Source: Longimicrobiales bacterium
GTDB lineage: Bacteria > Gemmatimonadota > Gemmatimonadetes > Longimicrobiales > Gaopeijiaceae
Assembly (NCBI GenBank): GCA_965219445.1
Contig: CBDCNQ010000003.1
Location: 1 to 64,000, forward strand
Length of the DNA: 64,000 nucleotides
Direction: 5' to 3'
The notes beneath the pieces were generated by a model. That model was not told the DNA's origin, did no database searches, and was given only the letters and a program-made list of their open reading frames with translations. Below are positions 1 through 64,000 of the stretch, piece by piece; positions within the stretch are counted from its first letter, which is position 1; every line of letters starts with the position of its first letter. Made by a program: the position numbers and the translations under genes.

Positions 1-270
1 GAATCGCCGCCCGTCGGACCACTCCACCATCTTCCGGTGCTCTTCGGGAGAAAGGCCGGATGTGACGAAGTCCTGGACCTCTCCCTGCTCGTCGATCGTC
101 GTGATCACGCCCAAGCGGGCGCCGGTGAGCGCGCGGGCACTCTCGACGACCTCCTCCAGCACGGTGGCCACGTCCAGGCTCTGGCTGATGCGGAGGATGG
201 CCGCGCTCAGCCGCGAGATGCGGTCGTCGGAGGGCCCGCTCCCGGGCCCCGTAGGGTCTCGATCGTTCAA
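1..270 (-). CDS. GAF-domain sensor protein (probably a histidine kinase), 5' part; runs off the window edge
   Basis: Manual minus-strand translation from TTG at 270 (GGAG upstream): MNDRDPTG...RISRLSAAILRISQSLDVATVLEEVVESARALTGARLGVITTIDEQGEVQDFVTSGLSPEEH, a typical GAF N-terminus. Not in the ORF track. Confidence 0.7.
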   Translation of the reverse strand, partial: MNDRDPTGPGSGPSDDRISRLSAAILRISQSLDVATVLEEVVESARALTGARLGVITTIDEQGEVQDFVTSGLSPEEHRKMVEWSDGRRF

Positions 271-452
271 TGCTCCACTCCCGCCGAAGGGTGAGGCGGA
301 GCGGACGAGGCTCCGGCCGATCGGCCCGGCCGCCTTCCGCCGGACCGCGGGGGGTGGAGGATAGCGCTCTTCGCGCGTGAAGTCACTAAAGGGCCACGAC
401 GCTCGCCCGACAAGTCACAACTCACTCACAAAATAGCGCGTAGCTTTCCGGA

Positions 453-484
453 TAGCTCTCGATAATTGTAGTTATCGAGAGTAA
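453..484. other. lox/dif-like recombination site (left)
   Basis: TAGCTCTCGATAATTGTAGTTATCGAGAGTAA: 10-bp inverted arms CTCTCGATAA/TTATCGAGAG around an asymmetric 6-bp spacer TTGTAG; exact reverse complement of 1555-1586. Confidence 0.85.
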
Positions 485-494
485 CCCGCGGCAA
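465..494 (-). promoter_or_regulatory. putative sigma70 promoter overlapping the left recombination site
   Basis: Minus strand TTGCCG (494-489), 18 bp, TACAAT (470-465); currently points at the GAF gene. Confidence 0.45.
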
Positions 495-531
495 GGATTG
501 TGACCAGAGAGGCCCCCGAGTTCTTCGGGGC

Positions 532-1533
532 TCATCTGCGTTTCTGAAGCCGTGCCAGCTGTGCGGCGCCGTTGCGCTTGGCCAGCAGCCGCTCGCCGTA
601 GCGCTGCACCATCTGGGCGTTCTTCCAGCGCCCGGCCTGCATGATCGCCGGGATCCCGATCCCTTTGGCGATCATGTCCTGAGCCGCGCCCACGCGGGGG
701 CTGTGCCCGGAGAGCCGCCGCACGATCTGCTCCGGCAGCCCGGCCCGTTCGGCCATCGCCTTGTAGATGCGCGGCACCTGGCTCTCATGCAGTTGGCCGC
801 CCAGCGTGCCGTCCTTGCGCATCGAACGGAAGAGCGGCCCGCCACTGATCCCGCTCGCGCCCAGCCACTCCGAGAGCAGCCTCACGCTGTCTCGGTGCAG
901 GTAGAGCATCGCGCCGCCGCCCTCCGGATCGGTCTTCGCGCGGCGCACGAGGAGCGAGGCCGAGCCGCCCCTTTCTATCGTCACATCAACGACTTGCAGC
1001 GCGACCAGCTCGGAGCGCCGGAGCATGGCGTCGTAGGCCACGGCCAGGATCGCGCGGTTCCTGACGTCGATCACCCGGTCGCCCGCGGCCTCCATCAGGC
1101 GCCGGCGGAGCGCCCAGGTCAGACCCTGCACCTGCCTCTGCCGGCACCCCCTCTGCCGGTGCATCCGCTTCAGCGCCCGCCGCACGGTCACGTGCTCGAG
1201 CGGGCTCCGCTCCCCGGCCGCCTTGTGCACGGTGGCGACGCTCGAGACGTAGCGCCGCACGGTGGCCGGCGCTCGCTCGCTCGCCATCGCCTCGACGTAG
1301 GCCACCACCGTGGCCGCGCGCGCGGGCAGCGGAGAGAGCCCCCGCTCGGCGCACCACGCCGCGAACCGTTCCAGGTCCGCTCGCACCGCTCGCACGGTAT
1401 GGCCGCTCAGGGCGCCGCGGGCGTCCTCCAGGTAGGCGGTCAGGCGCTCGCCGGTTTGTGACTTTCGAGTGGTGGGGTCGCGAAGCCCGGACACACCTGC
1501 TGGGGCTAAAATCCGCATAAGTGCCCCCTGCAC
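532..1533 (-). CDS. Cre-like tyrosine recombinase (SAM-like N-domain + catalytic domain)
   Basis: Catalytic motifs MLRRSEL (R), RAKTD (K), HSPR (HxxR), GRW (W, as in Cre), VQRY (Y). Start codon uncertain. Confidence 0.9.
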   Translation of the reverse strand: MQGALMRILAPAGVSGLRDPTTRKSQTGERLTAYLEDARGALSGHTVRAVRADLERFAAWCAERGLSPLPARAATVVAYVEAMASERAPATVRRYVSSVATVHKAAGERSPLEHVTVRRALKRMHRQRGCRQRQVQGLTWALRRRLMEAAGDRVIDVRNRAILAVAYDAMLRRSELVALQVVDVTIERGGSASLLVRRAKTDPEGGGAMLYLHRDSVRLLSEWLGASGISGGPLFRSMRKDGTLGGQLHESQVPRIYKAMAERAGLPEQIVRRLSGHSPRVGAAQDMIAKGIGIPAIMQAGRWKNAQMVQRYGERLLAKRNGAAQLARLQKRR

Positions 1534-1554
1534 AATGACATACAGCCAAAAAGT

Positions 1555-1586
1555 TTACTCTCGATAACTACAATTATCGAGAGCTA
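1555..1586. other. lox/dif-like recombination site (right, inverted)
   Basis: TTACTCTCGATAACTACAATTATCGAGAGCTA is a perfect reverse complement of 453-484. Confidence 0.85.
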
Positions 1587-1621
1587 AATCCGCGCGCGGA
1601 AACCGCAGGAGAACGAGCGAA

Positions 1622-4600
1622 GTGGACATCGCGATGACTAGGACACCGGACGGACGCGGCCGCGAGCGCCGCACGGATACCATCTTGCCGAGCGTCTTAA
1701 GCGCGAGGGAACACGGCTGCCCGCCTCCACGGCCTGACACCCTGCCGCCACGCCGTGGCGGCCGTCCTTCCTCAAAGACCGCATCCGCCGCCGGCCGGCC
1801 GGCGGGTTTCGCGCGCCTGCGCGGTGCGCGGCGCTCGCTTGTCGGCTCCGCCGGGGCGCTGGCCGCCGCGGCGCTGCTCGCGCTCTCCGGCGCGCTCGCC
1901 CTCCCGGCCACGGCCACGGCCCAGACTAACGTGCTCGTGAGCAACGTGGGAAAGAGCGACAACGGTACAAGCGGTACTCCGTCCGCCTCCGTCCCCATGG
2001 CCCAAGGGTTCGAAACGGGTTCCGATGCGGACGGCTACGACCTCGGCAGCGTCGTTCTGGAGTTCGGGAGTGCGCCGACCGGGACCGGCACGGTGAGGGT
2101 CACGGTGAGGCAAGAGTCAACGCTAACACACCCAGTAACCGGCCTCATTTATCCCAGCCCTTTCGAGCTGTACTGGCTGGCCAACCCCACAGCACTTTCG
2201 TCCGGATTGAACGAATTCACAGCCCCGCCAGGCGCCACGCTGGAGACGAACACGACCTATTTCGTGATGGTGTCCTACAGCACAAGCTCCGGCGGCCCTA
2301 GTTGGGACCGCGTACTGTTGAGCAGTGGTCTGGACGCCGACGCTGCCACGGGCTGGGACATTGATGACGCGTACCAGCAGTACAGCAGCATGGGTTGGGA
2401 GGAGGAGTCGAGTGACCGAGCATTTAAGATTCAGGTCAGGGGCACCACCGCGATGGCCGCGCCGGCCGTGCCGACGAACTTCACCGCCGCGCCGGGCAAC
2501 GCGGAAGTGACGCTCGCCTGGGACGCGCCGGCATCGGGTTCGGGCGTCACGCGCCACGAGTTCCGGTACAAGACGGACGGGAGCTATCCCGTGACCTGGA
2601 CGCAGATTGCGGGCAGCGGGGTGGGCGGCGCCAACGAGGCCGGGTACACGGTGCCGAGTCTCACCAACGAGACAGAGCACACCTTCGAGTTGCGCGCGGT
2701 GAACGCCGGCGGCGGCGGCGCGGCAGCGGAGTCGGACCCGGTGACGCCGACGCCGGGCATCTGCGACCGCACGCAGCAGGTGCAGGACCGGATCGTGACC
2801 TACGTGAACGCGATCTTCAACGTCGACTACGACTGTTCGGAGGTGACGGTGGCGAACCTGGCCAGGTTGAATAATATGGCGCTCGGCAACAAGGGGATCA
2901 CGTCGCTCCAGGCGGGCGACTTCGCCGGCCTGACGGGGCTGGAGAGGTTGAGCCTGGGCGACAATTCTCTGACCGCGCTTCCCTCGGGGGTGTTCTCCGA
3001 TCTGACGTCCATGACGAGCCTCTGGCTGGCCGCCAACTCGCTGACCGCGCTTCCCGAGGACTTGTTTTCCGGTCTGACGAATCTGGAGGAGCTCACACTG
3101 AAAAACAACGAACTGGAAACGCTTCCTGCCGGGGTGTTCTCCGGACTGAGGGCCGTGGGGACTATTCAGTTGCAGGAGAACCAACTCGAAACGCTTCCCG
3201 AGGGGGTGTTCTCCGGACTGACGGCGCTGGGCACCATCTGGCTGCAAGACAACACATCGCTGGGATCGCTTCCTGCGAACCTGTTCTCGGGGCTCACCAG
3301 TCTGAGAACAGTCGATCTACACAACATCGGCCTGACCACGCTACCCGCAGGGCTGTTCTCCGGCCGGACGAACATGTATTCCATCGACCTGCGTGAGAAC
3401 GAACTGGAAACGCTCCCCGCGAACGTGTTCTCGGGGCTGACGAAGCTGAACGGCATCACTCTGACCGACAACGATCTGCGTTCGCTTCCCCCTGGGCTGT
3501 TCTCCGGCCTTACGGCGCTGCAGAAAATCCGTCTGGCAGGCAACAAACTGAGTGCGCTCCCCGACGGGTTGTTCTCCGGGCTGACGTTGCTGACATTCGT
3601 CAGTCTGGACCGCAACACCGTCGATCCTCTGCCGCTCACGGTGACCCTGGACAAGGTGGGGACCGACCAGGTGCGGGCGAAGGTGCGGGCGGGGGCGCCG
3701 GGCACGGTCGATTTTACGGTGACGGTGGCGAACGGGACGCTCGCGGGCGGTGTGACGACGCTCAGTGTGGCGCAAGGCTCGGTGGAAGGCACCACCGCGG
3801 TCACCGTGATCCGCACGGACGGGACGACGGCGGCAGTGACGGCGGACGTCGACCTGACGACCCAGCCGACGTTCGCCCCGGGGGTGTACGTCGGGGGGTC
3901 AACCTTCGTCCGGTCGACCTCGGGGCTGCCGGCGACGATCCTGCCGGGCACCACGCAAGTGCCGCCGCTCCCCGCGCCGACCGGTTTCAGCGCCGAGGCC
4001 GGCGACGGCGAGGTGACGCTGTCCTGGACCGATCCGGGGTCGGGTTCGGACGTCACGCATCACGACTACCGATTCAGGACCGACGGGGATTACGGGGACT
4101 GGATCGAGATCGACGACAGCGGCCCGGGCGAGACCAACGCGGCCGGCTTCACGGTGACGGCGGACATCGTCAACGGCAGAGCCTACACCTTCCACCTCCG
4201 CGCGGGCGGGGACGACGGCGACAGCCCGGCGGTCGAGGCGGGTCGGGTGACGCCGACGGGACTGCCCCCCAGAGTCACCTCCGTGGTGGTCGCGTCCGCG
4301 CCGCAGTCGGGGGACACGTACCGCTCATACGAGACGATCGTGTTCACGGTGACGTTCAGCGAGCCGGTGGAGGTCAAACCACACGGGCGACTGAGGCTGA
4401 AGGTCGGTCTCGACAATCCCGGCGGGGCGTCCGGGAGCACGGTGGAGGCTGTGTTCTCGGGCCTCTCGCAGAGCCAGCGGCCGACTGCCGATACCCCGCA
4501 GGCCCGGCTCGCCCGGCATATGCATTTCAAATACAAGGTGCAGCTGTTCGACCGCGACGAGGACGGTGTGCGCATCGGCGCCAACGCGTTGCGGCTCGCC

Positions 4601-6967
4601 TCCGGGGCACGGATTCGAAATGAGGTCGGCAGCGACGCGGAGTTGGACCATGTCGCGCTCGGTCCGCAGTCCGACCACAAGGTTGACGGGAGGGCGGACG
4701 TGCCGATGATCCGAGGGATCGAGGTGGTCTCGACGCCGCGGCTGAGTTCGAAGGGCACCACGACCAGGGACACCTACGGCGAGGGCGAGAACATCCGCAT
4801 CGAGGTGCGCTTCGACCAGCCGGTGGTGGTCGAGGGCGAGCCGACGTTCGCGCTCGAGGTGGGCAATCCCTGCCGGGCGGTGTGCGAGGCCGACTACGCG
4901 TCGGGGAGCGGCACGAACACGCTGGTGTTCGCGTACCTGGTGCTGGAGGTCGACATCGACCGCAACGGCATCGCGATCCGCGGCAACCCGATCGAGGTGG
5001 TGTCCGGCGACCGCATCCGCAACGCCGCGGACCAGGAGGCGCACCTTTCCTCCAAGGGGAAGGGCACGCAGCGCGGCCACAAGGTGGACGGGTCACGGGC
5101 GGCGGGGCCGTACCTGTCGGTGGAGGACGCCGAGGCGCACGAGGCCGACGGCGAGATGGAGTTCACGGTGCGCCTGGAGCCGCACGGCCTGGGCATCGTG
5201 ACGGTCGACTACGCGACGGCCGACGGCTCGGGGGACAGGGGCGCGGTCGCGGGCGAGGACTACACGGAGACGAGCGGCACGCTGAGGTTCAATTCGCTGG
5301 AGACGGAGCGGACGGTGTCGGTGCCGATCACGGACGACGACGAGGAGGACGACGGGGAGACGTTCACGCTGGTGCTGAGCAACGCCTTGGGCGCGGGGCT
5401 CGCGGACAACGAGGCGGTGGGCACGATCCGGAACAGCGAGACGACGCCGGCGGCGGAGCTGACGGCGGAGTTCCGGGACATGCCGGAGACGCACGACGGG
5501 GAGAGCGCGTTCACGTTCCGGGTGGCGTTCAGCGAGGACATCGGGATCAGCTTCCGCGCGCTGCGCGAGGACGCGTTCACGGTGACCGGGGGCCGTGTGA
5601 CGCGGGGCACGCGGGTGGACGACCGGCGCGACCTGTTCGAGATGACGGTCGAGCCGGACTCGGACGGGGCCGTGACGATCGAGCTGGCGGCGGGCCGCGA
5701 GTGCGCGACGTCCGGTGCGATCTGCACCAAGGGCGAGAACCGGCGGCAGTTGACCAACGGCCCGTCGGCGACGGTGGCGGGTCCGGCGGGCGGCTCGGGG
5801 CCGCCGGAGCTGACGGCGTCGTTCGAGGGCATGCCGGCCAAACACCGTGGCGAGGGCGGGTTCCACTTCCGGGTGGCGTTCAGCGAGGACATCGGGATCA
5901 GCTTCCGGGCGCTGCGCGAGGACGCGTTCACGGTGACCGGGGGCCGTGCGACGCGGGGCACGCGGGTGGACGACCGGCGCGACCTGTTCGAGATGACGGT
6001 GAGGCCGGACTCGGACGGGGACGTGACGATCGAGCTGCCGGCGGGGCGCGAGTGCGCGACGTCCGGTGCGATCTGCACGAAGGGCGAGAACCGGAGGCAG
6101 TTGACCAACAGCCCGTCGGCGACGGTCAAGGGTCCGGCGGCGAGCTCCGCGGCGGCCGCCCCCGGCTGGCCAGACCGGGCCGCGCGCCTCTGCTCCGCGC
6201 TGGGCATTGGAGAGGAGATGACCCGGACATCAATGGTCGCGGCGTTGTGGGAGGACGGCGATCCCGGCAAAGACCGGCTCGACGCCTTGGACAGTCTCGG
6301 CAACGGGAACGGAGGGTATGACCTCGGCGACATGCTCGCCTGGGCCGCCCGCTGCCGCGGGGGTGAGGCATCCGGGCCGGCCGCCGGCTCCGGACCGCCC
6401 TCCCCGCCCCCCGCGCTCCCTGCGTCGGGGCCGGCGGGAGGGGCCAGCTGGCGGCGGAAGCGCGCGCGCGGCCCTGCCCGCCGCCGCCGAACGGTTCCCG
6501 ACCCACCCGCCACCGGTTCCGCGACCCGCCGGTCCGGGTGGTTGCGGACGGCGCTGCTGGTGGCGGTGACCTCGGTCTGGGGCTGCGGGGACGGCATCGT
6601 CGACCCGCGGAATGACGCACCCCGGTATGACGTAGCCAACGCGTCGGTCGTGGATCCCGGCCCTCTGCACGTTCGGTTGACGGCCCCGCCGCAGGCCCGC
6701 GACATCGGAGCCATGCTGGTGATCGAGGGTCCGGCCATCGACTCGCTGCAGGCGCCGGGTCTCGAGATGTTCGAGACGGAAGAATCGTCCTCGACGAGAC
6801 GCGAGGTCGTCATCGCCGGTGCGCTGCCGCCAGACGGGCCCGTGCTGCGGGTCTGGGTGCCCCACCGGGGCGACCACGCCCGGTACCGCGTGAGGCTGCT
6901 GCAGGTGGCGGCCGAGGACTTCACGCTCGGGGACCTGAGCGTGTACGGGAGCGTGATCTCCCGCTGA
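1622..6967 (+). CDS. giant secreted/surface protein: FN3, ~11 leucine-rich repeats, FN3, Ig-like repeats, Calx-beta, duplicated ~117-aa domain
   Basis: Signal-like segment AALLALSGALALPATATAQ; 24-aa LRRs (LTxLxxLxLxxNxLxxLPxGxFSG); FN3 motifs (VTLAWDAP, YTFHLRA); Calx-beta (VTVDYATADG...DYTETSGTLRF...DDEEDDGETFTLVLSN); AGGAG RBS. Confidence 0.9.
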   Translation: MDIAMTRTPDGRGRERRTDTILPSVLSAREHGCPPPRPDTLPPRRGGRPSSKTASAAGRPAGFARLRGARRSLVGSAGALAAAALLALSGALALPATATAQTNVLVSNVGKSDNGTSGTPSASVPMAQGFETGSDADGYDLGSVVLEFGSAPTGTGTVRVTVRQESTLTHPVTGLIYPSPFELYWLANPTALSSGLNEFTAPPGATLETNTTYFVMVSYSTSSGGPSWDRVLLSSGLDADAATGWDIDDAYQQYSSMGWEEESSDRAFKIQVRGTTAMAAPAVPTNFTAAPGNAEVTLAWDAPASGSGVTRHEFRYKTDGSYPVTWTQIAGSGVGGANEAGYTVPSLTNETEHTFELRAVNAGGGGAAAESDPVTPTPGICDRTQQVQDRIVTYVNAIFNVDYDCSEVTVANLARLNNMALGNKGITSLQAGDFAGLTGLERLSLGDNSLTALPSGVFSDLTSMTSLWLAANSLTALPEDLFSGLTNLEELTLKNNELETLPAGVFSGLRAVGTIQLQENQLETLPEGVFSGLTALGTIWLQDNTSLGSLPANLFSGLTSLRTVDLHNIGLTTLPAGLFSGRTNMYSIDLRENELETLPANVFSGLTKLNGITLTDNDLRSLPPGLFSGLTALQKIRLAGNKLSALPDGLFSGLTLLTFVSLDRNTVDPLPLTVTLDKVGTDQVRAKVRAGAPGTVDFTVTVANGTLAGGVTTLSVAQGSVEGTTAVTVIRTDGTTAAVTADVDLTTQPTFAPGVYVGGSTFVRSTSGLPATILPGTTQVPPLPAPTGFSAEAGDGEVTLSWTDPGSGSDVTHHDYRFRTDGDYGDWIEIDDSGPGETNAAGFTVTADIVNGRAYTFHLRAGGDDGDSPAVEAGRVTPTGLPPRVTSVVVASAPQSGDTYRSYETIVFTVTFSEPVEVKPHGRLRLKVGLDNPGGASGSTVEAVFSGLSQSQRPTADTPQARLARHMHFKYKVQLFDRDEDGVRIGANALRLASGARIRNEVGSDAELDHVALGPQSDHKVDGRADVPMIRGIEVVSTPRLSSKGTTTRDTYGEGENIRIEVRFDQPVVVEGEPTFALEVGNPCRAVCEADYASGSGTNTLVFAYLVLEVDIDRNGIAIRGNPIEVVSGDRIRNAADQEAHLSSKGKGTQRGHKVDGSRAAGPYLSVEDAEAHEADGEMEFTVRLEPHGLGIVTVDYATADGSGDRGAVAGEDYTETSGTLRFNSLETERTVSVPITDDDEEDDGETFTLVLSNALGAGLADNEAVGTIRNSETTPAAELTAEFRDMPETHDGESAFTFRVAFSEDIGISFRALREDAFTVTGGRVTRGTRVDDRRDLFEMTVEPDSDGAVTIELAAGRECATSGAICTKGENRRQLTNGPSATVAGPAGGSGPPELTASFEGMPAKHRGEGGFHFRVAFSEDIGISFRALREDAFTVTGGRATRGTRVDDRRDLFEMTVRPDSDGDVTIELPAGRECATSGAICTKGENRRQLTNSPSATVKGPAASSAAAAPGWPDRAARLCSALGIGEEMTRTSMVAALWEDGDPGKDRLDALDSLGNGNGGYDLGDMLAWAARCRGGEASGPAAGSGPPSPPPALPASGPAGGASWRRKRARGPARRRRTVPDPPATGSATRRSGWLRTALLVAVTSVWGCGDGIVDPRNDAPRYDVANASVVDPGPLHVRLTAPPQARDIGAMLVIEGPAIDSLQAPGLEMFETEESSSTRREVVIAGALPPDGPVLRVWVPHRGDHARYRVRLLQVAAEDFTLGDLSVYGSVISR
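5456..6137 (+). repeat. intragenic tandem duplication, 351-bp period
   Basis: 5516-5775 and 5867-6126 are near-identical (FRVAFSEDIGISFRALREDAFTVTGG...CATSGAICTKGENRRQLTN). Confidence 0.9.
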
Positions 6968-7173
6968 GCGCTGGGCGCGGCGCCCGCCTTGACGTGTGGG
7001 GCCGCGCCCGCTCGATGCGGCAAGATCAAGATCCAGGGTGACCCTCCCCGCGACCCGCCGGCCAACCTTCGACTCACTTGAAAGCTCCCTCCGAGGCGAG
7101 ATCTGGCCGTGCCCGGCCAGCCTCGGCCGTGGATGAGCGGGTCCTCGTGGGCCGCGTCTCGACCGTAACCGCC

Positions 7174-7440
7174 ATGGAGACACTGACGAAGCCGTTCCGA
7201 TCGCGAGTGGCTGCGTCCCTCGACCGCACGGGCATGAGAACATCCACGCTCGGTCAGCAAGCGGTGGGCGATCCCAACCCGGTGCGTCAGCTCCGTCCTG
7301 GCCGATCCCCGAGGCTGGCGATGGCCTGCCAGGTCCCCGTGTTCATCGAAGCCTGCCGCCGGGCCCAAGTGGCCCCTGTTCCCTCCCGGGGCAACGCGCC
7401 CCGGAATTCTTCACCGAACAGAGCGGAGGCAGACCGATGA
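7174..7440 (+). CDS. small Cro-like/HTH protein of a mobile element (possibly degenerate)
   Basis: METLTKPFRSRVAASLDRTGMRTSTLGQQAVGDPNPVRQLRPGRSPRL; overlaps the alpA start (ATGA). Confidence 0.45.
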   Translation: METLTKPFRSRVAASLDRTGMRTSTLGQQAVGDPNPVRQLRPGRSPRLAMACQVPVFIEACRRAQVAPVPSRGNAPRNSSPNRAEADR

Positions 7441-7664
7441 CGAGAGCAATAGAACAGGGCATGGACGCGCCCGCCCGCGTCCTGAGGTTACCTCGAGTGC
7501 AGGCCCGCACCGGGCTGGCGCGGAGCACGATCTACGTGCGGGTGGCCGACGGGAGCTTTCCCCAACCGATCCGGCTAGGCGCGCGCGCCGTCGGCTGGAT
7601 CGAGTCCGAAGTGGATGCGTGGATCCGAGAGCAGATCGCCGCGAGCCGCGGCAACGCGAAGTGA
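7437..7664 (+). CDS. alpA: AlpA-family regulator/excisionase
   Basis: VLRLPRVQARTGLARSTIYVRVADGSFPQPIRLGARAVGWIESEVDAWI. Confidence 0.9.
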   Translation: MTRAIEQGMDAPARVLRLPRVQARTGLARSTIYVRVADGSFPQPIRLGARAVGWIESEVDAWIREQIAASRGNAK

Positions 7665-8331
7665 TCTGAGACGATAACCATCTGACAGTTCGCAATGACA
7701 GAGGGACGGGGGCCATCGACAAACTGCCCTCCCGCACGCTTCGCTCCTTCGCCTCCTCCGGGAACCTCCGCTACGGTCCACTGGATTCCCGTTCAGAAAG
7801 AGGGATGTAATGAGGGAACCAGGTGGGACTGGTCAGTAATAAAGCCTTATATGACAATAAGTTACAATTGATCAAGCGCGTCTTGCGCCTTCGCGGCCGG
7901 GTCGGTCAGCGCCGCACGGGCAGCACTGACCGGGACGGGAGCGACCCCCCAGTCCGAGGGCCTGGTACGGGTTCGGGGGCAGGTGTGTTTGCGCACCTGC
8001 CCCCGCCCTCCTGGGGTCGCTCCCGAGCCATCGATCCTTCCAGGAAGGGTGTTGGACCGATGAGGCCGGCTACGCTCGCCATCATCGGCACCGCTCTGGG
8101 AGCGGCCGCCATCTACGCCGTCGCTCGTGCAGCCGGACTCACCGACCTCGGGCTGCGCGTCGATCTCGCCGAGGGCGACTGGGAACGAACGCGGAGACCG
8201 GGCGGGCGGCGGGCCGACGAGATCGGCCCAAACGTGCGCGCACACCTCGCCGTGCGTCCGTCGAGACCCTGCCAGCCACCTGGCGGACGCAGGCCAAGGC
8301 GCTCCGCCGGTACGGGGGCGACACTCCGGCC

Positions 8332-8631
8332 GTGGCGCTCGAAAGCTGCGCGGCCGAGCTCGAGACCACGCTCAGGGAGAGGGACGAGACCACCCTCTCG
8401 CTGACGGAGGCCGCCAGGGAGAGCGGCTACTCCGCTGACCATCTCGGCCGCCTCGTGCGCGACGGCAAGATCCCCAACACCGGAAGACCCGGCGCGCCCC
8501 GGATCGCCCGCTCGCACCTGCCACGGAAGACCCAGGCGCCAGCCACACCGCTACTGGTGGAAAAGCATCGCCGAGGCGAAGTTCCCAACGCGCAGATCGT
8601 GCAGTCCATCATCGAGGGAGGAATCGAATGA
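8332..8631 (+). CDS. HTH DNA-binding/excisionase-like protein
   Basis: LSLTEAARESGYSADHLGRLVRDGKIP. The frame stays open upstream; the true start may be ATG 8060 with a frameshift. Coupled to the integrase start at 8628. Confidence 0.6.
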   Translation: MALESCAAELETTLRERDETTLSLTEAARESGYSADHLGRLVRDGKIPNTGRPGAPRIARSHLPRKTQAPATPLLVEKHRRGEVPNAQIVQSIIEGGIE

Positions 8632-8732
8632 TGGCACGCACGAAACCTATCCGGCGCTCCTACGGCGCCGGCGAATGGGGCCGGAACCGGGTACGGGTCT
8701 TTCCCGATCCCAAGACCGGCCTGTTCCAGATC
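8628..8732 (+). pseudogene. 5' fragment (35 codons) of the tyrosine integrase continued at 14403
   Basis: MMARTKPIRRSYGAGEWGRNRVRVFPDPKTGLFQI joins in frame to EWRDNGRRLTRSL via the shared LFQI-encoding repeat. Confidence 0.85.
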
Positions 8733-8880
8733 AACGGGCCGGGTGGAACATTGGTGGAACATATTGGACCTTCCCGGACCATTCTCCACAGGCCGAAAGT
8801 CCTTTACAGACAACGATTTCTCCAATAACCACCGTCCCATGGCGTTCCTTGCGGTCCCAATCGATTCCATGTACTATTGA

Positions 8881-10056
8881 TTGCAGAAGGTGCAACGGCA
8901 AGTCATACACGGAATCGAGAGACACGCCATCAAACACCCCTCGAAACCCCTCAGCGCCTCATTCGTGAAGCACGTCAAGCGGCCGGGCCGGCACGGCGAC
9001 GGCGGGCGCGGCTCGCACGGCCTCTACCTGCGCGTCTGGCGGCGTCCGAACGGACGCATCGGCAAGGCGTGGGCTCAGCGCCTCCGTGTCGGCGGCAAGG
9101 TCACGTCCCTGGGGTTGGGACCCTATCCCGTCGTCACGCTGGCGGAGGCGCGGGCGAAGGCGCTCGGGAACCGCCGCGCCGCCCACGCGGGACGCGATCC
9201 CCGGGGCGGCGGAGTTCCGACGTTCGAGGTGGCGGCCAGGAAGTTCATCAAGCTGCATTCGCGGACGTGGAAGGCCGGGTCGCGGCTCCCCCGGGAGTGG
9301 GAGCAGACCCTCGCGGACTACGCCCTTCCCATTGTCGGGCGCAAATCCGTGGCGGCGGTCACGACCGGCGACGTGCTGGCCGTGCTCACTCCGATCTGGC
9401 ACACGAAGCCGGCGACGGCGAAGAAGGTCCGCCAGCGCATCGGGGCGGTGATGAAGTGGGCCGTTGCCCAGGGCCACCGCACCGACAACCCGGCGGGCGA
9501 GGAGATCAAGGCCGCGTTGCCGAACGGGAGCGGCCACACCCGCCACCATCGGGCGCTCCCTCACGACCGGGTTGCCGAAGTCCTCTCGAAGACCAGGAGC
9601 AACGTCAACGGCGTCGCCTTGCGGTTCGTCGTGCTCACCGCCTGCCGCGTGTCGGAGGTCGCCGGGGCGAAGTGGTCCGAGATCGACAGCGGCGTTTGGA
9701 CGATCCCGGCTTCGAGGATGAAGACGAAGAAGGAACACCGTGTTCCGCTGTCGTCGGCCGCCTTGCGGGTGCTCGCCGAAGCGAAGTCCGATTCGCCGTT
9801 CGTTTTCCCCGGACGGGGCGGGAAGCCGATTGCTCGCCAGTCCATCGGACGGGCGCTCAACGGGACGAAGGCGACGCCTCACGGGTTCCGTAGCTCGTTC
9901 CGGGATTGGTGCTCCGAGACGGGAGTTCCCCGCGAGGTCGCCGAAAGGGCGCTCGCACATGTCGTCGGGAACAGGGTCGAGGCCGCGTACAACAGGACCG
10001 ACTTGCTGGAGCGCCGCCGCGAGGTCATGGAGGCGTGGGGGCGGTACCTGTCGTAA
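8881..10056 (+). CDS. P4-like tyrosine integrase with arm-DNA-binding domain
   Basis: GLYLRV, LGLGPYPVVTLAEAR, LTACRVSEV, RMKTKKEHRVPLS, TPHGFRSSFRDW, ALAH, AAYNRTDLLERRR. Confidence 0.95.
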   Translation: MQKVQRQVIHGIERHAIKHPSKPLSASFVKHVKRPGRHGDGGRGSHGLYLRVWRRPNGRIGKAWAQRLRVGGKVTSLGLGPYPVVTLAEARAKALGNRRAAHAGRDPRGGGVPTFEVAARKFIKLHSRTWKAGSRLPREWEQTLADYALPIVGRKSVAAVTTGDVLAVLTPIWHTKPATAKKVRQRIGAVMKWAVAQGHRTDNPAGEEIKAALPNGSGHTRHHRALPHDRVAEVLSKTRSNVNGVALRFVVLTACRVSEVAGAKWSEIDSGVWTIPASRMKTKKEHRVPLSSAALRVLAEAKSDSPFVFPGRGGKPIARQSIGRALNGTKATPHGFRSSFRDWCSETGVPREVAERALAHVVGNRVEAAYNRTDLLERRREVMEAWGRYLS

Positions 10057-10554
10057 GCCAGCCGACGCAGTGTTGAACACATTGTGGTCTGGCAAGGGGA
10101 TGCTGCGCCCCCCTTCGACCCCCAGCCTCCGTTGCCGCTGCCGACGCAGTCGGCGGGGTCCTCGCCCCCCTTCCGGCGTGGCGCAGCGGCCGCAGCGGAG
10201 CGCAAGCGCACCCGGCAGGTCGCGCGCGTCGGCAAGCACTCAATCCATCGAGCGGGTGCTTGCGGCGATGGCCGCCGTCGGGAGCCCCGAAACCGATGGA
10301 CATTAGGTTTGTGGCTCGCGGCACCCGCTCGGCCTGGGCGGCCTATTGGCGGAGGCGAGGTCGGGCTCCGAGTCGGGCTGCAAACGGTGCACGAAGGCGT
10401 CGGCTGGGGGAGCGGTGCCCCCCGTTCGGGCTCATTCCGTTCGCCGATGCTCATCATGGGCCCTAAGATTACTGGGACACGTACACCCGATCGGCCCAGG
10501 GTGGGGTTCCTCAGCCGCGAGGCCGCCGGACAGTAGATTCAGGAGGTCGCCGCG

Positions 10555-13176
10555 ATGCTGACGTCGTCAAGAGGCCGTTTCCTCATCGCCGCTTTTTGTG
10601 GCCGCGCCGCGCTGCTGTTACTGCTGACCGCAGCGCCGGCGGCCGCCCAGCAAACGGGAACCATCAGGGGCACGGTAGTGGACGTGTCCGGCAACGCCTT
10701 GCCCGATATCTTGGTGACCGCAACCGGTTCCGGCGTGAGCGAGGAAGTCGTCACGGATGCTGAAAGCGCCTACGAATTCCCCGCTCTCGCCGCCGGCGAC
10801 TATGTCGTAACCGCCACCCTGTTCGGTTATGCGCCCCGGGAGATTCAGGTCACCGTGGGCGCAGGTGCCGTGGAAACGGTCCCGATCGTTCTGGAGCCCA
10901 CTTTCCGGCTCGATCCGCTGAGCGTGGTGGCGGAGGAGCCCACGGTCTTCGCGCGCAATTTCGTCGCGGAACCGATGATCAGGCAGCAGTCGAACATGAC
11001 CGCTGTGACGTCGGTGATCGACAACCTTCCCGGCGTGTCCGTCCAAGAGGGGGACGCGTACGCCTTTGACGACTGGTCGAGCAACGTCGTCATGCGCGGG
11101 TTCCAATCGACCATCAACGATGCACAGATCGGTACCACCATCGACGGATTCCCCAATGGCACGTCGGACTACTGGAGCGGCGCGAAGGCGAACCGGTTCG
11201 TCGACCCGATGAACCTCGGTGGGGTCGAGGTGTCGCAGGGGACCGCCGACATCGCCTCCCGGTCGGTCGAGGCGCTGGGCGGCACGCTCAATTTCTTGAC
11301 GGCCGACCCGGCGGCGGAGCGGAGCCACACGGCGTCCGTCACGATCGGCGAGAACGAGGGCCAGCGGTTCGCCGCGCGTGTCGAGACCGGATCGTTGTTC
11401 GGCGGCACGACGCGGGCCTGGGTAGCCGCGATCCGGCAGGAGGCGACCGACTGGATGGAGGGCTCCGCAAGGAACGAGCGGGAGCACCTCGCCGCCAAGA
11501 TCGTGTTTTCGCACGGACCTCTCGATCTCACCGGCTACATGTCGCACGACGACATCCACGAGGATGTCTACCAACGGCTCAACGGCGAGGCGGACTTCAG
11601 GGCCGACCCGCGCTGGGACCGGCTGGTCGGCCACTGGCCCGGCGTGCCCTACCTGAACCAGTTCTACCGCCCCGGCTGGCAGACACGGCGCAAGAACACG
11701 CTCGCCTACCTCAAGGCCGACTGGTCCGTCAGCGAGTTGATCTCCCTGAGCGCGGGCGCGTACCATCATGACAACCGGGGCCGTGGCGACTGGTTGCCCC
11801 CCTACATCGTGGACGTGGTGGACGACGGGAATCGGCCGGAGTCGGAGCTGGCGGGCCTCGCGCCGGTGCGGGGCGGCACGCAGCTCGGGGTAGTCCACTT
11901 CGTGGACGGCAATGGCGTCGCCGTCGGACCGGCGCCGGGATGCACGTCGTCCTACATCTTCAACTACTATGGGTCGGGCGACCCGGAGGTCGACCCGGCG
12001 TGCCACCCCGGGGCGACCGCGGTTCAGTCGTACCGTCACAGCCATTACGGGAAGAATCGCCTCGGCGTCAACATCGACGGGGAGTGGTCCGTTTTGTTTG
12101 GCGGGGGAGGGGGCAGCGGGCTGCGGGCGGGCATCTGGTACGAGGACTCGCGGCGCGACCTCGGCCGGGACTGGCACCGGATGCTGGACCCTGCGCTCAA
12201 CTTCAAGTGGGACGAGCAGGCCTATTGGCACCAGTACGAGTGGGACTTTCCGCAGGACGTCTTTAAGTGGTACGTGGAGGAGACGCTGTACTTCGGCCCG
12301 TTCGAATTGGCCGGCGGCGTCAAGCAGTACCTTGTCTCCGTGTCGCGCGAGGACCAGTTCGGCATTGATCGGGACCTTGGTGTCGATTCCGATTCGGAGC
12401 TGCTCTTCTCCGGCGGCGTCACCTACGAGACGCCGGTCGAGGGCCTCGACCTGTTCGCGGGCTACGCCGAGAACTTCAGGGCGATCAGCAGCACGTTGCT
12501 CGAGGCCCCGAGCCGCAGTTTGGACCTCCTGGAGCCCGAGACCGCGTCGAACATCGATGTCGGGGTTCAATACTCCGGCGAGCGGCTCGCGCTGAGCGCC
12601 ACCATGTATTCCATCGATTTTGACAACCGGATCTTCTACCTCGGCCCCCAGACGCCCGCAGGACCCAACTACCTCATCCCCGGAGGGGGAGCCTACTTCA
12701 ACGCGGGCGGGATCGAAACGAGTGGTGTCGAGTTGGCCGCCACGGTGGCGATGCCGGGTCGGACATCCTTCTACACCGCGTTGACGCTCAACGACTCGAA
12801 GTACGTCGGGACCGACGATCCGCTCGTTGACGCCAGCCAGGGCATTGTGCCCGGCACGGACGTTACGGGCGTACCGCCTCGGCTGTGGGTGGTGTCCCTC
12901 GACCGCACCGGACCCCTGGGTGGCGGGCTGTCTGCGAAATACACGGCATCGCGCCGCGTCAGTCTGACGGCGGACTGGTACACCGACGCCTACTGGGTGG
13001 TAGACGCCTACGTCAGCTTCAGCGGCGAAGCGTTGAGCGATCTGTTCCGGGCGACGGAGTTCTCGATCGTGGCGAACAACGTACTCGACAGCCCCTATCT
13101 GTCCGCGATCACCGAGAACGCGGCCTGGCTGGGCGCACCCCGGACGATATCGATGACCACGACCGTCTCCTTCTGA
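10555..13176 (+). CDS. TonB-dependent receptor with N-terminal carboxypeptidase-regulatory-like domain
   Basis: Signal peptide, GTIRGTVVD, plug (LPGVSV, GGTLNF), LEPETASNIDVG, NNVLDSPY, C-terminal F. Confidence 0.9.
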   Translation: MLTSSRGRFLIAAFCGRAALLLLLTAAPAAAQQTGTIRGTVVDVSGNALPDILVTATGSGVSEEVVTDAESAYEFPALAAGDYVVTATLFGYAPREIQVTVGAGAVETVPIVLEPTFRLDPLSVVAEEPTVFARNFVAEPMIRQQSNMTAVTSVIDNLPGVSVQEGDAYAFDDWSSNVVMRGFQSTINDAQIGTTIDGFPNGTSDYWSGAKANRFVDPMNLGGVEVSQGTADIASRSVEALGGTLNFLTADPAAERSHTASVTIGENEGQRFAARVETGSLFGGTTRAWVAAIRQEATDWMEGSARNEREHLAAKIVFSHGPLDLTGYMSHDDIHEDVYQRLNGEADFRADPRWDRLVGHWPGVPYLNQFYRPGWQTRRKNTLAYLKADWSVSELISLSAGAYHHDNRGRGDWLPPYIVDVVDDGNRPESELAGLAPVRGGTQLGVVHFVDGNGVAVGPAPGCTSSYIFNYYGSGDPEVDPACHPGATAVQSYRHSHYGKNRLGVNIDGEWSVLFGGGGGSGLRAGIWYEDSRRDLGRDWHRMLDPALNFKWDEQAYWHQYEWDFPQDVFKWYVEETLYFGPFELAGGVKQYLVSVSREDQFGIDRDLGVDSDSELLFSGGVTYETPVEGLDLFAGYAENFRAISSTLLEAPSRSLDLLEPETASNIDVGVQYSGERLALSATMYSIDFDNRIFYLGPQTPAGPNYLIPGGGAYFNAGGIETSGVELAATVAMPGRTSFYTALTLNDSKYVGTDDPLVDASQGIVPGTDVTGVPPRLWVVSLDRTGPLGGGLSAKYTASRRVSLTADWYTDAYWVVDAYVSFSGEALSDLFRATEFSIVANNVLDSPYLSAITENAAWLGAPRTISMTTTVSF

Positions 13177-13344
13177 CGAATCGCCAGGACGCCCCTTTCT
13201 TGGACGGTTTTCAGCCGTTGGGTGGCGGGGGCGAGGAGCCGAGCGATAACTCAGAGCCACGCGCCGGATCACCAGTTCGCCGACCCGTGATCGCCGCCAC
13301 ATGCTTCTTCCGGATGAGCGGCAGTGTCCCGCGCAGATCCCACG

Positions 13345-13747
13345 ACAGACGTCGCGGAGCGGGTCGAACGTCCTCCGCCAACCCGGAGGGGCGATGTTGA
13401 GGCTCCGGCCGGTCTCCAGGTCGCACCGTGCGGCGAGGACATGGACGTGAGCGCTGCCGCCGCGCTCGCGGTGAAGCACGACCCCCTGGGCGTAGCGGTC
13501 GGGTTTCGAGCCCCGCCCAGGCCGTCTCTTCGAAGGTGTCCAAAACCTCGCCGATCTGGTCGTCGGTCGGAGCGTCCTCCGGCGCCCAGGCGATTACGCC
13601 TGAGGTGTACTTGTGATCGAAGGGAAGCGTGTCGGCCACGGCGGCCACTTGGTGGGGATCCCCCCGGAGGACCTCGACGCCTGCGCGCGGCTTCCCGGCC
13701 GCATCCCGCGCCGAGCCGGTCCCGCGGACGAGGAACTTAACGAGCAT
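13345..13747 (-). pseudogene. truncated, frameshifted MOBP (MbeA-like) relaxase
   Basis: MLVKFLVRGTGS...VLRGDP...KYTSGVIAW, frameshift, then VLHRERGGSAHVHVL...ETGRSLNIAPPGW; the usual N-terminal catalytic Tyr segment is missing. Confidence 0.75.
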
Positions 13748-13749
13748 CG

Positions 13750-13931
13750 GTGTCCGGGCACCCAGCGGGCGATCTGGTTGAGGTCGTTGTCGATGCGCGC
13801 CACCTCGCGGGTGCGCTCTCGCACCAGATCCGACAGCGTCAAGCCTGCGGAGCGCGCCTTGGCGTGCCACTCGGCACGCGCTCCGCCTCGCTGGCGCGGA
13901 GCTTCACCCACACGGCGCGTCCCGGGCTCAT
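13750..13931 (-). pseudogene. mobC: degenerate MobC relaxosome protein
   Basis: VWVKLRASEAER / EWHAKARSAGLTLSDLVR / VARIDNDLNQIARW (MobC NLNQIA motif); frameshifted. Confidence 0.7.
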
Positions 13932-13944
13932 GACGCGCCGTTGC

Positions 13945-14040
13945 CGTTGGGGGGGTCAGAGGAGGGGGCACAGCCCCCCGCCAGCCCCTGCCGGGGACGC
14001 GCGAAGCGTGGCCCCAAGGGGTAGGCTGGCTTGGGCACCT
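13945..14040. other. putative oriT
   Basis: GC-rich hairpins upstream of mobC, and GGCTGGCTT resembling the ColE1-type nic site CTGG^CTT. Confidence 0.4.
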
Positions 14041-14381
14041 TAAGGAGCCCGAGCCAGCCCTGCGATGGCCTCCGAAACGACGCTCCGGGCACCGCCCGGG
14101 AATGCCGCCACTCCCGAGGCTCCAGCACCGGGATACCGCCCCACAATCGGCGACGCGCGGAGAGGTTGGCGCTTCGGGCCGTCCGGGTTACCGTTCACAG
14201 GACCCTGGGAGCACAACCGGAAACCTGCCAGCATTGGTTTCTGGACTGGGCCGGAACACAGTGGACGCGCAGGGACCGCGTTGGAACAGGCATCCGGGGT
14301 GTCGCGTCCGAATAGTGTACCGGCGGTGATACGGAGACTCCCCGTGTCGCTATAACTCCATGATTTACAACGATTTACGAT

Positions 14382-15461
14382 TTGGAGTGCCTGTTCCAGA
14401 TCGAGTGGCGCGACAACGGGCGCAGGCTCACAAGGTCGCTGAAGCACCGCGACTGGAGACGGGCGAAGCGGCAGGCGGACGAGTTCGCCGCCGGCTACCT
14501 CGGGCCGGAGCTCCACCGCAAGGCGGAAGCCGAGTCCGAGCCGCTCACCCTGGAGACGCTTTTTGACATCTACGGTGAAGAGGTGACGCCCACCAAGCGT
14601 GGACAGTCGCGGCTGCACGACAGGGCCGCGACGGGGATGTTCCTCGGGTGCTTCGGCAGGGACCGGAAGCCCGCAACGCTCTCCCAGCGCGACTGGGACC
14701 GGTTCATCCGGGAGCGGCGCGCGGGCAGGGTCGGCGCGAGCGGAAGCCCGGTGTCCGACCGGACGATCGAACGCGACTTGAAGTTCCTGCTCGCGGTCCT
14801 CAACTGGGCCGTGAAGTCGAGGGACGAGCGGGGCGAACTGCTCCTCGGCTCGAACCCGCTCAAGGGCCTGAAGACGCCCAAGGAGAAGAACCCGACACGG
14901 GTCGTCCTTTCTGAGGAGGAATACCAGGCGCTTCTCGAGGTGTCCCGCCCGGTCGACTGGCGGTTTCGTGTCGCGCTCGTGCTCGCGCACGAGACGGGTC
15001 ACCGCATCGGTGCCATCCGCCAGCTTCGATGGTCGGACATCGACATGGAAGGCGGAGTGGTGCGGTGGCGCGCAGAGCACGAGAAGTCGGGCTACGAGCA
15101 CCGGACGCCGGTCACCGCCGAGGCGCTCGCCGTCTTGGAGGAGGCGCGAAAGAGGAACCCCGTGACCGGACACACTCTCGTGCTGCCCTCGCCGCAGGAT
15201 CCGTCGAGGTGCGTGGGCTCCTGTCAGGCGCGCGGCTGGTGGCAAAAAGCGGAGGGGCTCGCGGGGCTTGAACCTAAGCCCGGCAGAGGCTGGCATTCCC
15301 TGAGGCGGAAGTTCGCCTCCGACCTCATGAACCAGCCACTCAAGGTGCTCTGCGAGTTGGGTGGCTGGAAGACGGCCAAGACGGTGCTCCAGTGCTACCA
15401 GAGGGCCGACGAGGCACAACTCAGGACGGCTCTGGAAAGCCGCCGCAGAGTTCGCGCCTGA
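14382..15461 (+). CDS. tyrosine integrase, 3' part (interrupted gene; would be 387 aa if rejoined)
   Basis: ETGHRIGAIRQLRWSDID, HEKSG, WHSLRRKFASDL, GGW, QCY. Confidence 0.9.
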   Translation: MECLFQIEWRDNGRRLTRSLKHRDWRRAKRQADEFAAGYLGPELHRKAEAESEPLTLETLFDIYGEEVTPTKRGQSRLHDRAATGMFLGCFGRDRKPATLSQRDWDRFIRERRAGRVGASGSPVSDRTIERDLKFLLAVLNWAVKSRDERGELLLGSNPLKGLKTPKEKNPTRVVLSEEEYQALLEVSRPVDWRFRVALVLAHETGHRIGAIRQLRWSDIDMEGGVVRWRAEHEKSGYEHRTPVTAEALAVLEEARKRNPVTGHTLVLPSPQDPSRCVGSCQARGWWQKAEGLAGLEPKPGRGWHSLRRKFASDLMNQPLKVLCELGGWKTAKTVLQCYQRADEAQLRTALESRRRVRA

Positions 15462-15691
15462 TCCCAATCAGCGGGAATTTGGCCAGCGAAGCCCGTAAGT
15501 TCAATAATCACATAAACATCCAAAACTGTGGGCGTTTGCCTGACCGGCACACTTTTGCACCGAGCGCCTAAGCTGCCGACCCATCACCTTGTGCGTGCAA
15601 GGTCGCGCCCGAAGTTCTGAAGGCCGATCTGGCCGCGGCGCGTATGCCCATCTTCGATGCCGGAAGCAATGGCAAGTGCGAATCCTAGTCC

Positions 15692-17232
15692 CTACCACGT
15701 CCACGACGCATCCACGGCTTTGACCGCCAAGCCGAGCGCCTCATACTCGCGGTCCCGGCGGTCCGGCGCGTGGGCGGCCGGCGAGCGATGGCTCTGCACG
15801 ACGATCACGAGTTCGCGAGACGGGATGATGTACGTGCGCTGTCCCCCGCTCCCGAGGCGTTGTAGGTGTCCGGGGGGAGGCTGGGGATCCGGCCGCCGCG
15901 GCCGGACTCGTCCGCGCTGTTCAGCCAGAAGAGGCCGCCGTAGTACGGGCGATCCCACGCGGGGGCCGGTGAGTTGACGAAGTCCACGAACTCCTCGGTC
16001 AGCAGGCGCCTTCCGTTCCACACGCCTCGGTGGAGGTACAGGAGGCCGAACCGCGCCCAGTTTCTCGCCGTCCCGAAGTTGTAGCCGGTGAGGAGGAAGT
16101 TGCCGTACGGGTCGGTCTCCAGAGTGAAGCGGCGAATCCCGATTTCGTCGAAGAGAGCGCGCTGCGGCCACGTGAGGTACTCCTCGCCGAGCTCGTTCTC
16201 CACGGTGCGCCGGACAATGTAGCCGAGCGTCCACGGATCCGAGTTCCGGTAGCGGCCCACCGTGTTGGGCGGAAACTCGGCGTCCCGGCTCACCGAGAAC
16301 GCGAATGCATCGATGGGCGCCACGTAGCCCAGGCGATGGTCCACCTGCCCCGGCACGAACGAGCGGGCCATCTGCTCCGGAGTGGCGCCGGTGTTGCTGA
16401 AGCGGAGGCCGCTGGACATGCGCAGGAGGTCCGCGACCCTGATGGCCGCGCGCGGGTCCCCGTCCGTGTTCTGCCACGCGGGCACAGGAGCGGGTTGCCA
16501 CAGCTCGACGTGACCCATCTGGATCAGTCGCCCAACGAGGGTGGCGGTCATGCTCTTCGCCATCGACCAGCTCTCGAGTTGCATGTCCCGGTGCGCGCCA
16601 GCCCCGTACTCCTCGGCCACGATCCGTCCCCGGTGCACCACGATGAACGCCGCGCGATTGTCGTCGGGGTTTCCGAAGAAGACGCCGACCGCCTCGGCGA
16701 GAAGCTCGGCATCGACATCGTCCGCCATCGGCTGGTCCGGGAGCGCGTCGCCCATCGGCCACGGAGTCGAGGCCGCGTCGGGAAGCGTGCTCGTGACCTC
16801 TCGAGGCGTGAAGAAGACGCCGTCCGCATGGTCCGGGAGGACCACGCATCCCTGGTCGCCGAAGTGACGTGCCCGGGCTTCGACGCCTCCGTACGAGGCG
16901 GTGAGGATGCGGCGCTCGTCATCGACGGCGAACGCGAGGCGACCGCTCTCGTAGTCTTTGACCTGCTCATCGGTCCACAGGACGCTGTTGTACAGCGCCT
17001 CCTCACGCACTCGCCCGGAAACCCAGATCCCCGAACAGAAACGCTTCGCAGGGCCGGTGAGGGTCAGGTAGGTCGGGGGGCCGCCCGCCCGCGAGGGCGA
17101 GCTCGGCAGCTCGGCGGCTCGAGCTTCCGAGGCCGCGGCGTCGGGAGTCCCGCCGTCGGATGCGCCCGCATTCGCATCGCCACAAGCCAGGGTGGGGACG
17201 ACGACGAGCGCGAAGGGGACGAGCGGTCTCAT
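15692..17232 (-). CDS. serine hydrolase (beta-lactamase class C-like) lipoprotein; frameshift near 15845
   Basis: SxxK (SMAK), LLRMSSGL, YRNSD, WARFGLLYL; the C-terminus GGQRTYIIPSRELVIV lies in another frame ending at 15692. Confidence 0.8.
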
Positions 17233-17430
17233 GGGTGCCTCTCTCTTGTTCTTATGAGTCAGATTCGCTGCGTGAATCGTAGTTTCTAGTAACGCTCTTA
17301 GTAGAGGGCCACAAACTGTGGAAAACTACGCTTTCACACTGGAGCAAGGTCGTCATGGCGGATCGCGGTGAAGGCCAGGATTCGGGCTATCCAGTGGTCC
17401 GCACCAGGCCCCGCCACACCTCCTCGACCC

Positions 17431-19047
17431 TCAGTTGGCTCTCTCCAGCGAGTTCAAGGCTGCCACGAATGCGCTCCAGGCCACCGGTTCGCCATGAACG
17501 GGCGCAAGCGTCGTCACGTCTAGCTTCATCCGCTGGACCTGGTTGTTGAGGCTCCGCATCGCCGGCAACTGCGCCGCCCGAGGGGCCTCATGTGTGTCGA
17601 ACAGATCCGCTTGAAATACGATGCCCTCGGCCGGGAGGTAGGCCATCAGCATGCCAGCGACGTGCCGGAAGGGCTGGACATAGTAGATGCGCAGAATCCG
17701 GGAGTTGTCGGTAATCACGTAGTTTTCCTGAATCGCCTCGTAGTTATAGCCCTCGGCCAACTCTGTCGGTGGCCATCGCGACACGATGTCGGGTTTGACG
17801 ACCCTCGGCTCGTAGACCAACACGTCGCTGTTCAAGAAATCAATGTTCAGCTTATGCGTCACAATCGTCGAGCCGATGTGGAGATAGGTTCGCAGTCCTC
17901 CGATGTGGTCGAAGTGCGGGTGCGAACTGATCAGCCAGCGAATCGGCTTGTTCGGCGCCAGCCTTGCAATCTCCTCGATGACCAAGAGGCTGCGTTCCTC
18001 GTTGCCCGGCGCCTCGAACACGGCAACGAAGTCGTCGAACTCCACCATGTAGCTATTGGCGGGGCCGCCGCCGAGCAAATACACGCCGTCGGCCATCCTT
18101 TCGACGGTGACCTGCGTTGGGAACGTCGCCTGAGTCACCGACGGAGGCACCGGAACGGGATCGTCGCACACGTTCGGCTGCACCTCTGGAAACCTCCCAC
18201 CGTAAGCATTGTGGCCAGTGCTCTGGCGGTAGAACTGCCAGTTGTCATCCCATCCATGGTGCGAATGCCAGGCGATCGGCCACTTCACGCCGTCAAACGT
18301 CATCTGTTGGGTGGACTCGTGCTCGATATTGAAATCACCCAGTGAGGGCTCGTTTACAGTGGTCTTGATCCGTTGGATCTGATTCTGCGAGTTGATGGTG
18401 GCATCCACGCGGTACTTCCCGAACATCGTGATCGCGACCACGTGCATCTTTTCTGGTATCACCACGTTCCCGTCCCGGCCCTTCTCGATCTGTTCCCACC
18501 GCCAGAAGGCGACGGGATTGGCACCGGGCAGGCGAGCGGCCTTGATGAAGCCGGGGGGGTTCAGCCAGAGATCAAGCCGGTATAGCTCCGCCAGCTCAGG
18601 TGGAACGGCCACGGGTGGCCCGTCGCCGTCGATGTGCCAGGCAAAGTCGCCGTTCACGATGTGTGTCTGGCGGGTCTCCGTTTGAGTCGGCGTGCCGCCC
18701 TGCCAGCCCAGCCCGTACTTCCATGAGGCGGGATTCAGGCCGGGTTGGCGATCGAACGTCTCCTTGCTCGTTCCGGTTTCCCAGTTGATCGTACGCGTGT
18801 AGTTGGCCATCGCATCGATGCGCGGCCAGTCGACGCTGACGGCGTTCTCGAACGTCTGGCCGACGGCGCCGCTATAGCCGGTTCCCGAAAACGTGATGCA
18901 TTGCAGATTGGCTTCGCTGATCTCCGCGGCGGCGGCCGCCAGAAGAGGCGCAGGGTTCACGAAGCCCGGGGGAAACTGCTGGGCGGGCGCCCGGCCTCCC
19001 CAGACCAACAACAGTAGAGCAACCGCGCCTAACATCTTCTTGACCAC
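17431..19047 (-). CDS. secreted MBL-fold metallo-hydrolase
   Basis: HPHFDHIGG and PVHG motifs, signal peptide; GTG start at 19047 with AGGAGG. Confidence 0.85.
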   Translation of the reverse strand: MVKKMLGAVALLLLVWGGRAPAQQFPPGFVNPAPLLAAAAAEISEANLQCITFSGTGYSGAVGQTFENAVSVDWPRIDAMANYTRTINWETGTSKETFDRQPGLNPASWKYGLGWQGGTPTQTETRQTHIVNGDFAWHIDGDGPPVAVPPELAELYRLDLWLNPPGFIKAARLPGANPVAFWRWEQIEKGRDGNVVIPEKMHVVAITMFGKYRVDATINSQNQIQRIKTTVNEPSLGDFNIEHESTQQMTFDGVKWPIAWHSHHGWDDNWQFYRQSTGHNAYGGRFPEVQPNVCDDPVPVPPSVTQATFPTQVTVERMADGVYLLGGGPANSYMVEFDDFVAVFEAPGNEERSLLVIEEIARLAPNKPIRWLISSHPHFDHIGGLRTYLHIGSTIVTHKLNIDFLNSDVLVYEPRVVKPDIVSRWPPTELAEGYNYEAIQENYVITDNSRILRIYYVQPFRHVAGMLMAYLPAEGIVFQADLFDTHEAPRAAQLPAMRSLNNQVQRMKLDVTTLAPVHGEPVAWSAFVAALNSLERAN

Positions 19048-19351
19048 GTTTCCTCCTGAGACGGATAGGAAATCCAAACGCCCTCCGCGGCCGGAAGGCA
19101 AAGTAGGACGAGGCTTCCGGGGGCGTCAAGAGAATGGGGACGACCGGACGACCTACTATGGCGGTGGGGCGAAAGGATACACCGACTACCCGTCACTTGA
19201 ACAAGAGCGCGGCGAGGTGCCCATGCCTTGCGTCGACCAACGGTGGCCGTGACAAAGAGGAGGGAGCCTTCAAAGCAGAGCGTCGACCCGCAGCACTGCG
19301 AGAGAGATCGCTCCGCTGGTCGGGTGGGATACGCTGCAATAGAATCGTCCG

Positions 19352-19711
19352 ATGACTAAAGCTTCGGAGTTCATCAAGGAATTGAAGCGCCGCCGCGTCT
19401 ACCGTGCCGCGGTCGCCTACATCGTGGTCGGCCTGGGAGTGCTTGGCGGAGCCGATGTGGTCCTAGACCCGCTCGGACTCGGAGAAGCTCGACGGCTTAT
19501 CGTTGTCCTCACACTACTCGGGTTCCCTCTCGCGATGGTCCTCGCATGGATTTACGACCTGACGCCCACGGGATTGTTGCGCGATAGTGGGCTGGATGAT
19601 GGGACGGAGGAGTCGATGGCCGAGGCATCTAAGCCCGCGTCACAGAATGTGTCCGATGGCATCGTTGTCCTTCCCTTCGAGAACTTGAGTCCGCACAAGG
19701 AGGACGAGTAC
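19352..19711 (+). pseudogene. N-terminal fragment of a membrane TolB-like/TPR (adenylate-cyclase-associated) protein
   Basis: ELKRRRVYRAAVAY...GFPLAMVLAWIYD...IVVLPFENLS..DEY, after which similarity stops and the ORF runs antisense into the tRNA. Confidence 0.65.
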
Positions 19712-19858
19712 TCGTCGTCCTCCGGCAGCTACGCCGATCGCGCATTAGACAAGTTCCAACCCGCGGCAGCGGCCAAGAGCACCACAAACGCTGCCGCCCC
19801 ACCATGGCCCGCCGACCCCGTCTCGACCCGGTCTCCGACGTCTCAAGCTCTCTCACAG

Positions 19859-19932
19859 TCGGGACGGCCGGATTCGAACCGGCGACCCCCTGAACCCCAT
19901 TCAGGTGCGCTACCGAGCTGCGCCACGTCCCG
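19859..19932 (-). tRNA. tRNA-Pro(GGG)
   Basis: CGGGACG acceptor, anticodon arm CCTGA-ATGGGGT-TCAGG, GGTTCGAATCC T-loop. Confidence 0.95.
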
Positions 19933-20300
19933 TGAGGGAGGGAATATAGAGGGAGGGCAGAAGGGGCTCAAGAACGATGAATCTCGGTGAGTCCACTCTG
20001 GAACGGCGGGAGTTCTTGTCGGTCGGAGGCGCGACGATCGCGGGGGCGGGGGCGTTTGGCTTCAAGACGGCTTTCGTTCCGTGACCGCTCGAAAGGGGGC
20101 CAGACCGGGTCATCGATATTACGCCCCGATCCAGCGTTCGACGGCAACGCGACGACTGCACAGCTCGAGGGTGGCACTCTCCCGAGTCCCGTTCAGCTAT
20201 CCTCCAAGACGCTCATCATCTCTAGGTTGACGGCGCTACCGTTATCGAGGGTAAACCACTTGTTGAAGAGTCAAATTCGACGTAATTTTGTGGTATCTCC

Positions 20301-20358
20301 CCCATTGGGGCGCAAGCTCCGTGGGCCCCCTCGAGTCACTGGCTCGGGGGTTTTTTTT
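20301..20358 (+). terminator. GNRA hairpin followed by an intrinsic terminator
   Basis: Hairpin CCCATTGGGGC-GCAA-GCTCCGTGGG, then CCCCCTCGAGTCACTGGCTCGGGGG + T8. Confidence 0.7.
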
Positions 20359-20568
20359 GGGAATTATATACGATCTTACCCTTGACCTTGCTGCCCCCAA
20401 TGGGGGTAAAATCCTCCCGGCACCAAGGGTCCACCTGCTAAATACAACAGCCGTTGGACCCAAGACACCGGGGTAGCTCCCCACCGCCAGGCGAATAAGC
20501 AGGGCTTTTGCGTGTAGTTCCCTGCGTGATGGTGCCCAAGACCCGGCACCTTAACGGAGGCGCGCACT

Positions 20569-21097
20569 ATGTTCCAACGGATGATGTTGATTGGAGTTCT
20601 AGTCTTGTTGCCTGGTTGCTCGTTGGCATTCGTCGATGGACCACCCCCGAACCTCCCAGATACCTACAAACCCTTTGGTGTCGCCCTGCACCACAAGCAA
20701 GCTGTTTCCTATCCTGGATTTGGGTGGAACCGCAGTGTACGCACTTGCCTTTGGGAGCGTTTTGGGCATGACCGATGAGCAGGCTCGTGATCAGTACAAC
20801 GCCGGCAAAACTTCCCTGCTCGTCACAACCGGGCTTATGGGACTATTGTTCTCGACCTCATCCCAGGGTGGCTTCGGGAAAGTAAGGGAGTGCCGGAATG
20901 CCCTATTGACGATGACCCTGACCCTCACTCCTTCTCGGGCTTCTCTTGGTCCTCATACCGCCAATTCTTCTTGGGCGGCGTCTGAACAAGGGCTCGGGCC
21001 ACTTCCTCCGGTGTGGCACCTTTCGCCAACCGGATCGGCTTTTCCATGGCGGGCACCTTCTTCTTTGCGGCCACTTAAAGGTCTCCAGGAACGGTAG
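20569..21097 (+). CDS. IS passenger lipoprotein-like protein (frameshifted in this copy)
   Basis: MFQRMMLIGVLVLLPGCS lipobox; the N-terminal frame is intact in copy 2. Confidence 0.5.
20925..21047 (-). CDS. 40-aa IS-associated peptide
   Basis: MEKPIRLAKGATPEEVARALVQTPPKKNWRYEDQEKPEKE, read manually. Confidence 0.5.
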   Translation of the reverse strand: MEKPIRLAKGATPEEVARALVQTPPKKNWRYEDQEKPEKE

Positions 21098-21430
21098 AAA
21101 CGATGGCTAACGAGGGGATTGGGGATCTTACAACCGAGCAAGTGCGCGAGAGATTTGGTCAGCCCGTTCTACTGAAAGGTGGTGATCTTTACCGCACTCG
21201 AAATGGAAAAAGATGGACTAGTTCTAGTTCTTCGGACGACTCAGCCTGCTCCCCAGGTGACTCAAGATTTTGAGTTACCGGCGGCAGACCGTCCGTTGTC
21301 GGCCGATCATCAGGTCCTTGTGGGGCTTGCGAAGCAGATTCTGCGACAACTCGAGCCGACGTTTGAGGATCAGATCCTCGCGACGTTGAGAAGAATCGAA
21401 ACAGCCCTGACAGAAAAGCCTTGATCTTTT

Positions 21431-22356
21431 TCATGCGATCAGATCCTTGTAGCGTAGCCGTTTCCCGCACATGCCGACTGCGATCAGCCGCATCTGGACT
21501 AGCGTGTCGGGAGAAGCGTTGGTTGTGGCGGCCGCTGAACTCCTTGACGTAGCGCCCCAAGTGCTTCGGGCTCATCCGATGATACGTCCCGTAGTAGCCA
21601 CGTTTCAGCATGGCCCAAAAGCTCTCGATGCCATTGGTGTGGGCTTGGCCCCTGACATACTCACCCATGTTGTGCCGCACGGCCTCATGATCCATAGGAT
21701 AAGCGGCATTCCCGTCTGTGTACAGCTTCGCGCCCGCCCGTACCCGCTCTTGGATGAATGAGCCAAGCGTCTCCGAGTCTACGCGGGTGACCGGCGCGGC
21801 TATCACCATCGTTTGTGGCGCGATCCTTCACGCCCACGACCGCCACCTTGCCTACCGCGCCCCGGCCAGCCCGTAACTTCTTGCGCGAGTGCTTGTTACG
21901 CTCTTTGCCACCGACGTAGGTTTCGTCGATCTCGACCGGGCCGGAGAACAGGCCCCTGTGATCCTCCAGAGCCTCACGGATGCGGTGGCCTAGGTGCCAT
22001 GCCGTCTTCTGCGTGATCCCCAGGTCACGGTGCAACTTCATGCTCGAAACGCCCTTGATCCCGGTCGCCAGAAGGTAAACCGCAATGGCCCACTTCTGGA
22101 GCCCAAGATTTGAGCTCTGCATCACGGTGCCCGTCTTCACGCTGAAATCCTTGCGGCAAGAGCGGCAACGGTACGGTTGCGGCTTGCGTGTGGCCCGCTC
22201 CTGCACGTTCTCGGAGTTGCACCTAGGGCAGCGCACACCATCTGCCCACCTGGCGCTCACGAACCACGCCTCAGCCGCCGCGTCATCCGGAAACATCCGC
22301 ATCAGATCGACCAGTGAAAGCCCTTCCCTGTGATACTTGCCTGGCGCCTTGCCCAT
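21431..22356 (-). CDS. IS1595-family (ISXO2-like DDE) transposase; two +1 indels
   Basis: Zn ribbon CPRC...CRSC, LHRDLG, VEIDETYVGG, LYTDG, HTNGIESFW, YVKEF. Confidence 0.9.
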
Positions 22357-22439
22357 TATGTAACTCCTTTCTCTATACTAATTTATAGAATGTTACCCAA
22401 GGAGTCGAGGGTAAGAGGGTAGGATCGTATATAATTCCC

Positions 22440-22693
22440 ATTGCTTTCAGCTGTTCAGTGACGAGTGTGCGAACGACTTCGAAGCCGGCATGCAAGTCGG
22501 CCTGCCCGCAGCCGGAATAGGGGCCCTGATCGGCGCCGGCATCGGACTGACGATCAGTCACTACGGCCCATGGGAGACCGTAGCCGATCTCGGAGCACCG
22601 GGCCGTTCCGGTGCCCAGAACAGGGTGAGCATCAACCTGCTGCCCTACCCTGACGGGCGTATCGCGTTGGGGGTCACCCTGAGAGGCCGTTGA
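22440..22693 (+). pseudogene. 3' half of the secreted/membrane protein gene split at 25471
   Basis: (Y)CFQLFSDECANDFEAGMQVGLPAAGIGALIGAGIG... continues in frame from ...FLFGYCF. Confidence 0.8.
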
Positions 22694-23363
22694 GCCCCCT
22701 CTGACCTCCCTCTCGCCCTGCAGTGGGCTTGCTCGCTTGTTCTTCACGCCATTTTGGGGGGCAGTGAATCTCGCTACCATCCCTCCTTACCAAGGGGTCC
22801 GGGAAGACATGCTTGGCATAGCGATGCGCGCGGATTCGGAAATGAACGTCAGCGGCATCCTTGAGGATATTGTTCTGCCTCTTGTATGGGAATGCGAAGC
22901 AAACACGTCGGCCTGGGTACATGCGACGAACCGCCCGCACCGCAGGCATAAGGTCTGTGTCGCCGGATATGATAAACGCGCAGTCGGCTGCATCAGTGTG
23001 GAACAACTCCAATAACGTGACTGCGATAGCTACGTCAGTCTCCTTTTCCTCGTGACCTTGGGCTGTCTTCTTGAAAGCCGCGAGGTGCACCTTGACATCC
23101 GCATTCTTTAGGGCCTCAATGAGGGTTTCGTGGCGCTTCACGATCCCTGGGTTTCTGGACTCCATGTGCCTGGCCAGGGCGGAGAAATAGTTCACTTCAG
23201 AGACGTAAGCCTCGCGTGGCATCTCTCCGCAATCCCTGATTATCGACGCGCACAAACTGGGAATATCAAGCCACTTCAACATCGGACCTCCGTGGCCATC
23301 TCGGATTACGTCTTTGATAGAATGGTACAGGTTGAACCCGTCGATGAGAAAAGCCGTTCTCAT
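22674..23363 (-). CDS. NYN-domain (PIN-like) ribonuclease
   Basis: FLIDGFNLY, EEKETDVAIA, IISGDTDLMP. Confidence 0.9.
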   Translation of the reverse strand: MRTAFLIDGFNLYHSIKDVIRDGHGGPMLKWLDIPSLCASIIRDCGEMPREAYVSEVNYFSALARHMESRNPGIVKRHETLIEALKNADVKVHLAAFKKTAQGHEEKETDVAIAVTLLELFHTDAADCAFIISGDTDLMPAVRAVRRMYPGRRVCFAFPYKRQNNILKDAADVHFRIRAHRYAKHVFPDPLVRRDGSEIHCPPKWREEQASKPTAGREGGQRGLNGLSG

Positions 23364-23475
23364 GGGTCCGACTCCATAAAGGAGTAAAAAAAGGGAATTA
23401 TATACGATCCTACCCTCTTACCCTCGACTCCTTGGGTAACATTCTATAAATTAGTATAGAGAAAGGAGTTACATA

Positions 23476-24397
23476 ATGGGCAAGGCGCCAGGCAAGTATC
23501 ACAGGGAAGGGCTTTCACTGGTCGATCTGATGCGGATGTTTCCGGATGACGCGGCGGCTGAGGCGTGGTTCGTGAGCGCCAGGTGGGCAGATGGTGTGCG
23601 CTGCCCTAGGTGCAACTCCGAGAACGTGCAGGAGCGGGCCACACGCAAGCCGCAACCGTACCGTTGCCGCTCTTGCCGCAAGGATTTCAGCGTGAAGACG
23701 GGCACCGTGATGCAGAGCTCAAATCTTGGGCTCCAGAAGTGGGCCATTGCGGTTTACCTTCTGGCGACCGGGATCAAGGGCGTTTCGAGCATGAAGTTGC
23801 ACCGTGACCTGGGATCACGCAGAAGACGGCATGGCACCTAGGCCACCGCATCCGTGAGGCTCTGGAGGATCACAGGGCCTGTTCTCCGGCCCGGTCGAGA
23901 TCGACGAAACCTACGTCGGTGGCAAAGAGCGTAACAAGCACTCGCGCAAGAAGTTACGGGCTGGCCGGGGCGCGGTAGGCAAGGTGGCGGTCGTGGGCGT
24001 GAAGGATCGCGCCACAAACGATGTGATAGCCGCGCCGGTCACCCGCGTAGACTCGGAGACGCTTGGCTCATTCATCCAAGAGCGGGTACGGGCGGGCGCG
24101 AAGCTGTACACAGACGGGAATGCCGCTTATCCTATGGATCATGAGGCCGTGCGGCACAACATGGGTGAGTATGTCAGGGGCCAAGCCCACACCAATGGCA
24201 TCGAGAGCTTTTGGGCCATGCTGAAACGTGGCTACTACGGGACGTATCATCGGATGAGCCCGAAGCACTTGGGGCGCTACGTCAAGGAGTTCAGCGGCCG
24301 CCACAACCAACGCTTCTCCGACACGCTAGTCCAGATGCGGCTGATCGCAGTCGGCATGTGCGGGAAACGGCTACGCTACAAGGATCTGATCGCATGA
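23476..24397 (+). CDS. IS1595-family transposase; two -1 indels
   Basis: Same motifs as copy 1, split over ORFs 23476 and 23984. Confidence 0.9.
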
Positions 24398-24403
24398 AAA
24401 AGA

Positions 24404-24724
24404 TCAAGGCTTTTCTGTCAGGGCTGTTTCGATTCTTCTCAACGTCGCGAGGATCTGATCCTCAAACGTCGGCTCGAGTTGTCGCAGAATCTGCTTCGCA
24501 AGCCCCACAAGGACCTGATGATCGGCCGACAACGGACGGTCTGCCGCCGGTAACTCAAAATCTTGAGTCACCTGGGGAGCAGGCTGAGTCGTCCGAAGAA
24601 CTAGAACTAGTCCATCTTTTCCATTTCGAGTGCGGTAAAGATCACCACCTTTCAGTAGAACGGGCTGACCAAATCTCTCGCGCACTTGCTCGGTTGTAAG
24701 ATCCCCAATCCCCTCGTTAGCCAT
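24404..24724 (-). CDS. IS passenger hypothetical protein (106 aa)
   Basis: MANEGIGDLTTEQ...LRRIETALTEKP; frameshifted equivalent at ~21102-21424. Confidence 0.5.
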   Translation of the reverse strand: MANEGIGDLTTEQVRERFGQPVLLKGGDLYRTRNGKDGLVLVLRTTQPAPQVTQDFELPAADRPLSADHQVLVGLAKQILRQLEPTFEDQILATLRRIETALTEKP

Positions 24725-24748
24725 CGTTTCTACCGTTCCTGGAGACCT

Positions 24749-25258
24749 TTAAGTGGCCGCAAAGAAGAAGGTGCCCGCGCATGGAAAAGCCGATCCGGTT
24801 GGCGAAAGGTGCCACACCGGAGGAAGTGGCCCGAGCCCTTGTTCAGACGCCGCCCAAGAAGAATTGGCGGTATGAGGACCAAGAGAAGCCCGAGAAGGAG
24901 TGAGGGTCAGGGTCATCGTCAATAGGGCATTCCGGCACTCCCTTACTTTCCCGAAGCCACCCTGGGATGAGGTCGAGAACAATAGTCCCATAAGCCCGGT
25001 TGTGACGAGCAGGGAAGTTTTGCCGGCGTTGTACTGATCACGAGCCTGCTCATCGGTCATGCCCAAAACGCTCCCAAAGGCAAGTGCGTACACTGCGGTT
25101 CCACCCAAATCCAGGATAGGAAACAGCTTGCTTGTGGTGCAGGGCGACACCAAAGGGTTGTAGGTATCTGGGAGGTTCGGGGGTGGTCCATCGACGAATG
25201 CCAACGAGCAACCAGGCAACAAGACTAGAACTCCAATCAACATCATCCGTTGGAACAT
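24749..25258 (-). CDS. IS passenger lipoprotein-like protein
   Basis: Lipobox LLPGC, GGAGG RBS, two hydrophobic segments. Confidence 0.55.
   Translation of the reverse strand: MFQRMMLIGVLVLLPGCSLAFVDGPPPNLPDTYNPLVSPCTTSKLFPILDLGGTAVYALAFGSVLGMTDEQARDQYNAGKTSLLVTTGLMGLLFSTSSQGGFGKVRECRNALLTMTLTLTPSRASLGPHTANSSWAASEQGLGPLPPVWHLSPTGSAFPCAGTFFFAAT
24781..24903 (+). CDS. 40-aa IS-associated peptide
   Basis: ATG 24781 to TGA 24903, MEKPIRLAKGATPEEVARALVQTPPKKNWRY... Confidence 0.5.
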   Translation: MEKPIRLAKGATPEEVARALVQTPPKKNWRYEDQEKPEKE

Positions 25259-25470
25259 AGTGCGCGCCTCCGTTAAGGTGCCGGGTCTTGGGCACCATCA
25301 CGCAGGGAACTACACGCAAAAGCCCTGCTTATTCGCCTGGCGGTGGGGGAGCTACCCCGGTGTCTTGGGTCCAACGGCTGTTGTATTTAGCAGGTGGACC
25401 CTTGGTGCCGGGAGGATTTTACCCCCATTGGGGGCAGCAAGGTCAAGGGGTAAGATCGTATATAATTCCC

Positions 25471-25818
25471 AAAGCAATAACCGAAGAGGAAACCCGTAGT
25501 ACCTAGAATCGCTCCACCGTACACGGCACCTCGACGCGCTTTGTTGCCGAGTCGGAGGGAGCGTTCAAGCGACTCGACCTCTGCGAAATCCACACGGCGT
25601 GGCCCTGACTCCCCTCTTACGTCGATCTCGAACCCGTCGTCCCATATCTGGGTTACGCTGCCCCCGAACGGTGCTACGTCGGGATCGAGAGGAACGACTT
25701 GTGCTTTGCTGCCTTGCTGCAGCTGCGGCCCCTGTGCAAGAACCCCATGTGCAGAGGCTACCTGGGGCACGAACGCGAATAGCAGTACGACGCGGATTCT
25801 GGCGGCAAAGTGCCTCAT
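25471..25818 (-). pseudogene. 5' half of a secreted/membrane protein gene interrupted by the IS
   Basis: Signal peptide MRHFAARIRVVLLFAFVPQVASA; interrupted at GYCF by the IS TIR. Confidence 0.75.
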
Positions 25819-26024
25819 GATTTCTCCCGTTGTGGCTCGGCTGGCCTTCTGGCCGTTAGACTCGATCACAAGCTGCCACGGATCGGGAGACTTCTTCATA
25901 CGTCGGATGACGTAGCGATAGCCGTCAGACTACGTAGAGCGGTGAGCGGTGAAGTAGAACGTATCGGGATCCGATCCGGTCCGGTCCTTGCCGCAGCACA
26001 CGCCTTAGACGCATGTTGTCTGCC

Positions 26025-26243
26025 ATGTCCGATCCCGTCACCCGCCTCAACGCAGCCCTCTCGGGCCGCTACGCGATCGAGCGTGAGCTGGGCGAGGGCG
26101 GCATGGCCACGGTGTATCTGGCCGACGATCTCAAGCATGAGCGCAAGGTCGCTCTAAAGGTCCTCAGGCCTGAGTTGGCCGCGGTGGTCGGTGCGGAACG
26201 CTTTCTGGCCGAGATCAAGACCACCGCGAACCTCACTCACCCG
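26025..26243 (+). pseudogene. Ser/Thr protein kinase N-terminal fragment
   Basis: [19 protein letters not shown]...VALKVL...[15 protein letters not shown], then truncated. Confidence 0.85.
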
Positions 26244-26248
26244 CCCGA

Positions 26249-26482
26249 GCCAAAGGCTGCACGCGCGGACAGCTCGCTCTTGCGTGGCTCCTCGCGCAGG
26301 AGGACTACATTGCCCCCATACCCGGCACTAAGCGCGTGAAGTATCTGGAAGAGAACGCCAACGCCCCGAGTATCGAGCTCGGCGAGAGCGAGCTCGGTCA
26401 GATCGAAGCGCTGTTCGCGCCCGACAACATCGCCGGTGACCGCTATGCGCCGGAACTCATGCGTTTGCTGGACCGCGACTGA
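26249..26482 (+). pseudogene. aldo/keto reductase C-terminal fragment
   Basis: Manual translation [37 protein letters not shown]...GDRY. Confidence 0.8.
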
Positions 26483-26535
26483 AGCGGCTCAACTGTACGG
26501 CTGGGCGGCGAGCTGCACAGCTTTAGTCTGTCGGT

Positions 26536-26868
26536 TCACCCGCCGGTACGCTCCTCGAGCGCCCGCACGATCCATGAGTTGAGGCTTACGCCGTCGGTGG
26601 ATGCGGCCGCAACTACTTGCTGATGAAGGGTAGGGCCCAAGCGAAGGTTCAGCTTGCCAGAGAACGGCTTGCGTGGCTCAACCCCATCCTCCTGACAAGA
26701 GAGTAGGTACTGGTCCACCGAGAGTTCGAACTCTCTGCGTAACCCCTCGACATTCTCGGCCTCAAAGGTGGCGATCGGGTATGGGCCGCTATTGACCACT
26801 CGGCCATGTAGAAGTCCCACCGACTCGTCGACCTCAACCTCAGCTAGATAGTTCTTGTATTCCATCAT
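26536..26868 (-). CDS. hicB: HicB antitoxin
   Basis: YKNYLAEVE...LHGRV...FSGKLNLRLGPTLH...VSLNSWI. Confidence 0.9.
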   Translation of the reverse strand: MMEYKNYLAEVEVDESVGLLHGRVVNSGPYPIATFEAENVEGLRREFELSVDQYLLSCQEDGVEPRKPFSGKLNLRLGPTLHQQVVAAASTDGVSLNSWIVRALEERTGG

Positions 26869-27122
26869 GTCGGCCTCACTCCGATCGCGTCTAGGAATGC
26901 TGTGATATCACGTACCGTTGCTCTACCAGTTTCGGGGCCCGGATGGGGGCGGTGCACCACCATGCGTTCCGCGCCCTTCTTCAACAACACGCGTGACCCC
27001 GACCGGTCGGTAACCTTGACACCCACGGCACCGAGCAGCGAAGCGATGTCTGCCCACCGAAGCCCCGATGGGGTGGGCCGGCTGAACATCCGCTCCAACG
27101 TACGGCGCTGCTTGCTATTCAC
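26865..27122 (-). CDS. hicA: HicA toxin
   Basis: KQRRTLERMF...WADIASLL...GSRV...HRPHP. Confidence 0.9.
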   Translation of the reverse strand: MNSKQRRTLERMFSRPTPSGLRWADIASLLGAVGVKVTDRSGSRVLLKKGAERMVVHRPHPGPETGRATVRDITAFLDAIGVRPT

Positions 27123-27135
27123 TGTACTATAAAGA

Positions 27136-27165
27136 TACTATGGTACTAAATATAGTACCATAGTA
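27136..27165. promoter_or_regulatory. hicAB operator palindrome
   Basis: TACTATGGTACTA-AATA-TAGTACCATAGTA, perfect 13-bp arms upstream of hicA. Confidence 0.7.
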
Positions 27166-27386
27166 GTTTACAGTGTTGAAGACGTCCCACCTCCCGTGTG
27201 GTTTCAACTTCGAAACCGAATATGTCGGGGCGGTTCGTCCGGTTCCATGTTGAAGTGGGACGATCGGGGGTCGAAAACTGGGCCGAGGAGCTGAGGGGAC
27301 GGGCGGGGAACTAGCGGGTCGACATTCTCAGGATAGGGGCCGGGCCAGCGCCGCTTGCGACGCGGCGCTAACCCGACGGTCCCGAA

Positions 27387-27437
27387 TCCCTATCGGTTTG
27401 CCATTCCTATCGGTTCGCCCTTCCTATCGGCTTGCCG
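27387..27437. repeat. 3 x 17-bp imperfect tandem repeat
   Basis: TCCCTATCGGTTTGCCA / TTCCTATCGGTTCGCCC / TTCCTATCGGCTTGCCG. Confidence 0.75.
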
Positions 27438-27441
27438 CTCC

Positions 27442-28872
27442 TCAAGGCAAATAGGTGTCCCTGATCATGTCGCGGTCCACTCTATGCCCCTGAAGATAGA
27501 CGTCGGCGATTTGCCGCGTGTTGGTGATGTCGTCCAGCGGATTGGCATCGAGCACGATGAACGAGGCGTCTTTGCCCGACTCCATGGTCCCGAGCTGGCT
27601 CAGGCCCATAGCCACCGCCGCGTTTTTCGTCGCGATCTCGATCACCTGCAAGGGCGTCAGTCCCACATCGTCGACCAACAACTCCATGGTCTTGTGTGCC
27701 CGAAAACCGCTCCCCCCGTCCGTGCCCAACGCGATCGTGACCCCTTCGGCATATAGTCTCGCGTGATTGCTTGCGATCCTTTGGTAGATCGCAAGATTGA
27801 ACTCCCGAGCGTCCACGTCGTCCCTCTGTCCCTCATGCGTTCTCGGCTGCGGGCCGTTGATGGCCCTCTCACGGAATGCCTGTGCCTGCTGGGGAGTGGA
27901 CAATTCTCGGAAGAAAGGATCATCCCAAAATGTTGCGGCATCATCCTCGGTAATCGTGTATTCCCAGGGGCCGGCCATGTTCGTTTGCTGGACCGTGTTG
28001 TTGTCCTTCATCAGCTGGACCAATTCGTCGTCGATGAAGTCGCCCCGCACGGGATGTGCGAGCATGTCGGCCCCGGCTCGAGCTACCCCCTTCGCGTCCG
28101 GCATATGCCAGATGTGCGCGTACACGGGGATGTTGTGCTCGTGGGCTTCGTCGATGATGATCCCGTAGAGATTGGGGCTCAACGTGAGCTCCGTCCCGAG
28201 CCTGTCGTCGACCCATATTTTGATGTGATCGACGCCCTGGGCTGCCCGCTCACGGATGTAGATCCTCGCCTGTCTCTCAGTGTATATCCAACTCGTAACA
28301 TCACTGTTGGCCTCGTCCATCCGGGTCCCTTCACCAGCCGCGGCGGCGGCCTGGATCTCTTCCAACTGACCCAATGGAGCACTGGCTCCCCGGCCGCTCA
28401 CCAGAATGCGGGCGGCGTTGGGGTGGTGTTCTGCCCGTACCTGAAACGCGGCCTCCCCAACCCAGCCCGCGGTCGCAACCACTGCAAAGCCGGCGTAGGC
28501 GAGTTGATGTAGGTCGCTGATGAACTCCTCTCGCGAGGCTTGCACGTCTAGCCAGTCCTCGCTCGAGCGCGAGGGTCCGATGTGCATGTGGCTGTTGACC
28601 AGGGTGGGCATGACGGTCTGGCCGGTCAGGTCCACACGAGCCGCACCCGCCGGAGCCTGAATCTGACCCCTGTTGCCGATCCGTGTGAACCTGCCGTTCT
28701 CGACGAGAAAGGCGGAGTTCTCGATGGATGTCGATCCGTCGCCGACGATCAGCCGCGCCCCCTCGTACAGGGTGGCGTTCCCCGTCTGTGCGAGTGCGTC
28801 CTGCGGCCCTCCAAGCTGGACTGAAAGGGCAGCCACCACGAACAGACATCGCAAAATCATGGTCTTTGTCAT
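27442..28872 (-). CDS. secreted amidohydrolase (imidazolonepropionase-like fold)
   Basis: DLTGQTVMP, SHMH, YAH, LAH, GTD, LDANPLDDI; ATG at 28872 with GGAGG. Confidence 0.88.
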   Translation of the reverse strand: MTKTMILRCLFVVAALSVQLGGPQDALAQTGNATLYEGARLIVGDGSTSIENSAFLVENGRFTRIGNRGQIQAPAGAARVDLTGQTVMPTLVNSHMHIGPSRSSEDWLDVQASREEFISDLHQLAYAGFAVVATAGWVGEAAFQVRAEHHPNAARILVSGRGASAPLGQLEEIQAAAAAGEGTRMDEANSDVTSWIYTERQARIYIRERAAQGVDHIKIWVDDRLGTELTLSPNLYGIIIDEAHEHNIPVYAHIWHMPDAKGVARAGADMLAHPVRGDFIDDELVQLMKDNNTVQQTNMAGPWEYTITEDDAATFWDDPFFRELSTPQQAQAFRERAINGPQPRTHEGQRDDVDAREFNLAIYQRIASNHARLYAEGVTIALGTDGGSGFRAHKTMELLVDDVGLTPLQVIEIATKNAAVAMGLSQLGTMESGKDASFIVLDANPLDDITNTRQIADVYLQGHRVDRDMIRDTYLP

Positions 28873-29046
28873 AGGACGGACACCTCCATGCAAATGCCCC
28901 CCCAACCAGCCCGAGCGAGCTACTTGGGGAGGACAAGTAGAGTCGCGCTCTGGCGTCCAATCAGTATGCGGAGGACCATCGTCCCGGGCAACAAAGCCCA
29001 ACTTCAACCCGTGGCGGAACCCTGGCCCATATGTTATCATTAAGTC

Positions 29047-29373
29047 ATGAAGTACGATCATGAACACAACAAACACAAGGCGAAACGTGTGCGGGAGCCC
29101 GCGCAAGTCTACTTGGACGCTCCCGAACAGGATCGGCTGGAGCGCTTGACGGAGGAGCTGGACACCACCAAGTCAGACGTCCTTCGCCGCGGCCTGGAGG
29201 CGTTGGAGCGGGAGCTGTTCGATCCGGAGCACCACCCGGCGCTGCAGATCATCGGGATTGCGGGAGTGGAGCAAGGCCGGGAGTGTGACTTCGACGTAGC
29301 GCGTGAGCACGACCGCTACCTCGCCGGCCTCGAAGACCGTCGGCTCTCGGACGAGAAGCCCGGTGGCGGCTGA
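29047..29373 (+). CDS. RHH/CopG-type antitoxin
   Basis: QVYLD...TKSDVLRRGLEAL...AREHDRYL; overlaps the PIN gene. Confidence 0.75.
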   Translation: MKYDHEHNKHKAKRVREPAQVYLDAPEQDRLERLTEELDTTKSDVLRRGLEALERELFDPEHHPALQIIGIAGVEQGRECDFDVAREHDRYLAGLEDRRLSDEKPGGG

Positions 29374-29779
29374 GCTGTTCGTGGATACCAGCGCCTGGTA
29401 TCCCATCGCAGTGCCGAGTCATTCCGACCACCAGGTCCTCGCGGACGCCTTGACGGCGGAGATCCGTCGTGGCCGGCGGATTGTGACGACGAACCTGATC
29501 GTGGCCGAGACGTACGCGCTGCTGTTGTCTCGCACGCGGCGGCAGGCGGCTCTGGGCTTCCTCCGCGCGGTACGACAATCACCCAACGAAGTGGTGAGCG
29601 CGACGCCGGAACTAGAGGACCACGCGATCACCCATTGGCTCGAGCGTTACGAAGACCAGGACTTCTCCCTGGCCGATGCCGTGAGCTTCGAGGTGATGAC
29701 AGGGAGGGGGATCAGGGAGGTGCTAACGCTGGATGATCACTTTTCCGCGGCGGGCTTCGTGATGGTGCCGGGGCGGTAA
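29363..29779 (+). CDS. vapC: VapC PIN-domain toxin
   Basis: LFVDTSAW, IVAET, SLADAVSF, TLDDHF. Confidence 0.9.
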   Translation: MAAELFVDTSAWYPIAVPSHSDHQVLADALTAEIRRGRRIVTTNLIVAETYALLLSRTRRQAALGFLRAVRQSPNEVVSATPELEDHAITHWLERYEDQDFSLADAVSFEVMTGRGIREVLTLDDHFSAAGFVMVPGR

Positions 29780-29831
29780 CAGCCTTCCTGCCTGGCACTA
29801 GACGACTGATGCTACATCTGGCATACTAAAG

Positions 29832-30329
29832 ATGGCAGACAAGCCGACTCTCAAGCCGGCCTACTGGATCGCGTCGAGCCTGGAAGATCTGAGGGGATTC
29901 CCGCGCGCTGTGCGGCGTGAGATGGGCCGGGCGGTTCGTGTAGCGCAGCTCGGAGAAAGCAAGATGAGCGACGACACAAAGGTCACCCCGTCGAGTGGTA
30001 ACGTGTTCGAGGACTTGGGACTGCCGAACGCGGACGAGGAGCTGGCCAAGGCCGATCTGGCGTTCGAGATCAGCCGCATCATCGAAGAGGGTGGCCTGAC
30101 GCAAGTTGAAGCGGCCGAGATCATGGGAGTCGATCAGCCGAAGGTCTCTGCGCTGGTGCGCTATCGCTTGGATGGCTTCTCGATGGAGCGGCTATATCGG
30201 TTCCTCAACGCACTTGGCAGGGACGTCGAGATTATCGTCAGGCCTAAGCCCGAGAGCCGGGAGCAGGCCACGCTCAGCGTGACGCGGAAGGCAGGACGGT
30301 CGCGAGTACGACGGGCGACGAAGGTCTGA
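29832..30329 (+). CDS. XRE-HTH antitoxin (own ATG at 29964) fused in frame to a 44-aa RelE/Gp49-like toxin remnant
   Basis: KPAYWIASSLEDLRGFP...AQLG, then SSGNVFEDLG...LTQVEAAEIMGVDQPKVSAL. Confidence 0.8.
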   Translation: MADKPTLKPAYWIASSLEDLRGFPRAVRREMGRAVRVAQLGESKMSDDTKVTPSSGNVFEDLGLPNADEELAKADLAFEISRIIEEGGLTQVEAAEIMGVDQPKVSALVRYRLDGFSMERLYRFLNALGRDVEIIVRPKPESREQATLSVTRKAGRSRVRRATKV

Positions 30330-30388
30330 TAATACGCGGCAGGTATATTTGGTGGTAAGCGCGACGCCGGATCTATAGGACCACGCGT

Positions 30389-31207
30389 TCAGCCGAGCCG
30401 TTCGAGAAACGTCCAGGCCATGTCCCGGTTCGAGCCCCCGGCGTGCGTGTCGGGGCCCAGGAGAATGCAGCCGAACTCGGCGTCGCCGAACCAATCGTGG
30501 ACCTCCTCGAGGACCTCGGCGGCGGGGACGCCGGACCCGAGCTCGTCGTACGCACGAATCGCCGCGTTTCTTAGAAAGATCTCCTCACCGATGCCGGTGA
30601 AGGCGACCGCCCCGTTCGGCCCGGCGTACAGACCGCAGCCGGGGAGGGGGACGTCCCCGACGCGGCCGATCCGCGAGCCCGTGGGGCCGCCCGAGCTCAG
30701 GGCGGCGGCGTATCCGCTGCCGTCGGTGCCGACGCATCCGACCGTGTCGGAACTCTGGATTGACGCCTTGTAACGCTGCTTCGCTTGCTCGGTCATGGGA
30801 TCGTGGTCCGCATGACCGTGCTCGCGGGCGAAATGGGTGGCGCCCGAGCCGCTGAGCACGGAGGCGCCTTGTTGGGCAAGCGAGAAGGCCACCCGCGTCG
30901 GATTCCGGACGCGTTCGATACAGGTGACGGCGCCGAACGCGGGCGGATCGGAGTCGGTTGTCGGATGCCAGGCCATGAAGGCCGCATCCATCTGGATGCT
31001 CTGCCCGTCGGCTCGGAGCGACGATCCCGTGCCTGCGTTGAATCGAGGGTCGTCCTCGAGTGTATCCATCGCGATGAGAACGGCCTGCTCGAGCGGCGAT
31101 CCTTCGGACACGGTCCTCAGAGCCCCCTCGGCGGCCCGCATCGTTCCGTCGCGCTCTGAGGGGGGCGAGCCGGAGCCTCCGTGAGTCAGTATTCGTATGT
31201 GCGCCAT
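30389..31207 (-). CDS. isoaspartyl peptidase/type-2 L-asparaginase (Ntn hydrolase)
   Basis: HGGSG, LEDDPRFNAGTGS, MDAA, DTVG, GRVGDVP, TGIGE. Confidence 0.9.
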   Translation of the reverse strand: MAHIRILTHGGSGSPPSERDGTMRAAEGALRTVSEGSPLEQAVLIAMDTLEDDPRFNAGTGSSLRADGQSIQMDAAFMAWHPTTDSDPPAFGAVTCIERVRNPTRVAFSLAQQGASVLSGSGATHFAREHGHADHDPMTEQAKQRYKASIQSSDTVGCVGTDGSGYAAALSSGGPTGSRIGRVGDVPLPGCGLYAGPNGAVAFTGIGEEIFLRNAAIRAYDELGSGVPAAEVLEEVHDWFGDAEFGCILLGPDTHAGGSNRDMAWTFLERLG

Positions 31208-31240
31208 ACGGCTATCGGGGCGTCGCCGGCGCTTGGGTCC

Positions 31241-31789
31241 CTACCGGCTCCAGGGCGGGACGATATGGTTTGTGCGCGCGTAGGCGATCGACTGGCCCAG
31301 GTGCTCGTGCATGTCCACGATGGCGTGAGTGACCACGCCGGCACCGTTCGTCTCTTCCCTGAACCAATTGCGGTCGGCCCCCCGATCAGCCGCCGTCATG
31401 CTCCGGACTGTTTCGATCATGTAGTTCAGCGAGCGCTCCATCTCCCGAATGACCTCGGCCTTGGACATGGCGGCCACTCGGGCGGTCTCGGGGCCGAAAC
31501 CCGAGGCGGCACCGGTCGGAGGATCCGCCCCCCACATGGCGGGGAAGACGTGCCCTTCGACCACCATGAGGACCATGACGTCGCGCACGGATCGCACCCC
31601 TTCCATAGGCGTCCAATCCCATGTGTCCTCGGGAAACGCTTCAGCCAAGGAGAGGAACTTGTCGCGCATCTGCTCGAGGTCGGCCACCGCCCCGTCCTGC
31701 CAGGCCTGCATTCCGCCCTGCTGGGCAGCACCCGCGGCGGGCAGTACAAACAGGGCGGCTGCAATCAACAGCCAACACTTCGTCATCAT
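31241..31789 (-). CDS. DinB-family secreted protein
   Basis: LAEAFPEDTWDWTPMEGVRS, HEHLGQSIAYAR, PPWS. Confidence 0.85.
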   Translation of the reverse strand: MMTKCWLLIAAALFVLPAAGAAQQGGMQAWQDGAVADLEQMRDKFLSLAEAFPEDTWDWTPMEGVRSVRDVMVLMVVEGHVFPAMWGADPPTGAASGFGPETARVAAMSKAEVIREMERSLNYMIETVRSMTAADRGADRNWFREETNGAGVVTHAIVDMHEHLGQSIAYARTNHIVPPWSR

Positions 31790-31879
31790 CGTCTCTCCGG
31801 CCGAGGGGTGCGAAGTCGGTCGGCAAATGTAGCACCAAATCGCGTGGCGCGCGGGTCTCTGGGGGCAGGAGCGTCAGGG

Positions 31880-31908
31880 TTGAACCTTTGTCTTCACTCG
31901 AATACCTT
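31880..31908 (+). promoter_or_regulatory. sigma70 promoter of the tRNA array
   Basis: TTGAAC, 17 bp, TACCTT, 11 bp upstream of tRNA-fMet. Confidence 0.6.
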
Positions 31909-31919
31909 AGGATCTTCGG

Positions 31920-31993
<74 letters not shown>

Positions 31994-32179
31994 CTTTCAG
32001 CGCGCCGCCTTCGGGTGGCGTTTGTATGTTCATCCATTCGGAACTGGGGAGTCATCGATGTTCAGGACCGATGCGCAGCAGGCCCGCGGATGGACGATGG
32101 CGGACACGTGGTCTAGCTCGCGAGGGTGGGCCGTCGAGGGGCGCCTCTAGAAAGCCCGGAGTGCGCATCCCTCGCCGAG

Positions 32180-32215
32180 CCGCCCGTCGCCGAAAGGCCG
32201 GGCGGATTTTTTTTT
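32180..32215 (+). terminator. terminator-like hairpin inside the tRNA array
   Basis: CCGCCCG...CGGGCGG + AT9, just before tRNA-Phe. Confidence 0.55.
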
Positions 32216-32217
32216 CG

Positions 32218-32290
32218 GGCCAGGTAGCTCAGTTGGTAGAGCACGCGACTGAAAATCGTGGTGTCGGTGGTTCGATTCCGCCCCTGGCCA
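32218..32290 (+). tRNA. tRNA-Phe(GAA)
   Basis: CGCGA-CTGAAAA-TCGTG; cloverleaf. Confidence 0.95.
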
Positions 32291-32343
32291 CTGCAGGATT
32301 AGCGTGGTGTACACCGAATGGATGGCAACCGCTTGGATGTCAG

Positions 32344-32416
32344 AGGTCCGTAGCTCAACTGGTAGAGCACCGGTCTCCAAAACCGGGGGTTGGGGGTTCG
32401 AGTCCCTCCGGGCCTG
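32344..32416 (+). tRNA. tRNA-Trp(CCA)
   Basis: CCGGT-CTCCAAA-ACCGG. Confidence 0.95.
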
Positions 32417-32438
32417 TTTGAAAGCTGGTAGAGGAGTT

Positions 32439-32510
32439 GCCCTCATCGTCTAACGGTTAGGACACCACTCTTTCAAGGTGGAGACCGGGGTTCGATTCCC
32501 CGTGAGGGTA
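32439..32510 (+). tRNA. tRNA-Glu(TTC)
   Basis: CCACT-CTTTCAA-GGTGG. Confidence 0.92.
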
Positions 32511-32562
32511 TGGGGGGACCCGGTGCGTATTCGGGGATGTGCTGTTCAGTGATGCGTGAGTA

Positions 32563-32637
32563 GGGGCTGTAGCTCAGTTTGGTTAGAGTGCCGGTCTGTC
32601 ACACCGGAGGTCGCGGGTTCAAGTCCCGTCAGCCCCG
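32563..32637 (+). tRNA. tRNA-Asp(GTC)
   Basis: CCGGT-CTGTCAC-ACCGG. Confidence 0.95.
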
Positions 32638-32676
32638 TTGGAGACGCTGTTTGACAGAGATCAGGTTGATTGTGTT

Positions 32677-32749
<73 letters not shown>

Positions 32750-32793
32750 CTGGTGCAAGCGTACTTGGGTTCGGGTGCACTAGGCACGAACTC

Positions 32794-32878
32794 GCTCGGG
32801 TGGCGGAATTGGTAGACGCGCAGGGTTCAGGACCCTGTGGGGGTTAACCTCGTGAGGGTTCGAGTCCCTCCCCGAGCA
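32794..32878 (+). tRNA. tRNA-Leu(CAG)
   Basis: CAGGG-TTCAGGA-CCCTG; long variable arm. Confidence 0.95.
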
Positions 32879-32910
32879 TGGGTCCGTGAGTGGAATTTGT
32901 AAGACGCGTT

Positions 32911-32994
32911 GCCCACGTGCTGGAATTGGTAGACAGGCTAGTTTGAGGGACTAGTGTCGGAAACGGCGTACAGGTTCGAGTCCTGTCGTGGGCA
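32911..32994 (+). tRNA. tRNA-Leu(GAG)
   Basis: CTAGT-TTGAGGG-ACTAG; long variable arm. Confidence 0.95.
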
Positions 32995-33124
32995 CTTTTC
33001 GCGGGCGCTTTTGGCGTAGGGCGGTGTCGGGACTGCGGACGGCCCTCACTGCGACGTACGAATGTACGCCTCATTCGGACCGCCTTGCCCTCCTACCCCT
33101 ACACCAAAATCACCTCGCGAAAAG
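32995..33124. repeat. 130-bp palindromic REP/MITE-like element
   Basis: Ends CTTTTCGCG / CGCGAAAAG; inner TTTTGGCGTAGG / CCTACACCAAAA; core CACTGCGACGTACG..GTACGCCTCATTC. Confidence 0.5.
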
Positions 33125-33161
33125 CATGGATCTTCGAGAGCATTGGCATTGTGGTTTGTTT

Positions 33162-33236
33162 GCGCCCGTAGCTCAGTTGGATTAGAGCGCCTGACTACGG
33201 ATCAGGAGGCCGGGGGTTCGAGTCCTCCCGGGCGCG
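33162..33236 (+). tRNA. tRNA-Arg(ACG)
   Basis: CCTGA-CTACGGA-TCAGG. Confidence 0.95.
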
Positions 33237-33260
33237 TTTTTTTGGGCAGGTGAGAGGATG

Positions 33261-33334
33261 GGGCGCGTAGCTCAGTTGGTTAGAGCGCTACGTTGACATC
33301 GTAGAGGTCAGAGGTTCGAGTCCTCTCGCGCCCA
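33261..33334 (+). tRNA. tRNA-Val(GAC)
   Basis: CTACG-TTGACAT-CGTAG. Confidence 0.95.
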
Positions 33335-33340
33335 TTTACG

Positions 33341-33413
33341 GGGGCCGTAGCTCAGTTGGGAGAGCGCAGCGTTCGCAATGCTGAGGTCAGGGGTTCGATT
33401 CCCCTCGGCTCCA
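33341..33413 (+). tRNA. tRNA-Ala(CGC)
   Basis: CAGCG-TTCGCAA-TGCTG. Confidence 0.95.
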
Positions 33414-33419
33414 CTGTTG

Positions 33420-33492
33420 GCCACCTTAGCTCAGCTGGTAGAGCACGTCACTCGTAATGACGGGGTCGTCGGTTCAAGTCCGACAGGTGGCT
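33420..33492 (+). tRNA. tRNA-Thr(CGT)
   Basis: CGTCA-CTCGTAA-TGACG. Confidence 0.95.
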
Positions 33493-33507
33493 CTGTTGTT
33501 GTTTTTT

Positions 33508-33580
33508 TGCCCCGTGGTGTAATTGGCAACACGCCTGGTTCTGGCCCAGGAGAGTCTAGGTTCGAGCCCTAGCGGGGCAA
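33508..33580 (+). tRNA. tRNA-Gln(CTG)
   Basis: CCTGG-TTCTGGC-CCAGG. Confidence 0.93.
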
Positions 33581-33594
33581 CTGTTGTGATCATG

Positions 33595-33678
33595 GGAGGG
33601 ATGGCCGAGTGGCTTAAGGCGACGCCCTGCTAAGGCGTTGGACGCAAGTCCGCGTGGGTTCGAATCCCACTCCCTCCG
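33595..33678 (+). tRNA. tRNA-Ser(GCT)
   Basis: ACGCC-CTGCTAA-GGCGT; variable arm. Confidence 0.95.
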
Positions 33679-33738
33679 TATTTTTGCCAGATCGCGAAGG
33701 GTGACGTGGGGTTTCAGTCCCCCGTTTGGTCTGAAATT

Positions 33739-33822
33739 GGATGGGTGGCCGAGCGGCTTAAGGCGCACGATTGGAAATCGTGTGGGTTAATACCCTCGTG
33801 GGTTCGAATCCCACCCCATCCG
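33739..33822 (+). tRNA. tRNA-Ser(GGA)
   Basis: CACGA-TTGGAAA-TCGTG; variable arm. Confidence 0.95.
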
Positions 33823-33888
33823 TTGGAGTATGATCGCGCCCCACGCGTTCCCGCGGGAACGTGTTTTTGGGCGGTGATGAGCGAATTT

Positions 33889-33962
33889 CGGGGCGTGGCT
33901 CAGTCCGGTAGAGCGCTGCGTTCGGGACGCAGAGGTCCCCGGTTCAAATCCGGGCGCCCCGA
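33889..33962 (+). tRNA. tRNA-Pro(CGG)
   Basis: CTGCG-TTCGGGA-CGCAG. Confidence 0.95.
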
Positions 33963-34214
33963 CTTGAAATCGAAGAACTAACGGCTCTGAGCCCGGATTT
34001 GCGGGCTCGCGTTGGCGAGCACGCGGCGGCCGACGCAGGCGGACGCCAGAACCGTAGGTTCAGCCGAGGCGCGAAACTGTGGTCCGCTTTGCGGTCTAGC
34101 AGTCGACCGCCGAGACGAGCGAGGATCGCCGAAGGCGACCGCAGCTCACATCCGGGCGCGGCCGGAAATTCCCAGCCGATCCCGCCTGTGTTCGAAACAC
34201 AAGTTCGACGCCTT

Positions 34215-34297
34215 GGAGCCGTCGCATAATTGGTATTGCACCGGTCTCGAAAACCGGCGTCCTAACGGACTTGTGGGTTCGAGTCCCACCGGCTCCG
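34215..34297 (+). tRNA. tRNA-Ser(CGA), integration target
   Basis: GGAGCCG/CGGCTCC acceptor; CCGGT-CTCGAAA-ACCGG. Confidence 0.88.
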
Positions 34298-34300
34298 CTG

Positions 34301-34333
34301 GGCCCTCCAGGTCTTTGACCTGGGGGGCTTTTT
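34301..34333 (+). terminator. intrinsic terminator ending the tRNA array
   Basis: GCCCTCCAGG...CCTGGGGGGC + T5. Confidence 0.8.
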
Positions 34334-34724
34334 CGAGCCACGGAGGCGTGTCCGGAGCTGGCATCGAGAGGGGGGTGTTGGGCGCTCGCAGAGACCCCTT
34401 GTTGACGGGTCTGCACCGCCCCCCCACGTTATCCCGATCCGGCGATGGGCCTTTCCTTTTCCTATCCCTGCTGGCAGTTTGTGGTGAAAGTCCAGCGTCG
34501 CACCGAGACCGATGATGCGCCCGTTTGGCAAGGCGAGGCGAGGGAGCAGACCGGCAGTATTCGACCGAGGAGCAACGCAGCCAGGCGAGATGCGGCGCCG
34601 GTCGAATGCAGCTGGACCTTCACCGCGGGCTGCTAGGGGCCGGAACACAGATTCCGGTTCGCAACACTCGATCCTGCGCCGGCGACCGCACATGGCGTAG
34701 GCATGACTCTTCCGGAGGAGGCTA

Positions 34725-35849
34725 ATGTTGTCGCATTTCATCCGACGCGGACATCGTGCACGGCGAGCGGGGTCGTGGAGAACCTTGTCCCGCTACTGCG
34801 CGCTCGGCGGTGTCGTGTTCGTCTGTGTGCTCGTCGGTTCGTTCTCGCTCGTAGCCCAGCAGTCACGAACCGTCGACGACGGCGTGTATACGGCCGAGCA
34901 GGCACAGCGCGGCCAGGCACTGTATACGGAGCAGTGCGCGGTGTGTCATGCCGAGTCGCTCGGCGGAGGCCTCGGACCACCGTTGTCGGGAGACACCTTC
35001 GTCGGGGTCTGGAGCAGACTGCCCTTGTCGGAGCTCGTCAGCAAGATTCACAACACGATGCCAGAAAACGAGCCCGGGCGGATGACGCGGCAGGAGGCGG
35101 CGACCCTCGTGTCCTATATGCTCCAGGTCAACGGGTTCCCAGCCGGCACGGCCGGGCTCGGTACTGACGAGGCCGAGTTGAGCCAGATCACCTGGCCAGC
35201 GGTGGCGCTGGCCCAGTCAGTGCCGGTCGGGATCCTGCCCGCAGGCTCAGCCAACACGGCGCAGTCGCTCGCGGCCCTGGCCGCCCAGGCAGCAGCGCTG
35301 GCGGCCCAGGCAGCGGCGCTGGCCGCCCAATCGGCTCCAGCGGGGCAGGCGTCACTGGGGGTGCCGTCCGCGCCGCCGTTTGGCAATCTTGCCCAGGTGA
35401 TGCGCGGCATCATGTTCCCGAGTTCGAATTTATTGTTTAACGTCCAGGGCTACGATCCCGGTGCCGACAGGACGGCATACGACGCGACTGCGCGCGATAA
35501 TTTCTCGTGGGTCGACTGGGGAGCGGGCATCTATTCGGGATGGCAGATGGTCGATTACGCCGCTATAGCGCTGGCTGACGCCGCACCCCTGTTCCTGACG
35601 CCCGGACGTCGGTGTGAGAACGGCCGGCCCGTGCCCGTAGAGCGAGCCGATTGGATACAGTACACAGAGGAGCTCGTGGAAGCGGGAAGGGCCGCCTACC
35701 GCGCATCGCAGACCAGGGATCAGAAGGCCGTAAGCGAGGTCACCAATGTGATCGCGGAGGCGTGCTACAACTGCCACGAGGTCTATCGCGACAAGCCTGG
35801 CGGGACCCCTGAGGATCCATCCAATAAGGCGGCCCGATGCGTCCCGTGA
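34725..35849 (+). CDS. di-heme c-type cytochrome
   Basis: CAVCH and CYNCH, signal peptide, Ala/Gln linker. Confidence 0.85.
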   Translation: MLSHFIRRGHRARRAGSWRTLSRYCALGGVVFVCVLVGSFSLVAQQSRTVDDGVYTAEQAQRGQALYTEQCAVCHAESLGGGLGPPLSGDTFVGVWSRLPLSELVSKIHNTMPENEPGRMTRQEAATLVSYMLQVNGFPAGTAGLGTDEAELSQITWPAVALAQSVPVGILPAGSANTAQSLAALAAQAAALAAQAAALAAQSAPAGQASLGVPSAPPFGNLAQVMRGIMFPSSNLLFNVQGYDPGADRTAYDATARDNFSWVDWGAGIYSGWQMVDYAAIALADAAPLFLTPGRRCENGRPVPVERADWIQYTEELVEAGRAAYRASQTRDQKAVSEVTNVIAEACYNCHEVYRDKPGGTPEDPSNKAARCVP

Positions 35850-36056
35850 TCGCGCGGTGGTTCGGGGCTTTGGGCCCTACTCCACCATCACGCGCCTGAC
35901 CGTGTCAGACCAGACCGAGAAGACGGCCACCTCCGAACGATGGGGGAGGCCGTCTCGCTTGACCCGGTCCTTCTCAATGGTGTTAGGAAGCCAGCAACCC
36001 CAGACTGTAGCCCATCTGGGGTGAGTATCTGTTATTCATCGGCGCGTGCGCTCATT

Positions 36057-36683
36057 CTAGTAGCACAGGTTCACGATCTCTCGCTCATGCAACGGCCTCT
36101 GCAGCTCGGAGTGCATGAAGTGGGCAACGTCCTCTCGTGAGATGTGACCAAGCGTTACCCCCGCCAGTTGTGTGAGCACACGGTATTCACCGGTCCGAGC
36201 GCCGTTGGTGAGTACCCCAGGGCGTATGATCGTCCAGTTCGCTTCACTCGCTCTGAGCAGACGCTCTTGTCGATCCTTGTCTTCGTACATCCGCTTGAGC
36301 ACCAAAGGAAGGATGATTCTGTCGTAGAAAAACCCACCATGCCCTCGGCTGTCTCCGGCACCCACTCCAGTGATTGCCAACAAACGAGTGTCTCGCCCTT
36401 TCACCGCTTCGAGCAGGTGTGCTATCGACTCCGAGAAGAGTGTCACGATCCCTCTACTCAGGCGAACGCCCAGGCATGAACAGACTGCATCTTGATTCTC
36501 TGCCAGGTTTCTCACAGCGGCTGGATCACGAGCGTCTCCCTCCTCCACAGTCAGGGCGTCTGACACCATGCCCATGCGAGCAGGGTCTCTGGCAAGTACG
36601 GTGACCAGGTGCCCGGACTCGGTGAGGTGGCCCACAAGAGCCCTACCGACTCCGCGGGTGCCTCCCAGCACGCCGACTCTCAG
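36057..36683 (-). CDS. NAD(P)-binding oxidoreductase (flavin reductase/BVR-B-like SDR)
   Basis: VGVLGGTRGVG, WTIIRPGVLT, ISREDVA; probable non-ATG start after a GGAGGAGG RBS. Confidence 0.85.
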   Translation of the reverse strand: MRVGVLGGTRGVGRALVGHLTESGHLVTVLARDPARMGMVSDALTVEEGDARDPAAVRNLAENQDAVCSCLGVRLSRGIVTLFSESIAHLLEAVKGRDTRLLAITGVGAGDSRGHGGFFYDRIILPLVLKRMYEDKDRQERLLRASEANWTIIRPGVLTNGARTGEYRVLTQLAGVTLGHISREDVAHFMHSELQRPLHEREIVNLCY

Positions 36684-36710
36684 GGTGAGCCTCCTCCCGC
36701 CTCGATGGGC

Positions 36711-36772
36711 GTCTAACGTCTCGTGCTTCTGCTTCGCGGCCAAGATGCCCTCCGCAAGCGTAGCGCGCGAGC
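36711..36772 (-). repeat. attC-like half site A
   Basis: Minus strand ...GCAGAAGCACGAGACGTTAGAC directly before RBS and gene; similar to 40893-40955. Confidence 0.55.
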
Positions 36773-37077
36773 GGACACCCTCCGCTACGGTCGACGATCC
36801 TCCGATGTGGACGAGACCCTGGACCGCCATCGTTCCCATGAAGAGGTCTCAGCTTCACCTGTATGAGTACGCGCGCCACGAGGGCAATCACAGCTTGGGG
36901 AACTCACTCAGAGCCTCGGGGCCCTCATACCGTGATTCGGCTGCGCCTGGCCCCGGCCCCCGGGGCGCGCGCCTCAAGCGGAACGGCGTTCAGCCGGTGG
37001 TCCAACCTTGGACTCGTCGGCGACGCACAGCAACTCGACCAGCGGATTGGTCAGCAGCGTGGGATGGTCTAGCGAAT

Positions 37078-38247
37078 CTAGAACCGTCTGCCGCCTCCCG
37101 CAGAGCCACCACCAGTGGCGTTGTCCTGGGTGGCTGGATCGGGACCGCGGCCTTCGGCGAATGCCCTCTCCGCCGCTCGCGTGCTCGCGAGCGAACCGGG
37201 GACCCCGTAATTACCCTCATGACAGCCTCCCTCAAACACTCCAGTCGTCTCGTCACTGTTGTTCGTCAGCTCTAGTAGGATGGTCCAGGGTCGCGTCCAC
37301 GTCGTGGGATCTTCAATCGTAATTTCGACCGAGAGCGTATTATCATCGAGACGTCGATAGCGTTCGATGAGATGCAAGTTCTCCCGGGATCCTTGGAAGT
37401 TTGTCTTCTCGGTGAAATTAGTGATCTCGACGACCAGCATATCGCCCTCCCATCGGCCACGCGCGTCGCCGTGGTGCAGCCGAATGTGCTCTGGCAATGG
37501 CGGACGATCCGTGGTAGGAATGCTCCGACTGAATCCCATTCCCTGGTCGATGTCATAGTAAATCCCGACGGCCCCAGGAGACTGCACGACCCGCATCATC
37601 CCGCCCAACGATCCGGACTGGAGCACGACTGGAAGGTTGTACCCGAAACAGCGCGCCCTACCGCTTTGGTCTTCCGGGCCGTCGTGGCGGTTCAAGCGAT
37701 CCAAGTTGTAGTCGGGAGAAGGCTCCGCTCTCCTCGGTGACACAGGTCCCGGCCTCCCCCCCGAGGTGCCTTGCAGAAGGGCATCCAGAAACTCTCGTTT
37801 GGTGGCTCTCCTCTGCTCGGCCTCTAGCGTCAAAGGAGGAATCCTCCCGTCCGGAGGATCGATTACCTGCGATGTCCGCCTGCCCCGAACTGAGCTTGGG
37901 TCGCCGCGCCAGTGCTGGTTGTAAGCCCGGGCGACGTCCACTTCGGTCCCCGCCTGGTCGCGGCTGTCACGACCGAGACCCTGAGATATGTCGATGAATT
38001 CTCGTTCGGCTGCCGCGATTTCCTCTTCGGTCAGAAACTCCCTCGTGCCATACTCTTCGGCGCGCTGCAGGGGCACCAAGGCCGGATGGCTCCAGATCCC
38101 CTGGAGGTCCGGCTCACCCCACGGCGTTCGGAGCGAGCCCGCCGGTTGCGCCTGCTGAGACGTCACCGACTCGGGCCCTAGCGACGCGAACATGATCACG
38201 AGCGCCAGCGTGCCCACTAACGCAAACCCCTGACTCAACTTTGTCAT
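37078..38247 (-). CDS. secreted hypothetical protein (TPWGEPDLQGIW family)
   Basis: Signal peptide, DPPDGRIP, GRWEGD, EDPTTWTRPW, CHEGN. Confidence 0.8.
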   Translation of the reverse strand: MTKLSQGFALVGTLALVIMFASLGPESVTSQQAQPAGSLRTPWGEPDLQGIWSHPALVPLQRAEEYGTREFLTEEEIAAAEREFIDISQGLGRDSRDQAGTEVDVARAYNQHWRGDPSSVRGRRTSQVIDPPDGRIPPLTLEAEQRRATKREFLDALLQGTSGGRPGPVSPRRAEPSPDYNLDRLNRHDGPEDQSGRARCFGYNLPVVLQSGSLGGMMRVVQSPGAVGIYYDIDQGMGFSRSIPTTDRPPLPEHIRLHHGDARGRWEGDMLVVEITNFTEKTNFQGSRENLHLIERYRRLDDNTLSVEITIEDPTTWTRPWTILLELTNNSDETTGVFEGGCHEGNYGVPGSLASTRAAERAFAEGRGPDPATQDNATGGGSAGGGRRF

Positions 38248-38666
38248 CTGCTGGGGGCACCGGTGCCGGACGAACCGAGGAACAATATGCGTCCATCAGG
38301 CAGCGTGAGATCCCTCCCGTTTGCTCTACGCGACCCGTCCTTAGACCGATAACCATCAACGACGATCTGCGTTCCTATTGGCAGTGACGTTCTCGTGAGG
38401 CCTCGTCTAAACAGCGCGTTCGGCGTCCCCGCTTCGATCGCCCACTCCTCGACTGCGCCGTTCGGCAGCGGCACCTCCACGTGGATCCATGCGTGAGGAT
38501 TGACCCACTCCACGCGAAAGACGGTCGCCTGCTCGAACCTCACGGGACTGTCGGCATCAAATTCCGCGGCAAACGCATGATGCGCCCGCGCCGGCACCGT
38601 GGCGTGAGCCAGCAGTGTAACGATACCGACACCCACGGGGATTGCATGGATTAATTTTACGCGCAT
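38244..38666 (-). CDS. DUF6152-like secreted protein
   Basis: AHHAFAAEFD, WVNPHAWI. Confidence 0.8.
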   Translation of the reverse strand: MRVKLIHAIPVGVGIVTLLAHATVPARAHHAFAAEFDADSPVRFEQATVFRVEWVNPHAWIHVEVPLPNGAVEEWAIEAGTPNALFRRGLTRTSLPIGTQIVVDGYRSKDGSRRANGRDLTLPDGRILFLGSSGTGAPSR

Positions 38667-38677
38667 CGGATTGCCTC

Positions 38678-39655
38678 CTATGGTTGCCTGGGCGGGTTTC
38701 CGGACCAGTGACGTTGGTACAACACTTGCTCATCCTGTGGGATGTTGCGCGTGATATCGACGGTCATAGTCTGGCCCTCCCACCGTTTGACCAACTGTTC
38801 CTTGCGAAGATGGCCCAGCAGCGTCTCTTCAACCATCTCCACGCATCGGAACTCCAGCAGTCGAGCATTCTCCTCCAGACGACGGTAGAGCGGCATGCTG
38901 ATCGTCCACGGCCGGGTGAACACTTTGGGATCCTCGATGGTGGCTTCGTAGCGGATGGCGTCGGGCCCGATTAGGGTGTATCGCTCGACCACATGCAAGG
39001 CATCGCTGTGGAAATTGCCGGCCCGGTCGAGCCACGTGTTCGACGTGAACGTCGACACGTCGACGACCAAGCTCTCCCCCTCCCATCGGCCGACCGAGTG
39101 TCCCATGAACGCTTCACCGGGATACTCCGGGACTTCATCCAAGTGAATGAAGCGTTCGGCACCTCTAAACTCGAAGAGCATCATGACCCGGTTAGGGCTC
39201 TGAATGATTTGAAACGGATAGGGGAGATACATGGCCCGAGGCACACCAGGCATAAAACACTTCAGCTCCGGGTCGCGGTCCAGCCAGTGCTCGGCGTTTT
39301 CTCTCTGTCTCGCTGCCGCCCATGGCTGGTACGGAATCTCATCACCCTCCACTACCCCGAGCCCCGGGGGGACCCAGCCCGCCGAACCCAGAGCCACCAC
39401 CGGTGCTGCGAGCACGGGGTAATCACTGTGCACTCCTGGGTGCGCCACCATCGGACGCGCTAGATGAGTTTGCAGGTCCCAGTTCGCCGTGTTGTTCGCC
39501 TGCCAAATTCCGCTGAAGTCGGGCTTCCCGTCCGCCGTACGTGGAATCTGAGACGCCGGAGCCTGCTCTGAAGTCAGCCCACAGGCCACCCAGATCAGGG
39601 GCATGAGGGTGATCGTCGCAATCGCTACCATCGAGTTTCTCAACAGGTGCTGCAT
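38678..39655 (-). CDS. secreted hypothetical lipoprotein (GKPDFSGIW family)
   Basis: DPELKCFMPGVPR, GHSVGRWEG, EDPKVFTRPW. Confidence 0.8.
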   Translation of the reverse strand: MQHLLRNSMVAIATITLMPLIWVACGLTSEQAPASQIPRTADGKPDFSGIWQANNTANWDLQTHLARPMVAHPGVHSDYPVLAAPVVALGSAGWVPPGLGVVEGDEIPYQPWAAARQRENAEHWLDRDPELKCFMPGVPRAMYLPYPFQIIQSPNRVMMLFEFRGAERFIHLDEVPEYPGEAFMGHSVGRWEGESLVVDVSTFTSNTWLDRAGNFHSDALHVVERYTLIGPDAIRYEATIEDPKVFTRPWTISMPLYRRLEENARLLEFRCVEMVEETLLGHLRKEQLVKRWEGQTMTVDITRNIPQDEQVLYQRHWSGNPPRQP

Positions 39656-39819
39656 GCGATAGAGTCCTCTCTCAAACCGTCAAATGCCCGGCCCGCAGGC
39701 GCTTGACACAGCCGACGACACTCAGTTCCTCTCGGCGTACGAAATAGCTTCGACCACCTCAGAAGTCAACGACTCGGCAGAGGGAAAAGAAGAACTGGTG
39801 GCACCTACAAAGGACGGAG

Positions 39820-39872
39820 AACTGTTACCCAGGTCTCTTGACTTAACTGTCACCCAGGTCCTTTACCGCTCA
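39820..39872 (+). mobile_element. IS481-like terminal remnant
   Basis: Tandem AACTGTYACCCAGGTC motifs at 39820 and 39845 resemble IS481 ends; no transposase. Confidence 0.4.
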
Positions 39873-39881
39873 TCGGGTAGC

Positions 39882-40868
39882 TCAGCGGCCCGGATGGGCT
39901 TGAAACCACGCAATCGCCGCCGACGCAATGCCTTCATGCTCTCCGTCGAAGATCGTAACGCGAGCCCTCCCGGCGTGACGTCGTAGGAAGATCGGCCTAC
40001 CAAACGATGGGTCCTCCACCTCATCCTCTTCGGTTGGGCTCTCCAGGCGAGGATCGTGGCGCGTGAGCTCGGCGATCTCTTGCGCCGTGACTTGTGGCTC
40101 GCCCAGCGCCTCAGCGATGACGTTGAAGGCTGCAAGACTGTGCCAAATTGGAATGGGTTCGCCGTCGTGTCCGTCGAAGCGCCCAGCAGCGACGTCGAGA
40201 GGCACGTCGGTGGCGTTGGCGAGCTGATGAAGAGGGGAGCGCCGCTCCATCTCGGCAGAGATCGAGGCGTCCTCGGAGGGGTCACCTCCGAAGCACTGTT
40301 GCGTCATCTCTCCGTAGCGATCACCCGCGTGGAAATCGTACCACGCCCGTAAGTCGCTCAGGGGAACCCACGCGCTTGCGGCCGTCCATCGAGCCGGGTA
40401 ACTGGCAACCATGGCCAAGGTCATGAAGCCACCACCGGATATCCCGGTCACATAAACGCGACGTTCGTCGATTCGATAGCGCTCGACAACCCAGTCGAGT
40501 GCGTCAATTACATCCTGTCGGGCGATATCCGACGCACAGGCTTCGACGTTGTCGTTGCGCCCACGGAAGTCCGGAAAGAGGTAGATCCAGCCTCGATCCG
40601 CGACCATCTCTTCTAGATCTTGGCGCCGTTGCTCGAGGCCGGCGCTCCACGAGTGGAGCGAGACCACGATGGGCCGCTCCGAAGCCCCAGTCTCGAAATC
40701 CGGTGGCAGGATCAGGTAGGACGGCTGGCGGCTTCCGTCGACACTGCTTTCCACCTCAACGCGGTGCCGGCCCGGCTCAGCAGGGACCTGGCCTGAGAGT
40801 GGCTGCACCGAGGCAGAGAGGCTGACAACCAGCAACGTCACCAACCCAATCCTGGAAACCGCTTTCAT
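39882..40868 (-). CDS. secreted alpha/beta hydrolase (S9 peptidase-like)
   Basis: VSLHSWS, GISGGG, FDGEH. Confidence 0.85.
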   Translation of the reverse strand: MKAVSRIGLVTLLVVSLSASVQPLSGQVPAEPGRHRVEVESSVDGSRQPSYLILPPDFETGASERPIVVSLHSWSAGLEQRRQDLEEMVADRGWIYLFPDFRGRNDNVEACASDIARQDVIDALDWVVERYRIDERRVYVTGISGGGFMTLAMVASYPARWTAASAWVPLSDLRAWYDFHAGDRYGEMTQQCFGGDPSEDASISAEMERRSPLHQLANATDVPLDVAAGRFDGHDGEPIPIWHSLAAFNVIAEALGEPQVTAQEIAELTRHDPRLESPTEEDEVEDPSFGRPIFLRRHAGRARVTIFDGEHEGIASAAIAWFQAHPGR

Positions 40869-40892
40869 AGGACTCCTCCCACGCGAAGCACT

Positions 40893-40955
40893 GTCTAACG
40901 TCTCTGCGATTCTGCTGCTCGGCTAATATGGTGACCGCAAGCGTAGCGCGCGAGC
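40893..40955 (-). repeat. attC-like half site B
   Basis: Minus strand ...GCAGAATCGCAGAGACGTTAGAC, then GGAGG and ATG of 40868. Confidence 0.55.
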
Positions 40956-41312
40956 CTTAGAGCTAAATCTACTCCACCATCACGCCCCGTACGGTCTCGC
41001 TCCAGAACGAAAGTGGCGGCTCCCCTGCCCGATCCGTCTCGACCTCGAACCACTCGTGCTCATACATCATCTCAAGGAACCACTCGTTCGCCCCATGGGC
41101 CGTCGGGATGCCATAGCGAGGAGATAGCCTGAAGGTGACCAGGCAGGAACTAGGGGGACTCAGCCGGAAAAGCACGGAGTAGGCAGTCTCTGAAACCCCG
41201 CGTAATACGGACTCTTCAGGACATACGCGGACGTAGCGGGAAAACTCCAACCGGTCTCGAAAACCGGCGTGCTAACGGACTTGTGGGTTCGAGTCCCACC
41301 GGCTCCGCTCTC

Positions 41313-41346
41313 GGCCCTCCAGGTTCTCGCCTGGGGGGCTTTTTTT
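41313..41346 (+). terminator. intrinsic terminator (intron target)
   Basis: GCCCTCCAGG...CCTGGGGGGC + T7. Confidence 0.8.
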
Positions 41347-41350
41347 GGTG

Positions 41351-43250
41351 GTGGGCCCGGCATGGGCGATGACTTGGAGGTGAAAGTCCTCCCGGAACCT
41401 GGTCGCAGGGACCGAAGGGAAGCGCAAGGCGTTCGTCGTGAGGCGTACGCTGAACGAAGCGTGAAACGAACCCGTGAGTCGACGAACAGGAACCGGATAC
41501 GAGGCGCTGCGGACCGGGGCGAGCGGACCACTGACCGCGAAGCTCCTGCGACCAAGGGGAAGCGGCGTAGATCCGGCGATTGTGCGGGGAAGGTCATCGT
41601 TCTTACCCGGGGAGGTCTCGCCTGACGCCTGAAAGGGTGACGCCGGCACTGCGCTGTTGGGCCTGCCGGCGGAGCGAGAAGTCAGCAGAGGCCATAGTAG
41701 GCCGACGAAGTGCATGATGCGCTTGGACCCAGCTTTGTCGGACGAAGGGCCGAACGGAGAGGAGAGCGTGACGACCGTGGACCTCGGCAAGGCCATGCGC
41801 CAGGAGTCCAGGCAACTGGAGCTCCCACTGGAGGATAGGGGTGAAGCCCCGAAGGTAGAGGGGAGTGGCGAAGCCGGAACGGTGGCCCATGGAGACGAGC
41901 GCTCAGGAAGCGAGCATCTCCTGATGCAGGAGGTGGTCGGGCGTGCCAACCTCGTAGGAGCGTTGAAACGCGTGCGGCAGAATAAGGGCAGTCCGGGCAT
42001 CGACGGGATGAGCGTGGAGGAGCTGCCAGAGTACTTGCGCAGGCACTGGGGGGAGATCCGACAGCGGTTGCTGGCGGGGACCTACCAACCGAAGCCGGTA
42101 CGAAGGCAGGAGATACCGAAGAGTGGGGGAGGGGTCCGGGAGTTGGGGATTCCGACCGTGCTGGACCGGTTCATCCAACAAGCCATCCTGCAGGTGCTGC
42201 AACCGAGGTTCGACCCGACGTTCAGTCGGCACAGTCACGGCTTCCGGCCTGGGCGCCGAGCGCACGATGCGGTGCGCGAAGCGCAGCAATACATCCAGGA
42301 AGGGAGACGATGGGTGGTGGATGTGGACCTGGAGAAGTTTTTCGACCGGGTGAACCACGACGTGCTGATGGGGCGGCTGGCAAAGCGGATCGAGGATAAG
42401 GCGATGCTGCGGATCCTCCGTCGCTACCTACAGGCCGGAGTCATGGCGAACGGGGTGGTGATGGAGCGGCACATGGGGACGCCTCAGGGCGGACCGTTGT
42501 CGCCGTTGCTGGCGAACGTGCTCCTGGACGAAGTGGACCAGGAGTTGGAGCTACGCGGACACGCGTTTGTCCGGTACGCCGATGACTGCAATGTATACGT
42601 GCGGTCGAGGCGGGCAGGACAACGTGTGATGCAGGCGCTGAGGCACCTGTACGGGAAACTTCGGCTTCAGGTCAACGAGGAAAAGAGCGCGGTGGCGCGA
42701 GTGTGGGATCGACAGTTCCTGGGCTACAGCTTCTGGGTAGCGGCAGGGAAGGTCGTGAAGCGCCGGGTCAGCAAGAAGGCCCTGACGAAGTTCAAAGAGC
42801 GAGTCCGGCAGATTACAAGCCGGAGCGGCGGGCGGAGCCTGCAACAGGTGGCGGAAGAGCTACGGCGCTACGTGCTGGGGTGGAAGGCATACTTCGGCTT
42901 AGCGGACACACCGGGGGTTTTCCGAGACCTGGACCAATGGATCCACCGCCGGCTGCGTACATTGCAATTACGCCAGTGGAAACGAGGAAGGACAGCGTAC
43001 CGGGAGTTGAGGGCTCGCGGTGTGAGCGAGAACCTCGCCTGGCGAGCTGCTCGGTTCGCGCGAAGCTGGTGGCACGTGGCTGCGCACCACGCCCTGCACA
43101 CGGCCTTGCCGGGGGCGTACTTCGACGAGCTGGGTGTGCCCCGGCTCACGCCGTACTGACCTCAACTCACCGAACCGCCAGGTGCGGACCCGCATGCCTG
43201 GTGGTGTGGGAGGGGAAGGACCGGGATCGCCGGTCCTCCCCTATCCCGAT
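41351..43250 (+). mobile_element. group II intron, class C (IIC)
   Basis: 5' end GTGGGCCCGGCATGGG; short DV GAACCGCCAGGTGCGGACCCGCATGCCTGGTGGTGTG; DVI ending CTATCCCGAT; inserted just after a terminator. Confidence 0.9.
41657..43159 (+). CDS. ltrA: group II intron reverse transcriptase/maturase, no endonuclease domain
   Basis: GSPGIDG, RELGIPTVLDR, DLEKFFD, GTPQGGPLSP, YADD; true start probably downstream (e.g. 41795). Confidence 0.95.
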   Translation: MGLPAEREVSRGHSRPTKCMMRLDPALSDEGPNGEESVTTVDLGKAMRQESRQLELPLEDRGEAPKVEGSGEAGTVAHGDERSGSEHLLMQEVVGRANLVGALKRVRQNKGSPGIDGMSVEELPEYLRRHWGEIRQRLLAGTYQPKPVRRQEIPKSGGGVRELGIPTVLDRFIQQAILQVLQPRFDPTFSRHSHGFRPGRRAHDAVREAQQYIQEGRRWVVDVDLEKFFDRVNHDVLMGRLAKRIEDKAMLRILRRYLQAGVMANGVVMERHMGTPQGGPLSPLLANVLLDEVDQELELRGHAFVRYADDCNVYVRSRRAGQRVMQALRHLYGKLRLQVNEEKSAVARVWDRQFLGYSFWVAAGKVVKRRVSKKALTKFKERVRQITSRSGGRSLQQVAEELRRYVLGWKAYFGLADTPGVFRDLDQWIHRRLRTLQLRQWKRGRTAYRELRARGVSENLAWRAARFARSWWHVAAHHALHTALPGAYFDELGVPRLTPY

Positions 43251-43269
43251 GCGGTACGGTAGTCGGAGC

Positions 43270-45423
43270 CTACGGTAGCGTCAGCGCCACCAGCCGCCCC
43301 GGCTGGCCCCGTCTCGCGCTGCCCGACTGCACCACGATGTATTGCTTTCCTTCGTGCATATAGCTCATCATCCCGTACTGGCCGGGGCTCGGGAGCTCGA
43401 CCCTCGCCAGGACCTCACCCGTCCGCTTGTCGCGGGCATTCAGGACCGGCATGCCGTTCTCGTTCACTTCGGTAGTGCCCCGCAGGTCCTCCGTGGTTTG
43501 CAGGAGGAGGTCGCCCATGACCAACTGGATGGAGTTGCCGGTTCCTCCCGTTCTGGGAGTCTCCACTCCCGCCAGTGCCGGGTGGTCCCTGATGCGCTCG
43601 GGAGTCTCACCGATCGGAATGTCCCAGAGCTTTTCGCCTGTGTTCATGTCGTAGGCAGCGAGGGCTTGGTACAGCGGCTTGAAGACCGGCAGGCCCTCGA
43701 CCAGCGGCAGAGCCACGCGGGGGCCGCCGGGCGCAAACCGCGCCACCGTAGTACCTGTGGTCGGCGTATGCCGCTCCCGCCCCCTCCATGACTCCTCACT
43801 CTGTCCGGCCAATCCCCTCATTTCGTCCACACCGTTCGTGGGGGTCATGAACGAGGGAGCGCTGCAGCCGCGGTTGTGGGAGGCGTACATCATTCCCGTG
43901 GTGGGATCCGCGACGGGCGGATGGTAGGTGTTCAACCCGCCCGAGCAGCCGACATTGTTGAGGTAGTCCTCGTTGTGGGGGTAGGGGAGCGACGGTACGT
44001 AGAGGCCCCCGAGCCGGAACTGACTGAGGATAATCTGCGCCTGCGCGTTCAGATCCGGTGTGTAATCGATGACGAACTCGTCGGTGATCCCGTCCGTGAC
44101 GATGCGGTCCAGTGGTTCCGGCCGGGTCGGATAGGGCTGCGTGGCCGCTGTGTAGTTGCCGGGGACCTCGGTCTGGATGACCGGGCGCTCCACGATGGGC
44201 CAAATCGGCTCGCCGGTCTCCCGGTTGAACGCGAAGACGAGACCCTGCTTCGTGTTCTGGATCACCGCTGGAATCTCCAATCCGTCCACCGTGAGATCCA
44301 TCAGAATGGGCGCAGTCGGAATATCGTAGTTCCACTGGTCACTATGGTGGATCTGGAAGTGCCATCTCCGCTCGCCCGTCTGGACGTCCAACGCGAGGAG
44401 GCTGCCGCCGAACAGGTTGTGCCCCGGGCGATGGCCCGTATACGACTGGACGGTCGAGGCATTCGTCACGAGGTACACGAGCCCCAGCTCAGGATCGGCG
44501 GACGCGGGAGCCCACGACGACAGGTCGCCCGACCAGCGCCAGGCGTCGTTCTCCCACGTCTCGTGGCCGACCTCGCCGGGCCGCGGGATGACGTGGAACT
44601 TCCAGAGGTGCTCTCCGGTTCTGGCGTCGTAGCCCATGATGTCGCCCGGGACGTTCTCGATCCGGGTCTGGTCGTAGCTGGGCTCGTGGCCCACGAGCAC
44701 CACGACCACGCCGTTCACCACGATCGGCGGCGACGAGCTGGTGACCATGCCCAACTGCTGTGGGATCCCATGCTCCGGGTCGTACGGCCCGGTCGTCCTG
44801 TTCAGCCAGGGCTCCCAGTCTGCCACGAGGTCCGGGATCAGATCGACGCCGCCGGTCAGGGGAAAATCGTCCACAGGTATGGGGGTGCCCCAATCCTCCA
44901 GAGGCAGCCCAGTCTTGGCGTCCAGAGCCCAGAGGAAGTAGGCGGGCGAGGTGGTATAGATCACACCCCGTCCGTCGACCTCCGCGTAAGCGACGCCCTT
45001 CCCGAAATCCGTCCTCGGCGAGCGTAGGTACCTCATCGTCTCGGGCTCCCTGAACACCCAGAGTGTTTCGCCCGACGCGGCGTCGATGGCCACCACCTGC
45101 CGCCGCTGACCCATGACCGTGTACAACACGCCGTCCACGAAGACCGGTGTGGACCGGACCGTGTACTCGGGGTTCGCCCCGAAGTTGTCCCCCCGGAAGA
45201 TCCAGGCTACCTGCAGATCGGAGAAGTTGGACGCGTTGATCTGCCTGAGCTGCGGAGCGGAGCGGGTGTGCCCGGCGTCGCCTCCCAAGTAATGCCACTC
45301 CCCGTTCTCGACGCCCGTCATCTGCGCGGAACCCGCTGACGCGCCACTCAGGAAGGCCGCGAGCACGAGCACGGCGCAAACGTGGTGTTGTTTTGAGACA
45401 CTCCTTCGACCGGACTCTGCCAT
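43270..45423 (-). CDS. PQQ-binding beta-propeller dehydrogenase (glucose-dehydrogenase-like)
   Basis: EWHYLGGD, WHFQIHHSDQWNYDIP, KQGLVFAFNRETGEPIWP, GKQYIVV. Confidence 0.88.
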   Translation of the reverse strand: MAESGRRSVSKQHHVCAVLVLAAFLSGASAGSAQMTGVENGEWHYLGGDAGHTRSAPQLRQINASNFSDLQVAWIFRGDNFGANPEYTVRSTPVFVDGVLYTVMGQRRQVVAIDAASGETLWVFREPETMRYLRSPRTDFGKGVAYAEVDGRGVIYTTSPAYFLWALDAKTGLPLEDWGTPIPVDDFPLTGGVDLIPDLVADWEPWLNRTTGPYDPEHGIPQQLGMVTSSSPPIVVNGVVVVLVGHEPSYDQTRIENVPGDIMGYDARTGEHLWKFHVIPRPGEVGHETWENDAWRWSGDLSSWAPASADPELGLVYLVTNASTVQSYTGHRPGHNLFGGSLLALDVQTGERRWHFQIHHSDQWNYDIPTAPILMDLTVDGLEIPAVIQNTKQGLVFAFNRETGEPIWPIVERPVIQTEVPGNYTAATQPYPTRPEPLDRIVTDGITDEFVIDYTPDLNAQAQIILSQFRLGGLYVPSLPYPHNEDYLNNVGCSGGLNTYHPPVADPTTGMMYASHNRGCSAPSFMTPTNGVDEMRGLAGQSEESWRGRERHTPTTGTTVARFAPGGPRVALPLVEGLPVFKPLYQALAAYDMNTGEKLWDIPIGETPERIRDHPALAGVETPRTGGTGNSIQLVMGDLLLQTTEDLRGTTEVNENGMPVLNARDKRTGEVLARVELPSPGQYGMMSYMHEGKQYIVVQSGSARRGQPGRLVALTLP

Positions 45424-45674
45424 GGGGCCCTCCTGAGACTGACAACGGACAACTTATGAACGTACGAACGACCTAGTGCGAACGTATTTCGGGAGTTGGA
45501 GTGGCGCAACGAGAGCCTACAGCGCCGGGCCAGCCAACCGGATGACCCTTCTCGACGCCGTCACTGAATCTGGATTGCGGTGGCGGGGGAACGAACGCCC
45601 CAATACGTTGAGGACTGTCGGGGTCGACGTCCGGGTAAGGCGCGGACTCCCACAGTGATTCTTTTTGAAGGAGG

Positions 45675-46241
45675 TTGGCAGTGTTCACTCTGTCCCGTCG
45701 TACGGTAGCCTATCTGCTGTTGTGGATCTTGGTGATCCCACTTTCCCTCGTTTTCGCCCGGTTGTCTGACGCGCAACCAACCGACCTGGCCGTCGCTGCA
45801 GCGCAGCAGGAGCTTGCCTGCCCAGGGGACCGCATGCCGACCCCTTTCACGGGGACGACTGAATCGGGGGTTCCCTCGCCGGAAGCAGTCGTCAGGGGCG
45901 AGCCCCTGACTGGACGTTGGTGGGACCCGGGCTCCCGCTCGTACTGGCACTGTCACGGCGGCGGCCAATACATGGTCGTGATGGAAGGAACAGGGCGCGC
46001 TCAGAAGCGTGGAGAAAGAATGCGGGATCTCCATGTCGGTGACATCGAATTCGCGCGTCCAGGGATGGAGCACTGGCATGGTGCCTCGTCTTCAGAAGGG
46101 GCTCGATTCATCCACCAGGGCCTGAGGATCGACGGGGGAAGCGGCACATTCTGGTTGGAGGAGGTCAGCTCGGACGATTATACGGGAAACGCAGTCGGGA
46201 TTATGTCCCGAATGAGATTTCTGGAAACTGGAGAACGCTAG
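45675..46241 (+). CDS. secreted cupin-domain protein
   Basis: YWHCHGGGQ..MEGTG, EHWHGA, WLEEVS. Confidence 0.8.
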   Translation: MAVFTLSRRTVAYLLLWILVIPLSLVFARLSDAQPTDLAVAAAQQELACPGDRMPTPFTGTTESGVPSPEAVVRGEPLTGRWWDPGSRSYWHCHGGGQYMVVMEGTGRAQKRGERMRDLHVGDIEFARPGMEHWHGASSSEGARFIHQGLRIDGGSGTFWLEEVSSDDYTGNAVGIMSRMRFLETGER

Positions 46242-46270
46242 GCTGGAGAACGCTGGAATAGAGGTGAGTC

Positions 46271-47341
46271 ATGGCCGCGCTTGATCGACGAAACTTCTTG
46301 ACCAGAGCTCTCGCTTCGCTCGGACTCGGGGCTACTGCGGTCGGCGACCGCGTGGCACTTCTCGCTCAAACAGATGCTCCCCAGGCACGCTACCGCATCG
46401 ACGTCCATCATCATTTCGGGCCGCCGACTTGGGTAGCTGCAATGATCGAGGGGGGCCAGCTGAGGTCACCGCAGAACCGCTCGGGGCTGATGAACCCGGC
46501 GAATACGACCTGGACGCCTGAGAAAACGCTCGAGGACCTGGATCGGGGCGACGGCGCCGCGGCGATGATTTCCATTACCAATCCGGGTCTCTACATCGGC
46601 GATATCGCGCAGACGATCCGCCTCGCCCGAGAGTGCAACGACTTCGCCGCGGGCGTCATACAGGCTCACCCCACTCGATTTGGGCTGTTCGCCGCAATGC
46701 CGCTCCCGGACGTCGATGCCACGTTGAGGGAAATCGAGTATGCCTACGACCAGATCAACGCCGACGGCATCGGGTTTATGACGAGCTTTGGCGACACATG
46801 GCTCGGTGACCTGGCCTACAGACCGGTGATGGAGGAGCTCAATCGGCGTAGTGCCGTCGTCTTTGTCCACCCGACCGCGGCGAACTGCTGTCGGGGTCTC
46901 AACTATGCGGTGGGCGTCGGCCCGGGAAGCATGGAATACGGAACAGACACGACCCGGGCCATCACCGGAGTCGTCGTCAACGGCTATGCCAATAGCTTCC
47001 CCGATATTCGCTGGATTTGGTCGCACGGTGGCGGTTCAATGCCGTTTTTGGCCGAGCGCATCGGTGGTTCGCGTCGGAACGAACGGATGCCGAATGGCTT
47101 CGTGGATGAGCTGAAGAAGATGTACTACGACCTGGCGGGGGCCACGAACCGGGGCGTGGTTGCCTCACTGCTGGAGCTTGTGCAGGCGGACCACATCATG
47201 TTCGGGACCGATTTTCCGCCCGGGGGAACCATGGCGGAGTATGCCCAGCGCCTCCGCGGCCTCAACATGTTCAGCGAGGCCGAGCTGCGGCTGATCGAGC
47301 GCGAGAACGCGGTGGCGCTTCTGCCGCGGATGGCGACTTAG
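46271..47341 (+). CDS. Tat-exported amidohydrolase-2 (decarboxylase-like)
   Basis: RRNFL, IDVHHH, FVHP, SHGGG, FGTDFP. Confidence 0.88.
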   Translation: MAALDRRNFLTRALASLGLGATAVGDRVALLAQTDAPQARYRIDVHHHFGPPTWVAAMIEGGQLRSPQNRSGLMNPANTTWTPEKTLEDLDRGDGAAAMISITNPGLYIGDIAQTIRLARECNDFAAGVIQAHPTRFGLFAAMPLPDVDATLREIEYAYDQINADGIGFMTSFGDTWLGDLAYRPVMEELNRRSAVVFVHPTAANCCRGLNYAVGVGPGSMEYGTDTTRAITGVVVNGYANSFPDIRWIWSHGGGSMPFLAERIGGSRRNERMPNGFVDELKKMYYDLAGATNRGVVASLLELVQADHIMFGTDFPPGGTMAEYAQRLRGLNMFSEAELRLIERENAVALLPRMAT

Positions 47342-47423
47342 CTTCAGGCAACGCGACCAAAATGAGGGCCGGGTTGGCGCCGCGTAGCCTGGCCACACGG
47401 CGCTAACCACTCACCTGCGGCTA

Positions 47424-47557
47424 CTTACTCGCCACCGTCGGTAGCGCGTCGGGCAGTGCCGCCGGGCAAATAGGTGGCCTTGATCATCTCGCGGTCCTTT
47501 CTATGCCCGTGAAGATAGACGTCGGCTATGTTCCGCGTGTTGGTGATGTCGTCCAGT
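47424..47557 (-). pseudogene. C-terminal remnant of an amidohydrolase paralog
   Basis: LDDITNTRNIADVYLHGHRKDREMIKATYLP; similar at DNA level to 27445-27540. Confidence 0.7.
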
Positions 47558-47624
47558 GAACGTCAGCCCCGCTGTTCACGAGCCTTGCCGCTCACAGCGC
47601 AGGTTGGCATCGTGGTAGGAGTAG

Positions 47625-48215
47625 ATGGTCATTCGAAATCGGAGAGCTTCGGGTCCAATGCAGGCCGATTCCAAGAGAAAGAATCCTGCTGTGGCGGGCG
47701 TCTTAGGGCTCGTTGGCGGCCCAATTGGCTTTCTGTACGTCGGGTGGCGTTACGCTCTGGCCGCGACCGTAGTCTTCCTGGGCTTCATCCTGTTCTTCTC
47801 GGCTCTGCTACTTGTCCCGTCCTGGTTCAAGTATGTCAATCTGCCGGTCTTCGCGTTCATGGCCTACAGGATTTGCCAGAAACTCAATGGCCTCGCTGGC
47901 CAGGGACAACACAGGGGAGCTTCTGCGTCTAACACGTTGCCAGTCGCGGTCTTCGCCATGACGAGCATGCTTCCTATGATTGCGGGGTTCGACGCGGCGG
48001 TTTTTGGGATCGCCACCGCGATCCCTCAGATCATGCGTGGTGACCTTGGCGGCGGCCTGTTTATGCTGTTGCTCGTGACCCCGCTCTCTGTCGTGCTGAA
48101 CTTCGTCTTCTTTGTAGTGATTGCCACAGGAATTGATCGGGTGGTCACCAGGTTGGTACCTGCAGCACCGACGTACATTTTTCCACCAGCAATAGCCGTT
48201 GGGGAGAAGACGTAG
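47625..48215 (+). CDS. membrane protein of unknown function
   Basis: KNPAVAGVLGLVGGPIGFLYVGW; several TM segments; AGGAG RBS. Confidence 0.7.
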   Translation: MVIRNRRASGPMQADSKRKNPAVAGVLGLVGGPIGFLYVGWRYALAATVVFLGFILFFSALLLVPSWFKYVNLPVFAFMAYRICQKLNGLAGQGQHRGASASNTLPVAVFAMTSMLPMIAGFDAAVFGIATAIPQIMRGDLGGGLFMLLLVTPLSVVLNFVFFVVIATGIDRVVTRLVPAAPTYIFPPAIAVGEKT

Positions 48216-48254
48216 GCCACCCCGAAGACGTAGGCCCTCCCTCAGTCGAGCCCC

Positions 48255-49358
48255 TCAGTGGCCCCCCCCGATCTCGGGCGGCCTAAAGGGTGTGTACTTC
48301 ACCAGACGTCGCCGGCTTACCTCACCCGCGTAGATGTTGCCGTCGAAATCCACGCCGAGGAACTCGACTCCCGCGCCAACGTCATCCTCATGGTGAGGAA
48401 TGAAGTGTGTCACCCAAGCCTGTTCGGTCTTCAGATCACCGATCCGGATGCCCTTCTCCCACCCCAGGTTGCTGCGCCACGGGTCTGGAGCCCCCGTACG
48501 GAAGCCACCCGACAGGCCATCGCCTGCGAAGAGGATATCATTGCGGTCGATGAATAGCCCGCTCGGCTTACCGTAGTGCGTCCAGATGTAGAGGAGCGTG
48601 CCCTGCTGGTCGAAAACCTGGATCCGGCTGTTGCCACGATCCGCGACCAAGACACGACCTTGGGAATCCATCTTGATGTCGTGCGGATCACTGAAGCGCG
48701 CGGCCTCCTTGCTCTCCGAACCGACACCGCCCCCGACTTCCAGGAGGAAAGTCCCGTCTCTCGAGAACTTCACGATGCGGTTGTTGCCGCCTCGATGCCC
48801 ATCTGACACCCAGACGTCCCCGTTGGGAGCGATCGCCACGCCGGAGGGTCCATTGAAGTGGTTGGGGCCGTCCCCCCAGATCCCGGCCTCGCCCAGCCTC
48901 ATCACGACCTCGCCCTGCTGGTTGAGCTTGAGCACCTGGTGACCCAAGCCCATGCTTTCACCCAACGTCGCTCGATTGTCCCCATGCGATCCTCCCTCGG
49001 TCACCCACAGGAAGCCCTCGCGATCCAGGGAAAAGCCGTGAGGAAACGCGAAGAGCCCTGCTCCGAAGCTGTCCACGAGATTCCCATCGAGGTCGAACTT
49101 CATGATCGGATCCAGGTCGGTGCCGGCGCATTCGTTCGCCCCACAGCGGTCCAGGATCCACAAGTGCTGTCCGTCTGGATCGGGGAAGACACCGCTCACC
49201 GTTCCCATCACTCTTCCTTCGGGGAGCTTCTCCCATCCGAAGCTGGCCCGATATGGGTTGGTGGTGGAGGATTGGGCGTTCAATTCTCCACCCAACACTA
49301 CGGATGACAGGGCAAAGCCGATAACGAGGGTCGAGCCAACTCGGCGGGCGCGCAGCAT
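48255..49358 (-). CDS. NHL-repeat PAL-like (peptidyl-alpha-hydroxyglycine lyase family) protein
   Basis: FPHG, GHQVLK, FNGPSGVA, PHDI, ADRGNSRIQVFD. Confidence 0.85.
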   Translation of the reverse strand: MLRARRVGSTLVIGFALSSVVLGGELNAQSSTTNPYRASFGWEKLPEGRVMGTVSGVFPDPDGQHLWILDRCGANECAGTDLDPIMKFDLDGNLVDSFGAGLFAFPHGFSLDREGFLWVTEGGSHGDNRATLGESMGLGHQVLKLNQQGEVVMRLGEAGIWGDGPNHFNGPSGVAIAPNGDVWVSDGHRGGNNRIVKFSRDGTFLLEVGGGVGSESKEAARFSDPHDIKMDSQGRVLVADRGNSRIQVFDQQGTLLYIWTHYGKPSGLFIDRNDILFAGDGLSGGFRTGAPDPWRSNLGWEKGIRIGDLKTEQAWVTHFIPHHEDDVGAGVEFLGVDFDGNIYAGEVSRRRLVKYTPFRPPEIGGGH

Positions 49359-49574
49359 CTGGACCTCCTTGGAAAACTGTTTCCCTGTTCAACCACCCCG
49401 GACGACACCTGATGCATAGGCTATGAGGCGTCAGCTGCCTGGGCAAGAAGTCCCGTAGTAGATCTCCCATTCCGTCATGGTCACCCAGCGTGGAAGGCCC
49501 GACTTTAGGTTGAATCTAGGGGAAGAGTTGCTTACTCTTACCGGTAAGAGTAAGCACACAAGCCCGGGAGATCG

Positions 49575-49805
49575 ATGAAGATCACAACCAAGGGCCAAGT
49601 CACGATACCGCAGGAAATTCGCGAACGGCTCGGTCTGCTTCCGCACACCGAAGTCGATTTTGAGGTACGCGATGACGTGGTCGTGCTGAAGAAGGTGGAG
49701 GCCCGCCGTCGAGGCCGCAGGATCGTTGAGCACCTCCGGGGCCGAGGCGAGGTACGGATGAGTACCGATGAGATCCTCGCGCTCACTCGAGACGAGGAGC
49801 AGTGA
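49575..49805 (+). CDS. AbrB/MazE-family antitoxin
   Basis: MKITTKGQVTIPQEIRERLGL...MSTDEILALTR. Confidence 0.9.
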   Translation: MKITTKGQVTIPQEIRERLGLLPHTEVDFEVRDDVVVLKKVEARRRGRRIVEHLRGRGEVRMSTDEILALTRDEEQ

Positions 49806-50218
49806 GCGACACCCTCGTAGACAGCAACGTTCTTCTCGACGTCCTGACGGAAGATCCGACGTGGTACGAGTGGTCATCCGAAGCCATCGAGTCTCGAGCG
49901 GAGCGCTCCGTGCTCGTGATCGACCCGCTCATATACGCGGAGGTTTCCATCCGGTTCGAGCGGATCGAGGAACTCGAAGAAGCACTGTCGCCGGCCATGT
50001 TCCGTAGGGACACTTTGCCCTGGGAGGCTGCGTTCCTGGCGGGCAAGTGCTTCGTACGGTACCGCAGGCGCGGCGGCGTGAAACACTCTCCGCTGCCGGA
50101 CTTCTACATCGGAGCGCACGCGGCGGTGGCGGGGATGACGCTACTCACGAGAGACGAATCCCGATATCGCACGTATTTCCCATCACTGGATATTTTCGCG
50201 CCGCTCCGAAGCTCGTAG
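49802..50218 (+). CDS. vapC: VapC PIN-domain toxin
   Basis: LVDSNVLLD, IYAEVS, LPDFYIGAHA, LLTRD. Confidence 0.9.
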   Translation: MSDTLVDSNVLLDVLTEDPTWYEWSSEAIESRAERSVLVIDPLIYAEVSIRFERIEELEEALSPAMFRRDTLPWEAAFLAGKCFVRYRRRGGVKHSPLPDFYIGAHAAVAGMTLLTRDESRYRTYFPSLDIFAPLRSS

Positions 50219-50267
50219 TCGCCTGCTTTTCGGTGCCGTGAAGGCATAGCCAACACAAACGCGGCTG

Positions 50268-51428
50268 CTAGTACCGGCTGACCGTCAGGCCGAACCCACC
50301 CGGTTGAGGCCGGTCGGAGGCGTTCTCGAAGTATGCGGTGGCACGGAGGAACGACCCGAGCGGAGCGACCACCGGCTCGCGAAAGATATACGGTGTCGGC
50401 CACTCCAGCCGGATGTCCTTGGCGAACAAGAGGATCTCGGTGCCGCCATCAGGCCTGCGAAGGGACACCTCGAGAGACTGGATACCCGGTTCGAGCCGGG
50501 GCAGCAGGGATAGAAGGCGGGTCTCCTCGACGATGGGTGTCTCGGACCGAAAACGCTGCATGGTCGCGCCGGCCGGAACCTCGCCCCTCGCCTCCAGGAC
50601 CAGGTCGGAGGGCACGCTCAGTGCTGTTGCCGGCTCATCGGAGAAGAACAATCCGAGCCTTCCCTCGTCAACCACGCGTTGATCGGAGGCCCCGTAGTGG
50701 ATCTCGGCGAGGACCCTCGCTCCTGCGGCTAGCCTGTAGGTTACGCCTCCAGGCAGGGCCATGAACTCGTGCCACGGTGTCCAGCTTCCCAACCATTGGC
50801 CGGTCCCGTCCACGAAGAAAGTCGCTCCACGTACGACGCGGCGATCGCCCGGCCTGAACTCGATCCCACGAACGCGGCGCTCGGAGGTCAGTTCGAGATC
50901 GAGGACGATCCGCTCGACGCGCTCTTCTTGCTCCGGCTCGACGACCCTCGCCTCGAGGGTTCGGATCAGGCTGGGCTCGCCAAGCTCCCATCGGTCGAAG
51001 TCAGTAGTTGCCGTAGGGGCCTCCAGCGCCTCATCGGGATCTCTCACGTTGAGGAATACTTCCCCCGCGTTTCGTGGACCGAGCCCCTCCACCCATGAGA
51101 TGACGAACTGTGTCTCCCGCAGCGTGAGCCCGTTGTCGTTGACGAACTCTCCGTAACCGGGGACGGCTGCCCACGGAGGCATGTGCCGGGCGAGGACGGC
51201 GGTGCGAATGGGATCCCGACTCAGCCAAGTCTCCTCGTACGTCACCAGCGGCGATGCCAACCCCTCGGCGACGTGACATGTCACGCAGTGAGCGTCGAGG
51301 ATGCGCACGATCTCACGCTCGAAGAGGACTGTGTTGGTCGTCGTCACGTGAGTCAGCCCGCGCGACGGCCAGAAGACCCATCCCGCCAAAACGGATAGGG
51401 CGACGATCACGGGGGCGGGCTTCTTCAT
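50268..51428 (-). CDS. heme-c + PHM-like fold protein lacking most Cu ligands
   Basis: CVTCH, MPPW, EIHY; paralog of 55770. Confidence 0.7.
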   Translation of the reverse strand: MKKPAPVIVALSVLAGWVFWPSRGLTHVTTTNTVLFEREIVRILDAHCVTCHVAEGLASPLVTYEETWLSRDPIRTAVLARHMPPWAAVPGYGEFVNDNGLTLRETQFVISWVEGLGPRNAGEVFLNVRDPDEALEAPTATTDFDRWELGEPSLIRTLEARVVEPEQEERVERIVLDLELTSERRVRGIEFRPGDRRVVRGATFFVDGTGQWLGSWTPWHEFMALPGGVTYRLAAGARVLAEIHYGASDQRVVDEGRLGLFFSDEPATALSVPSDLVLEARGEVPAGATMQRFRSETPIVEETRLLSLLPRLEPGIQSLEVSLRRPDGGTEILLFAKDIRLEWPTPYIFREPVVAPLGSFLRATAYFENASDRPQPGGFGLTVSRY

Positions 51429-51434
51429 GGTCCG

Positions 51435-52475
51435 CTACTCGGAGGCCGTGACCGTAAAGGTGTAGGCGAACGTATAGACCTCATCGCGACGCTGGAACTG
51501 TGCCCACGCACGGTAAAGCCCCGGCCTCGGCATCAGTCCCTCGAACGTGATCTCCGGCCCACCGCGCAACCTCGAAGCATCGACCCCCATTGGGAGCATC
51601 AAAGCCAACGGCCCGGTCTCCTCGTCGGAGTTCTCCAAGTCGAGCGGGTGGGAGTGGACGTAGTGGACCAGATCGTCACTCATGATCAGCATATGACCGA
51701 ATGAGCCGAGGTACGGCTGGAGATCCGTCACCGGGCGCCCGGTTTCTGTCTCGGTCAGCTCGAACTTCAGGTGACCGTACAGTCCTGCAACGAACCTGTC
51801 GGGATCATAGGTGGCCCTGGCGGTGAGATCGCCGACCGACTTCGTGGGAGTGGTATCGGCAGCCACGCGCGCCGCGTCGGCCATCAGATCGCCGTCATAG
51901 TTGGCTGTGACCAAGGGCCGGGCGATGAATTGGGACGACCCGCCGTTCGGGACGAAGTCGGAAAGCAGCTTGTAATATCCGTCTTTGGGAAACGTCACTT
52001 CAATGGACCAGGAGCCATCGGGACCCTGCTCCGGATGAAGGTGCTCGAAGTGCTCCATGTCCTGGCTGATGACGAACAGGTGATAGCGCCTGTCGTGCAC
52101 GGTCACGAAGTCCCTCACCTGCTCACCCGTGCCAGGGTGGAGGATCCGGAACCTCAACCTCGCAGCCTCACCGGCGCGGACCACCGCGGGTTCGGTCTCG
52201 AACTCCAGCTCGTAGTCGCGAACGTCGTAGGGGTTCGCCTCGACCAGCATCATGCCGTCGCGGGGACACGTCCCGCCGATCTCAGACGTATAGTCCGGAT
52301 GGATGGGGCACACGTAGGCGACTTCCTCATCGGGATCCAATATGGGGGGCCCCATCTGAATCTCCGTGACCGGCACGTCCGCGACCGGCAGGGCCCTTCG
52401 TACTACGATCACGACCGTCGTCACCGCGGCCACGAGCAGGACCAGAACGATCCCAGATGTCAGTCTGGAGTTCAT
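51435..52475 (-). CDS. heavy-metal-binding secreted protein
   Basis: YVCPIHP...CPRDGM, HLFVI..HLHP, LQPYLGSFGH, HSHP. Confidence 0.8.
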   Translation of the reverse strand: MNSRLTSGIVLVLLVAAVTTVVIVVRRALPVADVPVTEIQMGPPILDPDEEVAYVCPIHPDYTSEIGGTCPRDGMMLVEANPYDVRDYELEFETEPAVVRAGEAARLRFRILHPGTGEQVRDFVTVHDRRYHLFVISQDMEHFEHLHPEQGPDGSWSIEVTFPKDGYYKLLSDFVPNGGSSQFIARPLVTANYDGDLMADAARVAADTTPTKSVGDLTARATYDPDRFVAGLYGHLKFELTETETGRPVTDLQPYLGSFGHMLIMSDDLVHYVHSHPLDLENSDEETGPLALMLPMGVDASRLRGGPEITFEGLMPRPGLYRAWAQFQRRDEVYTFAYTFTVTASE

Positions 52476-52490
52476 TCGAGCCCGAGCCCG

Positions 52491-54453
52491 CTACCGGTGC
52501 GGGCTCGTGGCATTGCCCTCGTAGGTGCCCGACCCCTGACCCGGCAGCTCGTCGCTGCGCGGCCCCGTGTACCGGGCCACACGGAGTCCCGTGTCGCTAT
52601 CGGTCCAGTAGATGAGTCCATCCTTGAAGACCGGATAGCTTCGCGTGATGCCGTGGGGAAGGGTAAGCGCGTACCCGACCTCGCGCGGATTGTAGGGGTT
52701 CGAAATGTCGATCGCCCGAAGTCCGTGCCCGTACCAGCTCGTAAACACCAGGTTTCTGAAGATGGTGGGGTTGTGATTCTGCTGCGGAACCCTCCGCCGC
52801 GGCTCGCCGTTGGGCTCGGTGTTCGCCTGGGTCAGGCATTCATCCATCTGGTTGTCCGGGATAGCGAACGCTCCGACCATGACCGGTGTCGTTTCCGACT
52901 CGACCGAAACGATGCGGGCGTGCATCAACGGACATCCACCGTTTTCGTCGCTCAGCCATACATAGGCGGGCCGGCCGTTCGCATTGCCCCGTACTTGGGC
53001 AGGACGCTCGGGCACGAAGACGGCACTGTGAATGCCGGTCCGAGGAGCTGAAGGGGGGTTGCACATCGATCCGGGAACGCGTCATCAGGACCAGGTACCG
53101 TGCGGTTTTCGCGGCGTCCGAGGCGCCGGACTCGAGAAACGCCTCGAGGCCCGGATCGTCGTTGACGGCCATGTGCACGCAATCGCGGGCGATATCACCC
53201 AATCGCGTAGCGTCGAGGACTCCGCCGGCCGACGCCACGGTGGAGCGTGGGTTGCAACCGGCGGTGCCCGTAAGCAGATCCTCGTTTCGGGCATGGGCAA
53301 CGCCCGAGGAGTTCAGAACGTAAAAGCCTGCGTTGCCTCCCGCGACGTATACGCGCTCACCATCATCAGACACGGACAGCGAGTGTAACATGTTGTTTTG
53401 CCGCTCCTGGTTGTTACCCGGTCGGCCGGAGCGGTTGGTCGAGGCGCTGAAGTCGGCGAAGCGGCCATCGCCAAAAAGCCCGGTCTTGTCCGCGCGCTCG
53501 TTGAGTGGGGGGCCACCCACGTCCTGCAGGCTGAAGCCTGCGAGCACTGACGGATGCTCCAGCATTTCCCCGCTGTCTTCGTCCGTGACGCCCAGAACGA
53601 TCGCGTCGGGGATGCTGAGGCCGGGATTCGCCGGATCGGGCAGTCCGCCGCCCGAAAACATCGCTACGTAGACGAGGATGCGGTCGGGGTTCGCGGGGTC
53701 ATGCCAGAGGAAGAACTCGTGCGATGGTCCGCTGAAATCGTACGTCTCGCTCTGTTGGATGGGCAGGCAGGTATCCATGTCGATTTCGTAGGTTTGCAGC
53801 ACTCCGACCGTTCTCGTGCCAGCGTTGCGCACTAGAATCTGACGTTCTTCCCCCGCCGACGTCGCATAGATGAGAGAGCGAAGTTCACGGTCATCGAATC
53901 CCTCGTTGCCGATCGCCATCGCGGGAATCTCTCCCACCTGGACTGGGGGCATCGTCTCCGGATCCGGCTGGATCTTGAAGATGTTGATCGCGTGGGTCGA
54001 GCCCGGTCCGTTACGATGGCCGACGTATAGGCACTGACCGGCAATACCGAGCCCCCGTGCGTCCCCAGCTCCGTCGAGATCGCCACCGCGCCAGGCGCCG
54101 GTGCCTGGATCACGCTCCGAGGGGATGGTGAGGACCCAATGGATGCTCTCGAAATTCCGGAAGAGGTGGAGCTCCGTCTCGAGTACGGCGAATCCCGCCC
54201 GGGCGTCCGCCTCCGACGAGAAAGGATCCAGCTGTCCCTGAGCACCCACACGGACGGAGGGCATCTGACCGATCGGCGTGTCGAATGTGCTCGGCTGGCA
54301 TCCCGCCGGATCACCCGAGTAATCGACGCACTGCCGGTTGTCCGGCGACCCCGGTCGAAGGCCGCTTTCACTCGAGCAACTCGCGAGAAAAACGGCCATG
54401 AGGCAGCACGTCGCGAGGCCGCGGAATGAATGAGTAGCTCCTTGGGTGGCCAT
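52491..54453 (-). CDS. LVIVD-repeat-like beta-propeller lipoprotein; frameshift near 53040
   Basis: Lipobox FLASC; HEFFLW, LHSLS; C-terminus HNPT..SWYGHGLRAIDISNP in a second frame. Confidence 0.7.
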
Positions 54454-54696
54454 CGATCCTCCCCTGGTCAGCGGTGGCGACCTCACGTCACCAATATCGC
54501 CGGCTCTGAGTGTACGATTGAAGCTGAGGGTAGACCTTGACATTGCTGGATTTCCATCATAAATGAGCGGCATGGGCTGCATCTCTTGACGAGAGCCCTT
54601 TTGATGGGTCGGGGTAAGGTGACGGGCTGGACAAAGCCGGTCAATATGAGGCCTCTTGCGCGAGGCGCTCGAGGGTTCTATCTGATTTGACGGGGA

Positions 54697-54732
54697 GCGC
54701 CAACCCTGTAGGTTAATCGCGCCAACCCTGTA
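54697..54732. promoter_or_regulatory. 14-bp direct repeat, 22-bp period, in a divergent promoter region
   Basis: GCGCCAACCCTGTA at 54697 and 54719. Confidence 0.55.
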
Positions 54733-54848
54733 CGTTTGATTGGGTACAAGAGTTAAGTTAGAGGTTCTTTACGTTCGTCCCGATGCGGGCACGTCAGCGA
54801 TCGGAACGGGGAGTTTCTGTACAAGAGAGTGAAGGAAGGAGGAGTTTC

Positions 54849-55751
54849 ATGAGGAGGACGCGTAACGTCGTTATGGCGTTGACGGCACTCACGATGGTGC
54901 CGTGGTCTCCTCTCGTGGGCCAGGTTGATAGGTTCGGGGGACAGGACGAACAGTTCGCCGACCAGTGGGCGCTCACGCCCTACCAATTCAGCCTGGTGAC
55001 CCTCAGGCCCAGGGGTCAGCCACTCATTCCCCTGTTCGAGGGTTGGTTCCCGAATCCGGATGGGACGTACGGCCTCTCCTTCAGTTACTTCAATATGAAC
55101 TTCGAGGAGACGTTCCACATTCCGATCGGACCGGACAACTTCCTCGAGCCCGCCGAATACAACGGGATGCAGCCGACGTACTTCATGACAGCGCAGCCCC
55201 GGGAGCGGGAGGGAGAACAGAGACACTATCGGCACCAGGCCGTCTTCACCGTGGACGTACCGGCGGATTTCGGGACGAATGATGTGATCTGGAACTTGCG
55301 TTACAAGGGCAAGGAGCTCCGCGTCCCGGGGCGACTCACGGTGGAAGGCAGTCGGATCGAAAATCTTACAGCCAGCACGAGCGCGCCGGAGGCACCGGTG
55401 CTCCAGTTCGAGCCCTCGGGCCCGGAGGGCAGAGGGCGATCCGGCGTAACGCTGGGTCCACTCACCGTCGCAGTAGGTGAGCCGTTGCCTTTGACTGTAT
55501 GGCTCGACCCGCTTTCCCGCACGGAGGGGGAGTTCATCGTTTTCTGGTTCGAGCACCAGGGACCTGTCGGCGTCGACTTCGAGGAGCGACGGTTCGACTT
55601 GCCGGCGGGCGGGGGCCAGGTGACGACGACCGCCAAATTCAGCGAGCCCGGGGAATACATGCTCCGGGTCACGGCGCTCGAAACGCTTTCTTCGATGGTG
55701 CAGCATTGCTGTTATACGAACAACTACGTGAAGATTACCGTCACCCCATAA
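54849..55751 (+). CDS. secreted hypothetical protein with C-terminal Ig/PKD-like domain
   Basis: GQPLIPLFEGW..N.DG..FSYFNMN, FSEPGEYMLR, QHCC. Confidence 0.75.
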   Translation: MRRTRNVVMALTALTMVPWSPLVGQVDRFGGQDEQFADQWALTPYQFSLVTLRPRGQPLIPLFEGWFPNPDGTYGLSFSYFNMNFEETFHIPIGPDNFLEPAEYNGMQPTYFMTAQPREREGEQRHYRHQAVFTVDVPADFGTNDVIWNLRYKGKELRVPGRLTVEGSRIENLTASTSAPEAPVLQFEPSGPEGRGRSGVTLGPLTVAVGEPLPLTVWLDPLSRTEGEFIVFWFEHQGPVGVDFEERRFDLPAGGGQVTTTAKFSEPGEYMLRVTALETLSSMVQHCCYTNNYVKITVTP

Positions 55752-55769
55752 CAAAAGGGGAAACACATT

Positions 55770-57107
55770 ATGGACCGCATGACAAACATGACAAAGCAGA
55801 GGGCGTCGCATGGCCTTTGGATCACGGCCCCGATCTTCCTTCTGATGGCTGTGCTCCAGCCGCAGCCCGCGTTCGGACAGGACGCCACGTGGGCTGAGCA
55901 TGTCGCACCTATCATGTACGCGTCGTGCGTGGAGTGTCATCAGCCGGAAGGCATCGGCCCCATGTCGCTTCTCGACTACGAGACGGCCAGGACATACGCG
56001 CCGTTGATCAAGTTCATGGTCGAGACGCGCCAGATGCCGCCGTGGCACATCGACAAAGACGTGGGGATTCAGGAGTTCAAGAACGACATCTCCCTCTCGG
56101 ACGAAGAGATCCAGAGAGTCGTCGCGTGGGCTGACGCCGGTGCGCCGCAGGGAAACATGTCGCTGGCTCCGCCCGTTCCCGTGATGCCGTCCGGCGCCGA
56201 CTGGCGGCTTGCAGAGCGGTTCGGCCCGCCGGATCTGATCATCAGGTCGGATCCGTTCGACGTGCCGGCGAGCGGCCTGGACAACTGGTGGCCCCATCAG
56301 GTGGAGGTGGAGGGACTCGACGGCCCTCGGTGGGTCATGGCGAACGAGACTAAGCCTTCCTATCCCTTGGGCAAGAGGGTCGTCCATCACGCGAACAGCA
56401 GCCTCATTACGGAGGACGGTCGGAACGGCTTTTCCAACTACGGGATCGGCAAGCCCTTCGACATCTACCCTGAGAATACAGGGGCGCTGATCCAGCCGGG
56501 AAACCGCCTGAGCTTCAACATCCACTACTACCCCAACGGTGAGGCCGTTGAGGGCGACGTCGTCGAAGTCGGACTATGGTTCTACCCGGAGGGCGAGGAG
56601 CCCCGGTTCAAGACGAGGGGCGATGTCTCCTGGAGCTCACAGCGGCAGTACGAAGGCGACGATGGCATGACTCTGCAGCAGATCGTCATCCCGCCCCACG
56701 GCCGTACGATAACTCAAGGGTTCCACGTGCTGGAAGAGAATACGCGAATCCACAGCTGCCGTGGCCACATGCACCTGCACGGTGCGGCACAGTCGATGGA
56801 AGCGATCTTTCCCGACGGTCACATGGAAATTCTGTGCAAGGTGAACTGGAACGGTGAATGGCACATCACGTACCTCTTCGAAGACGACGTGATGCCGTTG
56901 CTGCCCAAGGGCACGGTGCTCGTTCTCACGGCCTGGTATGACAACACGGCCGCCAATCCGGTGAACCCCGATCCAGACCAGTGGGTGATCTTCGGCAGGC
57001 GCAGTGCCGACGAGATGTCGCACATGTGGATCGGCGCCACCTATCTGAACGACGAGGACTTCGAATACCTGAAGGCCCAGCGGCCGCAGTTGCTTCTGGA
57101 GCCGTAA
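55770..57107 (+). CDS. heme-c-fused copper monooxygenase (PHM/DBH-like)
   Basis: CVECH, MPPW; VVHHAN, NIHY, HMH, DEM. Confidence 0.85.
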   Translation: MDRMTNMTKQRASHGLWITAPIFLLMAVLQPQPAFGQDATWAEHVAPIMYASCVECHQPEGIGPMSLLDYETARTYAPLIKFMVETRQMPPWHIDKDVGIQEFKNDISLSDEEIQRVVAWADAGAPQGNMSLAPPVPVMPSGADWRLAERFGPPDLIIRSDPFDVPASGLDNWWPHQVEVEGLDGPRWVMANETKPSYPLGKRVVHHANSSLITEDGRNGFSNYGIGKPFDIYPENTGALIQPGNRLSFNIHYYPNGEAVEGDVVEVGLWFYPEGEEPRFKTRGDVSWSSQRQYEGDDGMTLQQIVIPPHGRTITQGFHVLEENTRIHSCRGHMHLHGAAQSMEAIFPDGHMEILCKVNWNGEWHITYLFEDDVMPLLPKGTVLVLTAWYDNTAANPVNPDPDQWVIFGRRSADEMSHMWIGATYLNDEDFEYLKAQRPQLLLEP

Positions 57108-57262
57108 GAGCCCTCGATACCCTCGGTCGACGGCCGGAGGTAGCGGCAAGGAGTCGTCAAGAAGAGCGCCCGGGCGCGGATCACTCCGCGTCCGGGCGCA
57201 TTTTCTTATGCTCTTTCGTATGCTTTCCTTCGGTGCTAGGCCCTGATTTCCAGTCGAGCCCC

Positions 57263-57916
57263 CTACCTGAGCATCCTCGGAAGTCCCTCTGCCTCGAGGA
57301 GGAGATAGACGTGTGCTTCGAGCTGCTGTAGGCCCGCCTCCCCTTCCAGCGCCAACCGCCCATCACCGTCCGAGTCCGCGCCTTCACCGATCTGGTACAT
57401 CAAGAGGCGCAACTGGGCGACGAGTGGCGAGGCCCGCCGCATCGACGGCGCCGCCTGCAGCGCCCGAGCGACAGCCGCCGCTTCTTCTCCGCGCCGCGCG
57501 ACTGTGCCAGCGATCGTGGTGATGTGCTGCGCGTGAGTGCGCACGCCCGCTGAGGCACCGTCCGAGTTCGCCGCCAACCCGATGTGGGTTGCCACGCCTT
57601 CGGTGGCGGGGATGAGACCGAAGCCCAGCCCAGGCCCCCGGCTTCCTTCAGCCGGGTCGAGTGCATGGAGAACGTGACCTGCGTGCCGTTGCATCGCCGC
57701 AAGGTTGCTGAGATCGCCGGCCGCAAAATTGGCATGCAGCATCGCGATTCCCAATTCGGTCGCGGCCGTGGCGGCGAGACCCTGTCCATCAGGGGCCCGG
57801 CCGAAGCTGGTGGCGACATGCCCAACGTGGGCATTCTGAGCCACCACCGAGGTTCCCGGGAGCGCCACGGAGAGCGTCACGACGAAGGCGCCGAAATCGC
57901 AAAGACGGATTTTCAT
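57263..57916 (-). CDS. secreted His-rich helical protein
   Basis: AHVGHV, HAGHVLHALDP, GPGLGFG; paralog of 62395. Confidence 0.75.
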   Translation of the reverse strand: MKIRLCDFGAFVVTLSVALPGTSVVAQNAHVGHVATSFGRAPDGQGLAATAATELGIAMLHANFAAGDLSNLAAMQRHAGHVLHALDPAEGSRGPGLGFGLIPATEGVATHIGLAANSDGASAGVRTHAQHITTIAGTVARRGEEAAAVARALQAAPSMRRASPLVAQLRLLMYQIGEGADSDGDGRLALEGEAGLQQLEAHVYLLLEAEGLPRMLR

Positions 57917-57928
57917 GGTTGGGTCTCC

Positions 57929-58957
57929 TTAGAAGTTGGGAACGTGTTTTTCGAGCATCCGCCTACGAACAACCGCCCCATAGACGTTCCCTTCGGAATC
58001 CACCCCGACGCCTTCCGCCCCACTGTGCTCGATCGAGGTGGATTCGATGTCCTCGATGAGGTACAGAACCGTACCGTCCCGCGCGTCACCCACGCGGATG
58101 CCTTTCTTCCATCCCGGGTTGTCGGTCCCCCACGATTCGGAATCGGCGACATAGATCATGTCATCGTCGGATATGGCGATGCCGCTGGGGCGACTGAACT
58201 GGTACCAGACGTCGAGGAAATTCCCCTGCTGATCGAAGATCTGAATCCGGTTGTTCATACGATCCCCGACGAACACGCGGCCTTGCGAGTCGAGGGCGAT
58301 CGTATGCGGCACGATGAACTCCCCCTCGCCCGAGCCCGTCGTTCCCCAAGACATGATGAACCTACCGTCGCTCGAGTACTTCGAGACTCGGTTGCCACCC
58401 TGACCGTGACCCTCAGTGACGAAGAAGTTGCCGTTCGGGGCCACCACCAGGTCCGTCGGCTGGGTGAGAAGCCTGGGTGGATCCCCCTGAGTGCCCTTCT
58501 GGCCGAGCGTCATCAGGAGCTCACCCTCCGCGGTCCACTTGAACACCTGGTGGCCGCGCTGATCGCTTGCCCACACGTTTCCTTCGTCGTCCACGTCGAA
58601 CCCGTGCGGGAAATCCATCATCCCCGAACCCCACGTCTTCAGTACTCTTCCGGAATGATCGAGCTTCAGGACCGGTGGTTCGGATCGTCCGGTGCACGAG
58701 TTCTGGAGGCAGCGGCCCAGAAGGTAGATGTTACCGTCGGGACCCTGTTCCGCTCCGATGAACGACGCCCGCTCATCGTACGGACCAGTGGGGAGCTCGC
58801 CCCATGGATGGACTCGCCCGTAGGGGTTAGGCAGTGCGTTGGTCGGGCTGATCTGCGACTGGTCCTGTAACTGGGCCAGCACCTCTCCCGACTGTAGCGC
58901 CGGTACTCCAACGAGCGCGGCACTTGCCAGGAGTGCCGTTCGAATCGAACGAAGCAT
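57929..58957 (-). CDS. NHL-repeat PAL-like protein
   Basis: FPHG, GHQVFK, QPTDLVV, PHTI, DRMNNRIQIFD. Confidence 0.85.
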   Translation of the reverse strand: MLRSIRTALLASAALVGVPALQSGEVLAQLQDQSQISPTNALPNPYGRVHPWGELPTGPYDERASFIGAEQGPDGNIYLLGRCLQNSCTGRSEPPVLKLDHSGRVLKTWGSGMMDFPHGFDVDDEGNVWASDQRGHQVFKWTAEGELLMTLGQKGTQGDPPRLLTQPTDLVVAPNGNFFVTEGHGQGGNRVSKYSSDGRFIMSWGTTGSGEGEFIVPHTIALDSQGRVFVGDRMNNRIQIFDQQGNFLDVWYQFSRPSGIAISDDDMIYVADSESWGTDNPGWKKGIRVGDARDGTVLYLIEDIESTSIEHSGAEGVGVDSEGNVYGAVVRRRMLEKHVPNF

Positions 58958-59151
58958 CGAACTCCTCCTTAAAGAGAACGACGAAGAGGACGGCGAGACG
59001 GCAAAGAGCCGTCCGGGCCTAGCCAAGGTAGAAGGGGATCTTGTGGAGCGCGAGGCCAGGAACGTAGCCGGGGTCGCATCGCCGCGTGGGTGAGAGTACG
59101 TTGCATCGTCCTGCTTTCAGGCCGACCCGCCCCGCGAAGTTGGAGGACCCC

Positions 59152-60873
59152 TTGAAGATTCGAACCCTCATGCTTGAACTCTGCCTTCCCTGGGCGATGC
59201 TCGCCATCCTCGTCGTGGGAACCGAGGCAGTGGCCCAAACGCAGCTACCGGAGTGGGAGCCGATCACGATGGAGCGGCTGCTGAACCCGGAGGACGGCGA
59301 CTGGCTGAACTACCGGCGCACCTATGACGTGTTCGGCTTCAGCCCCCTGGAACAGATCAACAGGACGAACGTTCAAGATCTTCGACCGGTCTGGTCCTAC
59401 TCGATGCGGGATAACAGCCGATGGATACCCACGCCGGTTGTCGCGAACGGGCTCATGTATGTCGCCGAGGGCAGCGGCCGCGTAGTCGCCTTCGACGTAG
59501 TCTCGGGTGACGTCGCGTGGATACACGAGCGGAGCTATCCCGAGGACATCCAGGTTTCCCAGGCCTACCGCCGGCACCGTGGTGTCTCCGTCTACGACGA
59601 CAAGATCTACTGGGGGACGGCCGACTCCTACCTGGTCGCCCTGGACGCGCGCACGGGGGAACAGATCTGGGAGGTCAGGACGGGTGACTACCATACGGGC
59701 ATAGGCCACAACCACCCTCCCTTGATCGCCGAAGGCAAGATCATCCTGGGATTCACCGGGGGTGACCGTGGCGCCCGCGGTACAATCGCCGCGCACGATC
59801 CCCAGAGTGGTGAGCTGATCTGGAAGACCTACACCGTTCCCGCCCCGGGTGAGCCCGGTTCGGAGAGCTGGAAGGATAGTGACTACCCACCACTCGGTGG
59901 GGCGACGTGGGGCACGCAAAGTTACGATCCCGAGTTGGGGTTCGTCTATTTCGGCACCGGTCAGCCGAGGCCCTGGTCTTCGACGCTTCGCGGTCTTGGC
60001 GATGCGTTGTACACGAACTCGGTCATCGCGCTCGACATCGAGAACGGCGAGATGCAGTGGTACTTTCAGGTCGTTCCGGAAGACAATTGGGACATGGACT
60101 CCCCGTACGAGAGCACCTTGGTCGATCTGGTCATCAATGGGGAAGTCCGTCAGGTCCTCATCCATACCAGCAAGATTGGTTGGGGCGTCGTGTTGGACCG
60201 GGAGACGGGCAACTTCATTCACTCATTCAGGACCGCCTACGACAATCTCATTATGGGTTGGACCGAAGAGGGGCGCCCGATCTTCAACCCGGATCAGATC
60301 CCTACACCGGCGGATGTCGACTCCGACAAAGTCTTCGAGGTGTGCCCGCACTATCACGGGGCGAGGAATCTGAATTCGCCGAGCTACAGTCCGCTCACGG
60401 GACTGTATTACATGGGCCTCAACAACAGCTGCATGGACGTCAATTTCGTCTCGGAGGAGCCGGGAGGGAGATACGCTGGCATGAGAGGCAGTCCCAAACT
60501 GGTGCCCGGCTACGACCACGTAGGGGAGTTCGTAGCCTTCGATCCGATCACGGGGGAGCGGGCATGGGAGTACCGACTGCCGAGCGGGGCCGCGATGACG
60601 GCCGCCGCGCTGGCGACGGCAGGTGGCGTCGTGTTCGGGGGAGCTGCGGATCGTCGGTTTTTTGCACTCGACACGGACACGGGGGAGGCCCTTTGGGAGA
60701 TGCGCTTGAACGGCGACATATCCGGTGCCCCGGTCACCTTCGAGGTCGGGGGGAGGCAGTATGTCGCTGTCGGCGCGGGTGGTCGTATCGCCCAGACAAC
60801 TTCGTACGCTCGGCTGACGGGTGAGAATATTCCGCAAGGAAGCGGCGTCATGTGGGTGTTCGCCCTGCCATAG
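59152..60873 (+). CDS. PQQ-dependent alcohol-dehydrogenase-family protein
   Basis: DWLNYRR, FSPLEQIN, GGATW, WYFQ..PEDNWDMD, GRQYVAV; TTG start with GGAGG. Confidence 0.88.
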   Translation: MKIRTLMLELCLPWAMLAILVVGTEAVAQTQLPEWEPITMERLLNPEDGDWLNYRRTYDVFGFSPLEQINRTNVQDLRPVWSYSMRDNSRWIPTPVVANGLMYVAEGSGRVVAFDVVSGDVAWIHERSYPEDIQVSQAYRRHRGVSVYDDKIYWGTADSYLVALDARTGEQIWEVRTGDYHTGIGHNHPPLIAEGKIILGFTGGDRGARGTIAAHDPQSGELIWKTYTVPAPGEPGSESWKDSDYPPLGGATWGTQSYDPELGFVYFGTGQPRPWSSTLRGLGDALYTNSVIALDIENGEMQWYFQVVPEDNWDMDSPYESTLVDLVINGEVRQVLIHTSKIGWGVVLDRETGNFIHSFRTAYDNLIMGWTEEGRPIFNPDQIPTPADVDSDKVFEVCPHYHGARNLNSPSYSPLTGLYYMGLNNSCMDVNFVSEEPGGRYAGMRGSPKLVPGYDHVGEFVAFDPITGERAWEYRLPSGAAMTAAALATAGGVVFGGAADRRFFALDTDTGEALWEMRLNGDISGAPVTFEVGGRQYVAVGAGGRIAQTTSYARLTGENIPQGSGVMWVFALP

Positions 60874-61005
60874 ACCAAACAGCTCGGTGCTTGACAGAGA
60901 CGGTGGCCCCGCTTCATTTGTGTTGCGATGGAAGAGTGGGCCCAAATTCCTGCCTAGCCCCGGACGCGTAGCCCGGTGGTGATTCCTGACTTGGGAGGTA
61001 GCAAA

Positions 61006-61611
61006 ATGGCGATCTCGCCGTGGCTTCGTAAATCGGTGTTGTTCATGCTCTGGTTTTCCCTGTTCACCGTAGTGGTCGTAATCGTGGCTTCCAACAAGCA
61101 ATATGGATACGCCCAGCCACCTGCGGATGCCCTGGCGGCGCAGGAGGCCCCTGGATGTCCAGGTGAGAGGATGGGAGTCCAGGCCACGGGCGAATACCGC
61201 AGCGCGATGACGGAGAACGGAGAATACAGGGATGGAAGCCAGATTGTGCACGTCAACGGGGAACCGTGGGGAGGCGCCGATTGGGCGCCGGGTGACCGCT
61301 CTTACTGGCACTGCCACCGTGGTGGCCAGCTCCTAGTGATGTGGGAAGGCGAGGGTCGTACGCAGGAACGAGGGCAAAGGGTTCGCATCATCAGACGGGG
61401 CGAGATGTCCTACGCCGCGCCCTGGCAGGAGCACTGGCACGGGGCGTCCCCAGACGAGCATGGCCATTGGTTGCAGTCTTCCCTCCAACCCACCGGAACT
61501 CACTGGATGGAGGAAGTGAGTGACGACGACTACCTGGGGAACGACATCGGGATCAACTCCCGGAATGAGTTCCTGGCCAACGGCGTCCGGGAGAAATATC
61601 CGGGTCGCTGA
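61006..61611 (+). CDS. secreted cupin-domain protein
   Basis: YWHCHRGGQ..WEGEG, EHWHGA, WMEEVS; paralog of 45675. Confidence 0.8.
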   Translation: MAISPWLRKSVLFMLWFSLFTVVVVIVASNKQYGYAQPPADALAAQEAPGCPGERMGVQATGEYRSAMTENGEYRDGSQIVHVNGEPWGGADWAPGDRSYWHCHRGGQLLVMWEGEGRTQERGQRVRIIRRGEMSYAAPWQEHWHGASPDEHGHWLQSSLQPTGTHWMEEVSDDDYLGNDIGINSRNEFLANGVREKYPGR

Positions 61612-61617
61612 CGGCCC

Positions 61618-62394
61618 CTATCTACCGACCTCCACCTCTCCGGCTTGCCACTGCTCCGTCATCCACTCGCCGGCGGCCTGTAAGGGAGCGATGTAGCTTC
61701 CCATCATGTAATGACTGGCCCCTGCGAGCCGTATCATCCGCACTCTATGACCCCGCTCCGTAAGTAGTCTGGCGGTTTCCTCGGCGGGCTCGTATGGGAC
61801 GACTTCGTCGTCCGGACTGTGAATGAGGTGAACAGGCATAGTCCCGAGTCCATCCAGCGCATCGTCCCCTCGGGACGCCGCAATCGGGATAGCGCCGGTG
61901 AACAGGTCGGCGTGACGGGTGGCCAGGTACCACGTGCCCCGACCACCCATGCTGAAGCCCGTGACGAGGATTCGCCCGCGATCGATGACGTGATTCTCGA
62001 GCACATCGTTCAAGAGGGCCAGGACCGCCCGTTCCGAGTCCTCGTTCGCCCAGTTCCGCGCTGGAACGTCGGGTGCCACGATCACCGCCCCCCAGCCGCG
62101 CAGTGCCGGGTCGACGATCTGCTGCATGAAGGCGCTCCCGTAATACCTGGATCGACCTCCAGGATGCAGGGCGAGGATCAGCGGGCGTGGGTTATTGGGG
62201 CTGCCGTCGTACTCAGCCGGGAGTGAGATCGCGTAAAGCATCTCCTGTCCGCCGGCTAACTCGAAGACGGTCTCGGTCACGCGGGGAGCCGCTGGCGTTT
62301 GGGCAAACAGCTGTGTGACGGGCGCTCCCGAGACCAGCGCCCCCGACACGAGCAGCAACACGCCAGCGAGAAACCGGGTCAAAGGAGTATTCAC
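61618..62394 (-). CDS. secreted esterase/alpha-beta hydrolase
   Basis: LALHPGG, GFSMGG, HSPDDEVVP. Confidence 0.85.
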   Translation of the reverse strand: MNTPLTRFLAGVLLLVSGALVSGAPVTQLFAQTPAAPRVTETVFELAGGQEMLYAISLPAEYDGSPNNPRPLILALHPGGRSRYYGSAFMQQIVDPALRGWGAVIVAPDVPARNWANEDSERAVLALLNDVLENHVIDRGRILVTGFSMGGRGTWYLATRHADLFTGAIPIAASRGDDALDGLGTMPVHLIHSPDDEVVPYEPAEETARLLTERGHRVRMIRLAGASHYMMGSYIAPLQAAGEWMTEQWQAGEVEVGR

Positions 62395-63048
62395 TCAGTT
62401 CAGCCCTTCGCCTTCGGCCATCAGTGTCATGTGTCGCCTCACCTGTTCGAGTCCGCCCTCACCCTCCGCTAACGAGATCGCCCCATCACCCGAGACATCG
62501 GTGCCGGCGGTGAGCTCTTCGCACAAGTCCCGTAGTTGTAGAACCACGTTGTAGGCTCGGTTGTAGTCACTCATCGGCAGGATTTGTCCCGCAAGGTCCA
62601 CGATCTGGTCTGCGCGCTGGGACACAGCTCTCGCGGCGGCTGCGACGTGCCCCGCGTGGGTCCGAACGTTTTCGGAAGCAGCGTCTGAACCTGTAGCCAA
62701 TTCGATGTGCCGAACGATTCCCTCGGCGGCAGCTTTCACCCCGAATCCCAAACCTGGGCCTCTTTCGAACTCCGCAGGATCGATCGCGTTCAGTACGTGC
62801 CTCGCGTGCTGTTTCATAGGATCGATGTTCGTGGGGTCGCGGGCCGCGAGCCGAGCGTGTTGCAGGGCTATTGCCGCCTCGGCCTCGGAGGTGGGCAACA
62901 GGCCCTCTCCCTCGGGAGTGGAGGCGAACGCCTCGAGGACGTGCCGGATGTGCGTATGGGAGGCATTGGCTTCCTGGGCGATCACGGCATCCGGGAGCAA
63001 TCCTCCGACCGCGGCAAGCGCGAGCGATAACACTAATCTGTGCGGCAT
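62395..63048 (-). CDS. secreted His-rich helical protein
   Basis: SHTHIRHV, HARHVLNAIDP, GPGLGFG. Confidence 0.75.
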   Translation of the reverse strand: MPHRLVLSLALAAVGGLLPDAVIAQEANASHTHIRHVLEAFASTPEGEGLLPTSEAEAAIALQHARLAARDPTNIDPMKQHARHVLNAIDPAEFERGPGLGFGVKAAAEGIVRHIELATGSDAASENVRTHAGHVAAAARAVSQRADQIVDLAGQILPMSDYNRAYNVVLQLRDLCEELTAGTDVSGDGAISLAEGEGGLEQVRRHMTLMAEGEGLN

Positions 63049-63217
63049 GTGAGCCCTCCAACTGGAAGAGCGAGACGGGCACCAGGGCACTGTCGTCCCA
63101 GGGCGGGGGAACCAGGTCGTCCCGCGGGTGGAGTGATCTTGGCATGTGGGGGTGCCGCTCGGCAACTCCTGATCCGTGCCGACCGTCTGGGGGCTCCGGA
63201 CGTGGCGTCCTCTCCGG

Positions 63218-63934
63218 TCAGTCGTCGTCGCGGTCTTTCTGGTCGATCGCCTCGATCGTGACCCATCCCAGGGCTTTTGCCGCGGAGTACCGGTACGCGC
63301 GCTCACGAAACGCGACGAAGCTCACTGCAGAGGCCAGGATGCTCACCAAGAACACCTGAGAGCGGATGATCGGGAAGGGTCCAATCGACCCCACGCCGTC
63401 GAGGGCGGCGACGGGGGCCCAAAAGGGCAGGATGAAGGCCAGGAAGGCCAGCGGGATAATGAAGCCGCGGGCCACCCGGTACTGTTCACGATACACCTGG
63501 ATCATCTCGAAGACGTGGGGTGCACGGACCATGAGCTGGCACTCGACACCGTGCATGAACGCAGCGGCCACGACTGCGCGATCGTCGGGGTCTTCCTCCT
63601 CCCACAGGTCCGCAAAGGTGGGTCCTCCCCGCAAGGGATGGACTCTGCCGAGGGCCGCCAGGCGGTTTCTCACCGCCCTGCTCCCCAAGATCTCTACGGT
63701 CCACCGCCCCTTCTGCTTGTGGAAGAGCCCTCGTGAGATCGTATGCATGACAACGCCCAGCGCGAACGACACCGTCAGAGCGGCCAGGAAGACGAACATT
63801 GCCTGACTCCCGGTCCATGCCGGGATCCCCTCGACGTTGAACGTCGGTGACCATACATCGGCCAGCACAAGCAGGACCATCGAAGTGAACAGACCGTGGA
63901 CCAGGTTGGTGAGTGACAGGTAGATCGTTCGCAT
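63218..63934 (-). CDS. membrane protein of unknown function
   Basis: About four hydrophobic segments; start uncertain, the ORF is open to the window end. Confidence 0.65.
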   Translation of the reverse strand: MRTIYLSLTNLVHGLFTSMVLLVLADVWSPTFNVEGIPAWTGSQAMFVFLAALTVSFALGVVMHTISRGLFHKQKGRWTVEILGSRAVRNRLAALGRVHPLRGGPTFADLWEEEDPDDRAVVAAAFMHGVECQLMVRAPHVFEMIQVYREQYRVARGFIIPLAFLAFILPFWAPVAALDGVGSIGPFPIIRSQVFLVSILASAVSFVAFRERAYRYSAAKALGWVTIEAIDQKDRDDD

Positions 63935-64000
63935 CGGTGGAACTCCGGGGCGTTGGGGTGACGGAGTGTCTTCAGTAGGCCGTGCGATCTCGAACTCCAT

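Follow-up and report, generated by a model that had tools for sequence, protein, structure and literature searches.

This locus raises the question of what a Cre-type recombinase gene does between two inverted lox-like sites on a bacterial chromosome. Cre itself separates P1 dimers (PMC8138268), and the loxP site has a 13+8+13 architecture, as described in PMC10250229. The window studied here is the whole stretch of 64,000 nt at the start of contig C3 of genome G000 (G000:C3:1-64000). The comparisons below argue that the segment between the sites is probably the invertible promoter of a surface-protein gene, that is, a Hin-like phase switch that would be run by a Cre-type enzyme. The original prediction took up the enzyme and its sites; the outward promoter-like motif, the surface-protein gene and the sensor-regulator are added here.

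The recombinase and its sites

The recombinase gene is found at 532-1518 on the reverse strand and codes for 328 aa from the ATG at 1518, or for 333 aa from a GTG at 1533. The ATG is the likelier start, because most close database proteins among the matches listed are 328 aa long and an SD-like stretch precedes it. The Pfam scan of this protein returned Phage_integrase (PF00589) and Phage_int_SAM_1 (PF02899) only, and no arm-binding domain. Among solved structures it matches Cre best, with about 29% identity (E 4.6e-29), and 17 of the 18 matches there are Cre or Tre; among phage records the best match reaches 29%. The catalytic positions of Cre correspond to R167, K195, H272, R275, W298, and Y307 (328-aa numbering). 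The Cre-type R-K-HxxR-W-Y motifs that had been read from the letters are thus present at all six positions, and they are invariant in 15 of 15 aligned relatives. An AlphaFold model built from the 15-row alignment was poor (pLDDT 53, pTM 0.38). By its size, its Pfam domains, its catalytic residues and the 13+8+13 site next to its gene, the predicted enzyme is a Cre-type tyrosine recombinase.

A repeat search of the window showed that the arms 453-484 and 1555-1586 form an inverted repeat of 32 nt each, 100% complementary. The 10+6+10 palindrome occurs twice at up to three mismatches in the 64 kb, against a mean of 0.00 and a largest count of 0 in 100 shuffles, and the spacer TTGTAG of one site is the reverse complement of the CTACAA of the other. 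The paired 32-bp inverted sites of the original prediction are therefore confirmed and are confined in the window to these two positions, and the distances that it gave to the ends of the open reading frame (47 and 21 bp) are correct for the frame 532-1533. In the 13+8+13 frame, the regulator-side site spans 452-485 (identical core 453-484) and the cargo-side site, inverted with respect to it, spans 1554-1587 (identical core 1555-1586), with palindromic arm positions of 10/13 and 11/13. The three arm asymmetries of the left site are one above the filter limit given in PMC10250229. A terminator-like match at 1584-1557 was rejected, as it consists of the site palindrome plus a T run that is not kept in L001.

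Relatives and paired evolution of the spacers

A scan of species-representative genomes yielded 29 loci, and the identity is 63-93% for 22 of these; they span Ca. Palauibacter, Longimicrobiales, other Gemmatimonadota, Vicinamibacterales, Latescibacterota, and Gammaproteobacteria. In the order of G000, 30 of 303 genomes match and all belong to its own family (29 of the 214 others there; 0/39 and 0/49 in two other families), and one gammaproteobacterial family has matches in 4 of 85 genomes. As many as seven recombinase matches occur per genome (G181). A metagenome scan contributed two loci, one of them useful (L043), and a profile search that included more distant groups placed 1994 of 8000 scored candidates at E<=1e-40. 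In total, 109 recombinase hits in 117 loci were merged into 66 rows, two of which were dropped for identity below 50%, leaving 64; the merging of identical sequences also collapsed L004/L005, L017/L018, and both G000 copies.

In all but two of the 53 cassettes with both sites, one spacer is the exact reverse complement of the other (51 of 53), whereas random re-pairing gives a mean of 8.0 and a maximum of 16 of 53. This agreement is kept through 16 spacer types among related cassettes, with 25 changes over 17 labels on a tree of 57 proteins from which seven broken or partial rows were left out. Both exceptions (L098 and L084) have a one-base mismatch and belong to one genome that holds both spacer types. 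Since Cre-type recombination needs matching spacers in the partner sites (PMC10250229), the matched spacers point to continued recombination between both sites. Homologs without paired sites had been named beforehand as evidence that would speak against such a unit; the homologs found keep paired inverted sites whose spacers co-vary. In the branch of L017, L018, and L020, the spacer has one additional base (7-nt core) and the arms differ, both sites being altered together, and the recombinase carries an N-terminal insertion. The four nearest plasmid relatives (45-46% identity) have at most one 13+8+13-type palindrome upstream and none of the four has a matched second site; therefore, the site pair is a derived feature.

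Insulation of copies within a genome by different spacers was also considered and is not supported by a reading by eye: copies share the spacer in G000, G143, L004/L005, and L017/L018, and differ in L002/L003 and L014/L016. Some cassettes depart from the simple form. Extra sites with a different spacer have been seen beside a truncated or intact cassette (L041:8608, L041:10444, and L012:3306), possibly as remnants of nested or fused cassettes. In L019 an IS21-family element with an integrase core and IstB (L019:4639-7028) lies between cre and the downstream site and extends the cassette to 3.26 kb, with the spacers still matched. Outer branches (L069, L088, L101-L103, L115-L117, and L012) have cassettes of 1195-1373 bp with paired inverted sites, mostly an outward promoter-like motif and no recognisable regulator flank. 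Finally, two related recombinase genes lie about 3.4 kb apart in L101/L104 (G298:C1:536807-542035) and in L102/L105 (G292:C1:332080-337410), where one recombinase is bracketed by sites and none was found for the other.

Orientation of the segment

We call state A the orientation in which cre points at the control region, as in the window, and state B the one in which it points away. Among 64 distinct close loci, many of them close kin so that locus counts are not independent, 47 are in state A and 6 in state B (five firmly assigned), and 11 outer-branch loci lack a recognisable control region. L042 and L043 were placed in B by their cargo flanks and L041 is a weak assignment; on the 57-protein tree, the B rows are spread over three distinct clades, each well supported.

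Two pairs of loci from different genomes have both flanks swapped at the sites. In L008 and L065 the cassettes are 92% alike on the same strand, the flanks are 96.6 and 88.4% alike on the opposite strand, and the switch occurs at the sites. In L100 and L011 the cassette matches forward at 96.6-98.9%, the regulator flank reversed at 98.6% and the cargo flank reversed at 92-98%. Another example is found within one genome (G041), where the cassettes of L007 and L011 match forward at 99.4% and the regulator flank reversed at 98.6%, a comparison limited to the regulator side, as the contig of L007 starts within cre. In the L007 site, the outer arm is that of one L011 site and the inner arm that of its partner, which is what a crossover within the spacer would produce. 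The end of the G041 chromosome record does not continue the L007 gene. The self-inverting unit originally proposed is thus borne out at the comparative level, with both orientations across genomes, breakpoints at the sites, and co-varying spacers. Four public runs compared with window 1-3000 (88% likeness) provided contigs only, from mixed relatives, and no strand-changing joint at the sites appeared among the 15 joints listed, with 37 more unlisted. Among the runs listed, the single RNA run had a word share of 0.05.

An intact gene with both matched sites is found in 38 of the 47 A loci and in 2 of the 6 B loci, where L007 fails by its contig end and L100 by an insertion. The damaged B copies fit the persistence of an ON state when the reset is broken, but also B as a decayed dead end. 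The L100 insertion is a mutator-family transposase in the 5′ end of cre, and the cre gene of L011 has a frameshift near codon 65. In L007, L011, and L100 the usual cre ATG stands one base out of frame, and the frame can instead be entered at a GTG further downstream, so that the true start may differ in this branch.

A conserved three-part module

From the comparison of loci, the cassette is the predicted flippable core of a conserved module with three parts, namely a regulator gene with its control region, the lox-cre-lox segment, and a variable surface-protein gene. The minimal unit of the original prediction therefore stands in that one recombinase gene lies between the sites, but it is not free-standing, as the conserved control region and the regulator gene adjoin it at the left.

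The constant flank consists of a control region of about 120 nt, followed by the regulator gene pointing away from the cassette. The window contains the 5′ end of this gene (1-270, reverse strand); the full protein of 781 aa, read from an overlapping contig (L037:7500-9845), is a hybrid regulator with a GAF-PAS-HisKA-HATPase-receiver-OmpR-type DNA-binding (Trans_reg_C) architecture. An alignment of 40 control flanks revealed four GTGA(C)-like direct repeats (382-429, reverse strand; 426-429, 414-418, 393-397, and 382-386) with spacings of 11, 21, and 11. A -10-like hexamer TATCCT of the putative regulator promoter lies at 358-363 on the reverse strand, 18 nt after the last GTGAC box, and this geometry is found in 39 of 47 control flanks. 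OmpR/PhoB-type domains bind tandem boxes, and the repeat pattern of the control region resembles that; by analogy, the repeats are probably boxes for the OmpR-type domain of the regulator. There are also boxes inside the cassette: a single GTGAC (500-504, forward strand) that faces the control-region boxes across the site in 33 of 43 cassettes, and a tandem GTGAC/GTGGT with 11-nt spacing (1458-1473, forward strand) at the poorly conserved cre 5′ end in 24 of 43. These extra boxes kept inside the cassette could be accessory sites for recombination.

The control region was directly scored in 49 of the 53 orientation-assigned loci. A site, together with cre or part of it, accompanies all three of its matches in G000 and all 16 strong matches among 30 loci fetched by the control flank, and no empty site was found in either set. 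Three loci (L130, L131, and L134) have regulator genes and weak likeness to the control region, with neither site nor recombinase; they may be cassette-free relatives or ancestral promoters. Two hybrid-regulator paralogs (62%) in G000 (G000:C5:21776-24085 and 427993-430296) have an unrelated upstream region and neither site nor cre.

The other flank is variable. It leads into a gene pointing away from the cassette, and the 46 cargo flanks fall in 20 families, near-identical recombinases adjoining different families. LRR, fn3, Calx-beta, cadherin-like, or SWM/Ig repeats were found in 16 of the 19 cargo-side ORFs scanned; of the rest, one has hexapeptide repeats and two have no Pfam match. In the window, the cargo gene (1622-6967, forward strand, GTG start) codes for 1781 aa with fibronectin-III, LRR, and Calx-beta repeats, which together with a signal-peptide-like stretch predict a surface protein. 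A Shine-Dalgarno-like AGGAG (1607-1611, forward strand) lies 10 nt before this GTG and about 20 nt from the site. A simple pattern of Shine-Dalgarno and start within 120 nt of the site is present in only 25 of the 46 cargo flanks, which counts against the switch model.

Copies in the source genome and island context

The last part of contig C5 (G000:C5:1695575-1702419) matches window 1-6845 at 99.97% with two 1-bp gaps; the two are probably one locus assembled twice. The gaps lie near window 4145 and 6348, and the first splits the cargo gene of the C5 copy (1000 aa + 804 aa), probably by an assembly error in one copy. A second, distinct cassette on contig C2 is 98.6% identical over window 363-1586 and has the same spacer; its control region is cut short after 93 nt, and its different cargo flank begins exactly where the right site ends. 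A scan of G000 found no further strong site beyond these known copies. Stretches at window 7042-7819 and 8102-8732 are repeated many times across G000. These repeats surround genes for AlpA (7437-7664) and for an arm-type integrase (8881-10056) and mark a multi-copy integrative-island family, the probable carrier of the switch. A TonB-dependent receptor gene (10555-13176) directly follows the integrase.

Promoter-like motifs at the segment ends

One promoter-like motif, here called P_out, points outward from the segment at 465-494 on the reverse strand, with a -35 element TTGCCG (494-489), an 18-nt gap and a -10 element TACAAT (470-465) in the site spacer. It is the sole sigma-70-like site in window 250-1900 (1 found, shuffled mean 0.1), as scored with our own weights on a sigma-70 consensus and with single-base shuffles. 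A flip restores its sequence intact at the opposite end of the segment. An outward motif at the cre 3′ end reaches p<=0.1 in 42 of 52 cassettes (L019 being left out for its IS21 insertion), and the other three combinations of end and strand do so in 5, 7, and 4. The -10 element lies in the spacer in the branch of the window, and wholly inside the segment in other branches. At the motif level, the segment can be said to contain a candidate outward promoter. An outward promoter at the cre 5′ end was rejected (4/52). A sense motif at that end occurs in only 7 of 52 cassettes, which counts against the model as regards cre expression in state A.

A second motif, P_in, is a -10-like TAGCTT at 441-446 on the forward strand, 9 nt outside the palindrome core and pointing into the cassette. 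A TAnnnT hexamer 7-12 nt from the site, a distance window set after viewing the alignment, occurs in 43 of 49 control flanks, of which 35 have it precisely 9 nt away, against a shuffled mean of 5.8 and a maximum of 11 of 49, and in 1 of 43 cargo flanks. In state A, P_in and P_out thus stand head to head at the left site.

The proposed switch and its alternatives

Starting from what is read in the letters (sites, an intact enzyme, spacer co-variation, orientations across genomes, and motif positions), we infer a sequence of steps that concerns catalysis, transcription, ON and OFF states, self-reset, and regulator binding. The Cre-type enzyme would recombine the inverted, spacer-matched sites and so flip the 1.1-kb segment that holds its own gene and P_out. 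In state A, that of the window, cre and P_out would face the regulator side and the ribosome-binding site of the cargo gene, just outside the other site, would be left without a promoter (OFF); both promoters would collide at the left site and cre would be read antisense. In state B, P_out would face the surface-protein gene (ON). P_in, fixed in the regulator flank, would read cre in the antisense direction in A and in the sense direction in B, where both promoters would face cre and the cargo gene, so that the surface protein and the resetting recombinase would both be made. As cre would be made mainly in B, the segment would be driven back to A. The GTGAC repeats beside P_in are the probable target of the hybrid kinase/OmpR-type protein, which would tune the switch. 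Such a self-reset would explain the 47 A against 6 B loci and why most B rows are damaged.

The same preponderance of state A would also suit a segment that inverts with another logic, in which P_in reads through to the cargo gene in A under the control of the regulator, or the flip mainly toggles the regulator or cre itself and not the surface protein. In fact, P_out points at the regulator gene in A, and P_in points toward the cargo gene in both states. We nevertheless hold this to be unlikely, given that the regulator has a conserved box-plus-hexamer promoter motif of its own, that the left site in A has P_in and P_out overlapping in opposed directions, and that in B both point at the cargo gene.

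There are two further explanations. The sites might mainly serve to swap surface-protein genes between cassette loci, as a dispersed shufflon in which inversion is a side reaction. This would account for the high number of recombinase matches in G181, for the 20 families of cargo flanks with near-identical recombinases beside different ones, for the C2 and C3 copies of G000, which share a spacer and whose homology stops right where the cargo-side site ends, and for the mixed-spacer cassettes in the genome with both spacer types. It is quite improbable as the main role, as many genomes hold one match, exchange needs no dedicated outward promoter and no exchange product has been traced directly. 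Less credible still is an IS-like mobile unit with transposition ends, or a plasmid-type resolvase whose second site is kept by chance, which we regard as very improbable and largely refuted: one flank is constant and is a control region, whose matches (3/3 in G000 and 16/16 strong) carry a site and cre or a fragment, with no empty site among them. The features that recall such an element are the single gene between terminal inverted repeats, the presence in several phyla at 63-93% identity and the relatives on plasmids, but carriage in integrative islands, marked by AlpA and an arm-type integrase (7437-10056), accounts for the spread. A working inversion switch is very probable, and the invertible promoter of a surface-protein gene remains our preferred reading, held as probable. 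A wider proposal is offered tentatively, as possible rather than probable: a sensor-coupled, self-resetting Cre/lox switch, whose module would travel between phyla on islands and whose lox sites would let copies swap cargo genes. In it, one hybrid kinase/OmpR-type protein would determine how active P_in is, and the flip to ON would bring the recombinase and the large eukaryote-like surface protein together under P_in, so that ON would end by itself.

Comparison with known systems

With Cre/loxP, Dre/rox, Vika, and the YR series, the system shares the catalytic residues, the 13+8+13 site and the matched spacers, and the inner GATA motif of its site resembles one noted for active sites (PMC10250229). 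One supplementary file of that study contains neither Gemmatimonad, Palauibacter, or Longimicrob nor the site arm. P1 Cre has one site per replicon and resolves direct repeats, whereas here each cassette has two chromosomal sites inverted to each other, G000 holds two cassettes, and the inverted sites enclose the recombinase gene and a promoter-like motif. The nearest annotated relatives are Methylobacterium/Methylorubrum plasmid recombinases (YR14-type, 45-46% identity). Among these plasmid relatives, L149 and L151 share the inner motif of the cassette sites within a 13+8+13 site of their own, and the L151 site is nearly the one listed for YR14 (PMC10250229). Unlike the paired sites described here, YR14-type relatives have at most one upstream site, in a plasmid setting near toxin-antitoxin genes. 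PMC10250229 names eight enzymes as active in E. coli; YR14, a Methylobacterium candidate, is not one of them. The original prediction also saw a candidate new orthogonal recombinase/site pair in the cassette.

In organisation, the module has parallels among phase switches. Hin belongs to the serine recombinases, has sites of 26 bp and needs Fis and an enhancer, in contrast to the Cre-type tyrosine enzyme of the cassette, which has in addition a dedicated sensor-regulator and a putative inward promoter beside the segment. The hin gene lies inside the H-segment. As in the cassette, Salmonella Hin/hix has a segment of about 1 kb with inverted sites and a promoter flip for a surface antigen (PMC3798978, PMC9368917). 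In E. coli fim and the Bacteroides invertons, tyrosine invertases also flip promoters of surface structures (PMC11868660, PMC11892184). In gut invertons, unlike in the model proposed here, the invertase genes are generally near the inverton and not under its promoter (PMC11892184). A literature search, for which most subscription papers were beyond reach, returned no description of this module. The fim and Bacteroides invertases are not known to be of the Cre type with sites of lox architecture.

Biological significance

The invertible-promoter kind of switch is already known; what would be new is one that uses a Cre-type enzyme/site pair. Cre-type enzymes are known in nature mainly as replicon resolvers, and phase variation would, if the model is true, be their second natural job, reached independently of Hin and Fim. 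The natural series of enzymes and sites with 16 spacer types would, if active, also be a resource for recombinase engineering. For the organisms themselves, among whose relatives Ca. Palauibacter are sponge symbionts, the switch would, if true, give uncultured bacteria a sensor-controlled variation of surface proteins of the LRR, fibronectin, and cadherin-like types.
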